Positions 1 to 64,000 of a stretch of 64,000 nt of DNA are shown here, one piece after another. The notes beneath the pieces are model-generated. The model was not told where the DNA came from, made no database searches, and saw only the letters and a list, made by a program, of their open reading frames with translations. Location of the stretch: IMG/VR virus record IMGVR_UViG_3300046092_000062, positions 124,001 through 188,000 of that record; one strand, 5' to 3'. The position numbers and the translations under genes were made by a program. Each line of letters opens with the position of its first letter. The stretch's first letter is position 1.

Positions 1-259
1 GCAAACTAACAAGCCCAAGAAACGTGAGTGGATTGATGATTACTTTATTCAGCTAGCAGCATACGCCGCAGCACACAATCACACTCACGGCACAGAAATC
101 AACACTGGCGTTATTTTAATGGCTCAACAGCCAACTACATTGCCCAATGGCGAACTAGACAAGCCGGTTTATACCGAATATGTAATCGAAGGCGATGAGT
201 TTGCACATTGGGACAAAGAGTGGATGAAACGTGTAGAGATGTATTACCTGTCTAGCTAA
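1..259 (+). CDS. C-terminal part of a Cas4-like/PD-(D/E)XK phage exonuclease (5' truncated)
   Basis: Frame from nt 2 reads QTNKPKKREWIDDYFIQLAAYAAAHN...YYLSS* (stop 257-259); QLxxY motif of RecB/Cas4-like nucleases. Confidence 0.7.
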   Translation, partial: QTNKPKKREWIDDYFIQLAAYAAAHNHTHGTEINTGVILMAQQPTTLPNGELDKPVYTEYVIEGDEFAHWDKEWMKRVEMYYLSS

Positions 260-286
260 ATACACAATAGTTAGAGGATTAGCACA

Positions 287-1858
287 ATGGCTGTCGTACA
301 GATTTCACGCATTCAGGCACGTAGAGGCCTACAACAAGATTTACCAGCACTAGCAAGCGCAGAGTTTGCATGGAGTGTTGATACACGTAAGTTATACATC
401 GGTAACGGCACGTTAGCCGAAGGCGCCCCTACTGAAGGGGCAACGGAGATTTTAACTCAGTATACCGACTTTGCAGCAGTATTAAAGAATTACACGTTTA
501 AAGGCAATGCTGGCGGATATACTGCACAGACTACTACAAGCCCGCTAAATCCTATCGTACGAACAATTCAAGACAAACTTGACGATATTGTTAGTATCAA
601 AGACTTTGGCGCAGTAGGCGATGGCGTAGCAGACGACACCGCAGCAATTAATCGTGCAATCCAACAAATTTACTTGACTACACGATTGACAAATTATCCT
701 CAAGTGCGTAGAACAATCTTCTTCCCTGCAGGTACCTACAACGTAACTGGAGAAACTATTTTAATTCCGCCATATGCTCGTTTAATCGGGGACGGAATCG
801 AAAGTACAATCATTAAACAAACAGACGGTACACAAACTTCCTTATTCCAGTTTACTGATAGCATGTACCAGACTGGCGCATCGCTAGGACAAAACAGTGC
901 AACCCTGCCTGGTTACATCACAATCGAAAACATGACATTAGCAACAACTAGTGATCGTGATGTTGTTGCCATTGACAGCGCAGAACATGTGACATTCTTT
1001 GGCGTTGAGTTCTTGGGTAGCCTAAGCAGTCCGACTACTGCTGGTAGTCAAGCATACGCAGGCGTAAAAATCAATTCCTTTGCAGCGACTACTAAGAATA
1101 TCAATTTTTGGTCGTGCAAATTTAAGAACACACGTTACGCAGCATTAAGCGATGACGCTAGCAGCGACGTGAGAATGAACGGGTGTTTATTTGTTGGCTT
1201 GTACAAAGGTCTAAAGCTAGGCCAGAACAGTGCAAGCGTTGCAACCACTCCAAGCAACTACAAAATTCTAAACAGCATTTTTGCCAGTGTTGCAAACAAT
1301 GCAATTGACTGCTATGCAAACGTCACTGGCGTACTAAGCAGCGGCAATCACTTCCTTGACGTCGGTAACAACTTTGCAGGTTCCGGATCTCCTGTGGCAT
1401 CAATTATTTCGTTTGTGGCAAACGGTAACACCAGTGCCAACGATATGTTTGATCGCCCCGATGCTGACAACGTAACAGTTCCTCGATTGAGTTTTAACAA
1501 TGCTAAAAACATTGCAATTCAGGCCAACGTTGGTCTAACAGTTGGTACATATACTATCGGCACTAGCGGATATGCAGTACTAGCAGACAATACACCAGCC
1601 TTTACACAATCAAACATTAACTTAGTCAACGGGTGTACACTAACATACTCAATGACTAGAGGTACAGGTAAGCGTTTTGGTACGTTATTCTTTTCAAACG
1701 ATGGCACCACTGGAGCAAACTTCATTGAGACTGCAACACAAACTGGTTCAAACATTGGAGTTACTATCAGTGCAAGTAACGCTAACGTAATCACATATAC
1801 AACAACTTCTACTGGCTCACCTGCCATCGTTAAATACAACATCAACTACTTCAGTTAA
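287..1858 (+). CDS. virion fibre/spike protein with pectate-lyase-3-like beta-helix
   Basis: VSIKDFGAVGDGVADDTAAI motif; N-terminal IQARRG...EFAWSVDTRKLYIG fibre-type segment; TAAATA late promoter upstream. Confidence 0.75.
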   Translation: MAVVQISRIQARRGLQQDLPALASAEFAWSVDTRKLYIGNGTLAEGAPTEGATEILTQYTDFAAVLKNYTFKGNAGGYTAQTTTSPLNPIVRTIQDKLDDIVSIKDFGAVGDGVADDTAAINRAIQQIYLTTRLTNYPQVRRTIFFPAGTYNVTGETILIPPYARLIGDGIESTIIKQTDGTQTSLFQFTDSMYQTGASLGQNSATLPGYITIENMTLATTSDRDVVAIDSAEHVTFFGVEFLGSLSSPTTAGSQAYAGVKINSFAATTKNINFWSCKFKNTRYAALSDDASSDVRMNGCLFVGLYKGLKLGQNSASVATTPSNYKILNSIFASVANNAIDCYANVTGVLSSGNHFLDVGNNFAGSGSPVASIISFVANGNTSANDMFDRPDADNVTVPRLSFNNAKNIAIQANVGLTVGTYTIGTSGYAVLADNTPAFTQSNINLVNGCTLTYSMTRGTGKRFGTLFFSNDGTTGANFIETATQTGSNIGVTISASNANVITYTTTSTGSPAIVKYNINYFS

Positions 1859-1861
1859 TTT

Positions 1862-2299
1862 ATGTTCAAACTACAAGCTAGCGAGAGATTAACTCGCTGG
1901 CGTGAATTTCGAAAATCTCTGGATCACCTACCACTAGACAAAGCATTAGCCGAGGTTAATGACTTCTGGTCAGCATGTCCTTTCTCTCCTTACTACCTAG
2001 ATCCAGCCAAGCCTGACGAATGGCCAGATCCGTGGACCATGATCACCGAAAACTACTACTGCGATATTGCAAAAGCATTGGGTATGTTGTATACTATTAA
2101 GTACACCGCGCACAACCCCGACGTTGAGCTACGCATGTATGTCGATCCAGAAACAAAGTACGGTTATAATTTAGTCTGGATTGAGCAGGGGAAATATGTT
2201 ATTAATTTGGTCACTGATGAGATCGTAAATAAAGAACAGGTTGAAAATACATTAAAGTTGAAAGCTACGTTTAGCGATCAACTGCATTTGAATAGATAA
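1862..2299 (+). CDS. hypothetical phage protein
   Basis: 145-aa ORF tightly packed between neighbours. Confidence 0.7.
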   Translation: MFKLQASERLTRWREFRKSLDHLPLDKALAEVNDFWSACPFSPYYLDPAKPDEWPDPWTMITENYYCDIAKALGMLYTIKYTAHNPDVELRMYVDPETKYGYNLVWIEQGKYVINLVTDEIVNKEQVENTLKLKATFSDQLHLNR

Positions 2300-2311
2300 T
2301 AAGAGGAATCA

Positions 2312-4612
2312 ATGAGTCAAATAAACGTCACGAAGAGAGACGGCCGTAAAGAGCCACTAAATTTAGAGAAGCTACACAAAGTTGTTTTTTGGGCAACCGA
2401 AGGAATTACAGGAGTTAGTGCAAGCGAAGTAGAAATCAATAGTCATGTACAATTCTACAACGGCATCAAGAGTACAGACATTCAAGAAACGCTTATCAAA
2501 AGCGCAGCAGACTTAATTAGCGAAGAATCACCAAATTACCAATATGTAGCAGGACGCTTGCTTACATATCATATCCATAAGTTAGTTTATGGAGACTTTA
2601 AGCCATGGCCATTGCTACAGTTAGTTAAACGTAACACTGACATCGGCTACTACACAAAAGAATTGTTAGAAAACTATAGCGAAGACGAGATCAATCAAAT
2701 GGACTCGTATATCAAACACGAACGTGATGAAACATTCACCTACGTGGCTATGGAACAATGGCGCGGTAAGTACCTAGTACAAAACCGTGTCACTGGCGAA
2801 ATCTTTGAAACACCACAAATTGCATACATGTTGATTGCTGCCACATTGTTTATGGCCTATCCAAAAGAAACACGTATGCAATGGATTAAGGACTACTATG
2901 ATGCTATCTCTAATTTTGATATCAGTTTGCCTACCCCTATTATGGCCGGTTTACGCACTCCACAGAAGCAGTTCAGCTCGTGCGTTCTTATCGAGTCTGG
3001 CGATAGTCTCGATAGTATCAACGCTACTTCTAGCAGCATTGTTAAGTATGTCTCACAAAAGGCAGGTATTGGAATTGGTGCTGGACGTATCCGTGCGCTT
3101 GGAAGCCCTATTCGCAATGGTGACGCATATCATACAGGCATCACACCTTTCTTAAAGCACTTTCAAACAGCCACTCGCTCATGCAGTCAAGGTGGCGTGC
3201 GTAACGGCGCAGCAACTATCTATTACCCATTGTGGCACCTAGAAGTTGAAGATATGCTTGTTTTGAAGAACAACAAAGGCACAGAGGATAACAGAGTACG
3301 CCAGATGGATTACGGCGTCCAATTCAACAAATTAATGTACGAAAGACTTATTCAAGGTGGCAATATCACCTTGTTTAGCCCCCACGACTTGCCGGAAATG
3401 TACGATGCTTTCTTTAACAACCAAGAGTTGTTTAAAGAGCTGTATGAGAAGGCAGAACGCAATACCAAGATCCGCAAGAAGACTATTCCTGCTGCGGAGT
3501 TGTTTGGTAAGTTCATGCAAGAGCGCAAGGACACTGGTCGTATCTATTTGATGAACGTGGACCATGCTAACACGCATAGCCCATTCAAAGAAGAGTTGCA
3601 CCCTGTTAAGATGAGTAACTTGTGTACTGAGATTAACTTGCCAACTGTGCCATTGATGGACATTAACGACGAAGCAGGTCGTATTGCATTGTGTACTCTT
3701 TCTGCACAGAACTGGGGTAACGTTAGAAAGCCACAAGACTTTGAACGCATGTGTACTCTAAGCGTTCGTGGCCTAGACGCATTGTTAAGCTACCAGAACT
3801 ATCCAGTTAAGGCTGCTGAGATTGCAACTAAAGAATTCCGCCCATTGGGTAACGGTATTATTAACTTTGCCTACTTCTTGGCCAAGCATGATGTATCCTA
3901 TAGCGATCCACGTGCATTGGCACTAGTTGACGAGTACGCAGAAGCATGGTCATACTACTTGATTAAAGCAAGTGCAGACTTGGCTCGAGAACAAGGTGCA
4001 TGTGAGAAGTGGGACGAGTTGAAGTATGCCGACGGTATCCTCCCAATGGACACACGCAAGAAAGAAGTTGACGAACTAGTTGAACATCAAGAGCGTATGC
4101 CTTGGCGTGCTCTACGTGAACAGATTCTAACTACAGGTATCCGCAACGCTACACTAATGGCCTTGATGCCAGCGGAAACTAGCGCACAGATCTCTAATGC
4201 CACTAACGGCATTGAACCACCAAGAAACTATGTTTCTATTAAGCAAAGCAAACACGGAGTACTAAAGCAGGTTGTACCTGAATTCCGCAAACTAAAGAAC
4301 AAATACGAATTGTTATGGGACCAACGTAGCCCAGAAGGCTACCTAAAACTATGTGCAGTATTACAAAAATGGATTGACCAGGGTATTAGCATCAACACTT
4401 CGTACAACCCTAAGTTCTACGAAGATGAAAAGATCCCTATGAGTGAGATGCTCAAGCACTTGCTAATGTGCTACAAATACGGAACTAAACAACTTTACTA
4501 CTTCAACACAAACGATGGACAAGGCGAGATTGATGTCGACAAGCTGGGCGCTACAACGCAATTACCAGAAGGTGACATGGGTCAAGAAGACTGCGATAGC
4601 TGTGTAATTTAA
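2312..4612 (+). CDS. nrdA: ribonucleotide reductase class Ia alpha subunit
   Basis: ATP-cone (VTKRDG), SSC, SNLCTEI catalytic motif, MPAETS, C-terminal CDSC. Confidence 0.98.
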   Translation: MSQINVTKRDGRKEPLNLEKLHKVVFWATEGITGVSASEVEINSHVQFYNGIKSTDIQETLIKSAADLISEESPNYQYVAGRLLTYHIHKLVYGDFKPWPLLQLVKRNTDIGYYTKELLENYSEDEINQMDSYIKHERDETFTYVAMEQWRGKYLVQNRVTGEIFETPQIAYMLIAATLFMAYPKETRMQWIKDYYDAISNFDISLPTPIMAGLRTPQKQFSSCVLIESGDSLDSINATSSSIVKYVSQKAGIGIGAGRIRALGSPIRNGDAYHTGITPFLKHFQTATRSCSQGGVRNGAATIYYPLWHLEVEDMLVLKNNKGTEDNRVRQMDYGVQFNKLMYERLIQGGNITLFSPHDLPEMYDAFFNNQELFKELYEKAERNTKIRKKTIPAAELFGKFMQERKDTGRIYLMNVDHANTHSPFKEELHPVKMSNLCTEINLPTVPLMDINDEAGRIALCTLSAQNWGNVRKPQDFERMCTLSVRGLDALLSYQNYPVKAAEIATKEFRPLGNGIINFAYFLAKHDVSYSDPRALALVDEYAEAWSYYLIKASADLAREQGACEKWDELKYADGILPMDTRKKEVDELVEHQERMPWRALREQILTTGIRNATLMALMPAETSAQISNATNGIEPPRNYVSIKQSKHGVLKQVVPEFRKLKNKYELLWDQRSPEGYLKLCAVLQKWIDQGISINTSYNPKFYEDEKIPMSEMLKHLLMCYKYGTKQLYYFNTNDGQGEIDVDKLGATTQLPEGDMGQEDCDSCVI

Positions 4613-4621
4613 GGAAACAAC

Positions 4622-5752
4622 ATGAGCGTTTTTAACATCAACAACAAAAAGAAGCATACCGAAGCACTCATGTTCCTGGACCCAAGTGGTCCAGTGACAG
4701 TGCAACGTTACGAAACACTAAAGTATAGACAATTTGACAAACTAACTGATAAGCAGTTGGGATTCTTTTGGCGACCTGAAGAAATTGACATCGTTCGCGA
4801 TAGCAAAGACTTCAAGGAACTAACAGAGTTTGAACAGCATATCTTTACTAGTAACCTAAAGCGACAAATCTTATTAGACAGTGTGCAAGGACGTAGCCCA
4901 ACGCTGGCGTTCTTGCCATTGGTATCTATTCCCGAATTGGAAACTTGGATTACCACATGGGCGTTTAACGAGACTGTTCACAGTCGTAGTTACACTCACA
5001 TTATTCGCAATATCTATAGCAACCCTAGCGAGATCTTTGATGGCCTAATGGACATTGAACCTATCGTTAATTGTGCTAAGGATATCTCTAAGTACTATGA
5101 TGACCTCATTGAGTACGGTGGCTTCTACAATTTGCTAGGTGCTGGTGTACACACCATTAACGGCAACGAATTTGAAGTTAACCTGTACGAACTAAAGAAG
5201 AAGCTGTGGCTTGCTATCAACAGTGTTAACGCACTAGAAGGCATTCGCTTCTACGTTAGCTTTGCTTGCTCGTGGGCGTTTGCAGAACTAAAGAAGATGG
5301 AAGGCAATGCCAAGAACATCAAACTTATCTGCCGCGACGAGAACGTACACCTTGGCTCAACACAGACCTTGTTGAAGTTGCTACCACAAGATGATCCTGA
5401 CTTTATTAAGATCAAAGAAGAGACACGCGAAGAATGTACTCGCATGTTCTTGAGCGCAGCACAACAAGAAAAGACTTGGGCTGAGTATTTGTTTAAAGAC
5501 GGATCCATGATTGGTCTAAACACTCAATTGCTTTGCCAATACGTGGACTGGTTGACTTGCAAGCGCATGACTGCCATCGGTCTAGACTGCGGCATCGCAA
5601 AGCCTAGTTCTAACCCATTGCCTTGGACTGCTAAGTGGATTGCTGGTGCCGACGTACAAGTTGCGCCACAAGAAACTGAGATTTCATCTTACGTGGTTGG
5701 TGGTACAAAACAAGACGTTGACTCAAATACTTTTAGCGGCTTCAGTCTCTAA
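4622..5752 (+). CDS. nrdB: ribonucleotide reductase class Ia beta subunit
   Basis: FFWRPEE, ETVHSRSY, LEGIRFY, DENVH diiron motifs; VAPQETEISSY tail. Confidence 0.98.
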   Translation: MSVFNINNKKKHTEALMFLDPSGPVTVQRYETLKYRQFDKLTDKQLGFFWRPEEIDIVRDSKDFKELTEFEQHIFTSNLKRQILLDSVQGRSPTLAFLPLVSIPELETWITTWAFNETVHSRSYTHIIRNIYSNPSEIFDGLMDIEPIVNCAKDISKYYDDLIEYGGFYNLLGAGVHTINGNEFEVNLYELKKKLWLAINSVNALEGIRFYVSFACSWAFAELKKMEGNAKNIKLICRDENVHLGSTQTLLKLLPQDDPDFIKIKEETREECTRMFLSAAQQEKTWAEYLFKDGSMIGLNTQLLCQYVDWLTCKRMTAIGLDCGIAKPSSNPLPWTAKWIAGADVQVAPQETEISSYVVGGTKQDVDSNTFSGFSL

Positions 5753-5777
5753 GATAATTATAATAAAAGAGGAAACT

Positions 5778-6020
5778 ATGTTAACAATTTATTCAAAAAG
5801 CAACTGCCCTTTCTGTGATCGTGCTAAGGCACTAATCGAAAGTAAGGGCATTGAGTACAAAACCATCAGCATCGAAGAAGATCAGGACGCACGCCAACAC
5901 CTACTAGACATGGGACTACGCAGCGTACCACAAATTTTTTCAGGCACAACTATTATTCCTGGCGGCTATCAAGGCATCGCAGGTAAAGACGAAGAGTTCT
6001 GGACAACATTAAAAGGATAA
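5778..6020 (+). CDS. glutaredoxin
   Basis: CPFC and SVPQIF motifs; ATG 5778 after GAGGA. Confidence 0.92.
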   Translation: MLTIYSKSNCPFCDRAKALIESKGIEYKTISIEEDQDARQHLLDMGLRSVPQIFSGTTIIPGGYQGIAGKDEEFWTTLKG

Positions 6021-6021
6021 C

Positions 6022-6333
6022 ATGCTAGTAAGTCAACAATACGCATCAGGTGATGTAGTGAGTTTCAAAATGGTCAACGGCGATGAAGTTGTTGCCAAGG
6101 TGTTAGAAGTAACAGACGAGGGCTGGAAAGTAGCTAGTCCTTGCACAGTTATGCCAAGCCAACAAGGCCTTGGTCTAATGCAGAGTTTGTTCAGTGCTAA
6201 AGAAGACTGCAAAGTTTTCATCAGTAAGCAACACGTTATGTTCCATGCTGAGTCATTGGAACAAATGCGAGTGCATTATGTTAAGACCACAACTGGTGTT
6301 GACGTAATTGCCAAACCTGGAATCATTATCTAA
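6022..6333 (+). CDS. conserved phage protein (possibly Sm-like fold)
   Basis: 103-aa beta-rich ORF, KMVNGDEVVAK. Confidence 0.55.
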   Translation: MLVSQQYASGDVVSFKMVNGDEVVAKVLEVTDEGWKVASPCTVMPSQQGLGLMQSLFSAKEDCKVFISKQHVMFHAESLEQMRVHYVKTTTGVDVIAKPGIII

Positions 6334-6620
6334 TGCCAGCAGCAGCACGCCTAAATGATGCAGACACTAGCGACGGACAAATTTGTGGCGACGTTAGTAC
6401 TGATGTTATTATCAACGGGCAAGGTGCTGCACTAGAGGGGAGCCTAGACAGCAGTCATGCTCCTTACGGCGCCCCTCATCCCCCACATGAAGCCGCGACG
6501 GTTACTACCGCTAGCAGCACAGTAATTGCCAATGGCAAAGGTATAGCCTTTGTTGGCAGTGATCTCAGCTGTGGCCATGCTATTGCAGCAGGTAGTCCTG
6601 ACGTGGAAATTGGGTCATAA
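6333..6620 (+). CDS. PAAR-motif baseplate spike tip protein (T4 gp5.4-like)
   Basis: Starts MPAAARLND; CGH motif; GSPDV end. Confidence 0.88.
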   Translation: MPAAARLNDADTSDGQICGDVSTDVIINGQGAALEGSLDSSHAPYGAPHPPHEAATVTTASSTVIANGKGIAFVGSDLSCGHAIAAGSPDVEIGS

Positions 6621-6641
6621 GTATTATAATAGGATACTTTT

Positions 6642-8222
6642 ATGAGTGGAATTAGTCCAACAATGATGATCGCCGCTACTGGTTTTACTAACAACCAGGG
6701 GCTAGGCGTAAGTAGTGCAATGCTAACAGCATTAACCAATTTTGATAACAGCCCAGTGGTCACACTGTACACTGGTGTTATTTCTGCATTGGATGGTGCA
6801 AACGTTGCATTACCAACTATGCCAAATTACTTCACAGGTTTGTCTGGTGGTGAAACTGGCACGAGCATTACTAACAGCATTAGAACTGCGGCAACAGCAA
6901 TTGCTCCAAATACACAAAAGTTTATCAGCAACTTCAACAGTGCTAGCACCTTTGCACAAACCAGCTTTACTTGGTCTGGTGCATTAACTGGCGCAGCATC
7001 TGCGAGCTTTGACAGTTTTGGTCTTGGCATTTCTAATTTTAGTCAGATGGTGTCCGGCGGTGTTGGTACCATTATGGCAGGCGCCAATGGCGCGACAGCA
7101 GACTTCACAGCACTGTCGAGTACTATAACTAAATTTGGATCTGCATTTGATTCTAGTGATCCGCAAAAGATGTTTGACCCAGCTGGCTTTGTGAGGAACC
7201 TGCAAAAGCAAGGTCTCGGTGACGTAGGCGGACTAGAGGACAAGCTGTCTGAGGCTGGACTTGACCCAACTAATTTGGATTCTGCAAATCCCGAAGTCAT
7301 TAAACAGGTGCTAGAAACAATCACAGGATTAGACGTAGCAAAGATCATTAGTCAAACAAAAATGATCTTGCCGGCTAACACTATGATATCTTCAGCAGCT
7401 GATCTTCTCAATGCTAAAAAGATTGTGAGTCCCAGTGAGTTGTCTGCTCTACCAGGCGGTAGTTTGGATGGGCTCGGTAACGCACTATCTAACATGGGCG
7501 GCAAGTTTAAAACAGCAGCAGCAATGGCAGCAAGTTTAGCAGCAACTAAAATTCCATCCCTTAAACACCTAGACGCATTGAGTTCTCCTATGCCGGCTAG
7601 CATTTCATCTGCACTATCTAGCAAGCTAGGCGCAGGTGGAGGACCATTTGGTAACCCCACTATTAATGATATTATTGGCACTGCCGCAGGATACAAACAT
7701 ACCGAAGGCTTTACCACTATAGTGGCCGCACATACTGCGATTCTACAAACCAGTGAAGGACAGTCACTGGAGTCTGCGGCAAATGACTTAATTGCAGATC
7801 CGTCAAACCCATCTACATTAAGTGCATTCGTTTCCGCGCAGGCAGCAGTAACTGGTGCAACTAACCCAACGCTAGCTAAATTGATCAGTGACAGCAGTGC
7901 TGCCATTACTGCAAGTCAGACTCAATTAACCACCGAAGCTACAAATCAAACCAAAGCAGGCTTTGTTCCAAGTGCAGCCACTGTTCCGGCAGCGCCAGCA
8001 CTGCTAGGACTTGCAAACAAGTTGCATGACTTGGGTCTCGATAAACAACAAGTAGGATACAACTTCCTATTCAGCAGCATGGCCACTGACGACCAGTACG
8101 GCGATGCAATCAAGGCAGCACTGTCAGAAGGGCAAAACATTGCCAAATCTGCAGCCGCTGGCATTGCTAACACAACCAAAATTGACCCAATGGATGTGCT
8201 GGCAAAGATCCAAAAGGGGTAA
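6642..8222 (+). CDS. Ala/Ser/Gly-rich probable virion (baseplate/tail) protein
   Basis: 526 aa, follows PAAR gene, structural-type composition. Confidence 0.55.
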   Translation: MSGISPTMMIAATGFTNNQGLGVSSAMLTALTNFDNSPVVTLYTGVISALDGANVALPTMPNYFTGLSGGETGTSITNSIRTAATAIAPNTQKFISNFNSASTFAQTSFTWSGALTGAASASFDSFGLGISNFSQMVSGGVGTIMAGANGATADFTALSSTITKFGSAFDSSDPQKMFDPAGFVRNLQKQGLGDVGGLEDKLSEAGLDPTNLDSANPEVIKQVLETITGLDVAKIISQTKMILPANTMISSAADLLNAKKIVSPSELSALPGGSLDGLGNALSNMGGKFKTAAAMAASLAATKIPSLKHLDALSSPMPASISSALSSKLGAGGGPFGNPTINDIIGTAAGYKHTEGFTTIVAAHTAILQTSEGQSLESAANDLIADPSNPSTLSAFVSAQAAVTGATNPTLAKLISDSSAAITASQTQLTTEATNQTKAGFVPSAATVPAAPALLGLANKLHDLGLDKQQVGYNFLFSSMATDDQYGDAIKAALSEGQNIAKSAAAGIANTTKIDPMDVLAKIQKG

Positions 8223-8352
8223 GTTAACTTACCATATTACTCGCTTTTCAGCGAACTAATTGCTATAATAGTATCAGTTATTGAGTTATAGCAGTTGTTT
8301 ACTTTGATCCTATAGGGTTATATAAACAACAGACAGAAACAAAGGAGAAAGT

Positions 8353-8928
8353 ATGACACTTAAAACGTCAAACAGCAAACAAGATTCTTGGATTGCTCTT
8401 TCTAGAAATGTTGTCCAATTTCTAGCACTAGTTGCAGTTGTATTCCTGGTATGGAATGTAACCACAGCAAAATTTAACACCCTACGCGAAGGTAGCGAAG
8501 CATACAGACAGGGTTTTGTGAGCGCAGCAGATCGTTCCCAACAATTAGAATGCCTAACACGCAATATCTATCATGAGGCTGCAACTGAGCCATTTGAGGG
8601 CAAAGTAGCAGTAGCACAAGTAACCATGAACCGTGTAGACAATGGCCGTTTTGGTCACGGCGTATGCGGAGTAGTTTATCAAAAGAATGTAATTTACGAA
8701 AAGGTCATTTGTCAATTTAGCTGGGCTTGTATTCCGGGCGTAGGTAAGAAAGTAATCTATCCAGCGTTGTATAAAGAAAGCGAAGAAGTAGCCAAAAAGG
8801 TTCTATTGGAAAACTTCCGTTTGCCGGGCATGAAAGACGCAATGTACTACCATGCAGATTATGTCAACCCAAAGTGGGGTAAACCGAAAATCACACAAAT
8901 CGGCCACCACATTTTCTACAAGGACTAA
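8353..8928 (+). CDS. SleB-like cell wall hydrolase (Hydrolase_2) with N-terminal TM anchor
   Basis: CLTRNIYHEA, VAQVTMNRV, CQFSW, YYHADYVNPKW, IGHHIFY. Confidence 0.92.
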   Translation: MTLKTSNSKQDSWIALSRNVVQFLALVAVVFLVWNVTTAKFNTLREGSEAYRQGFVSAADRSQQLECLTRNIYHEAATEPFEGKVAVAQVTMNRVDNGRFGHGVCGVVYQKNVIYEKVICQFSWACIPGVGKKVIYPALYKESEEVAKKVLLENFRLPGMKDAMYYHADYVNPKWGKPKITQIGHHIFYKD

Positions 8929-8929
8929 A

Positions 8930-9247
8930 ATGAAAAAATTCGACATCAATGCAATTAAAGCATCCGTTGTGAGTTACTTTGAAAATCACTTTCATAAGAT
9001 TTCAGCAGACAGCTTAGAGTGGTTGGCAATCATCATTATCCATTGTGCCACTATCCCTACCTTGCTAGCAATGGTAACAGCATTAAGTGATCGGGCTCCT
9101 AGCCTTGATGTGGTATTGTTTGCATGGGGCGGTCTAGTGTTATTGTTCTTCCGTGCCATCTTACTGAAGAACAGTTTAAACATCATCACAAACGGCATGG
9201 GCTTTATCACCCAGGCAGTAATTATGGCATTTATTCTTTTTAAATAA
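8930..9247 (+). CDS. small 3-TM membrane protein (SemiSWEET/PQ-loop-like)
   Basis: Three hydrophobic helices; Pro after TM1, Asn in TM3. Confidence 0.55.
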   Translation: MKKFDINAIKASVVSYFENHFHKISADSLEWLAIIIIHCATIPTLLAMVTALSDRAPSLDVVLFAWGGLVLLFFRAILLKNSLNIITNGMGFITQAVIMAFILFK

Positions 9248-9248
9248 T

Positions 9249-9461
9249 ATGAGCGATATCGAAGACGACGAAATTGATGTAGTTGATGCAGACATAGCAG
9301 ATGATGATTATGTTTTTATTATCGGCCCAGACGGGAATCTAAAGCAGATACTTTTGCCAGACGAAGTTCCGTTTGAGCTGCCGGAAAACATTAACAAAGT
9401 GCTAGCAGTATTCAATGTCAATGACGTTGAGAGTTTAGTAGTTAGTCCAACAATCCATTGA
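9249..9461 (+). CDS. acidic hypothetical protein
   Basis: 70-aa ORF abutting previous gene. Confidence 0.65.
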   Translation: MSDIEDDEIDVVDADIADDDYVFIIGPDGNLKQILLPDEVPFELPENINKVLAVFNVNDVESLVVSPTIH

Positions 9462-9503
9462 CCCATAATGGGATTGGTGTTACAATAGTTCAAAGGAAGC
9501 AAA

Positions 9504-9692
9504 ATGAACGCTCGAGATTACACACAAAAACAACGTGATCAAATTCATTATCTGCAAAATGCAGTTTGGGACTTGGAAAAAGCCCGGGAAAACTTGGTTA
9601 AGGCAAATGGTAGTACTTCGGTATTACAAGCAGTTGATGTTGCTTTGGAAAAGGCCAACTCTGAGCTAAATGACGCTTCTACGCTGATGTAA
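9504..9692 (+). CDS. hypothetical protein
   Basis: AAGGA RBS; TTGACC-17-TACAAT promoter upstream. Confidence 0.65.
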   Translation: MNARDYTQKQRDQIHYLQNAVWDLEKARENLVKANGSTSVLQAVDVALEKANSELNDASTLM

Positions 9693-9721
9693 AAGTAGTA
9701 CTCAAGTACTAGAAATTTCGG

Positions 9722-9750
9722 TTGACCTGAAATGGTTTTCTTGCTATAAT
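9722..9750 (+). promoter_or_regulatory. sigma70-type early promoter (TTGACC-N17-TATAAT)
   Basis: Member of a repeated promoter family, consensus GGTTGACCCGAAATGG-N8-TATAAT. Confidence 0.85.
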
Positions 9751-9756
9751 ACATAC

Positions 9757-10083
9757 ATGCAGAAAACAACAGTTACCCGTAAACGCAGACAAGATACTAA
9801 ACATGCTGTCTATATGTTAGTAAACACTAACACAAATGAAAGCTACATTGGTATTACTGTTTGCGGTAACCAAGTTCGCAAAGCCCTTAAAGTTCGTTTC
9901 CAAAAGCATGTGCGCCGCGCACTGACTGAAGACAAATCTTGGGCATTGTGCGAAAGCATTCGTGAACACGGTGCAGAAGCGTTTGCAGTGTTGTTGGTTG
10001 ATGTTGTGCGTGGTCGCAAGCCAGCACACAGCGTTGAGCGTGAATTGATTAACGGTAACAAGCCCGCACTGAACACTCACTAA
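9757..10083 (+). CDS. stand-alone GIY-YIG nuclease domain protein
   Basis: AVYMLVN...SYIGIT, R..KH, terminal ERELI...LN. Confidence 0.75.
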   Translation: MQKTTVTRKRRQDTKHAVYMLVNTNTNESYIGITVCGNQVRKALKVRFQKHVRRALTEDKSWALCESIREHGAEAFAVLLVDVVRGRKPAHSVERELINGNKPALNTH

Positions 10084-10092
10084 GGAGTTAAC

Positions 10093-10290
10093 ATGATGGT
10101 TATGGTAGCAAAAATGAAGGACAAGATTGTTCAAATTGTGCGCTATGCTGACACAGTTGGCTTCAGCGACGAGCGCGGCTGGTTCTGTATCTGCTTTGAC
10201 TTTGACAAGCAAAACAGACGCCGTGAACAAATCAAGTGGATCCCAGCAGACACTCGCTTTGAGTGGGTGCGTGAGTACATCGGGGAATAA
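10093..10290 (+). CDS. hypothetical protein
   Basis: AAGGAG RBS, 65 aa. Confidence 0.65.
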   Translation: MMVMVAKMKDKIVQIVRYADTVGFSDERGWFCICFDFDKQNRRREQIKWIPADTRFEWVREYIGE

Positions 10291-10291
10291 C

Positions 10292-10507
10292 ATGGCCTAT
10301 GCAACTTGTACCAATTGTGGTTACACAGAAAAATCTCTAGACTCTAAACGGAGCTTCTGGAGTCTACGTGGCTACTACAATATCAGCGGTTACTTCTGCG
10401 GACCATGCTATGACAAAGTGTCACACAACAGTTATGGCAATCCTGAGCAGCCCGGCGAGTACATTGCTATCCTGCTTAAACAAACTGCACAGTTGACAAC
10501 TAACTAA
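10292..10507 (+). CDS. small Zn-finger protein
   Basis: CTNC...CGPC pairs; ATG 10292. Confidence 0.6.
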   Translation: MAYATCTNCGYTEKSLDSKRSFWSLRGYYNISGYFCGPCYDKVSHNSYGNPEQPGEYIAILLKQTAQLTTN

Positions 10508-10527
10508 AAATCAAATAAAATACAAAT

Positions 10528-11076
10528 ATGACAAAAACTTGGGTAACAAGCGACTTACATTTTGGCCACAGAAACATCACAAAGTTCTGCCCTGTAACTC
10601 GCGCACGATTTGGCGAAGACGTTGCTTACATGACTGAAGCAATGATTAAAGAATGGAACGAGTTGATCGGTCCAGATGACATCACCTACATTTTGGGTGA
10701 CGTGGCATTCATGGGTGGCTATGACGCAAGCAAGATCATGAACCGGTTGAACGGTAAAAAGATCTTGGTCGAAGGCAACCATGACCGTAAAACATTGATG
10801 GACAAGCACTTCTTTGAATCTTTTGAAGAAGTACACAAATACTTGGCCATCCAATACAACGGCACAATGGTTGTGATGTTTCACTACCCTATCGCAGAGT
10901 GGGACCAAATGCACCGTGGCTCAGTTCACTTGCATGGTCACTTGCATGGCGGTGTTAGCGGTATGGAAAAGTATCGCTGCCGTGACATGGGCATGGACGC
11001 TACTGGCGTTATTGCTATCAGCATGGAAGACGCTATTGCATCTGCTATGAAGGGCGAAGTAAAGGCGCATCACTAA
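10528..11076 (+). CDS. calcineurin-like metallophosphoesterase
   Basis: SDLHFGH, LGD, GNHD, HYP, HGHLH. Confidence 0.92.
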   Translation: MTKTWVTSDLHFGHRNITKFCPVTRARFGEDVAYMTEAMIKEWNELIGPDDITYILGDVAFMGGYDASKIMNRLNGKKILVEGNHDRKTLMDKHFFESFEEVHKYLAIQYNGTMVVMFHYPIAEWDQMHRGSVHLHGHLHGGVSGMEKYRCRDMGMDATGVIAISMEDAIASAMKGEVKAHH

Positions 11077-11249
11077 TGGATGAACAAGACTTAGTTTACC
11101 GTTTGCGCAAACGTGCAGAGATCCGGAGACAAATTCCAGGACGTAAAAGCGTTGAGGAAGGAACTCCGGATCGCATTGCTGACATTCTCGAAGAAGCAGC
11201 AAATGAGATTGAACGCTTACGCATTGACATCAGCAATTACGACGAGTAA
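11076..11249 (+). CDS. small phage protein (57 aa, MDEQDLVYRLRKRAEIRRQI...)
   Basis: TAATG overlap with the upstream stop; below ORF-track cutoff. Confidence 0.65.
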   Translation: MDEQDLVYRLRKRAEIRRQIPGRKSVEEGTPDRIADILEEAANEIERLRIDISNYDE

Positions 11250-11255
11250 TTTTGG

Positions 11256-11284
11256 TTGACCCGAAATGGGTTTCTTGCTATAAT
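11256..11284 (+). promoter_or_regulatory. sigma70-type early promoter
   Basis: TTGACC-N17-TATAAT; ATG 6 nt after the -10 box. Confidence 0.85.
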
Positions 11285-11290
11285 ACACAC

Positions 11291-11752
11291 ATGAACAAAT
11301 TGTATATGTTAATTGGGGTGCCTGCTAGCGGCAAGAGCACTTGGATCAAGTCGCAAGACTGGACTAAGGACATGCCTGTAGTTAGCAGCGATCGCTTCAT
11401 TGACGAGTATGCTGAAAAAGAAGGCAAGACTTACAACGAAGTGTTCAAAGAATATGCGCCTATTGCTATGAAGTTGATGAACAACCAAGTGTTGATTTGT
11501 CAAGCAAACAGTGTGGACTTGATTTGGGATCAAACTAACACTTCGGCAAAAAGTCGTGCATCAAAGTTGGCCATGTTGCCCAAGTACGAAAAGATTGCAG
11601 TGGTGTTTAGGACTCCTGAACCCGAAGAACATGCTCGTCGTTTAGCAAGCCGCCCAGGTAAGAATATTCCTGAGCATGTTATGCGCAGCATGATTGATAA
11701 TTTGGAAATGCCCTCTGAAGAAGAAGGCTTTAAGGAAATTTGGTATGTTTAA
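11291..11752 (+). CDS. polynucleotide kinase-like P-loop kinase (AAA_33)
   Basis: GVPASGKST Walker A, SSD, DQTN, R..R. Confidence 0.85.
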   Translation: MNKLYMLIGVPASGKSTWIKSQDWTKDMPVVSSDRFIDEYAEKEGKTYNEVFKEYAPIAMKLMNNQVLICQANSVDLIWDQTNTSAKSRASKLAMLPKYEKIAVVFRTPEPEEHARRLASRPGKNIPEHVMRSMIDNLEMPSEEEGFKEIWYV

Positions 11753-12650
11753 GGACAAGCTAAAAGAGTACGTAAACTCGTCGGGCCTAGTTAACATGAA
11801 AGAGTGTGGCCCAGACATTTATGTGCTCAAGTACAAGAAGAAAGTGTTCTACGACAACTTGTGGAACGAGTACATTGCTGAATGCCGTGGAAGCATTGTG
11901 GACCGGGACTTTAACTTAGTTACATATCCATTCACAAAGATCTACAACTATGGTATCGAAAAGGAAGCACCAGTGCTGTCTGGCGATACTAAAGTTACTG
12001 CATTCCGTAAGGTTAACGGCTTCATGGTTGCATGTACTTGGTACAATGGCGACGTGTTAGTGTCAACTACTGGTTCGACTGCCAACGACTATGTTGAGTA
12101 CGCTAAGGAAATGATGCAGAAGCACATGCCTTGGACAGACTGGCAAATGGCAATGGGCACCGCTGACTCACGTGGCATGACTTACATGTTCGAATGTGTG
12201 CATCCAAATGACCCACATATCATTCCTGAAAAGGCTGGTATGTACATTCTGGGTTACCGTGAGAACGAATGGGGTAGCCGTGTGGGACATGACCCAGCTA
12301 TGCTTAAAGAATTGGCAGAAATGTTCAAGTGCTATTGTCCAGAAAGTGTAACAACTAACATGGAACGCCTGGTGCAAATGTCAAAGGAATGTAAGCACGA
12401 AGGTTATGTGTTCTACACTGATGAAGGCATAAGTGCTAAAATCAAAAGCCCTTACTACTTGACTAGCAAGTGGGTTTCTCGGAATCCACGTACAGACAAG
12501 TTGGTTAACATGCAAGCTGATATTAAGAAGCAGTTAGACGAAGAGTACTACCCACTGGTAGACGCTATCCGTGCTAACATTGAAGCTTATACAGCAATGG
12601 ACGAGCAAGCTCGTTTAGCATGGGTACGCAACTATTTGGAGGTGGCCTAA
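11745..12650 (+). CDS. RNA ligase 1-like protein
   Basis: ECRG, PFTKIYN, KVNG (motif I), FE, EGYV, KIKS. Confidence 0.85.
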   Translation: MFKDKLKEYVNSSGLVNMKECGPDIYVLKYKKKVFYDNLWNEYIAECRGSIVDRDFNLVTYPFTKIYNYGIEKEAPVLSGDTKVTAFRKVNGFMVACTWYNGDVLVSTTGSTANDYVEYAKEMMQKHMPWTDWQMAMGTADSRGMTYMFECVHPNDPHIIPEKAGMYILGYRENEWGSRVGHDPAMLKELAEMFKCYCPESVTTNMERLVQMSKECKHEGYVFYTDEGISAKIKSPYYLTSKWVSRNPRTDKLVNMQADIKKQLDEEYYPLVDAIRANIEAYTAMDEQARLAWVRNYLEVA

Positions 12651-12867
12651 GGATGAATGGTTCGGTGGATTCAGTAGTGGCGGGTACGTTGCTAGAAAAA
12701 TCGAAACAGGTCCTTGGCAAGAATGGTTTGCGTGGCGTCCGGTAAAGATACACGGCGAACGGGTATGGCTTAAAACTGTACTCCGCCGATGTGTCAATAC
12801 TTACGTTGACATGGATGATTGGAAGCGTTATGAATATGGCAACATCTTTGACGTGTTAAAAGAGTAG
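12634..12867 (+). CDS. phage-like ORF lacking a canonical start (WFAWRPV...VWLKTV.RR)
   Basis: Open frame 12619-12867; ATT 12634 is the only upstream near-cognate start. Confidence 0.45.
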   Translation: MWRWPKDEWFGGFSSGGYVARKIETGPWQEWFAWRPVKIHGERVWLKTVLRRCVNTYVDMDDWKRYEYGNIFDVLKE

Positions 12868-12892
12868 TACTTAGTACTACTTTTTTTTTTGG

Positions 12893-12921
12893 TTGACGCA
12901 CAATGGTTTCTCGGCTATAAT
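12893..12921 (+). promoter_or_regulatory. sigma70-type early promoter
   Basis: TTGACG-N17-TATAAT. Confidence 0.8.
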
Positions 12922-12927
12922 ACACAC

Positions 12928-13080
12928 ATGAAGAAACTAATCGCTTACTTAAATTCAAAAGAATTTCAAGACTGTATTCGTCCATTGGACAACTACAAAT
13001 ATGGTCAGGGCGAGGACATTGCTGACACCATTGGCCTGTTTGTTATAATGGGCTTGGTTATGTTGGTAATTTTTATCTAA
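12928..13080 (+). CDS. small membrane protein
   Basis: Leaderless ATG; C-terminal TM. Confidence 0.6.
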   Translation: MKKLIAYLNSKEFQDCIRPLDNYKYGQGEDIADTIGLFVIMGLVMLVIFI

Positions 13081-13089
13081 GGAACAACA

Positions 13090-13356
13090 GTGTCTAAAAC
13101 AATTAAAATGACCCGTGATGGTGGCCGCTTTTGGCGTGCGCAGTCTCTAAGCATCTTGCTTACCTGGCCCATGCTGCCCATAGTTGTAGCAGTTATGATC
13201 ATTGGGTTTTTGAACCCCTTGTGGTTCCGCGAGTGGTTCCTGGACAAGTTGATCAGCTATACAGAACGGTACAGCCGCTGGCGTAACTATAAAGTATACA
13301 GTGTGTATTTAGGCATGGATCCCAAAGTTTGGCACACACTCAAAGGTGATGTCTAA
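13090..13356 (+). CDS. hypothetical membrane protein
   Basis: AAGGA RBS, GTG start, one TM. Confidence 0.6.
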   Translation: MSKTIKMTRDGGRFWRAQSLSILLTWPMLPIVVAVMIIGFLNPLWFREWFLDKLISYTERYSRWRNYKVYSVYLGMDPKVWHTLKGDV

Positions 13357-13415
13357 TTTGTCCGAAAATGGATCTTCTGCTATAATAAACACATAGCAGC
13401 AAAAAGGAGTCAGTC

Positions 13416-13616
13416 ATGCCAAAAGATTACTACCCAAAGTTTTACGAAGTGTACGTTGAGCGATTTTTTGCTCCTCCTGCAGGCGGACGTGGCTACAGTT
13501 CAGAGCGTGTGATCAAAACTGGTTTGACTGAAGACGAAGCTAAGGGCATGGTCACAGAACTCCGTCCAATTTACACAGGTGACAAGTATGTTGGTTCTCG
13601 TGTAATGAAAGACTAA
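13416..13616 (+). CDS. hypothetical protein
   Basis: Promoter TTGTCC-17-TATAAT (13358-13386) and AAGGAG RBS. Confidence 0.7.
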   Translation: MPKDYYPKFYEVYVERFFAPPAGGRGYSSERVIKTGLTEDEAKGMVTELRPIYTGDKYVGSRVMKD

Positions 13617-13617
13617 G

Positions 13618-13827
13618 GTGCGTATGATTACTGAAAGTTCTAAAGATTATTGCACCGGCAACATCCTAATGCTGTGGGATGGCGAAGTTCCCACGTATGA
13701 AGAAGTGAATCAATATTGCTTTGACAACTATGGATTCCGTCCCAATTTCAACTACGAGGTCGACACCCCTAGCGATTTTAGGGGTTACAATAACCCCGGG
13801 ACTATTACTGTCATGAAAAACGGTTGA
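13618..13827 (+). CDS. hypothetical protein
   Basis: Packed ORF. Confidence 0.55.
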   Translation: MRMITESSKDYCTGNILMLWDGEVPTYEEVNQYCFDNYGFRPNFNYEVDTPSDFRGYNNPGTITVMKNG

Positions 13828-13852
13828 CCCGAAATGGTTTTGGTTGTATAAT
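13824..13852 (+). promoter_or_regulatory. sigma70-type early promoter
   Basis: TTGACC-N17-TATAAT. Confidence 0.85.
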
Positions 13853-13884
13853 ATATACATACAGAAACAAAGCAGGAGCAGTAA

Positions 13885-14088
13885 ATGAAAGTCGAATCCA
13901 TGTTTTACATTGCACTAGGCACAGTGGTTGATTTGATTGAAAAGGCTGATTCCTGGGCCAGCTTCGTAGAGTTCGCAGAGTCCACAGAAGAACGCAACCG
14001 CTATGCTCGTAGGGCACTCAAGTACAAGACTAAGGCTATTGTTGGTTTTGATCGCGAGATGGATCGCTTGGTAAAGGAATACAAATGA
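13885..14088 (+). CDS. hypothetical protein
   Basis: AGGAG RBS. Confidence 0.65.
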   Translation: MKVESMFYIALGTVVDLIEKADSWASFVEFAESTEERNRYARRALKYKTKAIVGFDREMDRLVKEYK

Positions 14089-14309
14089 ACAAACTGATTA
14101 AACAACTTGCTGACCAGTGTATGGTTGAAGTTAAAAATGTTCCTTGCAAAGGCATTGACGGATGGACTACTCTTGAAACCGTACAACAGATTGATCCAGA
14201 AAAGTTCGCCGAGTTGATTGTGAAAGAAGTAACCAATATTGTGTTACACTATACCGATGTTGACGAAGGTGTAGCAGTAGCCAAGAAACATTTCGGAGTT
14301 GAAGAATGA
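14085..14309 (+). CDS. small phage protein (EKFAELIVKE...KHFGVEE type)
   Basis: ATGA overlap; pattern typical of large-phage early ORFs. Confidence 0.7.
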   Translation: MNKLIKQLADQCMVEVKNVPCKGIDGWTTLETVQQIDPEKFAELIVKEVTNIVLHYTDVDEGVAVAKKHFGVEE

Positions 14310-14506
14310 AAGATGTAACTGGTAAAGAACTATCAGTAGGCAATCAAATAGTATTGATCCCTCAGAATGGATATACAATGTCCCTATCAATGGGAATCAT
14401 TACCGGCTTTACTGCAAAGAAGGTAAAGATACAACTTACTAATAAATCTTGGTCTTATTCGGCGGATGAATGTTTGAAATTTCCAGAACAGGTAGCAAAA
14501 GTATGA
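14306..14506 (+). CDS. small SH3/KOW-like protein
   Basis: KDVTGKELSVG pattern; ATGA overlap. Confidence 0.6.
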   Translation: MKDVTGKELSVGNQIVLIPQNGYTMSLSMGIITGFTAKKVKIQLTNKSWSYSADECLKFPEQVAKV

Positions 14507-14754
14507 ACATCCAAACCGTAGCAGAAAATCTGCGTAACACAATCGCCGGCAAGGAACAGTTGCTGGAAAGTTATAAGTCTTCGCCGCAACCAACTCTGGC
14601 AACGAGCACTCTGTGCCAAATGCTAAAGGTCAACGTTGACGAACTCAAGCGTATCCTTGCTGACGTAGAAGTGTGCGTTGACCAATTTGAAAAACTGAAA
14701 AAAGAAAATTCAGACATGGGTTGGCAAATCAACCCTGACAGGATGGGACAATGA
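14503..14754 (+). CDS. hypothetical coiled-coil protein
   Basis: ATGA overlap; ends WQINPDRMGQ. Confidence 0.65.
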   Translation: MNIQTVAENLRNTIAGKEQLLESYKSSPQPTLATSTLCQMLKVNVDELKRILADVEVCVDQFEKLKKENSDMGWQINPDRMGQ

Positions 14755-14936
14755 AACAAGTGGTGTATAAAGGCAGCATCCTAGCTAAAGGCTCACAAGC
14801 CCTAGAGATGTGGGAAGATTGGCAAAAGGCAAAAAGTGATCGTAACAAGTTTCAGGACAAGCTGGACAAGCACATGAAACAGTTGGATGCAAACGCAAAA
14901 GATTTGGTGACAAGATATGAGAGTGTTCAAAAGTGA
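14751..14936 (+). CDS. hypothetical protein
   Basis: ATGA overlap. Confidence 0.6.
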   Translation: MKQVVYKGSILAKGSQALEMWEDWQKAKSDRNKFQDKLDKHMKQLDANAKDLVTRYESVQK

Positions 14937-15204
14937 TGGTAGGTACAAGTTCCACAATCAAGGGTTAGTGTACATCTGCGAGTTATTGTGGCACGGCGAG
15001 CGGGAGTTATTCAAAAAATTGATCCCAGCATTTGCAGAAATGTATGGGCTATCACACGAATCAGTGCCCACTGCAAATGGATTTAATATCCGCAAGTACA
15101 ATGAGCACTACCGGTTCGAGATGAATACCAAAGCCAAGCGCAGACGCATTTACATGCGGGAAGAACATTACATCACTATGGTGATGTTGACATTGGGGCA
15201 TTAG
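14917..15204 (+). CDS. hypothetical protein (paralogue of next gene)
   Basis: 95 aa; shares architecture with 15206-15484. Confidence 0.65.
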   Translation: MRVFKSDGRYKFHNQGLVYICELLWHGERELFKKLIPAFAEMYGLSHESVPTANGFNIRKYNEHYRFEMNTKAKRRRIYMREEHYITMVMLTLGH

Positions 15205-15205
15205 C

Positions 15206-15484
15206 ATGAGATTGGTAAAATTAAACAAAACCCACAAGGCATACAAGGAACACCATCACCAATGGGCGTTTCGTTTCGACAGCTACGATAGCAAACAATG
15301 TCCAAAGATTGAACGCATTCTGCATGACACTCTTGGCAGTCAATATTCCTATTATGGTCATAGTCCAATTTGGAAATCCAACTTTGGTTCTCCTGTGCGC
15401 GGCTACAACGGCTACCGCCCTTATTGGATCAGCTTTACTAACGAATCTGACGCCACTTTAGTGCTATTGCAGTTATCCAACTAA
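15206..15484 (+). CDS. hypothetical protein
   Basis: 92 aa; YWISFTNESDATLVLL C-terminus. Confidence 0.65.
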   Translation: MRLVKLNKTHKAYKEHHHQWAFRFDSYDSKQCPKIERILHDTLGSQYSYYGHSPIWKSNFGSPVRGYNGYRPYWISFTNESDATLVLLQLSN

Positions 15485-15512
15485 AGTAGTACTTTTTAGT
15501 GCTGAATTTTGG

Positions 15513-15541
15513 TTGACCCGAAATGGATTTCTTGCTATAAT
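15513..15541 (+). promoter_or_regulatory. sigma70-type early promoter
   Basis: TTGACC-N17-TATAAT. Confidence 0.85.
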
Positions 15542-15573
15542 AACTACATAGCAAAGCAAAACAGGAGTAGAAG

Positions 15574-15978
15574 ATGGCATACGTTAGTCAAGAACTTAAA
15601 GCAAAATTGGCCCCACAACTTCGTGCAATTTGCAAAGAGTACAAAGTTAAGGCCAGCATTGCAGTACGTCATCACTCTACTCTTGTGCTTAACATTAGCC
15701 AAGGTGAAATTGACTTCATTGGTAACGCAAACAAAGTTAGCGAAGCCAAGTCACATGGCAGCGAGTGGCGCAAGGCCAAAGACAGCTTGGATGTGAATCC
15801 TTACTGGTTCCAGGAACACTTTGACGGTGTTGCACTGGTGTTCTTGCGCAAAATCTTTGCAGTCATGAATGACGGCAATTGGAACAAAAGCGACATCCAA
15901 ACTGACTACTTCAACGTTGGTTGGTACGTGGATGTAAACGTAGGTCGTTGGAACAAGCCCTACGCATTGGTTAAGTAA
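15574..15978 (+). CDS. conserved phage early protein (SDIQTDYF motif)
   Basis: AGGAG RBS; NWNKSDIQTDYFNVGWY. Confidence 0.75.
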   Translation: MAYVSQELKAKLAPQLRAICKEYKVKASIAVRHHSTLVLNISQGEIDFIGNANKVSEAKSHGSEWRKAKDSLDVNPYWFQEHFDGVALVFLRKIFAVMNDGNWNKSDIQTDYFNVGWYVDVNVGRWNKPYALVK

Positions 15979-15979
15979 T

Positions 15980-16357
15980 ATGAGCAAGACAAATACTTTC
16001 ATCCTCAGCTGGGACTGCGAAGGCCTTGAAGCCTGCGTGGACATTACAGATGATCTCGTGCGCTGCGATGACTTTGAGCGCGAAAGTATTTTTGAGCGCA
16101 TTAAGAATCCCAATGTAGAGCCGCACAACGAAGCATTAAATAAAATCACAAAAATGATTCACATGATGCAGTTGCGGGCTCGCTACAATCCACAGCGTAA
16201 TTACGAAATCTACAAAATCAATACCACACCCAGCATTGATAAAGACAGCATGATTCGCATGTTTGAGGAAGACCCTCAAGCAGCAGCAGACTTAATCAGA
16301 GATCGCGGAGACCAACTCTATAGCGATCGTCGTTCTTCACCAAGGAAAATATCATGA
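15980..16357 (+). CDS. hypothetical protein
   Basis: 125 aa; WDCEGLE, LRARYNPQR. Confidence 0.7.
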   Translation: MSKTNTFILSWDCEGLEACVDITDDLVRCDDFERESIFERIKNPNVEPHNEALNKITKMIHMMQLRARYNPQRNYEIYKINTTPSIDKDSMIRMFEEDPQAAADLIRDRGDQLYSDRRSSPRKIS

Positions 16358-16536
16358 ACAACAAGCCACTTTCTATCAACGGTTACACATTTAGCATTGA
16401 GCTGACCAAGCGTGATCTGGAAAACTTCCAGCGCCAATTTGGCGAGTTTCAAGGGCAAGCTCAGGACAACTTCATGGAAATGATGGACTATGCAGACGCC
16501 AAAGAAGTCATTGCAAATATCAAGGCTAAACTGTGA
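16354..16536 (+). CDS. hypothetical protein
   Basis: ATGA overlap. Confidence 0.6.
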   Translation: MNNKPLSINGYTFSIELTKRDLENFQRQFGEFQGQAQDNFMEMMDYADAKEVIANIKAKL

Positions 16537-16715
16537 GCACATTTGATAGCTGGCTAGAGGAAGAAGATATACAGCGTCTTTGGGATGTATGCCACGGAGT
16601 GCTACCAGAATCTGCCGCTACATTTGATGAAATAAAGGAGTTTGAACGCCTAGTGCTACACTCTGCTATGCTTAAAGTAGCCGGCGAAGATTACGAGTCA
16701 GCTGCAATACACTAA
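16533..16715 (+). CDS. hypothetical protein
   Basis: GTGA overlap. Confidence 0.55.
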   Translation: MSTFDSWLEEEDIQRLWDVCHGVLPESAATFDEIKEFERLVLHSAMLKVAGEDYESAAIH

Positions 16716-16736
16716 TCAATCTCTATGTATATTATG

Positions 16737-16763
16737 GACCCGCCTTTGTGCGGGTTTCCTTTT
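16737..16763 (+). terminator. intrinsic terminator
   Basis: GACCCGC-loop-GCGGGTT then TCCTTTT. Confidence 0.75.
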
Positions 16764-16793
16764 GGCCTCATAAATAACTAAAAGAACATAACT

Positions 16794-17036
16794 ATGAGCT
16801 ATTCCTACCAACAATCCTTTAACGCCACACTTAACGCTCTTTCTAAAGAAGACCGCAGGGATTATAAACTTGCAAATATTGCAGCAGTTGATAGACAACA
16901 AGTGGGAACAGATAGTTATCGTCCATATAACCAATACACTAGCCCCGGCGAAGTTGCACCAACAGAAGGGCGTCCAATGACTTTGGATCCCAATTATGTT
17001 AGTGGCATTGGCGCAACAGCAGTGGTTAACCCTTAA
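16794..17036 (+). CDS. late hypothetical protein
   Basis: CATAAATA upstream. Confidence 0.6.
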   Translation: MSYSYQQSFNATLNALSKEDRRDYKLANIAAVDRQQVGTDSYRPYNQYTSPGEVAPTEGRPMTLDPNYVSGIGATAVVNP

Positions 17037-17045
17037 GGATATAAA

Positions 17046-17345
17046 ATGAAAGCAGCAGAAATACTACGTGGATTAGCAGACGCCATTGAACGTGCAGAAG
17101 GTGGAGCAGCAACTGTACCACAGCAGGACCAAAGTCCTAAGTTCCATAAAGTGGAAGTACCAAACGACGAGCAAGGTAACCCAACATCAATGCAAGCCCC
17201 GTTACAACAAAAATTAGAATTGTTGAAAAAGGCAGTGGGCGTTGAAAGCACATTTGATGATGAGTGTGCTGACCCGTTAGATCAAATGAAGAAAATGGCA
17301 GGAATTCAAATAGTAGCCCAAGCCGGCGAAGACGCAGGAGAGTAA
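17046..17345 (+). CDS. late hypothetical protein, MKAAEIL leader
   Basis: AAGGA RBS; PLQQKLELLKKAVG. Confidence 0.65.
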   Translation: MKAAEILRGLADAIERAEGGAATVPQQDQSPKFHKVEVPNDEQGNPTSMQAPLQQKLELLKKAVGVESTFDDECADPLDQMKKMAGIQIVAQAGEDAGE

Positions 17346-17349
17346 TACT

Positions 17350-20163
17350 GTGGCGTTAACAAGAAAAGTTAAGTCTGGACTAACACAGGCACCGTTTGAC
17401 ACCTACATCGGCGAGGCCGGACAGATTTTCTTTAGTAACGACACAGGTGAAATTCGTATCAGTGACGGTGTTACCCCAAACGGTAAGCCAGTATATGTTG
17501 CGGTTACTAGTGCTAACATTGGTAACTTGGTCATTACTGGTGCTAGTATCACTACTCTGGGGCTCAACGAAGATTTGGATTTAGTTGCTAGCGGAACAGG
17601 AAACGTAAGCGTATACGGTAGCTTTCATGTTCACACAGATGGATTGGGTAGTACCATTGCCTTTGATGTAGACCCTCAGGGCTTTACAACCATTAACGTA
17701 CCAACATTAACTCTAGGCGACAACGGTTTATTAATTAATGGCGGTAGCATGGTATCAACTGTTCCGCAAGTGGCAGGAACAACCCTACGACTAGTTGGTA
17801 ACGATGGCGTAACCAACACCTTTGCAATCGACTCCTTTGGAACTGGTACGTTCCCGGGAACTATTAACCGTGCAGGTCGTGGCACAAGTGCTACACCTAC
17901 AGCAACAAAAACAGGCGACACCATTGGACGTTGGGGTGCAGTTGGCTACGGCGACACAAACTTTGTAATTGACCAAGGAATCGGCCGAGCAGCAAGTGAT
18001 ATCCGCTTTGTTGCCACAGAAGATTTCACCGACACCAATGGCGGAACACAGATTCAGTTTTACACAAGTCCAAACGGTGGCACACAACGAACATTAAGTG
18101 TGACCATGGACTACACTGGTATTACTACTGGTAATATCCACAGTACTAACGTATTTGTAAGTGGCAACACAATTAGCCAAGGTACCACACAAGCAATTGG
18201 TAACTTTACCTCAAATGGGTCAACTACCTTAATCGGCGATGTGACTATTAATGGCAACGTTAACACCACTGGTGCCACTGCTAACTTTGGCCAAAGCAAT
18301 TTCACAGGTAATGTTAGCGTATTTGGTCCAATGTCTATTGACAACCAAGTTAGTATCACTGCCGCAGGTAATCTTAAATTCAGCGATAGCACTGTGCAGT
18401 CAACCGCAGCTATCCAGGCAATCAACAACAGCAACCACGTTACTGGTTCGTTTAATGCCATTGGTGCCACTAGATATTTGGTATTGCAAACAGATGGTAC
18501 ACCAAATAACACACCAAGCACTCTAGTAGCCCGAGATACTGCTGGGAATATCGCGGTTGGCAACGTTACTGCATCTACATTAAACACCACTAGCGTAACT
18601 GCTAACAGTAGCATTGCTGGTAGCTTGACTGTATACGGTAACTTGAACGTTGTTGGTACAACAGTAACAACCAACGCAGTAGTAACCACAGTTGATACAA
18701 AAACATTTACTATTGCTGCCAATGCAGTTAGTGCCATTGCAGCAGATGGCGCAGCATTTTTAGTGGCCAATATTGCTGGTGCTAGCGTTGCAGACTGGAC
18801 ATACGACAATGCTCAAGTGGCCTGGCGCAGTAATGTAAGCGTTATACCAGCAACTTCATTAAACGGACAAAACCTTGGTAGTACAACACGCGAATGGAAT
18901 CACTTATATGCTGGTGAAGCATACCTTAGTCAGAAACTAAATGTTGGTGTTGTTCCATTAGTTGAGTACCTTAACGTTGCACAGTTTACAGCAAACGTTC
19001 CACAATACAGCCAAGTCTACAATCAAAATTTAAGCAGCAATGCAGGCGCAACCACTGACTTTGTTGCAGCCAACGACATCGGTGGCGAGACCAATAATTA
19101 CATTGACATTGGTATCAATTCCAGTAACTATAGCGAGCCAGCGTACAGCATTCAGTATGCCAATGACGGGTATGTGTTTATAAACGGCGGTAACTTAACT
19201 GTTGGTACTCAATCAACTGGTACCGACATTGTGTTCCACACTGATGGTACCACCGCAGACAAAGAAGCGGGTCGCGTACACTTAGGTCGTTGGATTATGA
19301 CTGGTGCCGTTGACGATGGCGTAACTAAATTCCAAATTGGTGATAACCTGCGAGTAGTTGGCAACGTTACTGCTGGCAACGTGAGTGCAACTAACTTAAC
19401 TAACCAATTTGCTACATTAACTGCAAACGCAGCCGCACAAGCAAATCAAATTACTGGGGCAAACGCAGCTATTGTAACTGCCAACACTGCAATGAAATCG
19501 TATGTTGATGCCGTAACAACTGCATGGACAGCTAACGCAGCTACGCAACAAGTATCTATTAACAGTTTAGTAACTAATGCCAATGCAAATACCGCCGCAT
19601 ATCTATCAAACGGTATTAGTTCTAACATTGTCACCACAGCTAACGTAAGTGCAGGTAACCTTCGAGTTGGAACTACAACCTATGGTAACAATACCATTTA
19701 TAGTTCGGCAACAGCAACCGACATTACAATCGGTCAACTTGGGGCCACTGCCAATTTGGTGCTCAACCGAACTACTACAATCAACAAAGATGCGTACATC
19801 GCTGGAAACGTTTCAACAGTTGGATATGTGTCTGCACAAACCTATCGTGGAAATACTCGCAACGTTGGCACATTGGGCGCGGGTGGTACATTGACTATCG
19901 ACTATGCGACAGATCAATATGTATTTGTTAACATTACTGGTGCTATAACTATTGCTCATACCAATATTATTGCAGGTCGTAATGTTAAAGTTGTGGTGGT
20001 TAACGCAACTGGCACAAACTATGCTGTAAATACCGGGGTAGCAGATATTAATACCACTGGCAACAACGCTGGCGCTAACTTAAACTCAACCCGAATGGGT
20101 GTTTATGAGTTTATTAGTTTTGGTACAACTACAACTACCTTGTACGCTAGTGTCAACAAATAA
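17350..20163 (+). CDS. tail fibre-like structural protein
   Basis: 937 aa rich in G/T/N/A; ISDGVTPNG N-terminus; GNVTAGN repeats; coiled segment. Confidence 0.75.
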   Translation: MALTRKVKSGLTQAPFDTYIGEAGQIFFSNDTGEIRISDGVTPNGKPVYVAVTSANIGNLVITGASITTLGLNEDLDLVASGTGNVSVYGSFHVHTDGLGSTIAFDVDPQGFTTINVPTLTLGDNGLLINGGSMVSTVPQVAGTTLRLVGNDGVTNTFAIDSFGTGTFPGTINRAGRGTSATPTATKTGDTIGRWGAVGYGDTNFVIDQGIGRAASDIRFVATEDFTDTNGGTQIQFYTSPNGGTQRTLSVTMDYTGITTGNIHSTNVFVSGNTISQGTTQAIGNFTSNGSTTLIGDVTINGNVNTTGATANFGQSNFTGNVSVFGPMSIDNQVSITAAGNLKFSDSTVQSTAAIQAINNSNHVTGSFNAIGATRYLVLQTDGTPNNTPSTLVARDTAGNIAVGNVTASTLNTTSVTANSSIAGSLTVYGNLNVVGTTVTTNAVVTTVDTKTFTIAANAVSAIAADGAAFLVANIAGASVADWTYDNAQVAWRSNVSVIPATSLNGQNLGSTTREWNHLYAGEAYLSQKLNVGVVPLVEYLNVAQFTANVPQYSQVYNQNLSSNAGATTDFVAANDIGGETNNYIDIGINSSNYSEPAYSIQYANDGYVFINGGNLTVGTQSTGTDIVFHTDGTTADKEAGRVHLGRWIMTGAVDDGVTKFQIGDNLRVVGNVTAGNVSATNLTNQFATLTANAAAQANQITGANAAIVTANTAMKSYVDAVTTAWTANAATQQVSINSLVTNANANTAAYLSNGISSNIVTTANVSAGNLRVGTTTYGNNTIYSSATATDITIGQLGATANLVLNRTTTINKDAYIAGNVSTVGYVSAQTYRGNTRNVGTLGAGGTLTIDYATDQYVFVNITGAITIAHTNIIAGRNVKVVVVNATGTNYAVNTGVADINTTGNNAGANLNSTRMGVYEFISFGTTTTTLYASVNK

Positions 20164-20232
20164 TCACCAAAGTCTTTGACTTCATCAACATCATAACGTA
20201 TAGTGTAGGACTAAACCCTATAAATATACGTT

Positions 20233-21858
20233 ATGATATTCGGATACTTCACACTCTTAGTTGCACTAGTTATTAGTGCCGTTGCAGAATACTACTCAAT
20301 CGTAGGTCTTACTGCCATCTTCTCCGCAGCCTTTTGGCCCATTGTTATCATGGGCGCAGTACTTGGCGTGGGCAAAATCACTGCCGCAGTTTGGCTCAAA
20401 CTCAATTGGGAACGTGCTAGTTGGACCTACAAGTTATACCTTGTGCCAGCTGTGGCGTTCCTAATGGTACTAACTAGTATGGGCATCTTTGGATTCCTAT
20501 CAAAAGCACACAGTGACCAAAGTCTAGTAAGCGGGGACAGCCAAGCAAAAGTTGCTATTTACGACGAGAAGATTAAAACAGCCAAGGACAATATTGATGC
20601 TAACCGCAAAGTACTTAAACAAATGGATGAGGCTGTGGACCAGAGTATGGCACGCTCAACTGATGAAAAGGGTGCCGACAAAGCCGTTGCAATACGCAGG
20701 GGCCAGCTCAAAGAGCGCCAACGCTTACAGTCCGAAATCGCAGCCGAACAGAAAACAATTAATCAACTTTCTGAAGAACGGGCACCGCTAGCAGCAGAGT
20801 TCCGTAAAGTAGAAAGCGAAGTTGGCCCAATCAAATACATTGCAGCACTAATCTACGGAGACAATCCAGACGCCAACATCTTAGAAAAGGCCGTGCGCCT
20901 AGTTATTATGATGATCGTTGCGGTGTTTGATCCATTAGCCCTTGTGTTAATTTTAGCGGCGCAGCAAAGCCTTAAGTGGGCACGTGGGGAGGAACACACA
21001 CCTGTCGAGGTGAACAAACATACGCAGACTGTTGTTGAGGATAACGCAGTCGGGGAACCACACGAACCCACACCCACTGTAGAAGAACAGTCCGTAGTAG
21101 ACGATTGCGCGGTAGTCGATGCTGAGCACACAGCTCAGAGTGTCTCTACTGAGTCTACCCCTACAGTGGAAGTGGATTTGTTTGCGTATCTAAAGAAACC
21201 CTTTGTGCATTTTTCAAACTTGCCACCAATGGTGTATAAACGAGAAGTTGTTGTAGATGAAGAAGACAACATCCGTCCATTAACCGAGGAGGAAGTAATG
21301 GCGCCGGCTTACGAAGAAGATGATGGCCCGTTAAGTGAAGAACAGGTGGCACAACTTATCAAGTCCGTGGAGGCTTTTAAGCCGGTAACTGAGCCCGCTG
21401 AACCAAAGATCCTGGCAATGGGCATTGACGAAGTTGAACGTCCAGGTGACTACATTACTCCCCCTGAGTACACTGGTCCAATGAAAGAAGTAGTCGAAGA
21501 ACACATTGACCCAAATACTCGTATCAAGACTCTTAGTCATTCATGGGTGCCAGACCTAGATGCACACGCAGACAATATTGATCGCGCTAAAGCAGCCAAC
21601 GCAGACTTTGGAACTAAGTTTCCAGAATCTGCAACCAAAGGTGACATGTATCTGCGTGTAGACTTCTTGCCAGCTAGACTGTTTAAGTTCAATGGCGTTA
21701 AATGGATTGAAGTTGACAAAGCAGCAACTGATAGCTACACTTACAATGAAGAATACATCAAGTACCTAATTGACAAAATCAACAGTGGCGAATACGATGT
21801 TGAAACACTAAGCGAGAGCGAACAAGAGCAGATTCGCGAATATCTAAAGAACAAATGA
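20233..21858 (+). CDS. multi-TM membrane protein with periplasmic coiled coil and acidic tail
   Basis: 3 N-terminal TMs, coiled coil, VFDPLA TM; TATAAATA at 20219. Confidence 0.7.
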   Translation: MIFGYFTLLVALVISAVAEYYSIVGLTAIFSAAFWPIVIMGAVLGVGKITAAVWLKLNWERASWTYKLYLVPAVAFLMVLTSMGIFGFLSKAHSDQSLVSGDSQAKVAIYDEKIKTAKDNIDANRKVLKQMDEAVDQSMARSTDEKGADKAVAIRRGQLKERQRLQSEIAAEQKTINQLSEERAPLAAEFRKVESEVGPIKYIAALIYGDNPDANILEKAVRLVIMMIVAVFDPLALVLILAAQQSLKWARGEEHTPVEVNKHTQTVVEDNAVGEPHEPTPTVEEQSVVDDCAVVDAEHTAQSVSTESTPTVEVDLFAYLKKPFVHFSNLPPMVYKREVVVDEEDNIRPLTEEEVMAPAYEEDDGPLSEEQVAQLIKSVEAFKPVTEPAEPKILAMGIDEVERPGDYITPPEYTGPMKEVVEEHIDPNTRIKTLSHSWVPDLDAHADNIDRAKAANADFGTKFPESATKGDMYLRVDFLPARLFKFNGVKWIEVDKAATDSYTYNEEYIKYLIDKINSGEYDVETLSESEQEQIREYLKNK

Positions 21859-22235
21859 CAACTAACTTTATTACCCCGCCGGATTTTGTAGAAGATCCAA
21901 ATCATTCAGTATTGTTAATTGACGTTGATCCAGTTGACGTTGAAACATTGGCATTTTTATGTGCAGGGCATAACGAAGCATTTAACGTGTACCTTTACAG
22001 TGCAGAATTAGATGACGTTAATTGGCTTACTAAGGCAGCAGGGCAAGTAGATGCAATCGTAGTAAACACCGCAGCCACTGATCTAAGTCCAATCAAAGAC
22101 CTATTTGTTGGGTCAGAAAAAACATATCATTACGGGCCAAAGAACTTTATCAATAATGATCGTAAATACACTAACGTATTAGAATATTTTATCAAAAGAG
22201 CCCATGAGCGAAACCATTCAACCGATCCACTGTAA
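21855..22235 (+). CDS. hypothetical protein
   Basis: ATGA overlap; FITPPD. Confidence 0.65.
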   Translation: MTTNFITPPDFVEDPNHSVLLIDVDPVDVETLAFLCAGHNEAFNVYLYSAELDDVNWLTKAAGQVDAIVVNTAATDLSPIKDLFVGSEKTYHYGPKNFINNDRKYTNVLEYFIKRAHERNHSTDPL

Positions 22236-23406
22236 CTTCTGTGGTAAAAGCCGCAACGAAGTTGAAAAGTTAATTGTAGCCAATGACGCGGGCATTTGTA
22301 ATGAATGTATCACGCTTTGTAGCAACATCATTAACAAAGAAGCCAACGATCATATTCGCAAGGATAAGAAAATTGGCAAGGCACTTGATCCAATTAAAAT
22401 CAAACAGCACTTAGACGAATACATTATCGGCCAAGACGCTGCAAAGATTGCAATTAGTGTGGGAGTGGTTAATCACTACAAACGCATCTTCTTTGAAAGC
22501 TCAGTGGAACTAGAAAAGTCGAACATTCTAATTCACGGCCCAACCGGCTCAGGTAAAACACTGCTGGCCAAAACAATCGCACGTTATCTAAACGTGCCCT
22601 TTGTTGTAGCAGATGCCACTACACTAACCGAAGCAGGATACGTAGGGGATGATGTTGAAAGTATTATCTCAGGCTTGCTAGCAGCAGCAGAATACGATGT
22701 TGCTCGTTGTGAGCAAGGTATTATCTTCCTAGATGAAGTGGACAAGATTGCACGTAAAAGTGAATCAGCTAGTCTAACCCGCGACGTAAGCGGTGAAGGT
22801 GTACAGCAAGCTCTACTCAAGCTAGTAGAAGGTACCAAGTGCAAGGTCAGCGTAAATGGTGGTAAGAAGCATCCAGCAATGGATCAAGTGGAAATTGATA
22901 CTAGCAAGATCTTGTTTATTGCTGGAGGCGCATTTGCTGGACTACCTAAGATTGTTGACCGTAGACAGCGTGGAACCAGTATTGGATTCAACTCGGCTAA
23001 CGAAGATCAAATCGACGTTACAGAAGTGACCCCAGACGATTTCCAAAAGTTCGGAATGATCCCTGAGTTCACAGGACGTTTCCCAATCTCTGTACAAATT
23101 GACGAACTAAGCAAGGATGACTTTGTTAAGATTCTAACTGAACCCAAGAACAACTTGCTTGCACAGATGAAGTTTTACTTCTCCTCAGACGAAGTGGAAT
23201 TAATGTTTACACTGGAAGCCATTGAAGCAGTGGCTGACTTGGCAGTGCAGCAAAAGGTTGGAGCTCGTGGACTAAAGAGTATTTTAGAGCGTACTCTTAC
23301 ACCATATATGTACACCCTAACTGAAATTAAAAAGCAGGGTTTTAAAAAGATAGAGATTACTGACAAAGTGGTTAAATATAACGACCCACCTAATTTTATA
23401 GAATAG
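22204..23406 (+). CDS. clpX: ATP-dependent Clp protease ATPase ClpX
   Basis: C4 Zn finger, [12 protein letters not shown] pore loop, DEVDK, IGF loop, GARGL. Confidence 0.97.
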
Positions 23407-23413
23407 GATAAAA

Positions 23414-23647
23414 ATGAACGAAAGAATGAAACTTTATGGCAGCAGCGTAGTTGTGCAGAACGACAACGTTGAAAAAGCCTTACGCAAATTTAAAAAGAAA
23501 ATCATGGAGAGCGGCAAGTTGCAAGAACTTCGCGAACGTGAGTTTTACGAAAAGCCAACTACCAAGCGTAAGAAAGCAGCGGCACAAGCCAAGCGCCGCT
23601 GGCAAAAGAAACTGCAAGCAGAGAGCTTGCCAAAGAAACTGTACTGA
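23414..23647 (+). CDS. rpsU: 30S ribosomal protein S21 (bS21)
   Basis: VEKALRKFKKK...REFYEKPTTKRK. Confidence 0.92.
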   Translation: MNERMKLYGSSVVVQNDNVEKALRKFKKKIMESGKLQELREREFYEKPTTKRKKAAAQAKRRWQKKLQAESLPKKLY

Positions 23648-23943
23648 TGCAAGTTAGGTTTCGATTACCCGCCGACGAAACCATTTTTCCAGGAAACCCT
23701 GTGGGTATTAACCAAACTGCAATATCCTTTATTCGAACGGATATGCAGCGTTGGGGCGATCGTTATCAGCAGCAATACACTCTCAAAAACGACGGACGAT
23801 ACTTGTACCTCACACTAGAGGATCCAACAAGTATCAGCTTTTTCCTACTAACCTACAAACCACAATACCACAGCAGCAGCAGAAAACGTATTGAAGTTGT
23901 AGATGCCCAAAATAATTTGATCACAGACTTTTTGTCTGTATAA
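23647..23943 (+). CDS. hypothetical protein
   Basis: TGATG overlap. Confidence 0.6.
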   Translation: MQVRFRLPADETIFPGNPVGINQTAISFIRTDMQRWGDRYQQQYTLKNDGRYLYLTLEDPTSISFFLLTYKPQYHSSSRKRIEVVDAQNNLITDFLSV

Positions 23944-23951
23944 TAAATAAA

Positions 23952-24016
23952 CATGTAGTGCCGATAATCGGGCTACATTTTAAACGTCATAACTTGCTTA
24001 ATAGGAGAATAACATG
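23952..24016 (+). promoter_or_regulatory. ROSE-like RNA thermometer 5' UTR
   Basis: 5' hairpin ATGTAG..CTACAT plus CTTGCT (23993-98) able to pair with SD AGGAG (24003-07), upstream of Hsp20. Confidence 0.6.
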
Positions 24017-24463
24017 ACACAATTCAACATCCGTACTCTAGACCTACCTTCCCTACATCGTTCAGCCATTGGCTTTGACCGCATGTTTGAGGAATTGAAT
24101 CGCACATTTGCAAACAGCAAAAGCGGCAACTACCCTCCACACAATATCGTTCAAGTTAACGACACCAATTTTGTGGTTGAAGTTGCAGTTGCTGGCTTTG
24201 CAGAAAGCGAAATTGGGGTAGAACTAGCAGACAATGTTCTTACTGTAACTGGCGAAAAGGTTAAGGATCTTACTACACCAAGTGATCCGAAATATCTACA
24301 CCAAGGTATCAGTAACCGCAATTTCGTTCGTGACTTTACGTTAGCAGACAACGTAGAGGTTCGTGGCGCTACTGTGGAAAACGGTATCCTTTCTGTTCAA
24401 CTGGAACTGGTTGTTCCGGAAGAAAAGAAACCAAAATCCATTGCTATTACTTTCAAAAAGTAA
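24014..24463 (+). CDS. ibpA: small heat-shock protein Hsp20 (IbpA-like)
   Basis: IGFDRMF, YPPHNI, AVAGF, GISNRNF, NGIL, IAI tail. Confidence 0.95.
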   Translation: MTQFNIRTLDLPSLHRSAIGFDRMFEELNRTFANSKSGNYPPHNIVQVNDTNFVVEVAVAGFAESEIGVELADNVLTVTGEKVKDLTTPSDPKYLHQGISNRNFVRDFTLADNVEVRGATVENGILSVQLELVVPEEKKPKSIAITFKK

Positions 24464-24476
24464 TATAATGTGATAT

Positions 24477-24502
24477 ACGTAGGGCAATGACGCCCTACGT
24501 TT
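24477..24502 (+). terminator. hairpin/terminator after hsp20
   Basis: ACGTAGGGC-loop-GCCCTACGT. Confidence 0.55.
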
Positions 24503-24516
24503 AACTTAATTCAATT

Positions 24517-24828
24517 ATGGCAAATACCAAAACTCGTCAACAAATTAAAATCCAACCACGTTTCGATGTTAAGCCACCAAGTTTGTACAAGGTGATTTAC
24601 GTTAACGACAATACCACTACTATGGAATTTGTTGTTGAGACGCTGAAGGCTGTTTTCAATCACGACAATGACAGTTCTGAGCAATTGACTATGCGAATCC
24701 ACGAAGAAGGTTCGGCAGTGGTTGCAACTCTCCCTTACGAAATTGCAGAGCAAAAAGGTGTTGAAGTCACACTGCTTGCACGTAACAACGGATTCCCACT
24801 TCAAGTCAAACTCGAAGCTGATCAATGA
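24517..24828 (+). CDS. clpS: N-end rule adaptor ClpS
   Basis: YKVIYVNDNTTTMEFVV, IHEEG, EIAEQK, FPL. Confidence 0.93.
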   Translation: MANTKTRQQIKIQPRFDVKPPSLYKVIYVNDNTTTMEFVVETLKAVFNHDNDSSEQLTMRIHEEGSAVVATLPYEIAEQKGVEVTLLARNNGFPLQVKLEADQ

Positions 24829-25085
24829 TCAAACCCAAAGAGTTCAAGACTAGAGAGGAAGCTCGTGCGTTTCTAAAACGTTGCGGCTTGCTTAAAACTA
24901 CTCGAATTCTAGAAGGCGAAGAGCGTGAGCAAGTATTCACTATGCTTGCGTTACTTCCGCCACCTGAGTCCAGTAACAGCCAACGCTTCTGGACTGACGA
25001 GTGGATAGTAGGCGACAAAACATACCAACACACCACTGGTGAAGGTATAGATGAATTATCAGAAACCACTGACGAAGATGAATGA
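24825..25085 (+). CDS. hypothetical protein
   Basis: ATGA overlap. Confidence 0.6.
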   Translation: MIKPKEFKTREEARAFLKRCGLLKTTRILEGEEREQVFTMLALLPPPESSNSQRFWTDEWIVGDKTYQHTTGEGIDELSETTDEDE

Positions 25086-25284
25086 ACAAGAAAACACATT
25101 CCGAGTACTAAAGGGCGACGATCCATTGGTAACCAGTCGTTGGTGCAGCTTTGGGTTCCATAAATGGACTAAATGGGATAATACCAATGAGGTGCGCACG
25201 TATAGAGGCAACTACATTGTGCAGGTTAAGAAGTGTGCTCATTGCGGGGACTTCAAACAGAGAAAGAAAAATTTAATAGCATGA
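25078..25284 (+). CDS. small Cys/His protein (DUF1660-like)
   Basis: CSFGFHKW...CAHCG. Confidence 0.55.
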   Translation: MNEQENTFRVLKGDDPLVTSRWCSFGFHKWTKWDNTNEVRTYRGNYIVQVKKCAHCGDFKQRKKNLIA

Positions 25285-25748
25285 TTTTCAATAAGATCAA
25301 ACAGCTTAAAGATGAAGGTAAAGTCATTGGCATTACCTTCAGTCAATTTGACTTGCTACATGCAGGACACATTGCCATGCTAGCAGAAGCTAAGAACCAC
25401 TGTGATTACTTGATTGCGGGCCTGCAAACTGATGCCACAATCGATCGCCCTGATACCAAAAACAAGCCTATCCAAAGTGTAGTGGAACGACAAATCCAAC
25501 TGAGTGCATGTCGCTTTGTTGATGAAATTGTCGTGTACCAAACTGAACAAGACCTACGTGACTTGATTCTTATCTTGCCCATTGATGTGCGCATCTTGGG
25601 CGTAGAATACGAAAGCCAAGACTTTACAGGTCGTGCAGAAGGTTCGCACATTGGTATCCAGCATATCTTCAACAGCAGAGATCACAGTTTCTCTAGCAGC
25701 AGTTTGCGCAAACGTGTAGCAGACGCCGAAACTAAAAAGACAAAATAA
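25281..25748 (+). CDS. cytidylyltransferase-like protein (TagD family)
   Basis: FDLLHAGH (HxGH), FSSSSLR. Confidence 0.88.
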   Translation: MIFNKIKQLKDEGKVIGITFSQFDLLHAGHIAMLAEAKNHCDYLIAGLQTDATIDRPDTKNKPIQSVVERQIQLSACRFVDEIVVYQTEQDLRDLILILPIDVRILGVEYESQDFTGRAEGSHIGIQHIFNSRDHSFSSSSLRKRVADAETKKTK

Positions 25749-26639
25749 ATGAAATTAATTCTAGCCTCAATGGTGTTGTTTGCAAGTTCTGTGTTTGCAC
25801 AACCAGTTAAAATAGTCGTACAGTACCAAGCCGGTGGGGTCACTGACCGTGTGGCTAGAACTGTCCAAACAGCCTTAGAAGATAACGGCATCGCCACAGT
25901 TGTGGAATACAGGTTAGGTGGCGGTGGATTCATTGCCTATAACTATCTTGCAAAATATCAAGGCAACGAAACAGTTATTATGGCCGCAAGTAACGGGCTA
26001 ACAGATGGCATTGGTACTGCAACACAAATTGATTATGAGCTTAACGACTTTGTTGTAGTAAAGCATCTAGGTACTGTGCCTTCAATGTTGGTAGTTAATA
26101 CTTCGCACCCTGCTAAAACGTTTAAGCAACTGGTTGATATTGCGCAAACTCGACAGGTTACTTATGGTCATAGCGGAGTAGGGTCTGGCACCCACGTTGC
26201 AGGCGCTATTGTTGGTAATCGCCGGGGTAATTTTGTTGGAATTCCCTACAAGGGCCAATCCCAGGCAATTGTGGATGTGCTAGGTGGCCAAATTGATTAC
26301 ATCATGGAAGCCGACACTGTACTTGACCAGCACATTAAAGCAGGCAAAGTACGACCGCTTGTGGTTATGTCAGCCGAACGACTGCCTTCGTATCCTGATG
26401 TGCCAACACTTCGTGAATTGAGAGTTAGTGATCTTGGGTACACTCGATGGTCTATATTGGTTGCAAATAAAAACGCCAACCCAGAACTGTTGCAGAAGAT
26501 CAGAAAGATCATTGACCAACCAGAAACAATGGCCAAATTAGCAGAGCTAGGGCAACGGCCAGCAAAAACAGTACCGCACCAGTTAGAAGTTCTAGCAACT
26601 CAGTTCCAGAAAATTCGCCAACAAGTTAATCTCGATTGA
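25749..26639 (+). CDS. Bug/TctC tripartite tricarboxylate transporter substrate-binding protein
   Basis: Signal peptide, AGGVTD..AR, GSGTH, PYKG, DVLGGQID, PDVPTL.E. Confidence 0.9.
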   Translation: MKLILASMVLFASSVFAQPVKIVVQYQAGGVTDRVARTVQTALEDNGIATVVEYRLGGGGFIAYNYLAKYQGNETVIMAASNGLTDGIGTATQIDYELNDFVVVKHLGTVPSMLVVNTSHPAKTFKQLVDIAQTRQVTYGHSGVGSGTHVAGAIVGNRRGNFVGIPYKGQSQAIVDVLGGQIDYIMEADTVLDQHIKAGKVRPLVVMSAERLPSYPDVPTLRELRVSDLGYTRWSILVANKNANPELLQKIRKIIDQPETMAKLAELGQRPAKTVPHQLEVLATQFQKIRQQVNLD

Positions 26640-26669
26640 CATTCTCAACTTAACCGCATATAATAACTC

Positions 26670-27203
26670 ATGGATGTAATGCTCGATTTAGAAACGCTAG
26701 GAACTCGCCCAGGGTGTGTAATTCTCACCCTAGGTGCAGTTAAGTTCAACCCATACACAATGGAAGACCCGGGACCTGGTTTGTATATACGACCGGATGC
26801 CGACGAGCAAATAGCGAGAGGACGCACTGTCCAAGAAGACACCCTGCAATGGTGGATGCGGCAAGCCGAGGATGTGCGTGAAGAAGCATTGGGCACAGAA
26901 GGTCGTATCCCAGTAGAGGATATGTATCGGCAGCTCAACAAGTTCTTAGTGGGAGTAGAGAACATTTGGTGCCAGGGCCCTGTGTTTGATATTGCTATTC
27001 TTGAAAACTTGTATGAGCAATATGGCTGGCCTACCCCATGGCAATTCTGGCAAATCGCAGACTCGCGCACACTGTTCAAAGTACACGGCGACCCACGAGT
27101 TAAAGGCAAAGTCGGCCTACACAATGCGCTAGAAGATTGTGTGAGTCAAGCAAACGCAGTGCAGCAAGTGTTCTGCAAGCTGGGTTTAGAAAAACGAAGA
27201 TGA
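26670..27203 (+). CDS. DEDDh 3'-5' exonuclease (Rv2179c-like)
   Basis: DLETL, FD, DSRT, HNALED; promoter 26636-26664. Confidence 0.88.
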   Translation: MDVMLDLETLGTRPGCVILTLGAVKFNPYTMEDPGPGLYIRPDADEQIARGRTVQEDTLQWWMRQAEDVREEALGTEGRIPVEDMYRQLNKFLVGVENIWCQGPVFDIAILENLYEQYGWPTPWQFWQIADSRTLFKVHGDPRVKGKVGLHNALEDCVSQANAVQQVFCKLGLEKRR

Positions 27204-28324
27204 CCAAGTTAGGCCATTATAGGGTTGGCAACCTTATAACACATAGCAAAATAGAAGCAATTGAGCTGCACACTAAGACTGGTATTCACCCCCATTGGGA
27301 TTTCAATGAAGCTGCACTTTCGTGTTATAACTGGAAAGTGGAGCCCCAGCAGCATATACTAGAGCTCTACAGAGCCCGTGCCCAACAGCTTCGAGACAAG
27401 TACGATTATATTGTGCTGATGTATAGTGGCGGCGCAGACAGCGAAACTGTGCTGCAAAGTTTTATCGACAACGATATCAAACTAGACGAAATTGCTTCCT
27501 TCAGCAATTATGCTGCCACAGGCGACAAGGACAACAACTTAAACTGCGAACTGTTTAAGGTTAGCGGCCCGCGAGCCAAGCAACTAAAACAAGATTGCCC
27601 ATGGATGCAACATCGAGTTATTGATCTGAGTCAGATGACTGTGGACTACTTTAACCAAGCTGGATTAGACTGGATACAGGACCTTAACATGTTCTTTACT
27701 CCTAACAGTGCAGTCCGAGAAAGCCTAGGACTAAAGATCAAAGAATGGGCTGACATTATTCACAGCGGCAAGAGTTTCTGTTTGCTATGGGGACACGATA
27801 AGCCTAGACTGCTACACATCAACGGCAAGTACTCTATTAGATTTATGGATCTTCTAGATAACGGACCAACAGTTAAGAGCTTTGCAGGGCAATTGCCCTA
27901 CACTGACGAATTGTTTTATTGGACTCCGGACATGCCCGAGATTGTAATCAAGCAAGGGCACCTGCTTAAAAACTATCTAAACAACAATCTAACAACAAGC
28001 CCCTTTATTAGCAATCACAAAAGTGATTTGGCATATAAAGAAGTCAATGGCGTCAAGTACTGGTTAAATAATCACGGGGTACATAGTGTCATATATCCTA
28101 ACTGGAACATAGACACATTTAGTCCCGGTAAGCCGGCTAGCATTATTTTTAGTCCAAGAGATGAGTGGTTCTTTAATTTGAATCAAGAAGATAGTGCAAA
28201 ACGTATATGGAAAACTGGCCTAGACAAAGTGTGGAGTATTATCCCCGATTACTGGAAGAATGATGTTAACAACATCGCAACAGGATTTAAAGCCTGTTGG
28301 AGCAAAGATTACTATTTGGAATAA
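27200..28324 (+). CDS. PP-loop (SGGADS) adenine-nucleotide alpha-hydrolase-like protein
   Basis: YSGGADS motif; G.DKP motif. Confidence 0.6.
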   Translation: MTKLGHYRVGNLITHSKIEAIELHTKTGIHPHWDFNEAALSCYNWKVEPQQHILELYRARAQQLRDKYDYIVLMYSGGADSETVLQSFIDNDIKLDEIASFSNYAATGDKDNNLNCELFKVSGPRAKQLKQDCPWMQHRVIDLSQMTVDYFNQAGLDWIQDLNMFFTPNSAVRESLGLKIKEWADIIHSGKSFCLLWGHDKPRLLHINGKYSIRFMDLLDNGPTVKSFAGQLPYTDELFYWTPDMPEIVIKQGHLLKNYLNNNLTTSPFISNHKSDLAYKEVNGVKYWLNNHGVHSVIYPNWNIDTFSPGKPASIIFSPRDEWFFNLNQEDSAKRIWKTGLDKVWSIIPDYWKNDVNNIATGFKACWSKDYYLE

Positions 28325-28325
28325 C

Positions 28326-28634
28326 ATGCAACTTATTTTTGGAAAAGACGTAGCAGAAAAGCTACAAGAGCGTTATACAGTTCTAGAGCTTGAGACCCTG
28401 GAGGTAGAAGGCAAAATACTCGATGTGTTTTGCGTAGTTCCTGCAGAGAAAATCGCCCTAACTGAAATTACCACAATCGAGCACTCAACTAAGCTACACA
28501 ATGATTTCGTTGCTGCTCTTAAACGTAAAGATTACAAGATTTGTCAAGACCTAAGCGTACACCTTATTGGGCGGTTTGGTGGCGAAGTTGACAGTTTTTA
28601 CGAAGAAATCCTAAAACGTATTAGCAGCATTTAA
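28326..28634 (+). CDS. conserved phage protein
   Basis: YTVLELET, GEVDSFY. Confidence 0.65.
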   Translation: MQLIFGKDVAEKLQERYTVLELETLEVEGKILDVFCVVPAEKIALTEITTIEHSTKLHNDFVAALKRKDYKICQDLSVHLIGRFGGEVDSFYEEILKRISSI

Positions 28635-28702
28635 TCTAGAGCAAACCTCCTGTAAATAAGTTAGGGTAGCCCTCTAACAATAATAATAACAGGAGATGCG
28701 CT

Positions 28703-29485
28703 TTGGATCCATTAACCCTCTTTGCACTTGCTAACGGAGCTGTCTCCGCAGTTAAGGCTGGCTGCAAATTATACAGGGATATTAAGGGTGCCGCAGGTGA
28801 AGTTAAAGACGTACTTAAAGATCTCGACGATCAATTTAAGAAACTTCACCCACCGGAAAAGCCAGCCACAGTTGAGCAGCGTAACCAGTTCATACAAGAA
28901 AAGAACAAAGTAGTTGAGCTAAACAAGAAGGCTAACGAAGGGCAGCATACCGGCATCTATCAAGAAATCGGGGAAAAGCTAGGCGAGTATTATGACAACT
29001 TCTATAAGTGCTTGGCCATTATGGAAGAAGAAGAACGCCGTGCGGAAAACGAAGTATACACAGGCGATGCCAGTCTAGGTAAACGTGCCCTACAACGTGT
29101 TCTAATGCGTAAGCAGCTAGAGCAAATGAGTGTAGACCTACGTGAGCTTATGGTATATCAAAGCCCACCTGAGCTAGGTGCGTTATACACCGAAGTAGAA
29201 GCTATGATGAAGCACATGGGTCAAACCCAACGTGTGCTTATTGCTCGTAAGATGCGCAACGAAGAGCTTGCAGCAAAACGTAAAAAACAACTAATGGACA
29301 AATACTTCATTGAAGGAGTTGGCGCCATTGGTATGATTCTCGGCATAGGATTTAGCATTGTGCTAATGATGTATGTCGTAGAAGACCGAATTCAAAAATA
29401 TCCACAGTACGGCACCGAATGGGTACCAAAAACGGAAGAACAACGTCGATTAGAAATGTCACCTAAAAAGTACATTGGACGATAA
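28703..29485 (+). CDS. late coiled-coil protein with C-terminal TM
   Basis: MDPLTL N-terminus (TTG start, AGGAG RBS); TAAATA at 28653. Confidence 0.7.
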   Translation: MDPLTLFALANGAVSAVKAGCKLYRDIKGAAGEVKDVLKDLDDQFKKLHPPEKPATVEQRNQFIQEKNKVVELNKKANEGQHTGIYQEIGEKLGEYYDNFYKCLAIMEEEERRAENEVYTGDASLGKRALQRVLMRKQLEQMSVDLRELMVYQSPPELGALYTEVEAMMKHMGQTQRVLIARKMRNEELAAKRKKQLMDKYFIEGVGAIGMILGIGFSIVLMMYVVEDRIQKYPQYGTEWVPKTEEQRRLEMSPKKYIGR

Positions 29486-29487
29486 TT

Positions 29488-29640
29488 GTGAAAAAGAAAA
29501 AACAAAGTATTCTAGCATGGTTGCTGGAACAAGGGGTAGGGTCAGCGTATACTGTTCTACTTGCGCTATCAGTTGGCTTAACTAAATGGGCCATAATTGG
29601 GATTCTATTTTTCATTGCGTGGTGGGAGCGAGTACGATAA
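29488..29640 (+). CDS. small membrane peptide (50 aa)
   Basis: GTG start; KKKKQSILAWLL...WAIIGILFFIAWW. Confidence 0.5.
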   Translation: MKKKKQSILAWLLEQGVGSAYTVLLALSVGLTKWAIIGILFFIAWWERVR

Positions 29641-29648
29641 GTATTTGC

Positions 29649-29963
29649 ATGTCTAAATACCTTATTGCTCTCTGTCTTGCTCTAGCATGTGCTGCATCGT
29701 ATGCACAAAAACCAGTGGAAACAAACAAGAAGATTGTGTGCTTTCCTGTTAAAGTCCTAATGAAGGATCTTAAAGACAAGTACGGCGAAGAACCAATGGT
29801 AATGGGCACAACTTCAAATATGAGCGACGTTGCAATGGCGTTGTACCTTAATAAAGAAACCGGCTCATTCACTATTATTGAGTTTGACAGCGAAGCAGCT
29901 TGCGTTATTAGCATCGGTAAAGATGTGCGTTACCGTTTTCCCAAGACCGGAACGATGCTATAA
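29649..29963 (+). CDS. secreted hypothetical protein
   Basis: Signal peptide; C...YGEEP...N.ETGSFTIIE...AC..G. Confidence 0.7.
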   Translation: MSKYLIALCLALACAASYAQKPVETNKKIVCFPVKVLMKDLKDKYGEEPMVMGTTSNMSDVAMALYLNKETGSFTIIEFDSEAACVISIGKDVRYRFPKTGTML

Positions 29964-29970
29964 ATACTAG

Positions 29971-30510
29971 ATGCGTATTACAGAAGTTAGCCTGCCTAAA
30001 AATCTATGGGAATTAGTTGTATCCAATGCCGATAAGCAAGAGCTTGGGGACAATTTAATTGATCTAGTTAACAACGCCTACGGTTCTACTGCACACGGCA
30101 GTTTCGTTACTAGCATTAGAGATGTTATTCCAAGCGACTGGAACGTCATTGACTGGGATGAAGATCCTGAAGTTGATGCGTGTGTATTTTATCGTGGACC
30201 TAGGGCAAACGAGCAATGGGTTGGGTATAAGATCCAAGGCATCGGGCACGATGGGCAAAAACAAAGCAAAGACCGTGTGATAAACAAAGTGACTCAGTTG
30301 CTTAACAAGCCAGGTTTCTGGATTGAAAGTAGTGATGCTATGCGAGCAACCCTAAAGCGTTTACCAGTACCAATGGTAGACAGCGAACACTTGCTGAAGT
30401 TCTTATTCAATGATCCGCATCTAAAGATGGTTGACCATGGAACCTACCAACGCAAGCTACAAAGCGGCATGGCAATTGAAACAGTATTCGGAAATCCACG
30501 AATAACCTAA
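29971..30510 (+). CDS. late protein with MRITE leader (possibly GNAT-like)
   Basis: TATAAATA at 29959-66 just before ATG. Confidence 0.65.
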   Translation: MRITEVSLPKNLWELVVSNADKQELGDNLIDLVNNAYGSTAHGSFVTSIRDVIPSDWNVIDWDEDPEVDACVFYRGPRANEQWVGYKIQGIGHDGQKQSKDRVINKVTQLLNKPGFWIESSDAMRATLKRLPVPMVDSEHLLKFLFNDPHLKMVDHGTYQRKLQSGMAIETVFGNPRIT

Positions 30511-30553
30511 ACACTTTAATATCGTTGGCATCTATGCTAAACTACTTTGACAA

Positions 30554-31309
30554 ATGCGTAGCACTATACTTATTTTGGCATTACTTGCCAGCAGCATTAG
30601 TTGGGCGAAACCTGCCACAACTATCGACGACACTAGCGACCTTACTGCAAAGTCCTGGCTCATTGCAGACGAACAAAACCAAATCCTAGCCAGTAAAGAC
30701 ACTGGTACCATACGCCCAATGGCCAGCATTACCAAGGTAATGACTGTGCTAACAGTGATGGAAGCAAAACAGGATCTAAATCAATCTATAGCCTACAATC
30801 GAACTCTACGCCTAACTAGGCAAGAGCTTATCAATCTTGCAATAGTCAAAAGCGACAACCATGCAGCAGACCTGCTATGCAGACATTACGTGGGCGGGTA
30901 CGGCAATTGCATCAGCGATATGAATGCTAACGCTATGAAGTACGGTATGCGACATACTAACTATGTTGATGCTACTGGATTGCTAGCAGACAATACCAGC
31001 ACCGCAGAAGATTTGTTACTGTTATTGAACGTAGCAGAGAAGAATTATCTTATTGTGGACTCGGCCACCAAGACCAAAGTGGAAATTAAGAACAAGAAGA
31101 AATGGTTGATCTTTAAACAAACCAATCCCTTAATAGGTCACAAGCACAAGTTCATTGTTAGTAAGACTGGTACCACTAACGCAGCAGGTGGTTGTATCAT
31201 TTTAACAGTTGAAACAGAACGCGGCCTGCGCCGCGTTGTTGTGTTGGGTAGTAAGAACGGTAGAACCCGTATACCTGAAGCTGAGTTTATCTACAAGCAA
31301 GTAGACTAG
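30554..31309 (+). CDS. peptidase S11 D-Ala-D-Ala carboxy/endopeptidase (PBP7-like)
   Basis: Signal peptide; SITK, SDN and KTG motifs. Confidence 0.92.
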   Translation: MRSTILILALLASSISWAKPATTIDDTSDLTAKSWLIADEQNQILASKDTGTIRPMASITKVMTVLTVMEAKQDLNQSIAYNRTLRLTRQELINLAIVKSDNHAADLLCRHYVGGYGNCISDMNANAMKYGMRHTNYVDATGLLADNTSTAEDLLLLLNVAEKNYLIVDSATKTKVEIKNKKKWLIFKQTNPLIGHKHKFIVSKTGTTNAAGGCIILTVETERGLRRVVVLGSKNGRTRIPEAEFIYKQVD

Positions 31310-32136
31310 AACCCAAAGTCTGCCACGTTAACTCCGTTCTTTACCACAATCATATTCTTAATGATGTGGTTATTGTTTAAACCGCCAGTTCTTGCACCGA
31401 ATCCAAATAGTGTTCCAGATAGATCTCGTATTACTGTATCCTTATAGTCAATTAATGTAGTACCATCTCGTTTAAGAACAATGCGATTCTGTGATATGTA
31501 AACATCAACTACATGATTTACGTTGTCCGCAATGCCAGTAACGGCCGCAGATGCTAACTGCCCGGTCATATTAGTCCCGGTCCAAGATGCTGATCCTCCG
31601 CCATTATTGCCCCACGATAGTACCGCAGACCCATGGTATTCGCTTAATCCAATAATATAGCCTTTTGTATTTGGACCACCACCTTCTGTTGTTGGCACCT
31701 GATCGCAAAAACAATAAAACCATGTTGCATCAGCACCATTGCCGCCGCCAGCAAGATATGTAAACCTGGCGTGCATAAAGGGCATCTGAGTAAAGTTCCA
31801 GCCCACTGCCCCAGATATACCGTTTATTGCAGTAGTTAACACCATGCCTGTTCCGGCGGTAAACGCAGCAGATCCTGTTTTTGTACCTACAGGATATACC
31901 CCAGGGTTAGTGGATAGTGTTGGATCTGCAACCCCGTCCCAATATGCTAAACACGACCCAAGCAATGCACTATTAAAAGAATTCGGCAACGAATCTAGTT
32001 TAGTCTTGTCAATAGTAGACATTAACCCACTTGAGGTAGTTGTAACGTTTCCCACTTTGATTAGTGTCCCGGCTGCATCTACCCCAAGTGCAGTTAATGC
32101 ACCTGTTCCCGTTGTAATTGGTCCCAAGTATTGCAT
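31306..32136 (-). CDS. fibre-associated protein with L-type (legume) lectin-like domain
   Basis: GLMSTIDKTKLD fibre motif; GADA.WF and GFGARTGG lectin motifs. Confidence 0.65.
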   Translation of the reverse strand: MQYLGPITTGTGALTALGVDAAGTLIKVGNVTTTSSGLMSTIDKTKLDSLPNSFNSALLGSCLAYWDGVADPTLSTNPGVYPVGTKTGSAAFTAGTGMVLTTAINGISGAVGWNFTQMPFMHARFTYLAGGGNGADATWFYCFCDQVPTTEGGGPNTKGYIIGLSEYHGSAVLSWGNNGGGSASWTGTNMTGQLASAAVTGIADNVNHVVDVYISQNRIVLKRDGTTLIDYKDTVIRDLSGTLFGFGARTGGLNNNHIIKNMIVVKNGVNVADFGF

Positions 32137-32145
32137 TGACTATCC

Positions 32146-32934
32146 TTACGCAATAACTACAACCGTAAATGCGCCAGCAGCTGGCGCGGCAGCAAAGGCA
32201 ATATCCACAGTGTTAACGGTTGTTAATTTAGTATCAACCATCACCTGGTCGTACGGAGAAGCAGTACGATATACCGCAACGTCAACTAAACGAGTATTAA
32301 AGTTGTGAGTCACAGTGTATGTCACTGCCGCACCATCGCCGATTACTGCTGACGTCTTGCGGGCACGATTTGCATAGGCTGCTAATGTCGCAGGAGTTAC
32401 TGGTTTATTAGCTACAGTACCAGCATCAACTTCGGCTTGTGTAGCAAGGGCAGTAATACCAGCTGTGGAAGTAGTTGCAGGGGGAGCAACGGTGCCAAAT
32501 GTAACAAACGCAATAGCGTCAGTTCCGATCACAGGTAATACAGTAGATTGGCGGAACGTTGTGCTGCCATTTGTGCCTGATGTTACAGTAACAACAGCTT
32601 CTGACAATTCGCTGCTGGCATTAGCATCTGCTGCACGAGTCATTGCAACAGCAGCGCCATTCCATACATAGATACCGTTCTCTAATGCACTAGTTTGATC
32701 TTTTAACAACACACGATCGTTAACAACCATGGTTACGCCGTCAATTGTTGCTCCTGGACTAGCCACTGAGACGTTAGTACCGGAGCTTGCCACGCGGACG
32801 TTTTCCTTGTGCTTCATTCCCTCAACTGCTGAAGTCAACTGTGCCAACGTAACCGGCGATTGCGCCGCTGTTGCGTTTGGTAAGTTTGTGATTGAGCCTG
32901 TGTTGCTAAAATCTAAATTCGTTAATACTTGCAT
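32146..32934 (-). CDS. tail-fibre/head-decoration-like structural protein
   Basis: DRVLLKDQT..ENGIY, TRAADAN, LATQAEVDAG, THNFNTR. Confidence 0.7.
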   Translation of the reverse strand: MQVLTNLDFSNTGSITNLPNATAAQSPVTLAQLTSAVEGMKHKENVRVASSGTNVSVASPGATIDGVTMVVNDRVLLKDQTSALENGIYVWNGAAVAMTRAADANASSELSEAVVTVTSGTNGSTTFRQSTVLPVIGTDAIAFVTFGTVAPPATTSTAGITALATQAEVDAGTVANKPVTPATLAAYANRARKTSAVIGDGAAVTYTVTHNFNTRLVDVAVYRTASPYDQVMVDTKLTTVNTVDIAFAAAPAAGAFTVVVIA

Positions 32935-32949
32935 TACATTTTCCTTTTA

Positions 32950-33294
32950 TTATAGTAATCTGGCGGTGCCAGTGGTAGGGAATGAAAATTGAATTGTTAA
33001 ATTATTTGGATCTACGTTTCTAACAGAGCCGGTCATTTCTGTACCAGTGCTATCGTAAATCCCGACTATTGGAAAGTATCCTAGACTATGATGTATCTCC
33101 CAGACTGCACTAGGCGTAGTTTGTGTAAACACAAATGCCTGAGATTGATTACTTAATAGACGAGCTATCCCTACTAGGTCGTTGTGTAATTGTGCAAACT
33201 GATCGCTGCTGATTGCTGCAACCGTTCGCATGACTACATTGCCGTTTGTATCAAACTGCAACGAGTTACACATATTTTTTAATTCATTTGACAT
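32950..33294 (-). CDS. small fibre-associated protein
   Basis: WEIHHSLGYFP.V, G.ARL C-terminus. Confidence 0.65.
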   Translation of the reverse strand: MSNELKNMCNSLQFDTNGNVVMRTVAAISSDQFAQLHNDLVGIARLLSNQSQAFVFTQTTPSAVWEIHHSLGYFPIVGIYDSTGTEMTGSVRNVDPNNLTIQFSFPTTGTARLL

Positions 33295-33536
33295 GTTATC
33301 CCTGATGCGTAAAGATAGGTATGCAATAAATTTTATATTGTATACCTACCTAAACTCGGGATAAAGCTCGATCTACCAACGTGGTGTTGAATGAAGTTTA
33401 GTTTTTACGCCGTATTGATCTGATTTAGGCGGTTGCTGTTGCAACACAATTATTTATCTTTAAGAAAAATTGTTTTGCAAATTTCGTTGGTACAGCAAAT
33501 TGTTAAAACTGCTAAAACCTCTATAGCTAACACATT

Positions 33537-33607
33537 TAGCAATTTTTTGCTATGATTTTTCAGGAGATGCCAGCAGTTACTACTGGTAACTAGCAATTTT
33601 TTGCTAT
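33537..33607. repeat. two identical 17-bp near-palindromes TAGCAATTTTTTGCTAT, 54 bp apart
   Basis: Copies at 33537-33553 and 33591-33607. Confidence 0.85.
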
Positions 33608-33730
33608 CGACTACACCGGTTGTCTGTTATATTATACGTAAGTTAACAAAAAGTGATCAACACTTACAGTTAACTATCAAAATCTACATACAATGTAGTT
33701 AACACCAACTAATTACCAACGAAAGAATTT

Positions 33731-33898
33731 ATGAAAGCCTTGGGTATCATATTAACACTACTGTTACTTGATGTCTTTATTCAAGATGTGCTAGAGTACC
33801 CCCGTGACATTCAAGCAGTGATCGAACAAACAGCACTTCAATGTTTAGGGATTGCAGTGTACCATGCTTTTTTTCGTGGAGAGCAAGATGCTGGGTAA
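33731..33898 (+). pseudogene. 55-aa ORF resembling the N-terminal remnant of a SleB-like hydrolase
   Basis: TM then LQCLGIAVYHAFFRGE, versus LECLTRNIYHEAATE in 8353-8928. Confidence 0.4.
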
Positions 33899-34085
33899 AG
33901 TCAAGTGGTTTAGTGCCCAACGAGGGTACGGATTTATCATTGCATACCCATCGTTAGATGAAGTGTTTGTTCATTACACTAACATCATTAGCGATGGATT
34001 TCAAGTACTAACAAAAGACCAGCTAGTGGAATTCACCATTAGTAATGGCAGGGCTGCAAACGTTACTAAGATCAGTTCAGAGTAA
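33888..34085 (+). CDS. csp: cold-shock domain protein
   Basis: GKVKWF, RGYGFI, VFVHY, V.F, AANV. Confidence 0.9.
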   Translation: MLGKVKWFSAQRGYGFIIAYPSLDEVFVHYTNIISDGFQVLTKDQLVEFTISNGRAANVTKISSE

Positions 34086-34476
34086 CTTTTGGTTCTGGGC
34101 CAAGCCAGCGTGTGTCACGCATAACTGTGCGTAACTGAAACTTGTTCTTGCCCATCTTAATAAACGGGATATTCAAATTAGTGTGCGGATCATAGAATAC
34201 TAAGTTAGTACCGTCAGGCTTTGCTCTGAACAAATGCAAGCCTCTATTAATGATTCGACCAAATGTGTCAATTAACATACCAGGCTCGATCCTACTCATA
34301 CCACGTTTAGCCAGTAACTGATCAAAGAAATGGTCTTTAATATCTAATCGTATGCCAATATGATTTGCATAGTCTTGCACAGCCTTAATCGATAGGTACA
34401 ACGAGCGAGTGCGCTCTTCTGTGTAATAGGGATCTTGCGGCCAATCGCTATGCTCAAGTAATTCTTTTATTTTCAT
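34072..34476 (-). CDS. late protein with MKIKE leader, putative RNase-like domain
   Basis: HFFDQ...R...I, D..TNLNIPF, RTVMR. Confidence 0.55.
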   Translation of the reverse strand: MKIKELLEHSDWPQDPYYTEERTRSLYLSIKAVQDYANHIGIRLDIKDHFFDQLLAKRGMSRIEPGMLIDTFGRIINRGLHLFRAKPDGTNLVFYDPHTNLNIPFIKMGKNKFQLRTVMRDTRWLGPEPKVTLN

Positions 34477-35171
34477 ATGGTTCCTAGTACGTCGTGATAC
34501 CAAGGGTCAATGATAACTGGCGTACCATCTGCACGTTGCATAACGTTTTCTGTATGCAAGTCCCATCCCCAACCTTTATGTGCGCCTAGTCTAGCTAGAA
34601 TGACCATAGTAATGTACAGGGCTTCGTAGTAGCTTTGCTTACGATGGTCCATGAACTCGTTATGCACTAGTTCCGGAACATCAGGATCGCCGCCCCAGTA
34701 ACGCCAGAGATCACTTTCAGTCATGAAGTCATCTAATACCTCTTGCCATCTGAGTTGACGGGCAGCACACTCACTCATAATCCAAACAATACCTTGTAGC
34801 GCAGTACCAGCTGGAATAGGTTGCAAGCGTTCCATGGCAATTTGTCTAAACTGTTCGCCGTCGATCTCGAAACGTGTATGGTGTTGCCCTTGAATCTTAA
34901 CAAATCTTGGCAAGAATGGATTTGGCTTGCTAGTGGTTACGTATTGATAAAAGTCCAGGAATGTCTTTTCACCTGTACTTAACTGTCCACTCTCTGGCAT
35001 AAGGATTTTAATCACAGTGTGAGCGTCTTTTGCATAGACTGAAGCGTCTGCGCCTGCGCCCAACTCAGTATATCCCGCAGCCTTCATTACTTGCTCAATC
35101 TTGTCACGGTGATCACTAGTGATTAATTCATCAAGTACTTGGGCTTCTGTTAAAATTTCGTTTATTTTCAT
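34473..35171 (-). CDS. Ser/Thr protein kinase-like protein with MKINE leader
   Basis: LGAGADASVY Gly loop, VIKI, MERL, DLHTENVM catalytic loop, IIDP. Confidence 0.8.
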   Translation of the reverse strand: MKINEILTEAQVLDELITSDHRDKIEQVMKAAGYTELGAGADASVYAKDAHTVIKILMPESGQLSTGEKTFLDFYQYVTTSKPNPFLPRFVKIQGQHHTRFEIDGEQFRQIAMERLQPIPAGTALQGIVWIMSECAARQLRWQEVLDDFMTESDLWRYWGGDPDVPELVHNEFMDHRKQSYYEALYITMVILARLGAHKGWGWDLHTENVMQRADGTPVIIDPWYHDVLGTI

Positions 35172-36325
35172 CGCATGTTCATCGCTACAGTGTACTCTTT
35201 GAAGTTGTGCAAGCGATCTTGCAGTCCTCTGAGCGCAGGGTTAATATATTTAGTGACCGTGGCAGTGTCATTGAAGTTGTGTACGTTAGGTCTAACGCGA
35301 GTTTGCCAATACCACACTGCAATCTTGGCAGCAATTTCTGGGTTAGCAGCAAGCTCTGGCTTTTGCTCTAACGGCAACCCTAACGCTTTTCCTGCCATGC
35401 GATAGTTGTCGCGTCCGGTGATTTGAATAAAGCCACGACCGTGATACCTAACTCCGTCCCCTGCATGTGTATTGCCCAAGGTCTTAGCCATACCCGGTGC
35501 AGCCTTGGGGTCGTAACGCTTGTGGAAGTACTTGGCGCCGCCGATCTCCTTCATTCGTGTAAAATCTGCACTTTCGTGACGTGTTTGTGCCATGAATTGT
35601 GCTAGTTCTGCCCCTTTAATGCCTGCTCTGATAGCAGTACGTTGTAGAGTATGCTCGGGCCCCATATTCATACTCACCCCAAATGTGTCTGGTTGTGCTA
35701 CTTTTGGAGTTGCTACTTTAGGTTGTGCAGCTTTGGCTACATGGTGTGCTGTTGCCTTAGGTTGTGCATGTGGCGCAGATTTAGCATCAGCTGCGCCACC
35801 ACCTAACGCCATGCCCGCAGCAAGTGCGCCAGTAGCAGCCCAGTCTTTCCATCCCTCTTCAAGATCTTGTGCAGAATAAATGGCATCTAGTGCATCGTCT
35901 AGCTGTCGCAACGGAATTCCTGCGTTGTTGTATCCGCGTTCCAATCGAGCAATATACGCATCGTTTGGTTCTGTGCCTTGCATGTACTCACGAGTCTCCG
36001 GAGTCATTGTATAGATCTCTGCTTCGTGGCGCTTTCCATTGGCAAATACTGGAACTGTTTTGCGATCGTATAAACTTGGGTAGCCCTCTGTTTGGTCCAG
36101 TTGAGCAAGTAGCTGTCTATCGATTGCCCACAAGCTACCAATTACTCTAGCTCCGGGATATGGAAATACGTTGGCATAAGTGAACATTTCAAACACAAAG
36201 TTCTTTAGCTCTGCACGACTAACAAATTCTGCACCGGGCATCAGTTCTGGGTCTGTTAACATGCCGTAGGCAAAATAGTATATAGGGGCCGCGCCAGCTT
36301 CGTCTAGTACATCTGTGATTTTCAT
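35168..36325 (-). CDS. gamma-glutamylcyclotransferase (AIG2-like) fused to a GH19 lysozyme/chitinase
   Basis: YFAYG, LDQTEGYP..Y (GGCT); FMAQTRHES, YHGRGFIQITGRDNY (GH19). Confidence 0.85.
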   Translation of the reverse strand: MKITDVLDEAGAAPIYYFAYGMLTDPELMPGAEFVSRAELKNFVFEMFTYANVFPYPGARVIGSLWAIDRQLLAQLDQTEGYPSLYDRKTVPVFANGKRHEAEIYTMTPETREYMQGTEPNDAYIARLERGYNNAGIPLRQLDDALDAIYSAQDLEEGWKDWAATGALAAGMALGGGAADAKSAPHAQPKATAHHVAKAAQPKVATPKVAQPDTFGVSMNMGPEHTLQRTAIRAGIKGAELAQFMAQTRHESADFTRMKEIGGAKYFHKRYDPKAAPGMAKTLGNTHAGDGVRYHGRGFIQITGRDNYRMAGKALGLPLEQKPELAANPEIAAKIAVWYWQTRVRPNVHNFNDTATVTKYINPALRGLQDRLHNFKEYTVAMNMR

Positions 36326-36332
36326 ACTGTAT

Positions 36333-37454
36333 TTAGTAAGCCAATATACGGTTTAAGTTCTGCAAGTCTGCAGGGTTGTAGGGAATGTTGCACTCAGTTA
36401 ATGCGCTACCTAGTTTGTCTGTTAACTCGTTTACTACCAGTGGACGCATGGTAGTATAAAAGTGGTTAAAGTTGTATTCTAATATTTCAGCCATTGCTAA
36501 TTTCATTTGCACCAGTTCTTCGTGCGTTTTATTACATAGATCTTCAAGTATAGCTAGCACCGCATCAAAGCGATCGGCACTGTTAGTAATAGTGTCGTAT
36601 CCCTCGTCCCAGAATTCCCCAAAGGTACGAAAGCCATACTTGCGCAAGTACGCCAAATTGCCAGCGCCAGCTAACAACAAAAAGGGCATCTTAGCCACAA
36701 TCGGCTTAAAGATCTTTTCAGTTAGATGTTGTTTATTTTCGTAGAAGATGGTTTCAGTAACTAGATTTACAAATGCCTTTTGCATATCCGCAACATTGAC
36801 CGCTGCACTAAGCTCTCCGCGTGGGTCGCTGGTGTCTATTATCATCTGCTTTTCAAGCAGGTGCATATGAGATCGAATGTTTGTTTTGTGAGGTTCTGGT
36901 AGCCATTGGTACGAGTTAGTAGAAGCCTCAATACTTTTAACATCAGCTGTATTGTAACTCACATATCCTTTCCCTACTAGATCTCTTTTCTGCAATTCGA
37001 TTACCAAGTTGGCGCGGTACAAACGTTTGTCTAATGTTAGATTGTTATAAGTAATATATGTGCGTTCAAAATCGGTATTGACATTTATGTTGTCGTACCA
37101 ATGCAATCTATACCATTCGTGACACAACAGTGCGTGATAAAAATACTGGACATCTTTCAAATTGTAATCATTACACAGTTTGTCGCTTTCTGTGCTATAC
37201 TCACTGGTTACTAGTACCCGACAAGCTGAAAAAGATTGAGAATACGATCTATAGAGTTCAATGTAAAATTTAGTAACGTCTATAGGTTCTTGGTCATAAA
37301 AAATAACAGTAGGTTTAAGTACAATCGGATAAGACGTCGATTTTGAAACAAAGTATATACGATTTTGATTAAACACAGGACACAATAACGCAATGCCCGA
37401 TTTATCAAAAAAGTGATCTCTCATTACATTATAGAAAAAATCAAAAGGAATCAT
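36333..37454 (-). CDS. putative glycosyltransferase-like protein
   Basis: LVTET, TEKIFKPI, GFRTF..FWDE.YD; paralogue of 43074-44165. Confidence 0.55.
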   Translation of the reverse strand: MIPFDFFYNVMRDHFFDKSGIALLCPVFNQNRIYFVSKSTSYPIVLKPTVIFYDQEPIDVTKFYIELYRSYSQSFSACRVLVTSEYSTESDKLCNDYNLKDVQYFYHALLCHEWYRLHWYDNINVNTDFERTYITYNNLTLDKRLYRANLVIELQKRDLVGKGYVSYNTADVKSIEASTNSYQWLPEPHKTNIRSHMHLLEKQMIIDTSDPRGELSAAVNVADMQKAFVNLVTETIFYENKQHLTEKIFKPIVAKMPFLLLAGAGNLAYLRKYGFRTFGEFWDEGYDTITNSADRFDAVLAILEDLCNKTHEELVQMKLAMAEILEYNFNHFYTTMRPLVVNELTDKLGSALTECNIPYNPADLQNLNRILAY

Positions 37455-38693
37455 ATGTTAAGCAAGAAAATTGGATTTATTGGAATTGGCAAGTTAGGGA
37501 TGGCGTGCGCCGAAGTGATGGCCGAAAAGCATTCTGTTACCGGCTATGATATTTACCCCAAAACCAGCAACAAGATCAAAATTGTCAACCAACTTAAAGA
37601 TGCTGTACTCGGTCAAGACATTATTTTTGTTGCAGTACAAACACCACATGATGCTAAGTATGGCGGCGCCAGCCCAATTGCACATTTGCCTAACGTAGAC
37701 TTTAACTACGATGTAGTTGAGCATGTGCTTAAACAGATTAACTGTTGGGCAAGACCAAATCAAATGGTTGTGTTAATTAGCACAGTACTACCAGGAACAG
37801 TGCGTGGACGATTGCGCCAACACATTACTAATCCACGTTTCATTTACAACCCTTACTTAATTGCAATGGGCAGTGTGGAGTGGGATATGGTTAATCCTGA
37901 GATGGTTATCATTGGAACAGAGGACGGCGATGTTACAACTGATGCAGCAGAGCTAATTGAGTTTTATAAAGGACTGATGCAAAACAATCCACGTTACGAA
38001 GTTGGTACATGGGACGAAGCGGAATGTATTAAGGTGTTTTACAACACATTCATTAGTGCCAAGATCGGATTAGCTAACATGATCCAGGACGTTGCTATCA
38101 AGCAAGGCAATATTAATGTGGATGTCGTGACTGATGCACTAGCAAGATCTAGTATGCGAATCATGGGGCCAAAATACATGACAGCAGGAATGGGTGATGC
38201 CGGACCTTGCCACCCACGTGACAACATTGCATTACGTTACATGGCAGAGAAGTTGGATCTAGGGTACGACCTGTTTGATGCTATTATGAATGCACGAGAA
38301 ATTCAAGCACGTAACCTAGCTAAGTTTATCGCTGACGAAGCCAACAATGCGTTGCTGCCAGTTTATATTCACGGCAAAGCATACAAGCCGGACGTGGACT
38401 ACTTAGAAGGCAGCTATAGTTTGCTAGTTGGACATTTTCTAAAACAGGATTTTGGCATCACACCGCACTATGTTGATCCACTAACAGAAGAACTTAATCC
38501 CAAATCTGTTAAGGGCGTTGTGCTACTTGCACACAATAGAAAAATCACATACGGGTATGCGGGCGAAGAGAACGAGCAGGAACTCTACTGCAAACTTAAC
38601 GAAGGTAGTATTGTAGTTGACCCATGGCGTCAATACGCTACTGCTCGCACCGACATCAAGGTCATCCACTATGGCAATACACGCAAAGTATAA
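37455..38693 (+). CDS. ugd: UDP-glucose/GDP-mannose 6-dehydrogenase
   Basis: GIGKLG, AVQTP, STVLPG, AE.IK..YN, GPCHPRD. Confidence 0.9.
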   Translation: MLSKKIGFIGIGKLGMACAEVMAEKHSVTGYDIYPKTSNKIKIVNQLKDAVLGQDIIFVAVQTPHDAKYGGASPIAHLPNVDFNYDVVEHVLKQINCWARPNQMVVLISTVLPGTVRGRLRQHITNPRFIYNPYLIAMGSVEWDMVNPEMVIIGTEDGDVTTDAAELIEFYKGLMQNNPRYEVGTWDEAECIKVFYNTFISAKIGLANMIQDVAIKQGNINVDVVTDALARSSMRIMGPKYMTAGMGDAGPCHPRDNIALRYMAEKLDLGYDLFDAIMNAREIQARNLAKFIADEANNALLPVYIHGKAYKPDVDYLEGSYSLLVGHFLKQDFGITPHYVDPLTEELNPKSVKGVVLLAHNRKITYGYAGEENEQELYCKLNEGSIVVDPWRQYATARTDIKVIHYGNTRKV

Positions 38694-39183
38694 GATCCCT
38701 AAGTTTTGGGGCATTGAATACAAGCTCTTAGATTATGTAACTGAAGAGTTCAATGACCCTGAGAGCTTGCGTATCTGGCGCCACCAAGGATACCCGGGAC
38801 CATTCACTGGCGCCATGTGTGACATGCGCAGTCCTCAGCCTAGCTGGAATGATAAGTTCATTGAGATATATCAAGAGATGGGATGGAAGGACATTGGCAC
38901 CAGTTACTACCGCATGGATACTGGAACAGTCTTACCAACTCACTCTGATTTGTATGCGAAGTATGTTAAACTACACAACTTGCAAGGTCAGGAGCAACGT
39001 ATCCGTAGAGCAGTAGTGTTCTTAGAAGATTGGAAGCCCGGGCACTACAGTGAAATCAATGGCATGGGCCTTGTTCACTGGGATGCAGGAACAGTGCTAG
39101 AGTGGGATTATGATACCCCGCACGCCGCGGCCAATATTGGAATTGAGTCGCGTTACACACTTCAAATAACAGGTTGGGTATGA
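38671..39183 (+). CDS. 2OG-Fe(II) dioxygenase-like (cupin) protein
   Basis: PTHSD (HxD), distal H (PHAAAN), RYTLQIT. Confidence 0.75.
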   Translation: MAIHAKYKIPKFWGIEYKLLDYVTEEFNDPESLRIWRHQGYPGPFTGAMCDMRSPQPSWNDKFIEIYQEMGWKDIGTSYYRMDTGTVLPTHSDLYAKYVKLHNLQGQEQRIRRAVVFLEDWKPGHYSEINGMGLVHWDAGTVLEWDYDTPHAAANIGIESRYTLQITGWV

Positions 39184-40097
39184 TATCAAGTTGGAATGAA
39201 TACGATCCGTTAAAGCGTATTATTGTTGGTGATGCAACACATGCGAATTGGCCAGTATATGATAAGGTCTTTCGCGCAGAAGAACAAAATACCTTGTGGA
39301 AAGAAACTCCACTCCCATCTGGTCCAGTACCACAGTGGATCATTGATGAAACTAATCGTGACCTGCAACGTCTTTGCACCATTCTTACTGTACACGGCGT
39401 AGAAGTGGAGCGCCCAACTACAATGAATTTCCAAGTGCATGATGGCCTGTACAATTACTGTCCCCGAGATCGTTTCATTGTGCATGGCGGTATTATTATC
39501 AACCCTGCAATGATGTATCCTTGCAGAGATATGGAATATCAATGCTACATGGATTTTCTTGACGAAGCAGAACACATTATTCACATGCCACGTGATAAGG
39601 GCATGGTGCTGGATGCAGCAAACATTCTACGTATTGCTAAAGACAAGTGGTTGTTCTTAGAATCGGCCAGCGGCAATCGCGCTGCATACGATTGGCTATG
39701 CAAACAAGTGCCAGACGTTGAAATTGAACTGTGTAACTTCTACGCTGGTGTGCATATTGATTCAACCATTGTTGCATTAAATGAAAATACCTTTATTGTT
39801 AACGGCAGCAGAGTAACCAATGACACGCTGCCTAAGATGTTGCGAGACAAAGAACTGATCTTCGTTAACGATGTTGTGGCGCAAGAGTTCCACGAGTATC
39901 CGTATGCTAGCAAGTGGATTGCGCTTAACATGCTGAGTATCAATCCCACTACTGTCATCGTTGACGCTGCACAAGACCTACTAATTAAAACCTTAGAGGC
40001 ATTAAAGTTCACAGTTATTCCGTTGACCCTACGCCATAGCCGCACTCTCGGCGGAGGCTTCCACTGTGTAACGCTCGATTTAGTTCGTTCGATATAA
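39180..40097 (+). CDS. amidinotransferase (glycine/inosamine-phosphate AT family)
   Basis: SWNEYDPL, CPRD, DAAN, HIDS, GGFHCVTLD. Confidence 0.9.
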   Translation: MISSWNEYDPLKRIIVGDATHANWPVYDKVFRAEEQNTLWKETPLPSGPVPQWIIDETNRDLQRLCTILTVHGVEVERPTTMNFQVHDGLYNYCPRDRFIVHGGIIINPAMMYPCRDMEYQCYMDFLDEAEHIIHMPRDKGMVLDAANILRIAKDKWLFLESASGNRAAYDWLCKQVPDVEIELCNFYAGVHIDSTIVALNENTFIVNGSRVTNDTLPKMLRDKELIFVNDVVAQEFHEYPYASKWIALNMLSINPTTVIVDAAQDLLIKTLEALKFTVIPLTLRHSRTLGGGFHCVTLDLVRSI

Positions 40098-40119
40098 ATA
40101 CTTGATAATAAGAACAACT

Positions 40120-40881
40120 ATGACCGATTTTTCTAGATATTCAGATGCACTGCTTTCAGCACTTAAACACTCAAGCAAAGAGCAAGAGATTGTAACAAAG
40201 AAGCAAGAAATTTTAGATGGCATCTATGGATTTCACAACTTTGTGCCAAATACAACTTTATTCGTTGGGTTCAATCCCGCATTGCTTTCTGCCAAGAACG
40301 GCGACGTTTCTGTCACCTGTATTAGCCAAGCCGCAAGGGATTACTTAGACAGCAAGAACGTCAAGTACACATACGTATCAGAATCTGAAACTGTTGGTAA
40401 GAAGTTTGACGTTGTGGTTGCAATGGAAGAATTCTTTACGTTTGCTGATAACGAGTTAGATCAGCAAAATGTTGTTAAACAGATTTGTAACCTAGCCAGT
40501 GAATTTGTGGTAAGTACTTTACGTGATTATAAGAATCAAGACTTTAAAGATCGTGAGTTCAGTATCCCAGCTGTGATTCGAAATGGCAAGACCAACTGCG
40601 TTTACAATGAGTTCCATGACTGGGACTTTGCAAACCGTAGCGCATGGACCACTACTGTATACGAAATTTCAAATCCAGCACACGAACTAACCACTTACGG
40701 ACCGTTTAATAGACGTACTATGTACTTCAAACAGTTGGCTAAGTTTAGTATGGATGCAGGTGCAGGTGATTTCATTGTGCATAAAAACCTCATGTATAAG
40801 TCATTGATTAAGAAAAATTATGAACACGTTATCAGCATAAGATTTGAAGATCAATGGAACTATCAAAATTCGACTCGTTAG
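40120..40881 (+). CDS. degenerate methyltransferase-fold protein
   Basis: TLFVG...FDVVVA pattern; late promoter at 40093. Confidence 0.45.
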   Translation: MTDFSRYSDALLSALKHSSKEQEIVTKKQEILDGIYGFHNFVPNTTLFVGFNPALLSAKNGDVSVTCISQAARDYLDSKNVKYTYVSESETVGKKFDVVVAMEEFFTFADNELDQQNVVKQICNLASEFVVSTLRDYKNQDFKDREFSIPAVIRNGKTNCVYNEFHDWDFANRSAWTTTVYEISNPAHELTTYGPFNRRTMYFKQLAKFSMDAGAGDFIVHKNLMYKSLIKKNYEHVISIRFEDQWNYQNSTR

Positions 40882-42071
40882 TAGCTAACATATTAGAAGA
40901 CGTACAAACAAAGGTTGGTAATCAAATTACTGACCTTGTTAAAGATGAGCTTAGAGCTCGACTAGACACGTATAATTACGATCTAGCTGTACACAAATTA
41001 AACCAAGTACTTGACCCCACTGACACCGAAGCGTTGCAGAAACGTATTAACTCGGCTGTTAACGCGGTCGTAAATAACATCCAGGCGCAGCTAGAAGCAG
41101 AGATTGCAGACCTTGTTTATAAGAAACTCAAGGACCTTGACGTTAATCGACAATTTAACCAAACACTAGCGACCGCAGTTAAGGACAAGATCTTTAATCT
41201 TGACTTTCCCGAAGGCAGTGTTAGTGCAGCAAGTATCAAGCAGTCAGACTTGGCTATTTCGGGTGATCAAGTTGCAGGCGGTATTATTAGAAACTTTGCA
41301 TCCACTGGCATTGACGACCAATCAACTAATTGTGTTGTCACTATTCTCGATGCTGCGGTAGTTGTTGAAAACAATCTGGTAACAATGGATTTAACTGTTG
41401 AGGGCGATCTCAACGTAAAAGGCAAAGTAGACGAGGACAGTGCGTTCTACAAACAGTTAGCTAACTCAGTTACTAATGCAGTCCAGCAAGGCCTAGATAG
41501 TGAATTATTTGCAGGGTTCAGCGACACTATTTTTAGCAAAATCAAAACAGATGGTCTAGACTTATCCAAGATTACAGTCAATGAAAATGTAGTAATCGAA
41601 GGCAATCGCATTGGATACACTATTACCGAAAGTAACTTGCAGAAGCTGGGTATGCTAAAGGAATTGCAAGTAGCAGGCGAAACTCAACTTTCAGACACGT
41701 TATACGTGGGTAACAAACGTACTGGCATTAACACTCTAGAACCTAGTGCAGCATTGGCGGTATGGGACGAAGATATTGAAATTACTGTTAGCAAAGAACG
41801 TAACGGTCAGGGCCGAATTGGCACACCCAGAAACCAATCACTTGTTTTAGGCAGCAACCAGCACAGCAACATTGTGCTTAACACAGATGGGTCGGCTCAA
41901 ATCAATGATCTGCGTATGGGTAATGTAAAGATGTCTGCTAGCGACACACCGCCTAATTTCTCTAGCACCAAAGGACATATTGTGTTTAATGCCAACCCTA
42001 GCGCAGGCGGCCCATTGGGTTGGGTTTGCTTAGGTGCTGCAAATTGGGCAAATTTTGGCATAGTTGACTGA
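40854..42071 (+). CDS. probable virion/fibre protein
   Basis: Coiled N-terminus; SNLQKLG.L; C-terminal GHIVFN.NP..G.PLGWVC. Confidence 0.6.
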   Translation: MELSKFDSLVANILEDVQTKVGNQITDLVKDELRARLDTYNYDLAVHKLNQVLDPTDTEALQKRINSAVNAVVNNIQAQLEAEIADLVYKKLKDLDVNRQFNQTLATAVKDKIFNLDFPEGSVSAASIKQSDLAISGDQVAGGIIRNFASTGIDDQSTNCVVTILDAAVVVENNLVTMDLTVEGDLNVKGKVDEDSAFYKQLANSVTNAVQQGLDSELFAGFSDTIFSKIKTDGLDLSKITVNENVVIEGNRIGYTITESNLQKLGMLKELQVAGETQLSDTLYVGNKRTGINTLEPSAALAVWDEDIEITVSKERNGQGRIGTPRNQSLVLGSNQHSNIVLNTDGSAQINDLRMGNVKMSASDTPPNFSSTKGHIVFNANPSAGGPLGWVCLGAANWANFGIVD

Positions 42072-42097
42072 TAATGGGTCACATGCTATAATACAGC

Positions 42098-43105
42098 ATG
42101 ACTACACCACGAATTGGGTTTGCCTGTAAGTTTAGTGAACTTACCCCTAAAGGCATTGAAAGTGTTCCGGAATTAAATACACGCGGCACTACTGTGGCGT
42201 GGCTAAATAGACAGAGCAAGCATATTGCAGAGGAACGTCTCTGGGATATCATGAAGCACAACATCGAATCGGCAAAACTGCTGGTAGAAAAAGTAGGAAC
42301 CCTTGAACAACATCTCAGAATGGTGCGCCTTAGCAGCGACCTTCTTCCTGTATATACCGAGCCTTCTTGGAGTTATTTTTGGCGTCAGCCTGACGTTAGG
42401 GCTTATTGCGAAAAACACTTTGCGCAGGTTGGCGCTGTTGCTCGTTGCAGCAATGTGCGTCTTAGTTTTCACCCAGGTCAATTCTGCGTTCTCGCAAGCG
42501 ATTCTGGAGATGTTGTTGAACGCTCAATCCTTGAGTTCGAATACCATGCTGATATGACCCGTTGGATGGGCTATGGACAAAAATTTCAAGACTTCAAAAT
42601 CAACGTACACATATCGGGACGCAAGGGTCCGCAGGGCATTAGAGATGTATATGGCCGTCTATCGCCTGAAGCACGTAACTGTCTAACACTAGAGAACGAG
42701 GAATACACACATGGTTTGGACGATTGTTTGTCTTTACACGATCTTGTACCTACTGTGCTCGATATTCATCATCACTGGATCCGAGAAGGTGAGTACATTG
42801 ATGCGGGCAGCGATCGTGTTAAGGCAGTTGTTGATAGCTGGCGCGGCGTGCGCCCTACTTTACACTACAGTGTTTCACGAGAAGATGTCCTTGTCGGGCA
42901 CTGTGCGAACACCTTGCCCGATCACCCAGCGTTGCTTGTAAGCGGTTACAAAAAGCAAAAACTTCGTGCTCACAGTGACTACTACTGGAACAATGCAGTT
43001 AACGAGTGGGCTGCTACGTTTACTAAAGACTTTGATGTCATGTGCGAGAGCAAGGCCAAGAACCTTGCTAGCATTAAGTTCGCGACAGTAGCTCTTCAAT
43101 CTTAG
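42098..43105 (+). CDS. uvsE: UV damage endonuclease
   Basis: RIGFAC, RLSSD, HPGQF, LENEE, DIHHH, RAHSD, ESKAK; promoter 42064-42092. Confidence 0.93.
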   Translation: MTTPRIGFACKFSELTPKGIESVPELNTRGTTVAWLNRQSKHIAEERLWDIMKHNIESAKLLVEKVGTLEQHLRMVRLSSDLLPVYTEPSWSYFWRQPDVRAYCEKHFAQVGAVARCSNVRLSFHPGQFCVLASDSGDVVERSILEFEYHADMTRWMGYGQKFQDFKINVHISGRKGPQGIRDVYGRLSPEARNCLTLENEEYTHGLDDCLSLHDLVPTVLDIHHHWIREGEYIDAGSDRVKAVVDSWRGVRPTLHYSVSREDVLVGHCANTLPDHPALLVSGYKKQKLRAHSDYYWNNAVNEWAATFTKDFDVMCESKAKNLASIKFATVALQS

Positions 43106-44165
43106 ATTCTAAACCGCGCACAAGAGACAAGTGCCAATCGGTTGACATCATAATGTTAAAGTTATGTTCAACGATTGGCCTTGCCTTTTGTAGTATTAGA
43201 TTCTGGTCTTGCTTGCTTAACCAACTCATCTGTTCACATGCTGCGGCCCAACGTTGTTGATCATCAGCAATAGAGTCGTAGCTTTCATCTATAACGGAAC
43301 CAAACGTTCGAAATCCCAACTTGCGTAAATTGCGTAGGTAGTGCTGGCCAGCAAACATAATAAACAAGCGTCTAGCAATAATGGGCTTGGCAGTCTTCTC
43401 AGTGTAGAAACTGTATCTATTATCGTAGTTGGTTTCTGCCACTACAGTGTAAGCAGTGCGGTTGTAAATATCAATGGGTATAACTTGACTGATACTCATT
43501 GCGTGGCCGTAGTACTTAACAAAGTCTACAGTCCATTTAGGATCGTTGATAAACTGCATACCACGATCCTCCCATATCCATTGTTCGCTACCCGTAGCAA
43601 AATCTACCTGGTGCTCGTTAAAGTAAGTGAGCACACGATTTTCTTGCCTTAGGTTTGCTTTTACAAATTGGTAAACAGCATCTCGGTGAGGCTTCTTTCG
43701 GCCTAGTAGGATATCAAAGTGCGATTCCTTACTGTGAACGTAATTGATTCTTCCTAGCAGCTCAGGCAAGTAATCACGATAAAAATAACGACTGGTTTCA
43801 AACCAATCGAAGTATTGATGAACAGTTGCATGTTCCAACGGTTGCTCAACGAACCCGCAAAGGTAGTAGGCAATGTTGGGACGATCGTTCTTTAGTATAA
43901 ACTCTAAGGTACTAGCATGTAGCTCAGAGCCTATAACAAAAACAAAATCGCTGATTTCGTACACTGAATCTAACTTGGCTTGAGTGTCAGATTTGAATGG
44001 ATAGGGTAGGTGAATAAACGCGATGTTCAGTGGATGCCCACTGTTTAAATAGTGACCTAGATCATCGTAAACTGCCCATTCGTTTGGAGTGAGCTTTTCA
44101 AAATGATCTAGGTGGTACCTAACCGTGTCGGAATTATCGCGAAAAACTCCGACGTTGAGAAACAT
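43074..44165 (-). CDS. putative glycosyltransferase-like protein
   Basis: VVAET, TEKTAKPI, GFRTF...IDESYD. Confidence 0.55.
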   Translation of the reverse strand: MFLNVGVFRDNSDTVRYHLDHFEKLTPNEWAVYDDLGHYLNSGHPLNIAFIHLPYPFKSDTQAKLDSVYEISDFVFVIGSELHASTLEFILKNDRPNIAYYLCGFVEQPLEHATVHQYFDWFETSRYFYRDYLPELLGRINYVHSKESHFDILLGRKKPHRDAVYQFVKANLRQENRVLTYFNEHQVDFATGSEQWIWEDRGMQFINDPKWTVDFVKYYGHAMSISQVIPIDIYNRTAYTVVAETNYDNRYSFYTEKTAKPIIARRLFIMFAGQHYLRNLRKLGFRTFGSVIDESYDSIADDQQRWAAACEQMSWLSKQDQNLILQKARPIVEHNFNIMMSTDWHLSLVRGLESKIEELLSRT

Positions 44166-44467
44166 TACTTGCTAGCAGGTTTCTTGGCAGGTTTCTTAGC
44201 TGGCTTTGGATCGCCGGCTTTGGCCAATGCTTTCTTAGCAGGTGCCTTAGGTGCAGCTGGCTTCTTTGCAGGAGCAGCTTTTGCCTTTGGTGCAGCTGGC
44301 TTCTTTGCAGGAGCAGCTTTTGGTGCAGCAACAGGCTTTTTTACTGGTGCGGCAACTGGTGCTTCGATTTTGTATGGTGCTGCATTAACAACTTCTACTT
44401 TTGTTTCTTCAATTCTTGGTGCCGGAGTTGGCTTGCCAAAAAAGAATTCTTTGATTGCTTTAAACAT
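44165..44467 (-). CDS. histone H1-like Ala/Lys/Pro repeat protein
   Basis: Repeated KAAPAKKPAAP; amphipathic MFKAIKEFFFG N-terminus. Confidence 0.75.
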   Translation of the reverse strand: MFKAIKEFFFGKPTPAPRIEETKVEVVNAAPYKIEAPVAAPVKKPVAAPKAAPAKKPAAPKAKAAPAKKPAAPKAPAKKALAKAGDPKPAKKPAKKPASK

Positions 44468-44533
44468 TGGATCTCCTTAAACATGTTTCAATGTATATGT
44501 ATTTAATTAGTGACAGCTCACTAGGAAAATTTG

Positions 44534-44563
44534 TTGACTTTTGCTGCGGCGCAGCATTATAAT
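44534..44563 (+). promoter_or_regulatory. sigma70 promoter with a PhaR-like palindromic operator in its spacer
   Basis: TTGACT-N18-TATAAT enclosing TGCTGCG-G-CGCAGCA (44542-44556). Confidence 0.7.
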
Positions 44564-44635
44564 AACTAAATACTTTGTACGGTGCTGCATAGGGCGGGCC
44601 GTAAAAGAAGTATTCGTCTATTTAGGAGAAACAAC

Positions 44636-44905
44636 ATGTTTATTACAGACACATTCATCGACACCGTATCTAACGGTAAAAAACAATTCGTTAACACAGT
44701 ATTCGCAAACAACCAAGCAGTCGCCAAGGCACTGAACGGGTTCGTTGACGCACAAGCTGAGTACACAAAGAAGGCAGCTAAGGCCGGTTCCGACACAGTT
44801 GCTCAATTGACTAGCGAAGCAGTCAAGGCAGCTACCGAAGCCAGCAAGTTTGACTTCGCCAAAGCCACAAAAGACTTCAGCGAGAAGTTCAGCTTTAAAA
44901 AGTAA
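44636..44905 (+). CDS. phasin-like PHA-granule-associated protein
   Basis: 89-aa Ala/Lys-rich amphipathic helical protein (FVDAQAEYTKKAAK); operator context. Confidence 0.6.
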   Translation: MFITDTFIDTVSNGKKQFVNTVFANNQAVAKALNGFVDAQAEYTKKAAKAGSDTVAQLTSEAVKAATEASKFDFAKATKDFSEKFSFKK

Positions 44906-44926
44906 TCGTTGCAGCAACGCAACACT

Positions 44927-44951
44927 AGCCCCTTAATTGGGGCTTTCTTTT
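44927..44951 (+). terminator. intrinsic terminator
   Basis: AGCCCC-TTAATT-GGGGCT + T run. Confidence 0.8.
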
Positions 44952-45000
44952 GGCCAATTGATGTTATACTTTCCGCATTGCAATTAACAAAGGAAATACT

Positions 45001-45522
45001 GTGGCAAACAAAATGGAAAACTTAGAACTCGATGTTGCACACTTTGTAGCGTTTGCGTCACACCTTCCTGGGTTTAAAAATCAAGACCGTGGTACCATTA
45101 AATGGATGTTAATGGAAATGGGCATAGTTGAAGTAAGTACTGCATTTGAGCGGGTCCTAGCTGAGCTGGGCGGACATACATTAGTGAGCAAAGATAATGG
45201 TGACTTGTATAAGAACGGCAAGTACAGCGATGCTAAACTTAGCACGGTGAGAACTTCCAGTAGGGGGATGGCATATTCTGCACCAGTTACAAATATTTTC
45301 AACAAGACCGGTGCATTACGAGTGCAAGTGTTTGAGCGCAAGCAATATAAGTTTTATTATTTTGCTATCCCCCGTCACGCATACATGCACATACCCAAGA
45401 CAAGTAACATCGAAATTCCGTTTGAACTCGATGGCACACCGCGGACTAACAATAATTGCACAGTCAACTGGTGGAAATACAAGGTAGATACCCTTCAAGA
45501 GGCAGCTACAAAATATAGCTAA
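45001..45522 (+). CDS. hypothetical protein, possible PD-(D/E)XK nuclease
   Basis: FE...GDL...SDAK pattern. Confidence 0.5.
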   Translation: MANKMENLELDVAHFVAFASHLPGFKNQDRGTIKWMLMEMGIVEVSTAFERVLAELGGHTLVSKDNGDLYKNGKYSDAKLSTVRTSSRGMAYSAPVTNIFNKTGALRVQVFERKQYKFYYFAIPRHAYMHIPKTSNIEIPFELDGTPRTNNNCTVNWWKYKVDTLQEAATKYS

Positions 45523-45564
45523 ATTTCGGTTGACCAGAAATGATTTTGGTTATATAATACACAC

Positions 45565-45888
45565 ATGAAACAAATTATTGCACTCTGTATCGTTCTTGCA
45601 ATCGCTGGCACTGCCCAAGCTAAAGGTGGTGGTGGTGGAGGTGGACATGGTGGTCACGCCAGTTCTGGTGGACATGCAAGCTCAAGTCACGCAGCAGCAC
45701 CAGCAAAAGCACCTGCTCCTGTTGCACCTGCTCCAGCAAAAAGTACTACTTCGCCAAGCAAAAGTACTACAGAAAGTCCTAGCACTGTGACTAGTCCTTC
45801 GTACTTCTATATGCCATGGAACATCTGGCATCAGAAAAGCAATGGCAGCAAAGATTGCGATAAAAACAAAGACAAAAACTGCAAATAA
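45565..45888 (+). CDS. secreted Gly/Ser/Pro-rich protein
   Basis: Signal peptide; promoter 45530-45558. Confidence 0.7.
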   Translation: MKQIIALCIVLAIAGTAQAKGGGGGGGHGGHASSGGHASSSHAAAPAKAPAPVAPAPAKSTTSPSKSTTESPSTVTSPSYFYMPWNIWHQKSNGSKDCDKNKDKNCK

Positions 45889-45951
45889 TGGTTGTCCATT
45901 AATGATTTTGGTTGTATAATAGATACATAGCAAGCAAAAACAGGAGTTGAG

Positions 45952-46374
45952 ATGAGCACAAACGCAACAATCGGAATTATGCACGGTGACAAATGCAAAC
46001 ACATTTACCTGCATAGCGATGGTTATCTGGACTACGCTGGCAAGGTGTTACTGGCAAACTATGACAGCACCAAAGCTCAGTTCCTAGTTGCCCAAGGTTC
46101 CTGCTCTATGCTTGGCAAAGAGATTGGCGAGAAGATTGATTTTAGCGATCGTCTAGAGTACGACGAATATCATGTTGCCAAGCAATGTCGCTTTTACAAG
46201 CGTGATCGCGATGAGTCCGGCGTTGACTTTCAAGTTGCATTTAGCATGGAAGAGTTGTTGGCTAGCACACAAGCTCACTACACTTACATCATGAAAGACG
46301 GTGTGTGGTACGTTAGCTTGGGTGGTGGTCCTTTGCAAGTGTTGGCAGACGCTATTGAAGCAGAACTGGAATAA
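45952..46374 (+). CDS. conserved phage early protein (MSTxA.I...Y.HxDGY)
   Basis: AGGAG RBS; promoter 45892-45920. Confidence 0.75.
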   Translation: MSTNATIGIMHGDKCKHIYLHSDGYLDYAGKVLLANYDSTKAQFLVAQGSCSMLGKEIGEKIDFSDRLEYDEYHVAKQCRFYKRDRDESGVDFQVAFSMEELLASTQAHYTYIMKDGVWYVSLGGGPLQVLADAIEAELE

Positions 46375-46375
46375 T

Positions 46376-46702
46376 ATGAGCCTACTGTATCTCCGCGCAA
46401 GACCTATTGTGGCTTTTGATGCAACCAATGCAGAGCATCGACGCTATTACAGAAAGTTCATCGAAACGCAATCGTGGGGCCATTGCCCTGTGCGTTTTAT
46501 GGTAGAAAGTTTGAACACGGATTTATTGGCTTATATCAATGCTACAATGTTAGCTTGGTACATTGAGCAAGAGTTTAAAAATGACAAAGCAGCGACAAAG
46601 AAAAACACGAAACCCAGATCCAAGAGCACATCTGGTACTGTTTCATCAAGACAGTCCATTTCGACAAAAAGTAGTCGAGTCAAAGAAAAAGTTTCAGCGT
46701 AA
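46376..46702 (+). CDS. hypothetical protein
   Basis: RP.VAFDA.N.EHR, WGHCP.RF. Confidence 0.65.
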   Translation: MSLLYLRARPIVAFDATNAEHRRYYRKFIETQSWGHCPVRFMVESLNTDLLAYINATMLAWYIEQEFKNDKAATKKNTKPRSKSTSGTVSSRQSISTKSSRVKEKVSA

Positions 46703-46728
46703 ACCCAAACATCGTAACCAAGGAGAAA

Positions 46729-46887
46729 ATGATGTCTAACCAAGCCGAGCGTTTTGCCAATGAGGCAGTGTTTCAACTTCAATTCAACAGCCGTGATGCT
46801 GTGCGCTATATCCAGCGCAACGCACAGGTTGATGAGAAAACAGCGCAAACCGCGTTGAAGGCAGCAGTAACTTTCCACAAGCATTGA
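46729..46887 (+). CDS. small hypothetical protein (52 aa)
   Basis: AGGAG RBS; MMSNQAERFANEAVFQL. Confidence 0.55.
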   Translation: MMSNQAERFANEAVFQLQFNSRDAVRYIQRNAQVDEKTAQTALKAAVTFHKH

Positions 46888-47120
46888 AACTCTTTGCTTT
46901 GATCTTAGTCGCTGCATTGGCAGGTTGTGCTAGCCAGCACCGCCCTCCATATAGTGCAGTGACTAACTTTAACCCAGACTGTGCAAACAGGGATGCCAGG
47001 ATCAGGATGCTGACTAAATGGAAACGTTTTCCGCTTGGTCCAGACAGCACTGTTTCACAGTCTGAGTATGATCAAACCATTGATGTTCAGATTGAACGCT
47101 TAAAACACTACTGCCAATGA
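46884..47120 (+). CDS. lipoprotein
   Basis: LAGC lipobox. Confidence 0.7.
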   Translation: MKLFALILVAALAGCASQHRPPYSAVTNFNPDCANRDARIRMLTKWKRFPLGPDSTVSQSEYDQTIDVQIERLKHYCQ

Positions 47121-47566
47121 GACTCGTACTTGCAATCAGTTTACTTGCCCTAGCCGGGTGTAGCACAACTACTACCAGCAAGATGGATGTGGTTGATTTG
47201 AATCGCTTTCAAATTGATTGCAAGTACCGAGACGAACAAATTGCATTTCTGCAAGGTCAGATACCCACTGTAAATGACCGTTGGAGAAACGCATTAAGAA
47301 TAACCAGCCCTGTGGCGTCTGCGGTGTCAATAGCAGATGGTACGTACTACGAAGAACGTGCCATGTTTGATCGCAGACAAGAACACATTGCTAAGAATTT
47401 GATCAGGACAATCCATGATTGGTGTCCTGCTCCAGTAGCCCGTCCACAAGGGTGCGTGACAGTAACTGAGCAGTTGCCTTCGGGTAACGGCCAAGGTACA
47501 AAATGCTATCGTGGAAATAACCCCAAGCCAGTTGTCAACCGTTGGGAAGCCATTGTTGACCGGTAA
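47117..47566 (+). CDS. lipoprotein
   Basis: LAGC lipobox. Confidence 0.75.
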   Translation: MRLVLAISLLALAGCSTTTTSKMDVVDLNRFQIDCKYRDEQIAFLQGQIPTVNDRWRNALRITSPVASAVSIADGTYYEERAMFDRRQEHIAKNLIRTIHDWCPAPVARPQGCVTVTEQLPSGNGQGTKCYRGNNPKPVVNRWEAIVDR

Positions 47567-47613
47567 TGGGATCTATGTTAAACTGTGTTATCGAAACAAA
47601 CAAGAGGTGTGAA

Positions 47614-48195
47614 ATGAAACGTATTTTATCAATTGCCGCAATCGCCCTGATCATGACAGGCTGTAGCTCAACCCGTGACCCGTACGAGCGCCGTGCAGAA
47701 GAAGTGCGTGAACGTCAAGAACGTGTGGTTAAGCAAACCATTAACGAAGCTCCTGAGTGGATGACTAAGTTGCCTAAGAGCACCGATGCAGTATATGCGT
47801 CTGGTACTGCAATTTCGGGGGACTTTAACATGGCCAAGGACATTGCGGAAACCAACGCATTCCGACAAATTTGTATGGCAGCAGGTGGTACAGTGCGCAG
47901 CCAGACTAAGGTGTTCCGAGTGGACACCGAAAGCACTAGCAACGCAATTAACACCACAGCCATTAAAAGCATGTGCCCGGACGTTGATGTAACTGGTACT
48001 GAAATCCGAGAGATTAAGGTGATTGAAAGCCAGGGCCGTTTCCGAGCTTATGTGTTGGTTGCACTCCCAATGGGCGAAGCTAACGTAATTGCCCGTACTA
48101 AGGAACGAGATCGTGCAGCACGTGGTGCAATGGCCCGAGCAGAGCGAGAGTTCAAAGAGCTTGATGCAACAGTATCTACAGTAAAGAAAGAATAA
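47614..48195 (+). CDS. LPP20-like lipoprotein
   Basis: MTGC lipobox; PEWM, YASGTA, AYVLV. Confidence 0.75.
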   Translation: MKRILSIAAIALIMTGCSSTRDPYERRAEEVRERQERVVKQTINEAPEWMTKLPKSTDAVYASGTAISGDFNMAKDIAETNAFRQICMAAGGTVRSQTKVFRVDTESTSNAINTTAIKSMCPDVDVTGTEIREIKVIESQGRFRAYVLVALPMGEANVIARTKERDRAARGAMARAEREFKELDATVSTVKKE

Positions 48196-48210
48196 ACGCT
48201 GTAGATTACG

Positions 48211-48252
48211 AGCCCCTGGGCGGTAGTTAAATACCGTAACCAGGGGCTTTTC
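48211..48252 (+). terminator. terminator hairpin with TAAATA late promoter in its loop
   Basis: AGCCCCTGG...CCAGGGGCT TTT. Confidence 0.7.
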
Positions 48253-48253
48253 T

Positions 48254-48748
48254 ATGGCAAGACCGAACCCGATACGCAGCATTATGGCAGTACCACTGCC
48301 CAGCATAACGTACCAACGTAGAAAGCAGTTTCGTCCAAATGAAATGGACGTTCTATACGCATATAACATTATCAATCGTTATGTGTTTGATGGAGTACTA
48401 ACCCGCCCTCAAATCACACTTGGCGGAATACGCAAATGCTGGGGCCTGTGTAGTTGGTTAACTAAAGAGCAGCACAACGGCAGCTGGTGCGATATTAGAC
48501 TAGTCCCGAACTGGTTTTGTCAACAATGGTTCATGAACACTATTGCACACGAAATGGTACATCAGTATCAATGGGATGTGTACCGTTGGGAACTAGCAGA
48601 AGACGGTCGCCAAATTTACATGAACAGTGGCGCACATGGTCCTAGCTTCTATATGTTCCGTGATCGCTTTGAGCATTACGGCTTAAACTTAAAAATCTCT
48701 TTTGGACAAAAGCGTTGGTTTAAACACCAAAATTTTAGCAAATGTTAA
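48254..48748 (+). CDS. SprT-like zinc metalloprotease
   Basis: HEMVH, HG..F. Confidence 0.85.
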   Translation: MARPNPIRSIMAVPLPSITYQRRKQFRPNEMDVLYAYNIINRYVFDGVLTRPQITLGGIRKCWGLCSWLTKEQHNGSWCDIRLVPNWFCQQWFMNTIAHEMVHQYQWDVYRWELAEDGRQIYMNSGAHGPSFYMFRDRFEHYGLNLKISFGQKRWFKHQNFSKC

Positions 48749-48796
48749 GGTAATCCTGTTATAATAGTTGCTCAACAACTAACTAACAGGAATCTA

Positions 48797-49420
48797 ATGC
48801 CTAACTTTGTACCTACCGTACTCGAAAAAACTGCCAACGGCGAACGTGCTTACGACATCTATAGTCGTTTGCTTAAAGATCGTATTGTCATGTTGGACAC
48901 GGATGTTAGCGAGCATTCCGCTAGTCTCGTTATTGCACAAATGCTCTTTTTAGAAAGTGAAGATCCCAATGCAGACATCCTCTTTTACATCAACTCACCC
49001 GGCGGTCTCGTCACTGCTGGCCTGGCAATCTATGATACTATGCAGTTCATTAAGCCTGATGTTTCTACCATTGTACTTGGCCAAGCCTGCTCTATGGGAA
49101 GTTTCCTTGCCAACGCAGGAGCCCCGGGCAAACGACTAGTATTGCCAGAATCACGTACAATGATTCACCGTGTTAGCTCGGGCACTCCTAGCACACGTGG
49201 TAGCGTACACGTTCAAGAACTGCAATTTGAAGATGCTAAACGCAGCTTTGAAGAAAGCCAACGCTTGAATCAACGCCTTACTGAGCTGTACATCCGTCAC
49301 AACACTGCGGGCAAAACATACGACGAAATGTTTGCTACTATGAAGTTTGACACATTCCTGTCTGCACAAGAAGCAGTGGAAATGGGTCTTGCTGATGAAG
49401 TGATCTCTAAACGTCCATAA
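48797..49420 (+). CDS. clpP: ATP-dependent Clp protease proteolytic subunit
   Basis: DIYSRLLKDRI, YINSPGG, GQACSMG, MIH, D.FLSA.EA...GL.D. Confidence 0.96.
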   Translation: MPNFVPTVLEKTANGERAYDIYSRLLKDRIVMLDTDVSEHSASLVIAQMLFLESEDPNADILFYINSPGGLVTAGLAIYDTMQFIKPDVSTIVLGQACSMGSFLANAGAPGKRLVLPESRTMIHRVSSGTPSTRGSVHVQELQFEDAKRSFEESQRLNQRLTELYIRHNTAGKTYDEMFATMKFDTFLSAQEAVEMGLADEVISKRP

Positions 49421-49731
49421 TGGCCGTATTCAACGTTACTCCCAACATACTCGGGTGGGCTCGCGAGTATGATCCTTTTTTCCGCGGCTCTATCAGCAGT
49501 GCATTGGCTCAAATCGAAGACTGGCTAGAGGAGAATGTTGGGGAGTACTGTGGCCCCGGTAATGACGGCTTTAACGACAATGTTATTTCCATTGGCTATG
49601 GGTGGGAAGTATTCTCCCTGTACAACGGAAAGCCCGAACGTCCCGATCATATGGACGCAGAAGTAACATGGCACGTTGACATTAGCGATGAACACAAAGC
49701 CGTATTATTCGCATTGAAATGGACAAAGTGA
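49420..49731 (+). CDS. hypothetical protein
   Basis: WLEENVG...DEHKAVLFALKW. Confidence 0.65.
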   Translation: MAVFNVTPNILGWAREYDPFFRGSISSALAQIEDWLEENVGEYCGPGNDGFNDNVISIGYGWEVFSLYNGKPERPDHMDAEVTWHVDISDEHKAVLFALKWTK

Positions 49732-49802
49732 CTCAGTAGAAACCATGAGATAATGTTGCATTTCAGTATAAATACTAGTACACTCACTAGAAGGAAACTG
49801 AA

Positions 49803-49955
49803 ATGCAATTATTACAATGGATCAAAAGTCTATTTGCTGCACCATCTTACCAAGATGAACTAGACAGCTATGTCACAAGCAAGCACCCAACTACCACTAC
49901 AGAAGTCGAGCACTGGATTCGCCAGTACGACTCACGCAAGGGGTGGTCACTATGA
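49803..49955 (+). CDS. DUF3563-like small protein (50 aa)
   Basis: MQLLQWIKSLF..SYQDELDSYV.S.....EVEHWIRQYD; TATAAATA at 49767. Confidence 0.6.
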   Translation: MQLLQWIKSLFAAPSYQDELDSYVTSKHPTTTTEVEHWIRQYDSRKGWSL

Positions 49956-50041
49956 AACTGTTAAATACAATATGGGAGTTCTTAGAGCAGTGGGGCGAGT
50001 ATCGCTACCAGCTATCAAAGAAACACGGCTTCCGCTATTAA
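49952..50041 (+). CDS. 29-aa amphipathic peptide
   Basis: ATGA overlap; MKLLNTIWEFLEQWGEYRYQLSKKHGFRY. Confidence 0.5.
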   Translation: MKLLNTIWEFLEQWGEYRYQLSKKHGFRY

Positions 50042-50042
50042 C

Positions 50043-50606
50043 ATGATCACTTACCGAATTCTATCTGCGCCTGAGTTACCAAAATACGCTATGTTTCTAA
50101 AACAGCGTAATTCCGATTCCCTTAACCTTTATTTCGGACACGCTATGCGCCACGAAATGATTGATCATTTAATGGACGGAATGATTGCAGATGCACACTT
50201 GCACAATATTGTGGTAGCAGAAGATATTGATCAAGAAATTGTGGGCACTGTGCATATTGCACGTATGAGCGACCACGAAGTAGAGTTTGGTGTAATGGTA
50301 GCAGAAGCATATCGCAGCAAGGGCATTGCTAGTGGTATGATGGATTATGCTATGACATGGGCACAAAATAGAGGTTTTAGAGACCTTTACATGCACTGTT
50401 TGAGCTATAATGCACCCATCAAGCACCTTGTTACCAAGCACGGACTCGCTATCAGCAGAGACGGAATCGAAAGCGATGCCCGTGTTACTATGCCTCCTAC
50501 TAACATCTTTAGTATTGGGCACGAAATTGCCCTGCGCCAACAGAACGCAGTTAACACAACTCTTAACCACACAATTCAAAGTTTTCGTCGAGCGCTAGCG
50601 TTATAA
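50043..50606 (+). CDS. GNAT acetyltransferase
   Basis: EFGVMVAEAYRSKGIAS (motif A), CLSYN. Confidence 0.88.
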   Translation: MITYRILSAPELPKYAMFLKQRNSDSLNLYFGHAMRHEMIDHLMDGMIADAHLHNIVVAEDIDQEIVGTVHIARMSDHEVEFGVMVAEAYRSKGIASGMMDYAMTWAQNRGFRDLYMHCLSYNAPIKHLVTKHGLAISRDGIESDARVTMPPTNIFSIGHEIALRQQNAVNTTLNHTIQSFRRALAL

Positions 50607-50616
50607 ATACGTTACC

Positions 50617-51534
50617 GTGAAAACATTTGAATTAAACAACTCTTACTCAGATCGCCCTGTTGTCTATGTAGATATGGACGGTGTCCTTGCGGACATGTTC
50701 GGCGAAGCTGCCCGTCGTGAAGGTGCAACGCATTGGCGTAGAGCACGTAAAGAAAAAGACTGCATTGATCAAGTCGCACAAGAACCTGGATTCTTCGCTG
50801 AATTGCCAGCATTACCACAAGCAGGTAAACTGCTACATGGTGTGCTGAAATTAGCCGGTGAGTACAGTATCTTATCTGCTCCGCTAATGAGCGATGTGGA
50901 ACAAAGCAGTAGAGAAAAAGCTGACTGGATTGATCGCAAGCTATCTAGAATCCCTCCCGAAAGCATTATCTTTGATCACCAAAAGGAAAAGTTTGCTAGA
51001 CAAGCAGATGGTACTCCTAACATCTTAATTGATGATTGGGATAGCAATATCAAGCTATGGGAAGCCAATGGCGGCATTGGTATCTTGTACAAAGATGGCG
51101 AGTGTGAGCGGGCTTTAAAGAAACTGCACTATGCACTAGAGGGCTTGATCCCTGCTAGTGAAGTAGAAGACGAAGATGTTGACCTAAGCGTAGAAAACAA
51201 ACTCTACACCAATCAGCAGGTGCTCAAGTATGTTAAAGGCATACATAATGAATATCATTTAGAAAAGCCAATTCTGCGACACAAGGTGTGGGTGCTTAAA
51301 GAAGTCCCACTAAGTGAGTTGCAGACTCCAGAGTTCTACGATCAAGACGATCCTTACCGCAGAGTAATCGACTTGGACTGGGACCACATCAACAATGTTA
51401 CAACCCGTGATATTTTAAAGAAGCCCGTAGTTGCAGACAGCAACGGGTGGTTACTAGATGGCAACCATAGGGTTACAGCCGCTAGAGCCAAGGGCTTGCA
51501 AAGCATCCGAGCATTAGTTCCGTACCAAGATTAA
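50617..51534 (+). CDS. HAD 5'(3')-nucleotidase fused to a ParB/Srx-like domain
   Basis: DMDGVLAD, LIDD (HAD); LDGNHRV.A (ParB-like); acidic linker. Confidence 0.85.
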   Translation: MKTFELNNSYSDRPVVYVDMDGVLADMFGEAARREGATHWRRARKEKDCIDQVAQEPGFFAELPALPQAGKLLHGVLKLAGEYSILSAPLMSDVEQSSREKADWIDRKLSRIPPESIIFDHQKEKFARQADGTPNILIDDWDSNIKLWEANGGIGILYKDGECERALKKLHYALEGLIPASEVEDEDVDLSVENKLYTNQQVLKYVKGIHNEYHLEKPILRHKVWVLKEVPLSELQTPEFYDQDDPYRRVIDLDWDHINNVTTRDILKKPVVADSNGWLLDGNHRVTAARAKGLQSIRALVPYQD

Positions 51535-51567
51535 TAGTGCGTATAAATACCTAATACAGGTATTTTT

Positions 51568-54027
51568 ATGCGCTATAAACAAATCAAAACATTAACAGAA
51601 CAAACATTATTTGAAGTCAATATGAGCCCAGGCAGCTTGCGTAAACTCGCAAGTCAGATCAATGCCAAGGCTGGTATGGAATTTGAAATGATTGTTCCTA
51701 ACGTCAAAATTGATGGTGAAGAAGATTTTGAATCGGAACCCGACTACGAACATGACCCACGCACACGCAGCATCAGCGACATTCGTGATTTCTTCCACGA
51801 TGGTGATCATAACGGACGCCGTGCAGTTGATGAGCTAGTAGAAGAATTAGAACAAGAATTCTACGAGTGGCGCCAAACGAAAATTGACGAAGAATGGGCC
51901 AGTGACGGTTACGAGTTCTTTTCCCAATGGGTTAGAGAAAACGTCAGCGACGATGAATGGCTAACCGGCGATGATGAAGACGACGAAAATGAAGCGTTTT
52001 CCAAATATATAGATCGCGAATGGGAATCACAAGACCGTGCTTACACAGAAGCATACAATGAATTTGTTTCTGACCACGAAGACGATTGGGATAGCGGCGA
52101 TTGGTTGAATGCAGTTGATTATGACTACATGACCGACATTGCCAACAACTTTGATATCAGCTGGCCTTATTGGACAGAATATCAAGGGGACGATGATAAC
52201 ATGGATGTAGAGAAGGTTGCTGATGATTTTAGCAACGCAATCGGTCGTCCAGTTAATCACAGTACCAGCTACCATGGCGCACGCCGAGAAGAAGGCACAT
52301 ACGTAGTCGAACCCGATGGCAGCTTAGAAGGTGACGATAGCGATGATGGTGGTTTAGAATTTGTTAGCCCACCATTGCCTATTGCAGAATTGCTAAGTGA
52401 CTTGCAGAAAGTTAAACGTTGGGCCAAGCGTAGAGGTTGCTATACAGGTAGCGATTACGGCACAGGCCTGCACATTAACGTATCAGTTGATGGTTGGAAA
52501 GGGCTTGAGAGTTTAGACTACGTTAAGCTAGCAATCTTACTTGGCGACGAGTACGTGCTAAAGCAATTTGAACGACAAAGCAATACCTATTGCAAGAGTG
52601 CGTTGGGACTAGTTAAAAACGCAATCAAGCAGAATCCTCTAAGTGCCAAAGAGCTGCTAGAGAAGATGAAGAACCACATGAACACTGCGGCCAGCAAGTT
52701 GATCCACAGTGGTATCACCAACAAGTTTACTAGTATCAACACCAAAGACGGTTACGTAGAGTTCCGCAGTCCGGGCGGTGATTGGTTAGATGAATTTGAA
52801 GACAAAATTGAACCTACGCTACTACGCTTTGTGGTTGCATTGGATGCAGCAGTACACGAAGACAAGTACAAACAAGAATACCAAAAGAAGTTGTATAAAC
52901 TACTAGAGCCAAGCATGGACGAATATGGTGCAATGGTTAAAGACTTCAGTGACTACGTAAGTGGTGTCGGTGGTGCTCCTGAACAAGTTGTTAAAGACTT
53001 TAGACGTGCAGCATTGTCTAAACTGCAACAAAGTAACGTAGGCAAGAAGTCACAGCGCAATGAAGGCAACTGGGGCTTGTGGGCAAAAGTTCCTAACAGA
53101 TTCGCCGCATTGAGTACAGACAAGGACAGTGCGTTACGTAGATTTAAATCTAAAGAGGACGGTGAGGCATGGATGGCTAGTCATGGGCTAAAGCCAGAAC
53201 GTTTTGACGTTTTAGAAATCCCAGCTGATTATGTACCCTCTGAGCGAAATGTCAATACGTTCCAAGAGCCAACTGCTAACCGCGGCGACTTAGTTCCACG
53301 TGGTCCGGGTCCATGGGAAATTTACAGAATAAGCGATGGTAGCAGTGTAAGAGCATTAGATCAAACTAACCGCAACGGAGCTGAAACCGAAGCGAGAACT
53401 GCATTAGGGTTGCGTGCCGAAGCTCCTGAGTTATACGGAGTACGTACTCGCCAATCAGCACAACAGCCAAATTGGGAAATTCGAAACGCAAGTACCAATG
53501 GTTTAGTGGATCAGTTTTATGCACCCGACCAGAATACGGCCATTGGCATACAGTTTGATTACTTACAAGATCAAGGACTAGATTCAAATGATTACGTGCT
53601 TCAAGCTATCGAGCAACCTAGTGCAGCACAAGTAGCACAACAGTCGCACAATGCTCATCAAGCAGCAAACATGCAAGAGTGGACTATCTTAAATGGCCAG
53701 GGCGCAGTGATGGGCAGAGTGCAAGCTGCCACACAAGGTGAGGCTAATCAACGTGCAGCCGGATTCCTTGGCAGACACCATCCCAACATGATGGGGCAAG
53801 AAGTTGAGGTAGTACCGACCGCGGCGCACAATGCTAGACAACAAAGTCAAGCACAGCCTCAGCGATTTGAAATCTACAAACGAAGCACAGGTCAACCTGC
53901 TGTTGAATTAACTAGCACTAATCAACAAGATGCATGGCTCGAAGCACAAGAGATGTTTAGAACTCGTTATGCCGCTTACGACCCAGCTGAATATAGCGTT
54001 AGAGCTGTAACTCCATCTATCCCGTAA
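51568..54027 (+). CDS. putative amidoligase (COOH-NH2 ligase type 2) with C-terminal repeats
   Basis: GMEFE, EPDGSL, LEFVSPP, TGLHINVS, VEFRSPGG. Confidence 0.8.
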   Translation: MRYKQIKTLTEQTLFEVNMSPGSLRKLASQINAKAGMEFEMIVPNVKIDGEEDFESEPDYEHDPRTRSISDIRDFFHDGDHNGRRAVDELVEELEQEFYEWRQTKIDEEWASDGYEFFSQWVRENVSDDEWLTGDDEDDENEAFSKYIDREWESQDRAYTEAYNEFVSDHEDDWDSGDWLNAVDYDYMTDIANNFDISWPYWTEYQGDDDNMDVEKVADDFSNAIGRPVNHSTSYHGARREEGTYVVEPDGSLEGDDSDDGGLEFVSPPLPIAELLSDLQKVKRWAKRRGCYTGSDYGTGLHINVSVDGWKGLESLDYVKLAILLGDEYVLKQFERQSNTYCKSALGLVKNAIKQNPLSAKELLEKMKNHMNTAASKLIHSGITNKFTSINTKDGYVEFRSPGGDWLDEFEDKIEPTLLRFVVALDAAVHEDKYKQEYQKKLYKLLEPSMDEYGAMVKDFSDYVSGVGGAPEQVVKDFRRAALSKLQQSNVGKKSQRNEGNWGLWAKVPNRFAALSTDKDSALRRFKSKEDGEAWMASHGLKPERFDVLEIPADYVPSERNVNTFQEPTANRGDLVPRGPGPWEIYRISDGSSVRALDQTNRNGAETEARTALGLRAEAPELYGVRTRQSAQQPNWEIRNASTNGLVDQFYAPDQNTAIGIQFDYLQDQGLDSNDYVLQAIEQPSAAQVAQQSHNAHQAANMQEWTILNGQGAVMGRVQAATQGEANQRAAGFLGRHHPNMMGQEVEVVPTAAHNARQQSQAQPQRFEIYKRSTGQPAVELTSTNQQDAWLEAQEMFRTRYAAYDPAEYSVRAVTPSIP

Positions 54028-54033
54028 GACTAC

Positions 54034-54057
54034 AAACCCGCTTCGGCGGGTTTCTCT
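54034..54057 (+). terminator. intrinsic terminator
   Basis: AAACCCGC-TTCG-GCGGGTTT. Confidence 0.85.
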
Positions 54058-54091
54058 TGACCAAAAACTATTTTGGGCGTATAATATCTAT

Positions 54092-54322
54092 ATGAAAAAA
54101 TTAAACGTCAACGATATCATGCAGTGGACTGGTACACTCTGCTTCATGGCCATGTACACTTTGATGTCAATGAACATCTACCCATGGAACATTGTAGCAG
54201 GACTTAGCGGTAGTACTTGCTACTTAATATGGTGTCTGCGTGTTGTAAATAAGCCACAGATGGTTGTTAACGCAGTGGGCATCATTGTGTGCCTAGTTGG
54301 TCTAGTTAAGGCTTTTGGTTGA
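54092..54322 (+). CDS. small 3-TM membrane protein
   Basis: Hydrophobic; YPWN, VVN; promoter 54057-54085. Confidence 0.7.
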   Translation: MKKLNVNDIMQWTGTLCFMAMYTLMSMNIYPWNIVAGLSGSTCYLIWCLRVVNKPQMVVNAVGIIVCLVGLVKAFG

Positions 54323-54377
54323 CCCGAAATGGATTTCTTGCTATAATAATGGCATAGTAAGTAAAAAGGAGTTAGCA

Positions 54378-54803
54378 ATGAAAAACTGGACCGATTCGTG
54401 CATTAACTGGCATCAACTCTCTGGTACCGAAGTCAAGCGTTTGCTTGATACTTGGGGCATGACTGAGCGTCAAATTGCTAACTACGATGTCAAGCATGGG
54501 TATGCAACTGCACCCAAAGCAGAACCAGCTACTAAGAAAGTAGTAGAAAAGGCTCCTGCTAAAAAGACAGCAGAGGCCAAGCCCGCAGCAAAGGCGCCGG
54601 CTAAAACTCCTGCTAAGAAAACTGCTACAAAAGTAGTACAAAAAGCTGCCACCCGTCAAAAGCACACCGGTGCAGATGGCGAAATCAAGTTCCTGGATCA
54701 CCGTGATCTCTATGTGGGATTTTGGGGCGGGCGTGTTGTAGTTACCAAGCGTACCGAAGCTCAGTGCCGTGCGTACTTGACTGCGAACCACGGCACAGAA
54801 TAA
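54378..54803 (+). CDS. early protein with K/A/P-rich linker
   Basis: Promoter 54319-54347; AAGGAG RBS. Confidence 0.7.
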   Translation: MKNWTDSCINWHQLSGTEVKRLLDTWGMTERQIANYDVKHGYATAPKAEPATKKVVEKAPAKKTAEAKPAAKAPAKTPAKKTATKVVQKAATRQKHTGADGEIKFLDHRDLYVGFWGGRVVVTKRTEAQCRAYLTANHGTE

Positions 54804-54866
54804 ATGGTTGACCCGAAATGAATTTTCGGGTATAATAGCTACATAGCAAACAAAACAGGAGTTAGC

Positions 54867-55193
54867 ATGTTAACGATGTCACTTGAAACTAAAGAATCGA
54901 ATAACAAGTTTTTCGCATTGCAAGATCGTCGTATGCGCAATCATGCAAACAAAACCCTGTATACGACAGCCCAGCAAATTCGCTTGGACCGCATTAAGCT
55001 CGCACTCGAGATGGTGCTCCACGGTACTGTTTACGAGCCATCGTATGGTAAGAAAAGTGCCAGTGTTAAAGTGCAAGACGGTGCCCTAATTGCAGATCGC
55101 AAAACACTGCGATTGCTTGAAGAAGACTGGTCAAAGGAAGGCATCTTTAAGAAAGTGTCTGCCCAAGGCTTTCAATACCACGTGCCACGCTAA
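54867..55193 (+). CDS. hypothetical early protein
   Basis: Promoter 54808-54836; AGGAG RBS. Confidence 0.7.
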   Translation: MLTMSLETKESNNKFFALQDRRMRNHANKTLYTTAQQIRLDRIKLALEMVLHGTVYEPSYGKKSASVKVQDGALIADRKTLRLLEEDWSKEGIFKKVSAQGFQYHVPR

Positions 55194-55258
55194 TTTCGGT
55201 TGACCCGAAATGGTTTTGGTTGTATAATATACACATAGTAAGAAACAAAGGAACTGAA

Positions 55259-55534
55259 ATGCAAGCTGTTGAAATCGCCCGTGCAATTATTGCTAGCAAC
55301 TACACTAACGACGAACTGAATAACATCAGTGATGCAATCCGTTTTGTACGTGCGCAAATGATTCACAAGAATACAGGCAGCTTGGTTATCGGTACCAAGG
55401 TTAAGTTTACACATCCTAAAACCCGTGCAGTGCATTACGGTGTGGTTAAGAAAGTTAAGATCAAGAACGTGACTGTTCTGGAAAACGGTACACTGAACTG
55501 GAACGTTCCGGCTAACATGCTGGAGGCAGCATAA
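55259..55534 (+). CDS. hypothetical early protein (SH3-like C-terminus)
   Basis: Promoter 55200-55228; W.VPA.ML. Confidence 0.7.
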   Translation: MQAVEIARAIIASNYTNDELNNISDAIRFVRAQMIHKNTGSLVIGTKVKFTHPKTRAVHYGVVKKVKIKNVTVLENGTLNWNVPANMLEAA

Positions 55535-55607
55535 TGCTTGAAAAGGTAAGTGCGTTCTTGCTTGGTGTGTTTATTGGTATGAACATTATTGTTTGGGGGT
55601 TTATGGT

Positions 55608-55823
55608 ATGATGGAAATGCGTTGACTTAAACGCCCAATTGGAAACAAACTTAGCGGAACAAAAATTGTCACCGTTTACGAACGTGTGCTGCAATACCGC
55701 CAAATGGAAGACAAGACAGTTTATGCGCAGGCAAATGCCTTGTCGCAAGACTTTATCGCCCGAGGTCATCGCAACATGCAATGGTCTGAGTGGACTGACA
55801 TTCGTGAAGTTGTAGAGGAGTAA
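55608..55823 (+). pseudogene. small ORF interrupted by TGA at codon 6
   Basis: MMEMR*LKR...ERVLQYRQ...WSEWTDI; TGA at 55623-25. Confidence 0.5.
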
Positions 55824-55825
55824 TC

Positions 55826-55954
55826 ATGCGTAATTTAGCAATTGGCTTTGTTCTTGGTTTGGTTGTGGCCACTGTTGGCTTTAGCGGTGTTGCAAGGATT
55901 CTGGATAAGAGCATCGACTCCGTCAAGACTCACAGCAAGGAATTGGCTCAGTAA
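55826..55954 (+). CDS. small membrane peptide (42 aa)
   Basis: GAGGAG RBS; GFVLGLVVATVGFSG. Confidence 0.6.
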   Translation: MRNLAIGFVLGLVVATVGFSGVARILDKSIDSVKTHSKELAQ

Positions 55955-56077
55955 AATGGGCAAAAAGAATTTAAATTGTGGTTGACTCATTATTCGAAAT
56001 CAACTATAATTTAAATACTGTAGCAATGAGGCTACATTGAGAGTGTGTTTTTCAATTAACGTAAATGGAGTTTACAA

Positions 56078-56416
56078 ATGACTAAATTGTTCAAAGTCGG
56101 TGGTGTTTCTAAGTGCAAATCTGGTTACAAGGTGCGTTTCGCAACTGACATGACCCGCGTCAAGATTCTGGCAAAGACTGATACGGATATCCAGCTAATG
56201 GATTTGCCCAATGAGATGACCAAGCCTGACTTGGTTACTTATCTTAAGACCACAGACTTGTATGCCAATGCTGCATACAAAGAGGCGATTGACAATGCTG
56301 ATGCAAAGTACAACGCCGTGGCAACGGTTAAGGTCACAAAGACCAAAGCAGAAAAGCCAAGCATGGAAAAGCTCAAGGCTAAGGCCGCAGCTAAAACAGA
56401 AGCAGACGCAGCTTAA
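56078..56416 (+). CDS. basic hypothetical protein
   Basis: Promoter 55982-56010; KVRFA.D..RVK.L. Confidence 0.7.
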   Translation: MTKLFKVGGVSKCKSGYKVRFATDMTRVKILAKTDTDIQLMDLPNEMTKPDLVTYLKTTDLYANAAYKEAIDNADAKYNAVATVKVTKTKAEKPSMEKLKAKAAAKTEADAA

Positions 56417-56435
56417 TCAGCAAGTGTGCAAAAAC

Positions 56436-56460
56436 AGGGCGAACTTGGCTTCGCCCTTTC
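56436..56460 (+). terminator. intrinsic terminator
   Basis: AGGGCGAA-loop-TTCGCCCT TTC. Confidence 0.7.
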
Positions 56461-56489
56461 TCTTGGCTAAATATAGCATATAGGAGAAC

Positions 56490-56876
56490 TTGATGATCAA
56501 GTACATTAAAGAAACCACCACGCCAGCGGATGTAATTAGACCTGTGTTCCGCCCAGAACTCAAGCATGTGTTTGATGCAAGGGATGCAATTATTACAAAA
56601 TATAATGTTGCAGGTACCGAAACAACCCACGAAAAAACAGATTTACCAGACGGGTCAAAAATCACTGTAATGGTCAAGTTCTTTGAGTCTGTAGAGAAGT
56701 TTGATCAATGCTTTGCAGAGTTGCGAGATGCAAATCAAACTATCACTGCAACAGTCAACAATGAAAATGTCACAGTTGACTCAATCAACCACAATTTTGG
56801 AATCACAATTCGATATCAATTGCGTGATGCAGAGACTGACGAAATTGTACGAGATTGGACAGTTGCAGGTCGTTAA
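56490..56876 (+). CDS. late hypothetical protein
   Basis: CTAAATA and AGGAG upstream. Confidence 0.65.
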   Translation: MMIKYIKETTTPADVIRPVFRPELKHVFDARDAIITKYNVAGTETTHEKTDLPDGSKITVMVKFFESVEKFDQCFAELRDANQTITATVNNENVTVDSINHNFGITIRYQLRDAETDEIVRDWTVAGR

Positions 56877-56902
56877 ATTATAGCCTTGTGCTATAATGTA
56901 AG

Positions 56903-57226
56903 TTATTGCTGTATGAAGCAAAGAGAAAAGTGTTCTGGACGCGGGTTCGACTCCCGCCAGGTCCACCATTAAGCATACTACCCGACTGTAAAATTCAGTA
57001 AGCATTTAGGGAAGATCCACAGTAGTATGTTTAATAATGGGCCTGCCATGGTTTCGACAGGGCAACAAGTAAACAAGTGGACAGCTCGGCAATGTGAAAG
57101 CCGTTAGGGTTGGGGATTCCCGGCCGTAGAAGCAAAAAACGTAAATGCAAACGACGAACAGTTTCTAATGGTAGCCTGATAAAGGCTTCCGGGGCAGCTA
57201 TGCCTTGCAACAGGAAATAGTAATAG
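56903..57226 (+). ncRNA. ssrA: circularly permuted (two-piece) tmRNA
   Basis: T-arm and 3' acceptor strand GCGGGTTCGACTCCCGC-CAGGTCC-A-CCA (ends 56968) precede the 5' end GGGCCTG..TTCGAC (57039); G3-U70 Ala pair; tag ORF 57147-57179 ANDEQFLMVA. Confidence 0.9.
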
Positions 57227-57246
57227 GGGCTTCGGCCCCTATTTTC
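57222..57246 (+). terminator. intrinsic terminator
   Basis: AATAGGGGC-TTCG-GCCCCTATTTT. Confidence 0.85.
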
Positions 57247-57265
57247 TAATTACATACTCTATTCA

Positions 57266-58234
57266 ATGAAAAAATTCTTTTGTCCTGCACCGTGGCGATC
57301 TTTGTTCTACCATGTTGATCAATCGGCTGTGTGCTGCATTAGTTCTAAGAAGTTTAGCATGAGTCCAATAGAGTTTAGAAATAGCGACTACCTTAAAGAT
57401 TTAAAAACTAAATTTTTAAATAACGAGTTCGACGAAACTTGCAGTGGATGCAAGTCTCTAGAAGACGCAGGGCTGCAAAGTATAAGACAGCACCTACTCG
57501 CACTATACAGTGAGACCACAGTTGACCAACTCGATTATATGGAGCTGCGAGCAAGCAATCTTTGTAATTTTCAGTGCAAGATGTGCAATAGTGAAAACAG
57601 CTCTCTTATCAGTGGCTCAGTTAATACCGTCTTAGATTCTGACTGGGACGAAATACTTACTATGTCAGAGAATCTAAAGTTCCTTACATTAACTGGCGGC
57701 GAGCCAATGATAATTAAGCACTACTACCAGTTACTGGATCACTTGATAGCTAAAGACAAAACAGACATTAACTTGCGAGTCTACACCAATGCAAGTGTGT
57801 ATAATCACATATTCGTTGAGAAGCTGCTGAAATTTAATACAACATTAAACCTCAGTGTTGACGGAGTAGGAAGAACAGCAGAACTACAACGCACAGGCAC
57901 AGTCTGGTCTACAGTACAAGATAACATTACCAAGTTTGTGGCTTTACCGATTCAGATAAAATTTCATACCACTCTCACAAACATCTCGATCGTTGACATA
58001 CACTCGTTGGCCAAGTACTTTGTCGAGATAGTTGAAAATAATCCCCACTGCACCTTTGTTGCACATACTGCCAACAGTCCCAAATACCTATCCATTTACA
58101 ATCTAGCGCCTGCATTGTTTAACACCGCATTACGTAGCATCGAATCTGCACTAGGCATTCTAGTGCATCCACAATTTGCACAACTCAGAGAGCAGTTGGT
58201 TGCACATCAATCACTAATCAAAAGCAAACAATAA
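57266..58234 (+). CDS. radical SAM protein with N-terminal Cys (twitch/SPASM-like) domain
   Basis: CNFQCKMC, GGEP, TNAS, SVDG; FCPAPW, CC, C..C. Confidence 0.88.
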   Translation: MKKFFCPAPWRSLFYHVDQSAVCCISSKKFSMSPIEFRNSDYLKDLKTKFLNNEFDETCSGCKSLEDAGLQSIRQHLLALYSETTVDQLDYMELRASNLCNFQCKMCNSENSSLISGSVNTVLDSDWDEILTMSENLKFLTLTGGEPMIIKHYYQLLDHLIAKDKTDINLRVYTNASVYNHIFVEKLLKFNTTLNLSVDGVGRTAELQRTGTVWSTVQDNITKFVALPIQIKFHTTLTNISIVDIHSLAKYFVEIVENNPHCTFVAHTANSPKYLSIYNLAPALFNTALRSIESALGILVHPQFAQLREQLVAHQSLIKSKQ

Positions 58235-58370
58235 CTTGAATATGCCGTCGGCCTTAGGCCTATTGTCGACATAGGAAAAGTTAATGGAAAATCGTAGATT
58301 TATAGAGTAAATAAATGTACAATAGATACACGAACATACAGTTCTTAACATTTTAACAAAGGAAATCAAA

Positions 58371-58910
58371 ATGAAAACAATCGGTGATAAACTAACCCCA
58401 TTCGCAGTAACAGGTGTTAAGCCAGGGCAACCAGCTGACCCATACTTCACAATTACAGACCAAAGCTTCGAAGGCAAGTGGAAAGTAATCGTGTTCTATC
58501 CAAAAGACTTTACATTCGTATGTCCAACAGAAATCGTAGCATACGATAAGTTGACAGGTGACTTTGCTGACCGTGATGCAATCTTGCTAACAGGTTCGAC
58601 AGACAACGAGTTCTGTAAGACAGCATGGCAAATGGCACACGCTGACTTGAAGAAAATCACTCACACTCAGTTTGCTGATACACAACGTGGTGAGTTGAGC
58701 TTGGTTGAGCAGTTGGGTGTATTCTACGCTCCAGCAGGTGCTGCACTTCGTGCAACATTCATCGTTGACCCAGAAAACGTTATCCAACACGTTACCGTCA
58801 ACAACTTGGACGTGGGCCGTAGCCCAGAAGAAACCCTGCGTATTCTTGACGCATTGCAAACTGGCGAACTTTGCGCTTGCAACCGTACCATCGGTGGCGA
58901 AACACTTTAA
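58371..58910 (+). CDS. ahpC: peroxiredoxin AhpC
   Basis: FYPKDFTFVCPTE, RATFIVDP, GR..EE.LR. Confidence 0.95.
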   Translation: MKTIGDKLTPFAVTGVKPGQPADPYFTITDQSFEGKWKVIVFYPKDFTFVCPTEIVAYDKLTGDFADRDAILLTGSTDNEFCKTAWQMAHADLKKITHTQFADTQRGELSLVEQLGVFYAPAGAALRATFIVDPENVIQHVTVNNLDVGRSPEETLRILDALQTGELCACNRTIGGETL

Positions 58911-58924
58911 TTAAGGAGACTGGC

Positions 58925-59431
58925 ATGGCTTTTATCGATACAGTAAAAGGTGCGTTACCCGAGTACGCAAAAGACACCAAACTTAATTTGGAAGCAGTCC
59001 TTGTCCGTAGTACACTAGATGCTGATGTTGCAATGGGCTGTGCAGTAGCCGCACTTGCTGCAACTGGCAATGGTAAAGTACTGAGCATCTTGTTAGCAGA
59101 CAGTCCAGTACACGCAGAGTCAGCAATGACGGCTGCATCAATTATGGCACAAAACAACACGTGGTATCCATTTGTTGAAATGGCAGACGATCCTAATCTA
59201 AAGGGATTGCCAGCTCAGTTGCGTATGAACGCCATTGCAAGTCACGGTGGTACTACCAAAGCTAATTTTGAAGCGTTTAGTCTTGCAGCCAGCATTGTTG
59301 GTAAATGTCACTTCTGTGTTAAGGCGCATTACGAGACATTGAAGGCAGAAGGCTACACAGTAGAGAACTTACGAGACATTGGGCGTATTGCAAGTGTCAT
59401 GAATGCTGTAGCCAAAGTGCTAAACAGTTAA
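58925..59431 (+). CDS. ahpD: alkyl hydroperoxide reductase AhpD
   Basis: PEYAKD.KLN, MAQNN.WY, CHFCVKAH. Confidence 0.93.
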   Translation: MAFIDTVKGALPEYAKDTKLNLEAVLVRSTLDADVAMGCAVAALAATGNGKVLSILLADSPVHAESAMTAASIMAQNNTWYPFVEMADDPNLKGLPAQLRMNAIASHGGTTKANFEAFSLAASIVGKCHFCVKAHYETLKAEGYTVENLRDIGRIASVMNAVAKVLNS

Positions 59432-59437
59432 TCGGAT

Positions 59438-59461
59438 ACCCGCTTCGGCGGGTTTTCTTTT
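59438..59461 (+). terminator. intrinsic terminator
   Basis: ACCCGC-TTCG-GCGGGT TTTCTTTT. Confidence 0.85.
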
Positions 59462-59529
59462 GGTTGCATTTTAATGACTCTGGTGTTATACTAAAACTGT
59501 AGAAAGTAGTTAACCCAAAGGAGCAGAAA

Positions 59530-59721
59530 ATGGCAGAAGTTAAACTAAATGGTCCCTTGTACAAAGTCACAATGACTGAATATGAGCGTGGTTATGGCCA
59601 GCGCCCAATGGGAGAAAAGTTGTTTGATAACGAGCAAGAAGCCAAGGATTTTGTTGCAGCATACAACAAAGATCCCGGCGATCCCGACTGCTACTACCGC
59701 GCAGACTACAGAAAGGTTTGA
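59530..59721 (+). CDS. small phage protein (EYERGYGQR)
   Basis: AGGAG RBS. Confidence 0.7.
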   Translation: MAEVKLNGPLYKVTMTEYERGYGQRPMGEKLFDNEQEAKDFVAAYNKDPGDPDCYYRADYRKV

Positions 59722-59752
59722 CAAATAATGGTTTTGGTTGTATAATACATAT

Positions 59753-59923
59753 ATGAACAAAACAAAACGCTTTTATTTCGGTAACGAATGGTTTCTTCCA
59801 CCCTTCCGCGTACACGGATATTGGGTGGAAGATGCTACCGGAAAGAACGTAGCAGAAGCAGCAAGCCCTGCACTTGCCAAAGCATTAGCAGAATTGCTAA
59901 CTAAAATGTCTGTAACTGCTTGA
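59753..59923 (+). CDS. small hypothetical protein
   Basis: Promoter 59718-59746, leaderless ATG. Confidence 0.6.
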   Translation: MNKTKRFYFGNEWFLPPFRVHGYWVEDATGKNVAEAASPALAKALAELLTKMSVTA

Positions 59924-59965
59924 CAATAAAAGAATCAGGTGTTATAATAAACACATAAATAAAAA

Positions 59966-59988
59966 TACAGAGAGATAGACTTTCTGTA
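59966..59988 (+). promoter_or_regulatory. 5' UTR hairpin with G-ATAGA-C loop
   Basis: TACAGAGAG-ATAGA-CTTTCTGTA after promoter 59920-59948. Confidence 0.6.
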
Positions 59989-60014
59989 CTCAACATTATA
60001 CAAAGGATTTTTGT

Positions 60015-60482
60015 ATGTCAGTAGATTTCACATCACCCGAGATGATTGCAGCAGTATGCGAGGCACTGCCCTTAGCAAACCGCCCAGCAGTTGAAGCAAT
60101 CGTAAAAGCATTAACTGAAAAGCTCAATGTAGCAACCCCCAAACAACGAACTGTCTACGCAGTGTGGACCAACACAGACTTGACTGAAGGTCGTGGTCGT
60201 GAGTATGTTCAATACCTTTGCGAGAAACGTGCAACAGCACTTCGCAAAGCCAAGAAGAACTATGTTATGGGCACCGATAGCCGCGTAACAGAAGAAAAAC
60301 TGTTTAACGCAGGCAGTGGCTGGTATGGTCCAGTTAACGTGCTTGACCCAAGTCAAGAAGACTTACGAGTTGAGCAACAACTTGAAGCTGAACAGAAAGC
60401 AAAGTCTGCCAAAGAAGCAGCTATTGCTAAAGCAAAAGAATTGGGCTTAACCGAAGCCGACATCAAAGCATTGCGAGGTTAA
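60015..60482 (+). CDS. phage protein (NTDLTEGRG motif)
   Basis: AAGGA RBS; C-terminal coiled coil. Confidence 0.7.
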   Translation: MSVDFTSPEMIAAVCEALPLANRPAVEAIVKALTEKLNVATPKQRTVYAVWTNTDLTEGRGREYVQYLCEKRATALRKAKKNYVMGTDSRVTEEKLFNAGSGWYGPVNVLDPSQEDLRVEQQLEAEQKAKSAKEAAIAKAKELGLTEADIKALRG

Positions 60483-60483
60483 T

Positions 60484-61500
60484 ATGAAAAAATACAATAC
60501 ACTGGTCTTGATTGGTCGCTTTCAACCCTTCCACAATGCTCACTTGGAAATTATCAAACGCAGCACTGCACTCTGCGACAAGCTGATTGTGATTACAGGT
60601 AGCGCAGCTCAACCCCGTACTTACAAGAACCCCTTCACTAGTGCCGAACGAGCACAAATGATTAAAGCCGCAACTGGCGGACTTGCATTGCAAATTGTCA
60701 TTGAAGAAAACATTGACACCATGTACAACGACCAAGCCTGGGCAGTTCGTGTTCAAGGTATTGTGCAACGCAATACAAAAGCTGGTGAGAAAATTGCTAT
60801 CATTGGACACAAGAAAGACGACAGCAGCTTTTATCTCGATATGTTCCCACAGTGGGGCTACGAGAACGTAGAAGAAATTGCACCACTCAGTGCAGTTAAC
60901 ATTCGCGATTTGTACTTCAAGCGTGATTGCAACATGGAATTCATCCGTGGTGTAGTGCCCCGTACTACTTTTGATTTCTTGACACAATTCAAAGAAACAC
61001 CAGAGTACGAACAAATCATTCGTGAACGTGAGTTCTTGATTGAACACGCCAAGCAATATGCTGGTCTCAAATATCCTCCAATCTTTAGCACAGCTGATGC
61101 CGCAGTGATTTGTTCGGGCCATGTGCTTATGATCAAACGCCGTGCTGAACCTGGACGTGGCTTGTGGGCACTGCCCGGCGGTTACGTTAACGCCAGCACT
61201 GACAAGACTGTACTGGATGCAGCTATTCGCGAACTCCGCGAAGAAACTGGTATCAAAGTACCCGAGCCAGTGTTGCGTGGCAGCATTACAGGCAACCGAG
61301 TGTTTGATGCAGTGGATCGCAGTCCACGTGGTCGTATCATCACCCACGCCTTTAAAATTGAATTGCCTGATGGTGCATTGCCTAAAGTAAAAGGCAGCGA
61401 CGATGCTGAAAAAGCACGTTGGGTTCCTATTGCAGAAGTGCGCAGCGATGAGTGTTTCGAAGATCACTACGATATGGTCCAGTGGGCTGTGGGTGTTTAA
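60484..61500 (+). CDS. nadM: bifunctional NMN adenylyltransferase / ADP-ribose pyrophosphatase (NadM-Nudix)
   Basis: GRFQPFHNAH, KNPF, SA..IR; Nudix box PGG...RELREETG, SDDA. Confidence 0.95.
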   Translation: MKKYNTLVLIGRFQPFHNAHLEIIKRSTALCDKLIVITGSAAQPRTYKNPFTSAERAQMIKAATGGLALQIVIEENIDTMYNDQAWAVRVQGIVQRNTKAGEKIAIIGHKKDDSSFYLDMFPQWGYENVEEIAPLSAVNIRDLYFKRDCNMEFIRGVVPRTTFDFLTQFKETPEYEQIIREREFLIEHAKQYAGLKYPPIFSTADAAVICSGHVLMIKRRAEPGRGLWALPGGYVNASTDKTVLDAAIRELREETGIKVPEPVLRGSITGNRVFDAVDRSPRGRIITHAFKIELPDGALPKVKGSDDAEKARWVPIAEVRSDECFEDHYDMVQWAVGV

Positions 61501-61501
61501 T

Positions 61502-61711
61502 ATGCACAAAAGCAATTACCAACCCAAGCGTAGTCAACAACTTTTCCTAGCTGAACAAGTTAGGACTCAAGTGTTTAACGACACAATGGATCAGATTGTT
61601 GTGCATCATGTGTTGGAAGATACTCCAACCCGATTGTATCTACAAATTGAACGCCGTGCAACAAGCCCGATGGGCTTTGATAAGATTTACTTTGAAAGAG
61701 TGGAGTTGTAA
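61502..61711 (+). CDS. hypothetical protein
   Basis: Packed ORF. Confidence 0.55.
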   Translation: MHKSNYQPKRSQQLFLAEQVRTQVFNDTMDQIVVHHVLEDTPTRLYLQIERRATSPMGFDKIYFERVEL

Positions 61712-61972
61712 ATGGTTACACTACCTGTAGATTTTGTGGCAACACGCTTTCCGGGTTACTTCTGGAACGTGGCAGAAGAGAAACTGTATTCTGTCAAAGT
61801 TACAGGCGAACTTCGCCCAATGGCATTCCATAAAGGTGGATTCTTTTACGGAACCAAGGTTGAACCCGGATATCAAATCAGCGTTAATGGCAGGAAGCGT
61901 ACATACCCAATGTCGTACTTGACTTCGCTCAAAGCAACCACAGCTATCCAAGAAATTGGTGTAGCGAAATAA
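61712..61972 (+). CDS. hypothetical protein
   Basis: PGYFWN...LYS.K. Confidence 0.65.
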   Translation: MVTLPVDFVATRFPGYFWNVAEEKLYSVKVTGELRPMAFHKGGFFYGTKVEPGYQISVNGRKRTYPMSYLTSLKATTAIQEIGVAK

Positions 61973-62012
61973 TAGTTGACACAGAAATAGGTCTGCGTTA
62001 TACTGTAAGCAA

Positions 62013-62034
62013 GTCCCAGAGATAGACTCAGGGC
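62013..62034 (+). promoter_or_regulatory. 5' UTR hairpin with G-ATAGA-C loop
   Basis: GTCCCAGAG-ATAGA-CTCAGGGC after promoter 61976-62004. Confidence 0.6.
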
Positions 62035-62058
62035 AACTTTAAATAAAGGAACTTTATT

Positions 62059-63462
62059 ATGAAACTCTCTAAAAACATCATTCTCAACACCGACAGCTAC
62101 AAAGTGTCAATGGGCCGCCAATACCCAGCTGGCACTACCAATGTATTCAGCTACATTGCAGCACGTGGTGGTAAATTCACATTCACGCAGTTTGTTGGAC
62201 TGCAAATGTTCATCAAGGAGTATTTGCTTGAACAAATCACCAAAGAAGACATCGACATTGCAGAAGAAATCCTCACAGCGCACGGCGAGCCATTTGACCG
62301 CAGCATGTGGGACTACATTGTCGAAGCACACAACGGCTACTTGCCAGTGGTCATTAAAGCCGTACCAGAAGGCACTGTTGTGCCAGTTGGCAACGCATTA
62401 GTCACAATCGAAAACACTGACCCCAAGTGCCACGGTTTAACTACTTGGTTGGAAACTCCATTGCTTCGCGCAGTGTGGTACCCAACTACAGTCTCAACAC
62501 AAAGCAAGTACATTAAAAACATCTTGCAAGAATACTTGGAGAAATCAGGTGATCCTGCTTCTATCGGTTTTAAACTGCACGATTTTGGTGCTCGTGGTGT
62601 ATCTTCAATGGAGAGTGCTGGTATTGGGGGTGCAGCCCACTTGGTCAACTTCATGGGCACGGACACTATTACTGGTGTTCTTTACGCTCGTGAATATTAC
62701 AATGCTGGTATTGCTGGATTTAGCATTCCTGCAGCCGAACACAGTACTATCACTAGTTGGGGTCGCGCAGGCGAACTGAACGCTTACAGCAACATGGTTA
62801 CACAGTTTGGCAAGCCAGGCGGCATTGTTGCAGTTGTGTCTGACAGCTATAACATCTACGAAGCATGTAAAATGTGGAGCACTGGTGCGCTGAAACAGCA
62901 AGTGATTGATTCAGGTGCCACAGTTGTTATCCGTCCTGACTCAGGTGATCCTGTTGACGTGATGCCAAAGATGATTGCAATTCTTGCAGAAGGTTTTGGT
63001 TACACTACAAACGACAAGGGCTACAAAGTTCTCAACAATGTGCGTATGATCTGGGGTGATGGTATTAACCCATTGTCAATCCAAAGCATCTTGCGCACAA
63101 TGGTTGACGTGGGTGGTTGGAGTGCAGACAACTTTGCGTTTGGTATGGGCGGTGCTTTGTTGCAAGCAATTGATCGTGATACACAAAAATGGGCTATGAA
63201 ATGCTCAAGTGCATGTATCGATGGTGAATGGGTTGATGTTTACAAAGACCCAATCACTGACAGCGGCAAAGCTTCACTCAAAGGTCGTGTCAAGTTGTGG
63301 ACCAACAGTGGTGGCGAGTTTGCGACAAGTGTGCAAGCCCCTACTGGTTGGAGCGACAAGGGCATCGGTGGTTGGGTTGATGCAATGAAAACTGTCTACA
63401 TGGATGGTGCATTGTTTAACGAAATCACCTTTGAAGAAGTTCGTGCTAACAGCATGAAATAA
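62059..63462 (+). CDS. nadV: nicotinamide phosphoribosyltransferase (NAMPT)
   Basis: TDSYK, LHDFGARG, PAAEHS, VSDSY, RPDSGDP, GDG, FGMGG.L. Confidence 0.96.
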   Translation: MKLSKNIILNTDSYKVSMGRQYPAGTTNVFSYIAARGGKFTFTQFVGLQMFIKEYLLEQITKEDIDIAEEILTAHGEPFDRSMWDYIVEAHNGYLPVVIKAVPEGTVVPVGNALVTIENTDPKCHGLTTWLETPLLRAVWYPTTVSTQSKYIKNILQEYLEKSGDPASIGFKLHDFGARGVSSMESAGIGGAAHLVNFMGTDTITGVLYAREYYNAGIAGFSIPAAEHSTITSWGRAGELNAYSNMVTQFGKPGGIVAVVSDSYNIYEACKMWSTGALKQQVIDSGATVVIRPDSGDPVDVMPKMIAILAEGFGYTTNDKGYKVLNNVRMIWGDGINPLSIQSILRTMVDVGGWSADNFAFGMGGALLQAIDRDTQKWAMKCSSACIDGEWVDVYKDPITDSGKASLKGRVKLWTNSGGEFATSVQAPTGWSDKGIGGWVDAMKTVYMDGALFNEITFEEVRANSMK

Positions 63463-63514
63463 TGAGTAACAAGGGCATTGACTAACATCGGTGCTCTTGT
63501 TATAATTACAAAAT

Positions 63515-63589
63515 GCGCTAGTAGCTAAATGGTATAGCAGGAGTTTCTAAACCTCTGAATCGCGGGTTCGATTCCCGCCTAGCGCACCA
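63515..63589 (+). tRNA. tRNA with CUA anticodon (amber suppressor)
   Basis: GCGCTAG/CTAGCGC acceptor, GCTA/TAGC D stem, GGAGT-TTCTAAA-CCTCT anticodon arm (CTA 63547-49), GCGGG-TTCGATT-CCCGC, encoded CCA; promoter 63478-63506. Confidence 0.8.
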
Positions 63590-63699
63590 TAGTTAAGTAC
63601 ATTAGCGGTTTGCCTGGGAACCAGTAGAGCGATCTATCCAGGACGGAACAAAGTGGGCAAGTTGGTTCTTGCTACTCCGGCAGTGTACTTAACTATGGT
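63586..63699 (+). ncRNA. unknown structured RNA closed by an 18-bp stem
   Basis: ACCATAGTTAAGTACATT pairs with AGTGTACTTAACTATGGT; two internal hairpins with complementary loops. Confidence 0.55.
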
Positions 63700-63714
63700 T
63701 AATAAGGAAATAAC

Positions 63715-63999
63715 ATGCAAGTAATGCACGACAGAGTTTTAATTAAGAAACTCGAACCCGAAACAAAATCCGCAGGTGGCATTATGCTAACGACTTCAGT
63801 AACTCCAGTTTACGAAGCTGAAGTTGTAGCAGTAGGCACAGGCAAGCCCGTTAAAGACGGCGCACCTATTCCACTTACGGTAAAAGTTGGTGACCGAGTG
63901 ATGTACAATCCTTCTGCTACTATTACTGTAACAGTCAAGGGCGAAACTTTGCTAGTAATCAAGGAAGAAGAAATCTTCGCTATTTTGGACAACGAGTAA
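63715..63999 (+). CDS. groES: co-chaperonin GroES
   Basis: HDRVLIK, KSAGGI.L, VVAVG.G, VKVGDRV, EEEIFAI. Confidence 0.93.
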   Translation: MQVMHDRVLIKKLEPETKSAGGIMLTTSVTPVYEAEVVAVGTGKPVKDGAPIPLTVKVGDRVMYNPSATITVTVKGETLLVIKEEEIFAILDNE

Positions 64000-64000
64000 A

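What the first reader, a model, noticed from the sequence alone, without database searches (positions are those of the whole stretch)
63586..63699. Unknown multi-stem RNA with a loop-loop pseudoknot directly after the suppressor tRNA
Seen: an 18-bp closing stem begins at the tRNA's ACCA. Inside are CCTGG/CCAGG with a TAGA-GCGA-TCTA GNRA hairpin and an AACCAG bulge, and AGTGGGCAAG/CTTGCTACT with loop TTGGTT complementary to AACCAG. The tmRNA intervening segment has the same layout (CCA, long stem, structured insert). Inference: tRNA-processing signals are used to excise small structured RNAs, or the stem controls tRNA 3' maturation by sequestering CCA. It does not match hammerhead or HDV/theta ribozyme cores by eye.
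Basis: partly seen in the sequence, partly recalled or inferred. Interest (0 to 1): 0.7.

Follow-up and report, generated by a model that had tools for sequence, protein, structure and literature searches.

The report
Mobile stem-bounded RNA cassette after tRNA
The structured stretch after the suppressor tRNA is one copy of a large, apparently undescribed family of small cassettes in freshwater phages: a conserved 18-bp helix, often built onto a tRNA's CCA end, encloses a highly variable small RNA and moves between phages as a unit.

Summary
An 18-bp helix starts at the tRNA-CUA's ACCA (63586) and closes at 63699, and no Rfam family matches it. Only the closing helix is statistically unusual: whole element z -5.5, interior alone z +0.1.

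The element is not unique. Scans of viral contigs found 386 distinct elements in 159 loci, at least 9 of them in this phage. They share the helix consensus ACCAUAUUGAAACACAUU / AGUGUGUUUCAAUAUGGU. Their interiors fall into about 279 unrelated classes.

- About half start at N73-CCA of a tRNA, and many overlap G1-G3 of the next tRNA.
- The phage's permuted tmRNA has the same layout in its intervening segment.
- Helix pairs covary, and 88% of elements lie in tRNA sense.
- Cassettes behave as discrete mobile units. The window's element is 100% identical in a phage whose tRNA and groES are only 68-70% identical. In 11 of 25 near-identical cassette pairs both flanks are unrelated, and empty sites exist.

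Best reading: a mobile, stem-capped small-RNA cassette whose helix insulates the cargo and probably marks it for processing out of tRNA transcripts. Processing and cargo function are inferred, not shown. The loop-loop pseudoknot is unproven. I found no description in Rfam or in the literature searched.

The parts
63478..63506 (+). Sigma-70-type promoter (TTGACT, 17 nt, TG-TATAAT) that would start transcription 1-2 nt before the tRNA
   Evidence: 11 of 12 consensus matches with an extended -10 TG. No +strand terminator-like site lies between here and groES.
63515..63589 (+). tRNA with anticodon CUA (amber suppressor type), CCA encoded
   Evidence: Rfam tRNA 66.7 bits. A tRNA-CUA sits upstream of groES in all 8 related loci.
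63586..63699 (+). The cassette: a stem-bounded element of 114 nt
   Evidence: fold, z -5.46. (PWM scan scores it as a family member). (100% identical in L006 despite diverged flanks).
63586..63603 (+). 5' arm of the closing helix; its first 4 nt are the tRNA's A73-C-C-A
   Evidence: 16-nt exact inverted repeat, extended to 18 bp with a U.G pair. Family consensus.
63682..63699 (+). 3' arm of the closing helix, ending UAUGGU
63613..63642 (+). Inner hairpin: CCUGG/CCAGG helix, AACCAG bulge (63619-63624), upper helix and GNRA tetraloop (63629-63632)
   Evidence: Natural variants keep the GNRA loop (GCGA, GCAA, GUAA) and show one compensatory pair, C28-G57 to U-A.
63652..63676 (+). Second inner hairpin with loop UUGGUU (63662-63667), complementary to the AACCAG bulge
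   Evidence: Variants give a G-C to G.U change in the stem and U77>G in the loop. The pseudoknot is unproven.
63707..63999 (+). Shine-Dalgarno AAGGA (63707-63711) and groES-like ORF (63715-63999), left unpaired by the fold
56965..57040 (+). Intervening segment of the permuted tmRNA: a helix starting at ACCA and ending at the G of the coding piece, with arms resembling the family consensus

Best explanation
The element is one member of a large family of mobile, stem-bounded small-RNA cassettes. They live in the tRNA arrays and in the permuted tmRNA gene of freshwater phages.

**Shown**
- A conserved helix of about 18 bp (consensus ACCAUAUUGAAACACAUU ... AGUGUGUUUCAAUAUGGU) encloses a hypervariable interior with a median length of 62 nt.
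- The helix pairs covary, and elements lie in the same orientation as the tRNAs.
- The 5' arm commonly incorporates the upstream tRNA's N73-CCA, and the 3' arm commonly overlaps G1-G3 of the next tRNA.
- The cassette is present or absent, and is exchanged, between phages as a discrete unit bounded exactly by the helix.

**Inferred**
- In the transcript that starts at the promoter at 63478, the helix folds on its own and loops the cargo out between the tRNA and the groES message.
- The helix acts as an insulating and processing module. Host double-strand-specific or tRNA-end-processing nucleases (RNase III, with RNase P, RNase E and exonucleases) would then release the tRNA 3' end, the downstream RNA and a stem-capped small RNA.
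- This would resemble T4 species 1 and 2 RNAs and the excised tmRNA intervening segment.
- What the individual cargo RNAs do is unknown. How the cassette moves at the DNA level is also unknown; arm-mediated recombination or a trans-acting endonuclease are possibilities.
For: **Family and helix**
Helix length from the ends was bimodal: 6-9 bp (chance) against 15-23 bp.
- A PWM scan found 386 unique elements in 159 loci, 8 of them in this genome; with the copy at genome 63999-64128 that gives 9, and all but the window's lie in the tRNA region.
- 94.5% of helix positions pair, against 82.7% (maximum 83.5%) when partners are shuffled. Position 8 shows all four Watson-Crick pair types.
- At positions 12-17, G.U pairs outnumber A.C 388 to 19. 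Position 17 is U.G in 56% of elements.
- 338 elements lie on the strand of the nearest tRNA and 46 on the opposite strand.

**Phasing with tRNAs**
- 190 of 386 elements start at N73-CCA, and 145 abut the next tRNA. In the tRNA-anchored subset of 166 elements, 39 next-tRNA junctions overlap by 2-3 nt.
- The tmRNA intervening segment has the same layout.

**Cargo**
- The interiors form about 279 sequence clusters. Clusters show compensatory changes, up to 12 interior pairs in one cluster.
- The window's own element keeps a GNRA loop and has one compensatory pair.

**Mobility**
- L002 against L006: element 114/114 identical, while the tRNA is 68%, groES 70% and outer flanks about 50% identical.
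- In 11 of 25 near-identical cassette pairs both 150-nt flanks are below 70% identical, and the cassettes follow different tRNAs.
- Relatives show empty sites, and different cassettes occupy the same site.

**Transcription context**
- A promoter sits directly upstream and no terminator lies before groES.
- The Shine-Dalgarno sequence is left unpaired.
Against: - No direct evidence of transcription, cleavage or a stable product. The RNA-library contig is low depth, comes from a relative, and could be DNA.
- The phage encodes no RNase III. The most frequent neighbouring protein in other loci (PF04308, RNase H-like) is absent from this genome. Any processing enzyme is therefore assumed to be the host's.
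- Interiors are not thermodynamically exceptional: window interior z +0.10, family median z -0.65.
- About a third of members have an A.C mismatch at helix position 9, while G.U is nearly absent there (128 against 3). A simple RNA-pairing model does not predict this.
- The strongly conserved helix sequence, and the exact match between helix ends and the unit of transfer, equally suit terminal inverted repeats of a DNA element.
Confidence: 0.55

Rival explanations
1. Purely selfish miniature inverted-repeat DNA element. The 18-bp arms are terminal inverted repeats recognised by a trans-acting transposase or endonuclease. The RNA helix is only a harmless by-product that lets the insertion be tolerated between tRNA genes.
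For: - Exact-unit transfer and unrelated flanks, plus presence/absence polymorphism.
- Conserved arm sequence with a fixed asymmetric A.C mismatch at position 9.
- The junction ACCA-TA...TA-UGGU is compatible with a TA target duplication.
- HNH and GIY-YIG endonuclease genes are frequent neighbours of the arrays.
Against: - Copies within a genome do not share their interiors (about 279 interior classes), unlike a MITE burst.
- Interior classes are conserved across phages with compensatory changes, GNRA loops and T-loops.
- Orientation is locked to tRNA sense and G.U pairs are favoured on that strand.
- Where no tRNA is adjacent, the outer 4 bp still pair and covary, so they belong to the element and are not a target duplication.
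- No transposase was identified.
Confidence: 0.2
2. A device that controls maturation of this particular suppressor tRNA. It would hold the CCA end in a helix until a cleavage event, timing amber suppression.
For: - The helix pairs A73-C-C-A with UGGU.
- A tRNA-CUA upstream of groES is conserved in 8 loci.
- Precedent: theta ribozymes directly follow phage suppressor tRNAs (PMC10879173).
Against: - Relatives carry the same tRNA-CUA with no element, or with unrelated cassettes.
- Most family members follow tRNA-Lys, Glu or Leu, or no tRNA at all.
- The genome shows no sign of TAG recoding. TAG ends 7% of long ORFs, and reading it as sense lengthens ORFs no more than doing so for other stops.
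Confidence: 0.1
3. A 5'-UTR element of groES, acting as an mRNA-stabilising 5' stem-loop, thermosensor or riboswitch.
For: - The element ends 15 nt before the groES start codon and is co-transcribed from the promoter at 63478 with no terminator between.
- After tRNA removal it would form the 5' end of the message.
Against: - The Shine-Dalgarno sequence and AUG are not sequestered.
- No riboswitch family matches.
- Homologous groES genes follow the tRNA directly without it.
- Family members mostly lie between tRNAs, not before ORFs.
Confidence: 0.08
4. A self-cleaving ribozyme that trims the tRNA 3' trailer, functionally like theta/HDV-like ribozymes.
For: Position immediately 3' of a phage suppressor tRNA, as for theta ribozymes (PMC10879173).
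Against: - No match to any ribozyme model at E up to 10 here, or at E up to 0.05 in 20 other loci.
- The only family-wide conserved part is a regular helix, and interiors share no core.
- The helix begins upstream of the required cleavage site.
- CCA is encoded here, whereas only 4.5% of tRNAs associated with theta ribozymes encode it (PMC10879173).
Confidence: 0.04

Closest known systems
Phage T4 species 1 and 2 RNAs (rnaC, rnaD)
   Same: Small RNAs of 119-139 nt encoded inside a phage tRNA cluster, co-oriented with the tRNAs. Their ends pair, and rnaC has a T-arm next to its 3' strand. Their role is still unknown (PMC3014915).
   Different: T4 rnaC and rnaD lack the conserved 18-bp helix and its fusion to CCA. 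No sequence similarity was found. T4 has two such RNAs, not a diversified, mobile family.
Intervening segment of two-piece (permuted) tmRNA
   Same: It lies between an encoded CCA and the 5' end (RNase P site) of the next RNA piece, forms a hairpin, and has to be removed from the precursor. The window's own tmRNA shows this, with arms resembling the family consensus.
   Different: Rfam models treat the segment as an unstructured variable loop. Here the same kind of helix is spread through tRNA arrays and carries diverse cargo, including a roughly 63-aa ORF in L020.
Theta (minimal HDV-like) ribozymes next to phage tRNAs (PMC10879173)
   Same: A structured RNA directly 3' of phage tRNAs, including suppressors. 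The proposed role is tRNA 3'-trailer processing.
   Different: No HDV fold or ribozyme match here. CCA is encoded. The phages are freshwater rather than gut. The conserved part is a plain helix, so any cleavage would need a protein enzyme.
Bacterial MITEs such as Correia elements
   Same: About 100-150 bp, with terminal inverted repeats and a TA-compatible junction. The transcript folds into a long hairpin that could be an RNase III substrate (from general knowledge). Presence/absence polymorphism is seen here.
   Different: Interiors are unrelated between copies. Elements are orientation-locked to tRNAs. No transposase or unambiguous target duplication was found. MITEs are reported as rare in viral genomes (PMC11602168).
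RNase III processing stems (rRNA operon stems, T7 R1.1-type sites)
   Same: A helix of about two turns, formed by sequences flanking a functional RNA in a polycistronic transcript (general knowledge).
   Different: Cleavage was not tested. The helix sequence is conserved far beyond what RNase III is known to need. The A.C mismatch at position 9 is unexplained.

Membership tests
HDV-like / theta ribozymes | Nested double-pseudoknot fold detectable by the Rfam HDV-type covariance models | tested here: not met
   cmscan of 63400-63800 at E up to 10 lists no ribozyme family. None was found at E up to 0.05 in 20 further loci holding family members.
HDV-like / theta ribozymes | Cleavage site at the ribozyme's own first nucleotide, directly after the tRNA body, with mostly CCA-less tRNAs | tested here: not met
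   The helix starts at A73, four nt before the needed cut, and CCA is encoded. Only 4.5% of tRNAs associated with theta ribozymes encode CCA (PMC10879173).
Other small self-cleaving ribozymes (hammerhead, twister, pistol, hatchet, hairpin) | Conserved catalytic core matched by Rfam models | tested here: not met
   Interiors share no core across the family.
MITE (miniature inverted-repeat transposable element) | Terminal inverted repeats of at least 10-15 bp | tested here: met
   18-bp arms, with a 16-nt exact repeat in the window.
MITE (miniature inverted-repeat transposable element) | Flanking target-site duplication | tested here: inconclusive
   ACCA-TA...TA-UGGU is compatible with a TA duplication. 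However, the outer 4 bp pair and covary even away from tRNAs, so they look like part of the element.
MITE (miniature inverted-repeat transposable element) | Multiple copies sharing the internal sequence, with a cognate transposase | tested here: not met
   About 279 interior clusters among 386 elements. The 9 copies located in the own genome show no interior similarity detectable by BLAST. No transposase was seen among frequent neighbours.
T4 species 1/2-type stable RNAs | Encoded within, and co-oriented with, a phage tRNA cluster | tested here: met
   8 of the 9 own-genome copies lie in the tRNA region on the tRNA strand. 338 of 384 elements lie on the strand of the nearest tRNA.
T4 species 1/2-type stable RNAs | Accumulates as a processed stable RNA | not testable with these tools
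   Only assembled contigs from RNA libraries were available.
T4 species 1/2-type stable RNAs | Sequence or structural homology to rnaC/rnaD | tested here: not met
   T4 rnaC and rnaD have no 18-bp conserved helix or CCA fusion.
tmRNA intervening segment | Lies between an encoded CCA and the 5' end of the next processed RNA | tested here: met
   In the tRNA-anchored set of 166 elements, the next tRNA overlaps the 3' arm by 2-3 nt in 39 cases. The tmRNA segment itself is shown. In the window's own case the downstream partner is an mRNA, not a tRNA.
Intrinsic terminator | G+C-rich hairpin followed by a U tract | tested here: not met
   No +strand terminator-like site at 63300-64000. The arms are 29% G+C.
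Riboswitch / RNA thermometer of groES | Known aptamer, or sequestration of the Shine-Dalgarno sequence | tested here: not met
   No Rfam match. The last 21 nt, including the Shine-Dalgarno sequence, are unpaired in the fold.
Y RNA / YrlA with Ro (Rsr) | Ro (TROVE) protein partner and Y-RNA model match | tested here: not met
   No TROVE domain in the genome. No Y RNA match.
RNase III substrate | Regular double-stranded helix of about two turns | tested here: met
   Helices of 18-23 bp.
RNase III substrate | Cleaved by RNase III | not testable with these tools
   The phage encodes no RNase III. A host enzyme would be needed.

The most novel reading that the evidence does not exclude
Phage tRNA arrays act as a platform for a mobile library of small RNAs. 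Hundreds of unrelated cargo RNAs, and occasionally a mini-ORF, are each packaged in one standard 18-bp helix. That helix would be the handle for dedicated machinery, serving both RNA release and DNA-level cassette exchange. The cargos would be functional effectors such as decoys, aptamers or guides used against host defences or translation control. In effect this would be an integron-like system for non-coding RNAs.
Probability: 0.25. Interest if true: 0.9.

Novelty: new variant of a known kind. Interest (0 to 1): 0.75.

Why it matters
- **A new class of small phage RNAs.** Large phages carry big tRNA arrays whose non-tRNA spacers have been ignored. If those spacers hold a standardised, exchangeable cassette system for hundreds of small RNAs, this is a new class of phage non-coding RNA genes and a new kind of mobile unit.
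- **tRNA maturation.** It would bear on how phage tRNAs and two-piece tmRNAs are matured.
- **T4 species 1 and 2 RNAs.** It gives a comparative handle on the 50-year-old question of what these RNAs do.
- **A practical tool.** A portable 18-bp helix that lets arbitrary RNAs be inserted next to tRNAs without harming them would also be useful for engineering.

Tried and rejected
**Searches that found nothing relevant**
- Rfam at gathering and E-value thresholds on the window region, on the second own-genome copy, on L004/L005 and on 20 further loci found only tRNA and tmRNA.
- An inner-sequence pattern scan of viral contigs gave six chance hits in coding regions.
- BLAST against 50,697 cultured phage records matched only the tRNA part. 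Synechococcus phage S-CBWM1, the nearest tRNA-Lys hit, lacks encoded CCA and lacks the helix.
- The arm-consensus scan of 185,579 prokaryote genomes gave mostly chance hits. True elements appeared only on small contigs of freshwater MAGs, probably mis-binned phage DNA.
- Five literature searches found no description of the family. Papers read: PMC10690425, PMC10879173, PMC3014915, PMC9964418, PMC11602168.

**Candidate partner proteins**
- RNase III and Ro/TROVE are absent from this genome.
- PF04308, the most frequent neighbour elsewhere, is also absent.
- Proteins in the own tRNA region (ArfB-like, radical SAM, phosphatase, amidohydrolase) suggest no processing enzyme.

**Weak or negative results**
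- Weak tRNA-model hits in other loci turned out to be odd tRNAs, not cargo.
- The TAG-recoding test was negative.
- Reads from RNA libraries were only assembled contigs, so no ends or depth could be read.

Full report
**What is at the coordinates**

The window is bases 124001-188000 of a 320,767-bp IMG/VR phage record. Matching metagenomes are freshwater.

ARAGORN and Rfam find a tRNA with anticodon CUA at 63515-63589, with CCA encoded. A near-consensus sigma-70 promoter (TTGACT, 17 nt, TG-TATAAT, 11 of 12 matches) ends at 63506, so transcription would start 1-2 nt before the tRNA. No terminator-like site lies on the + strand before the groES-like ORF at 63715-63999.

- an 18-bp closing helix whose first four bases are the tRNA's ACCA;
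- a CCUGG/CCAGG helix carrying a GNRA-capped hairpin and a bulge;
- a second hairpin with loop UUGGUU.

The fold has z -5.46. In the longer fold the tRNA cloverleaf and the element coexist, and the Shine-Dalgarno sequence stays free. The interior alone, however, folds no better than shuffles (z +0.10). The statistical signal is therefore the closing helix. No Rfam family matches at E up to 10.

**Relatives of this locus**

Eight viral contigs with a groES relative all have a tRNA-CUA just upstream. They fall into three groups:
- L007, L008 and L009 have no insert; the tRNA is followed within 15 nt by groES.
- L002, L003 and L006 carry the window's element.
- L004 and L005 carry different stem-enclosed inserts at the same place, again beginning CCAUAG, followed by a second, tandem stem-enclosed insert.

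L002 and L006 are identical at 114 of 114 positions in the element. They are only 68% identical in the tRNA, 70% in groES, 53% in the 15-nt spacer and about 50% further out.

Metagenome contigs add more cases. Some have empty sites. One has a simple hairpin with a T-run in place of the element. One carries a copy of the element preceded by unrelated sequence. Three are diverged variants. Those variants keep the tetraloop as GNRA (GCGA, GCAA, GUAA) and give one compensatory pair (C28-G57 to U-A) and two G-C to G.U changes. For the proposed loop-loop pairing they give only A-U to G.U and the loss of the terminal wobble. Several changes break the outer junction helices of the minimum-energy fold.

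The two inner hairpins are therefore plausible. The multi-way junction and the pseudoknot are unproven.

**The element belongs to a large family**

An inverted-repeat scan of the whole genome found a second case. A 20-bp helix starts at the ACCA of tRNA-Lys(UUU) and encloses 91 nt that end in a T-arm-like motif. An Rfam side-result exposed a third case after the next tRNA-Lys.

I then scanned viral contigs for a tRNA T-arm, then ACCAUA, a gap and UAUGGU. Helix length counted from the ends was bimodal: 6-9 bp (chance) against 15-23 bp. The long helices share a sequence: ACCAUAUUGAAACACAUU on the 5' side and AGUGUGUUUCAAUAUGGU on the 3' side.

A position-weight scan that did not require a tRNA gave these results:
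- 386 unique elements in 159 loci, up to 11 per locus, with a median length of 98 nt.
- 8 of them in this genome; together with the 63999-64128 copy, which the scan missed, that makes 9. All are on the + strand, and all but the window's lie inside the tRNA region at 54-76 kb.
- 338 on the strand of the nearest tRNA and 46 on the other.
- 190 beginning at N73-CCA of a tRNA, 145 abutting the next tRNA, and 147 adjoining neither and often standing in tandem.

In the tRNA-anchored set of 166 elements, the next tRNA overlaps the 3' arm by 2-3 nt in 39 cases.

Within these loci, which were selected for having an element, helices follow 80% of tRNA-Lys(UUU), 43% of tRNA-Glu(UUC) and 42% of tRNA-Lys(CUU). 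They follow 0 of 99 tRNA-Asp and 0 of 70 tRNA-Gly(UCC).

**Evidence that the helix is selected as a structure**

- 94.5% of helix positions pair, against 82.7% (maximum 83.5% in 200 trials) when 3' arms are dealt to other elements.
- Position 8 occurs as U-A, A-U, G-C and C-G (171, 154, 37, 12).
- Where no tRNA is adjacent, the outer four pairs change together: CUUA/UAAG, ACUA/UAGU, GUUA/UAAC and others.
- At positions 12-17, G.U pairs outnumber A.C 388 to 19, and position 17 is U.G in 56% of elements. This fits an RNA read in tRNA sense. An ascertainment-free recount on tRNA-anchored elements agrees.

One oddity remains. Position 9 is A.C in 113 elements and G.U in only 3. I cannot explain this.

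**The cargo**

Interiors have a median length of 62 nt and 48% G+C, against 29% in the arms. They fall into about 279 BLAST clusters. Clusters that recur in different phages show compensatory changes in their inner helices, for example 12 interior pairs in cluster 2 and 5 in cluster 0. A T-loop-like motif occurs in 33 of 386 interiors.

Interiors are not unusually stable as a group (median z -0.65). None matches an Rfam family. In L020 the equivalent helix inside a permuted tmRNA gene encloses a roughly 63-codon ORF with its own Shine-Dalgarno sequence.

**Mobility**

Among 25 pairs of cassettes at least 95% identical over their full length, 11 have both 150-nt flanks below 70% identical, and 7 more have one such flank. 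The junction printouts show the same cassette behind different tRNAs, or behind no tRNA, with identity stopping at the helix ends. Together with the L002/L006 comparison and the empty sites, this shows that the helix-bounded unit is exchanged between phages.

The mechanism is not shown. HNH and GIY-YIG endonuclease genes and a T4-type RNase H are common neighbours of the arrays, as in the T4 tRNA region. Because all cassettes share their arms, arm-to-arm recombination could swap cargo. Neither idea was tested.

**Distribution**

No cultured phage record holds the element. In 185,579 prokaryote genomes, true elements occur only on small contigs of freshwater MAGs.

**How it most likely works**

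Three things are shown: a conserved, covarying, sense-oriented helix; its phasing with tRNA ends; and its cassette-wise mobility.

The rest is inferred. In the polycistronic transcript the helix folds locally and brings the end of one tRNA next to the start of the next RNA. It would serve as an insulating and processing module, much as rRNA processing stems and the tmRNA intervening hairpin do. Flanking RNAs would mature normally, and the cargo would be released with paired ends.

In the window this would yield tRNA-CUA, a stem-capped RNA of about 110 nt, and a groES message. Alternatively, the groES message would keep the element as a protective 5' structure. The enzyme would have to be the host's, because the phage has no RNase III.

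Pure selfish DNA remains a serious rival. The ribozyme and riboswitch readings failed their tests.

**Comparison with known systems**

- The closest classical analogue is the pair of T4 stable RNAs rnaC and rnaD. They lie in the tRNA cluster and their function is still unknown (PMC3014915).
- The closest functional analogue is the theta ribozyme next to phage tRNAs (PMC10879173).
- The closest structural analogue is the two-piece tmRNA intervening segment.
- The closest mobile analogue is a Correia-type MITE, though MITEs are reported to be rare in viruses (PMC11602168).

The family meets none of these definitions fully (see the membership table). I found no description of it in Rfam 15 or in the literature searched. 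That is not proof that none exists.

**Limits**

- There is no direct RNA evidence.
- The loci were selected by a pattern that requires A73 and UA after CCA, so tRNA preferences and frequencies are biased.
- Orientation calls use the helix's own asymmetry.
- The 3' arms of two metagenome variants could not be read.

Noticed in passing
window 56876-57270: The phage carries a permuted (two-piece) tmRNA of betaproteobacterial type with tag ANDEQFLMVA. This hints at a betaproteobacterial host.
   Followed up: partly
L020:723-960: In a related phage, the helix-bounded intervening segment of the permuted tmRNA gene encloses a roughly 63-codon ORF with its own Shine-Dalgarno sequence.
   Followed up: no
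window 63515-63589 and whole genome: An amber-suppressor-type tRNA is conserved upstream of groES in 8 related phages. Even so, the genome shows no sign of TAG recoding. TAG ends 21 of 291 long ORFs, and reading it as sense gains no more ORF length than doing so for other stops. Its amino-acid identity was not established.
   Followed up: partly
G000:C1:63360-63749 (L456:10361-10747): An ArfB-like protein (RF-1 domain, 129 aa) is encoded inside the tRNA region. Together with the tmRNA and the suppressor tRNA it forms a ribosome-rescue and termination theme.
   Followed up: no
G000:C1:~64380-64410; also L255, L199: A T-arm followed by the conserved string CUACAAUGAGUU precedes cassettes in three different phages. 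ARAGORN does not call it, so it may be another tRNA-like RNA.
   Followed up: no
family-wide, helix position 9: About a third of family members have an A.C mismatch nine pairs from the helix base, while G.U is almost never seen there (128 against 3). This is the opposite of every other variable position.
   Followed up: partly
G000:C1:58006-58180: A 13-bp inverted repeat encloses the whole tRNA-Ile(AAU) gene, which lacks an encoded CCA. This is a different helix-around-a-tRNA arrangement.
   Followed up: no
window 62059-63462: A nicotinamide phosphoribosyltransferase-like gene lies directly upstream. It has more than 160 relatives in viral contigs.
   Followed up: no
L173:531-645: A tRNA-model hit of 115 nt has a roughly 40-nt insertion, possibly an intron-containing or disrupted phage tRNA.
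   Followed up: no
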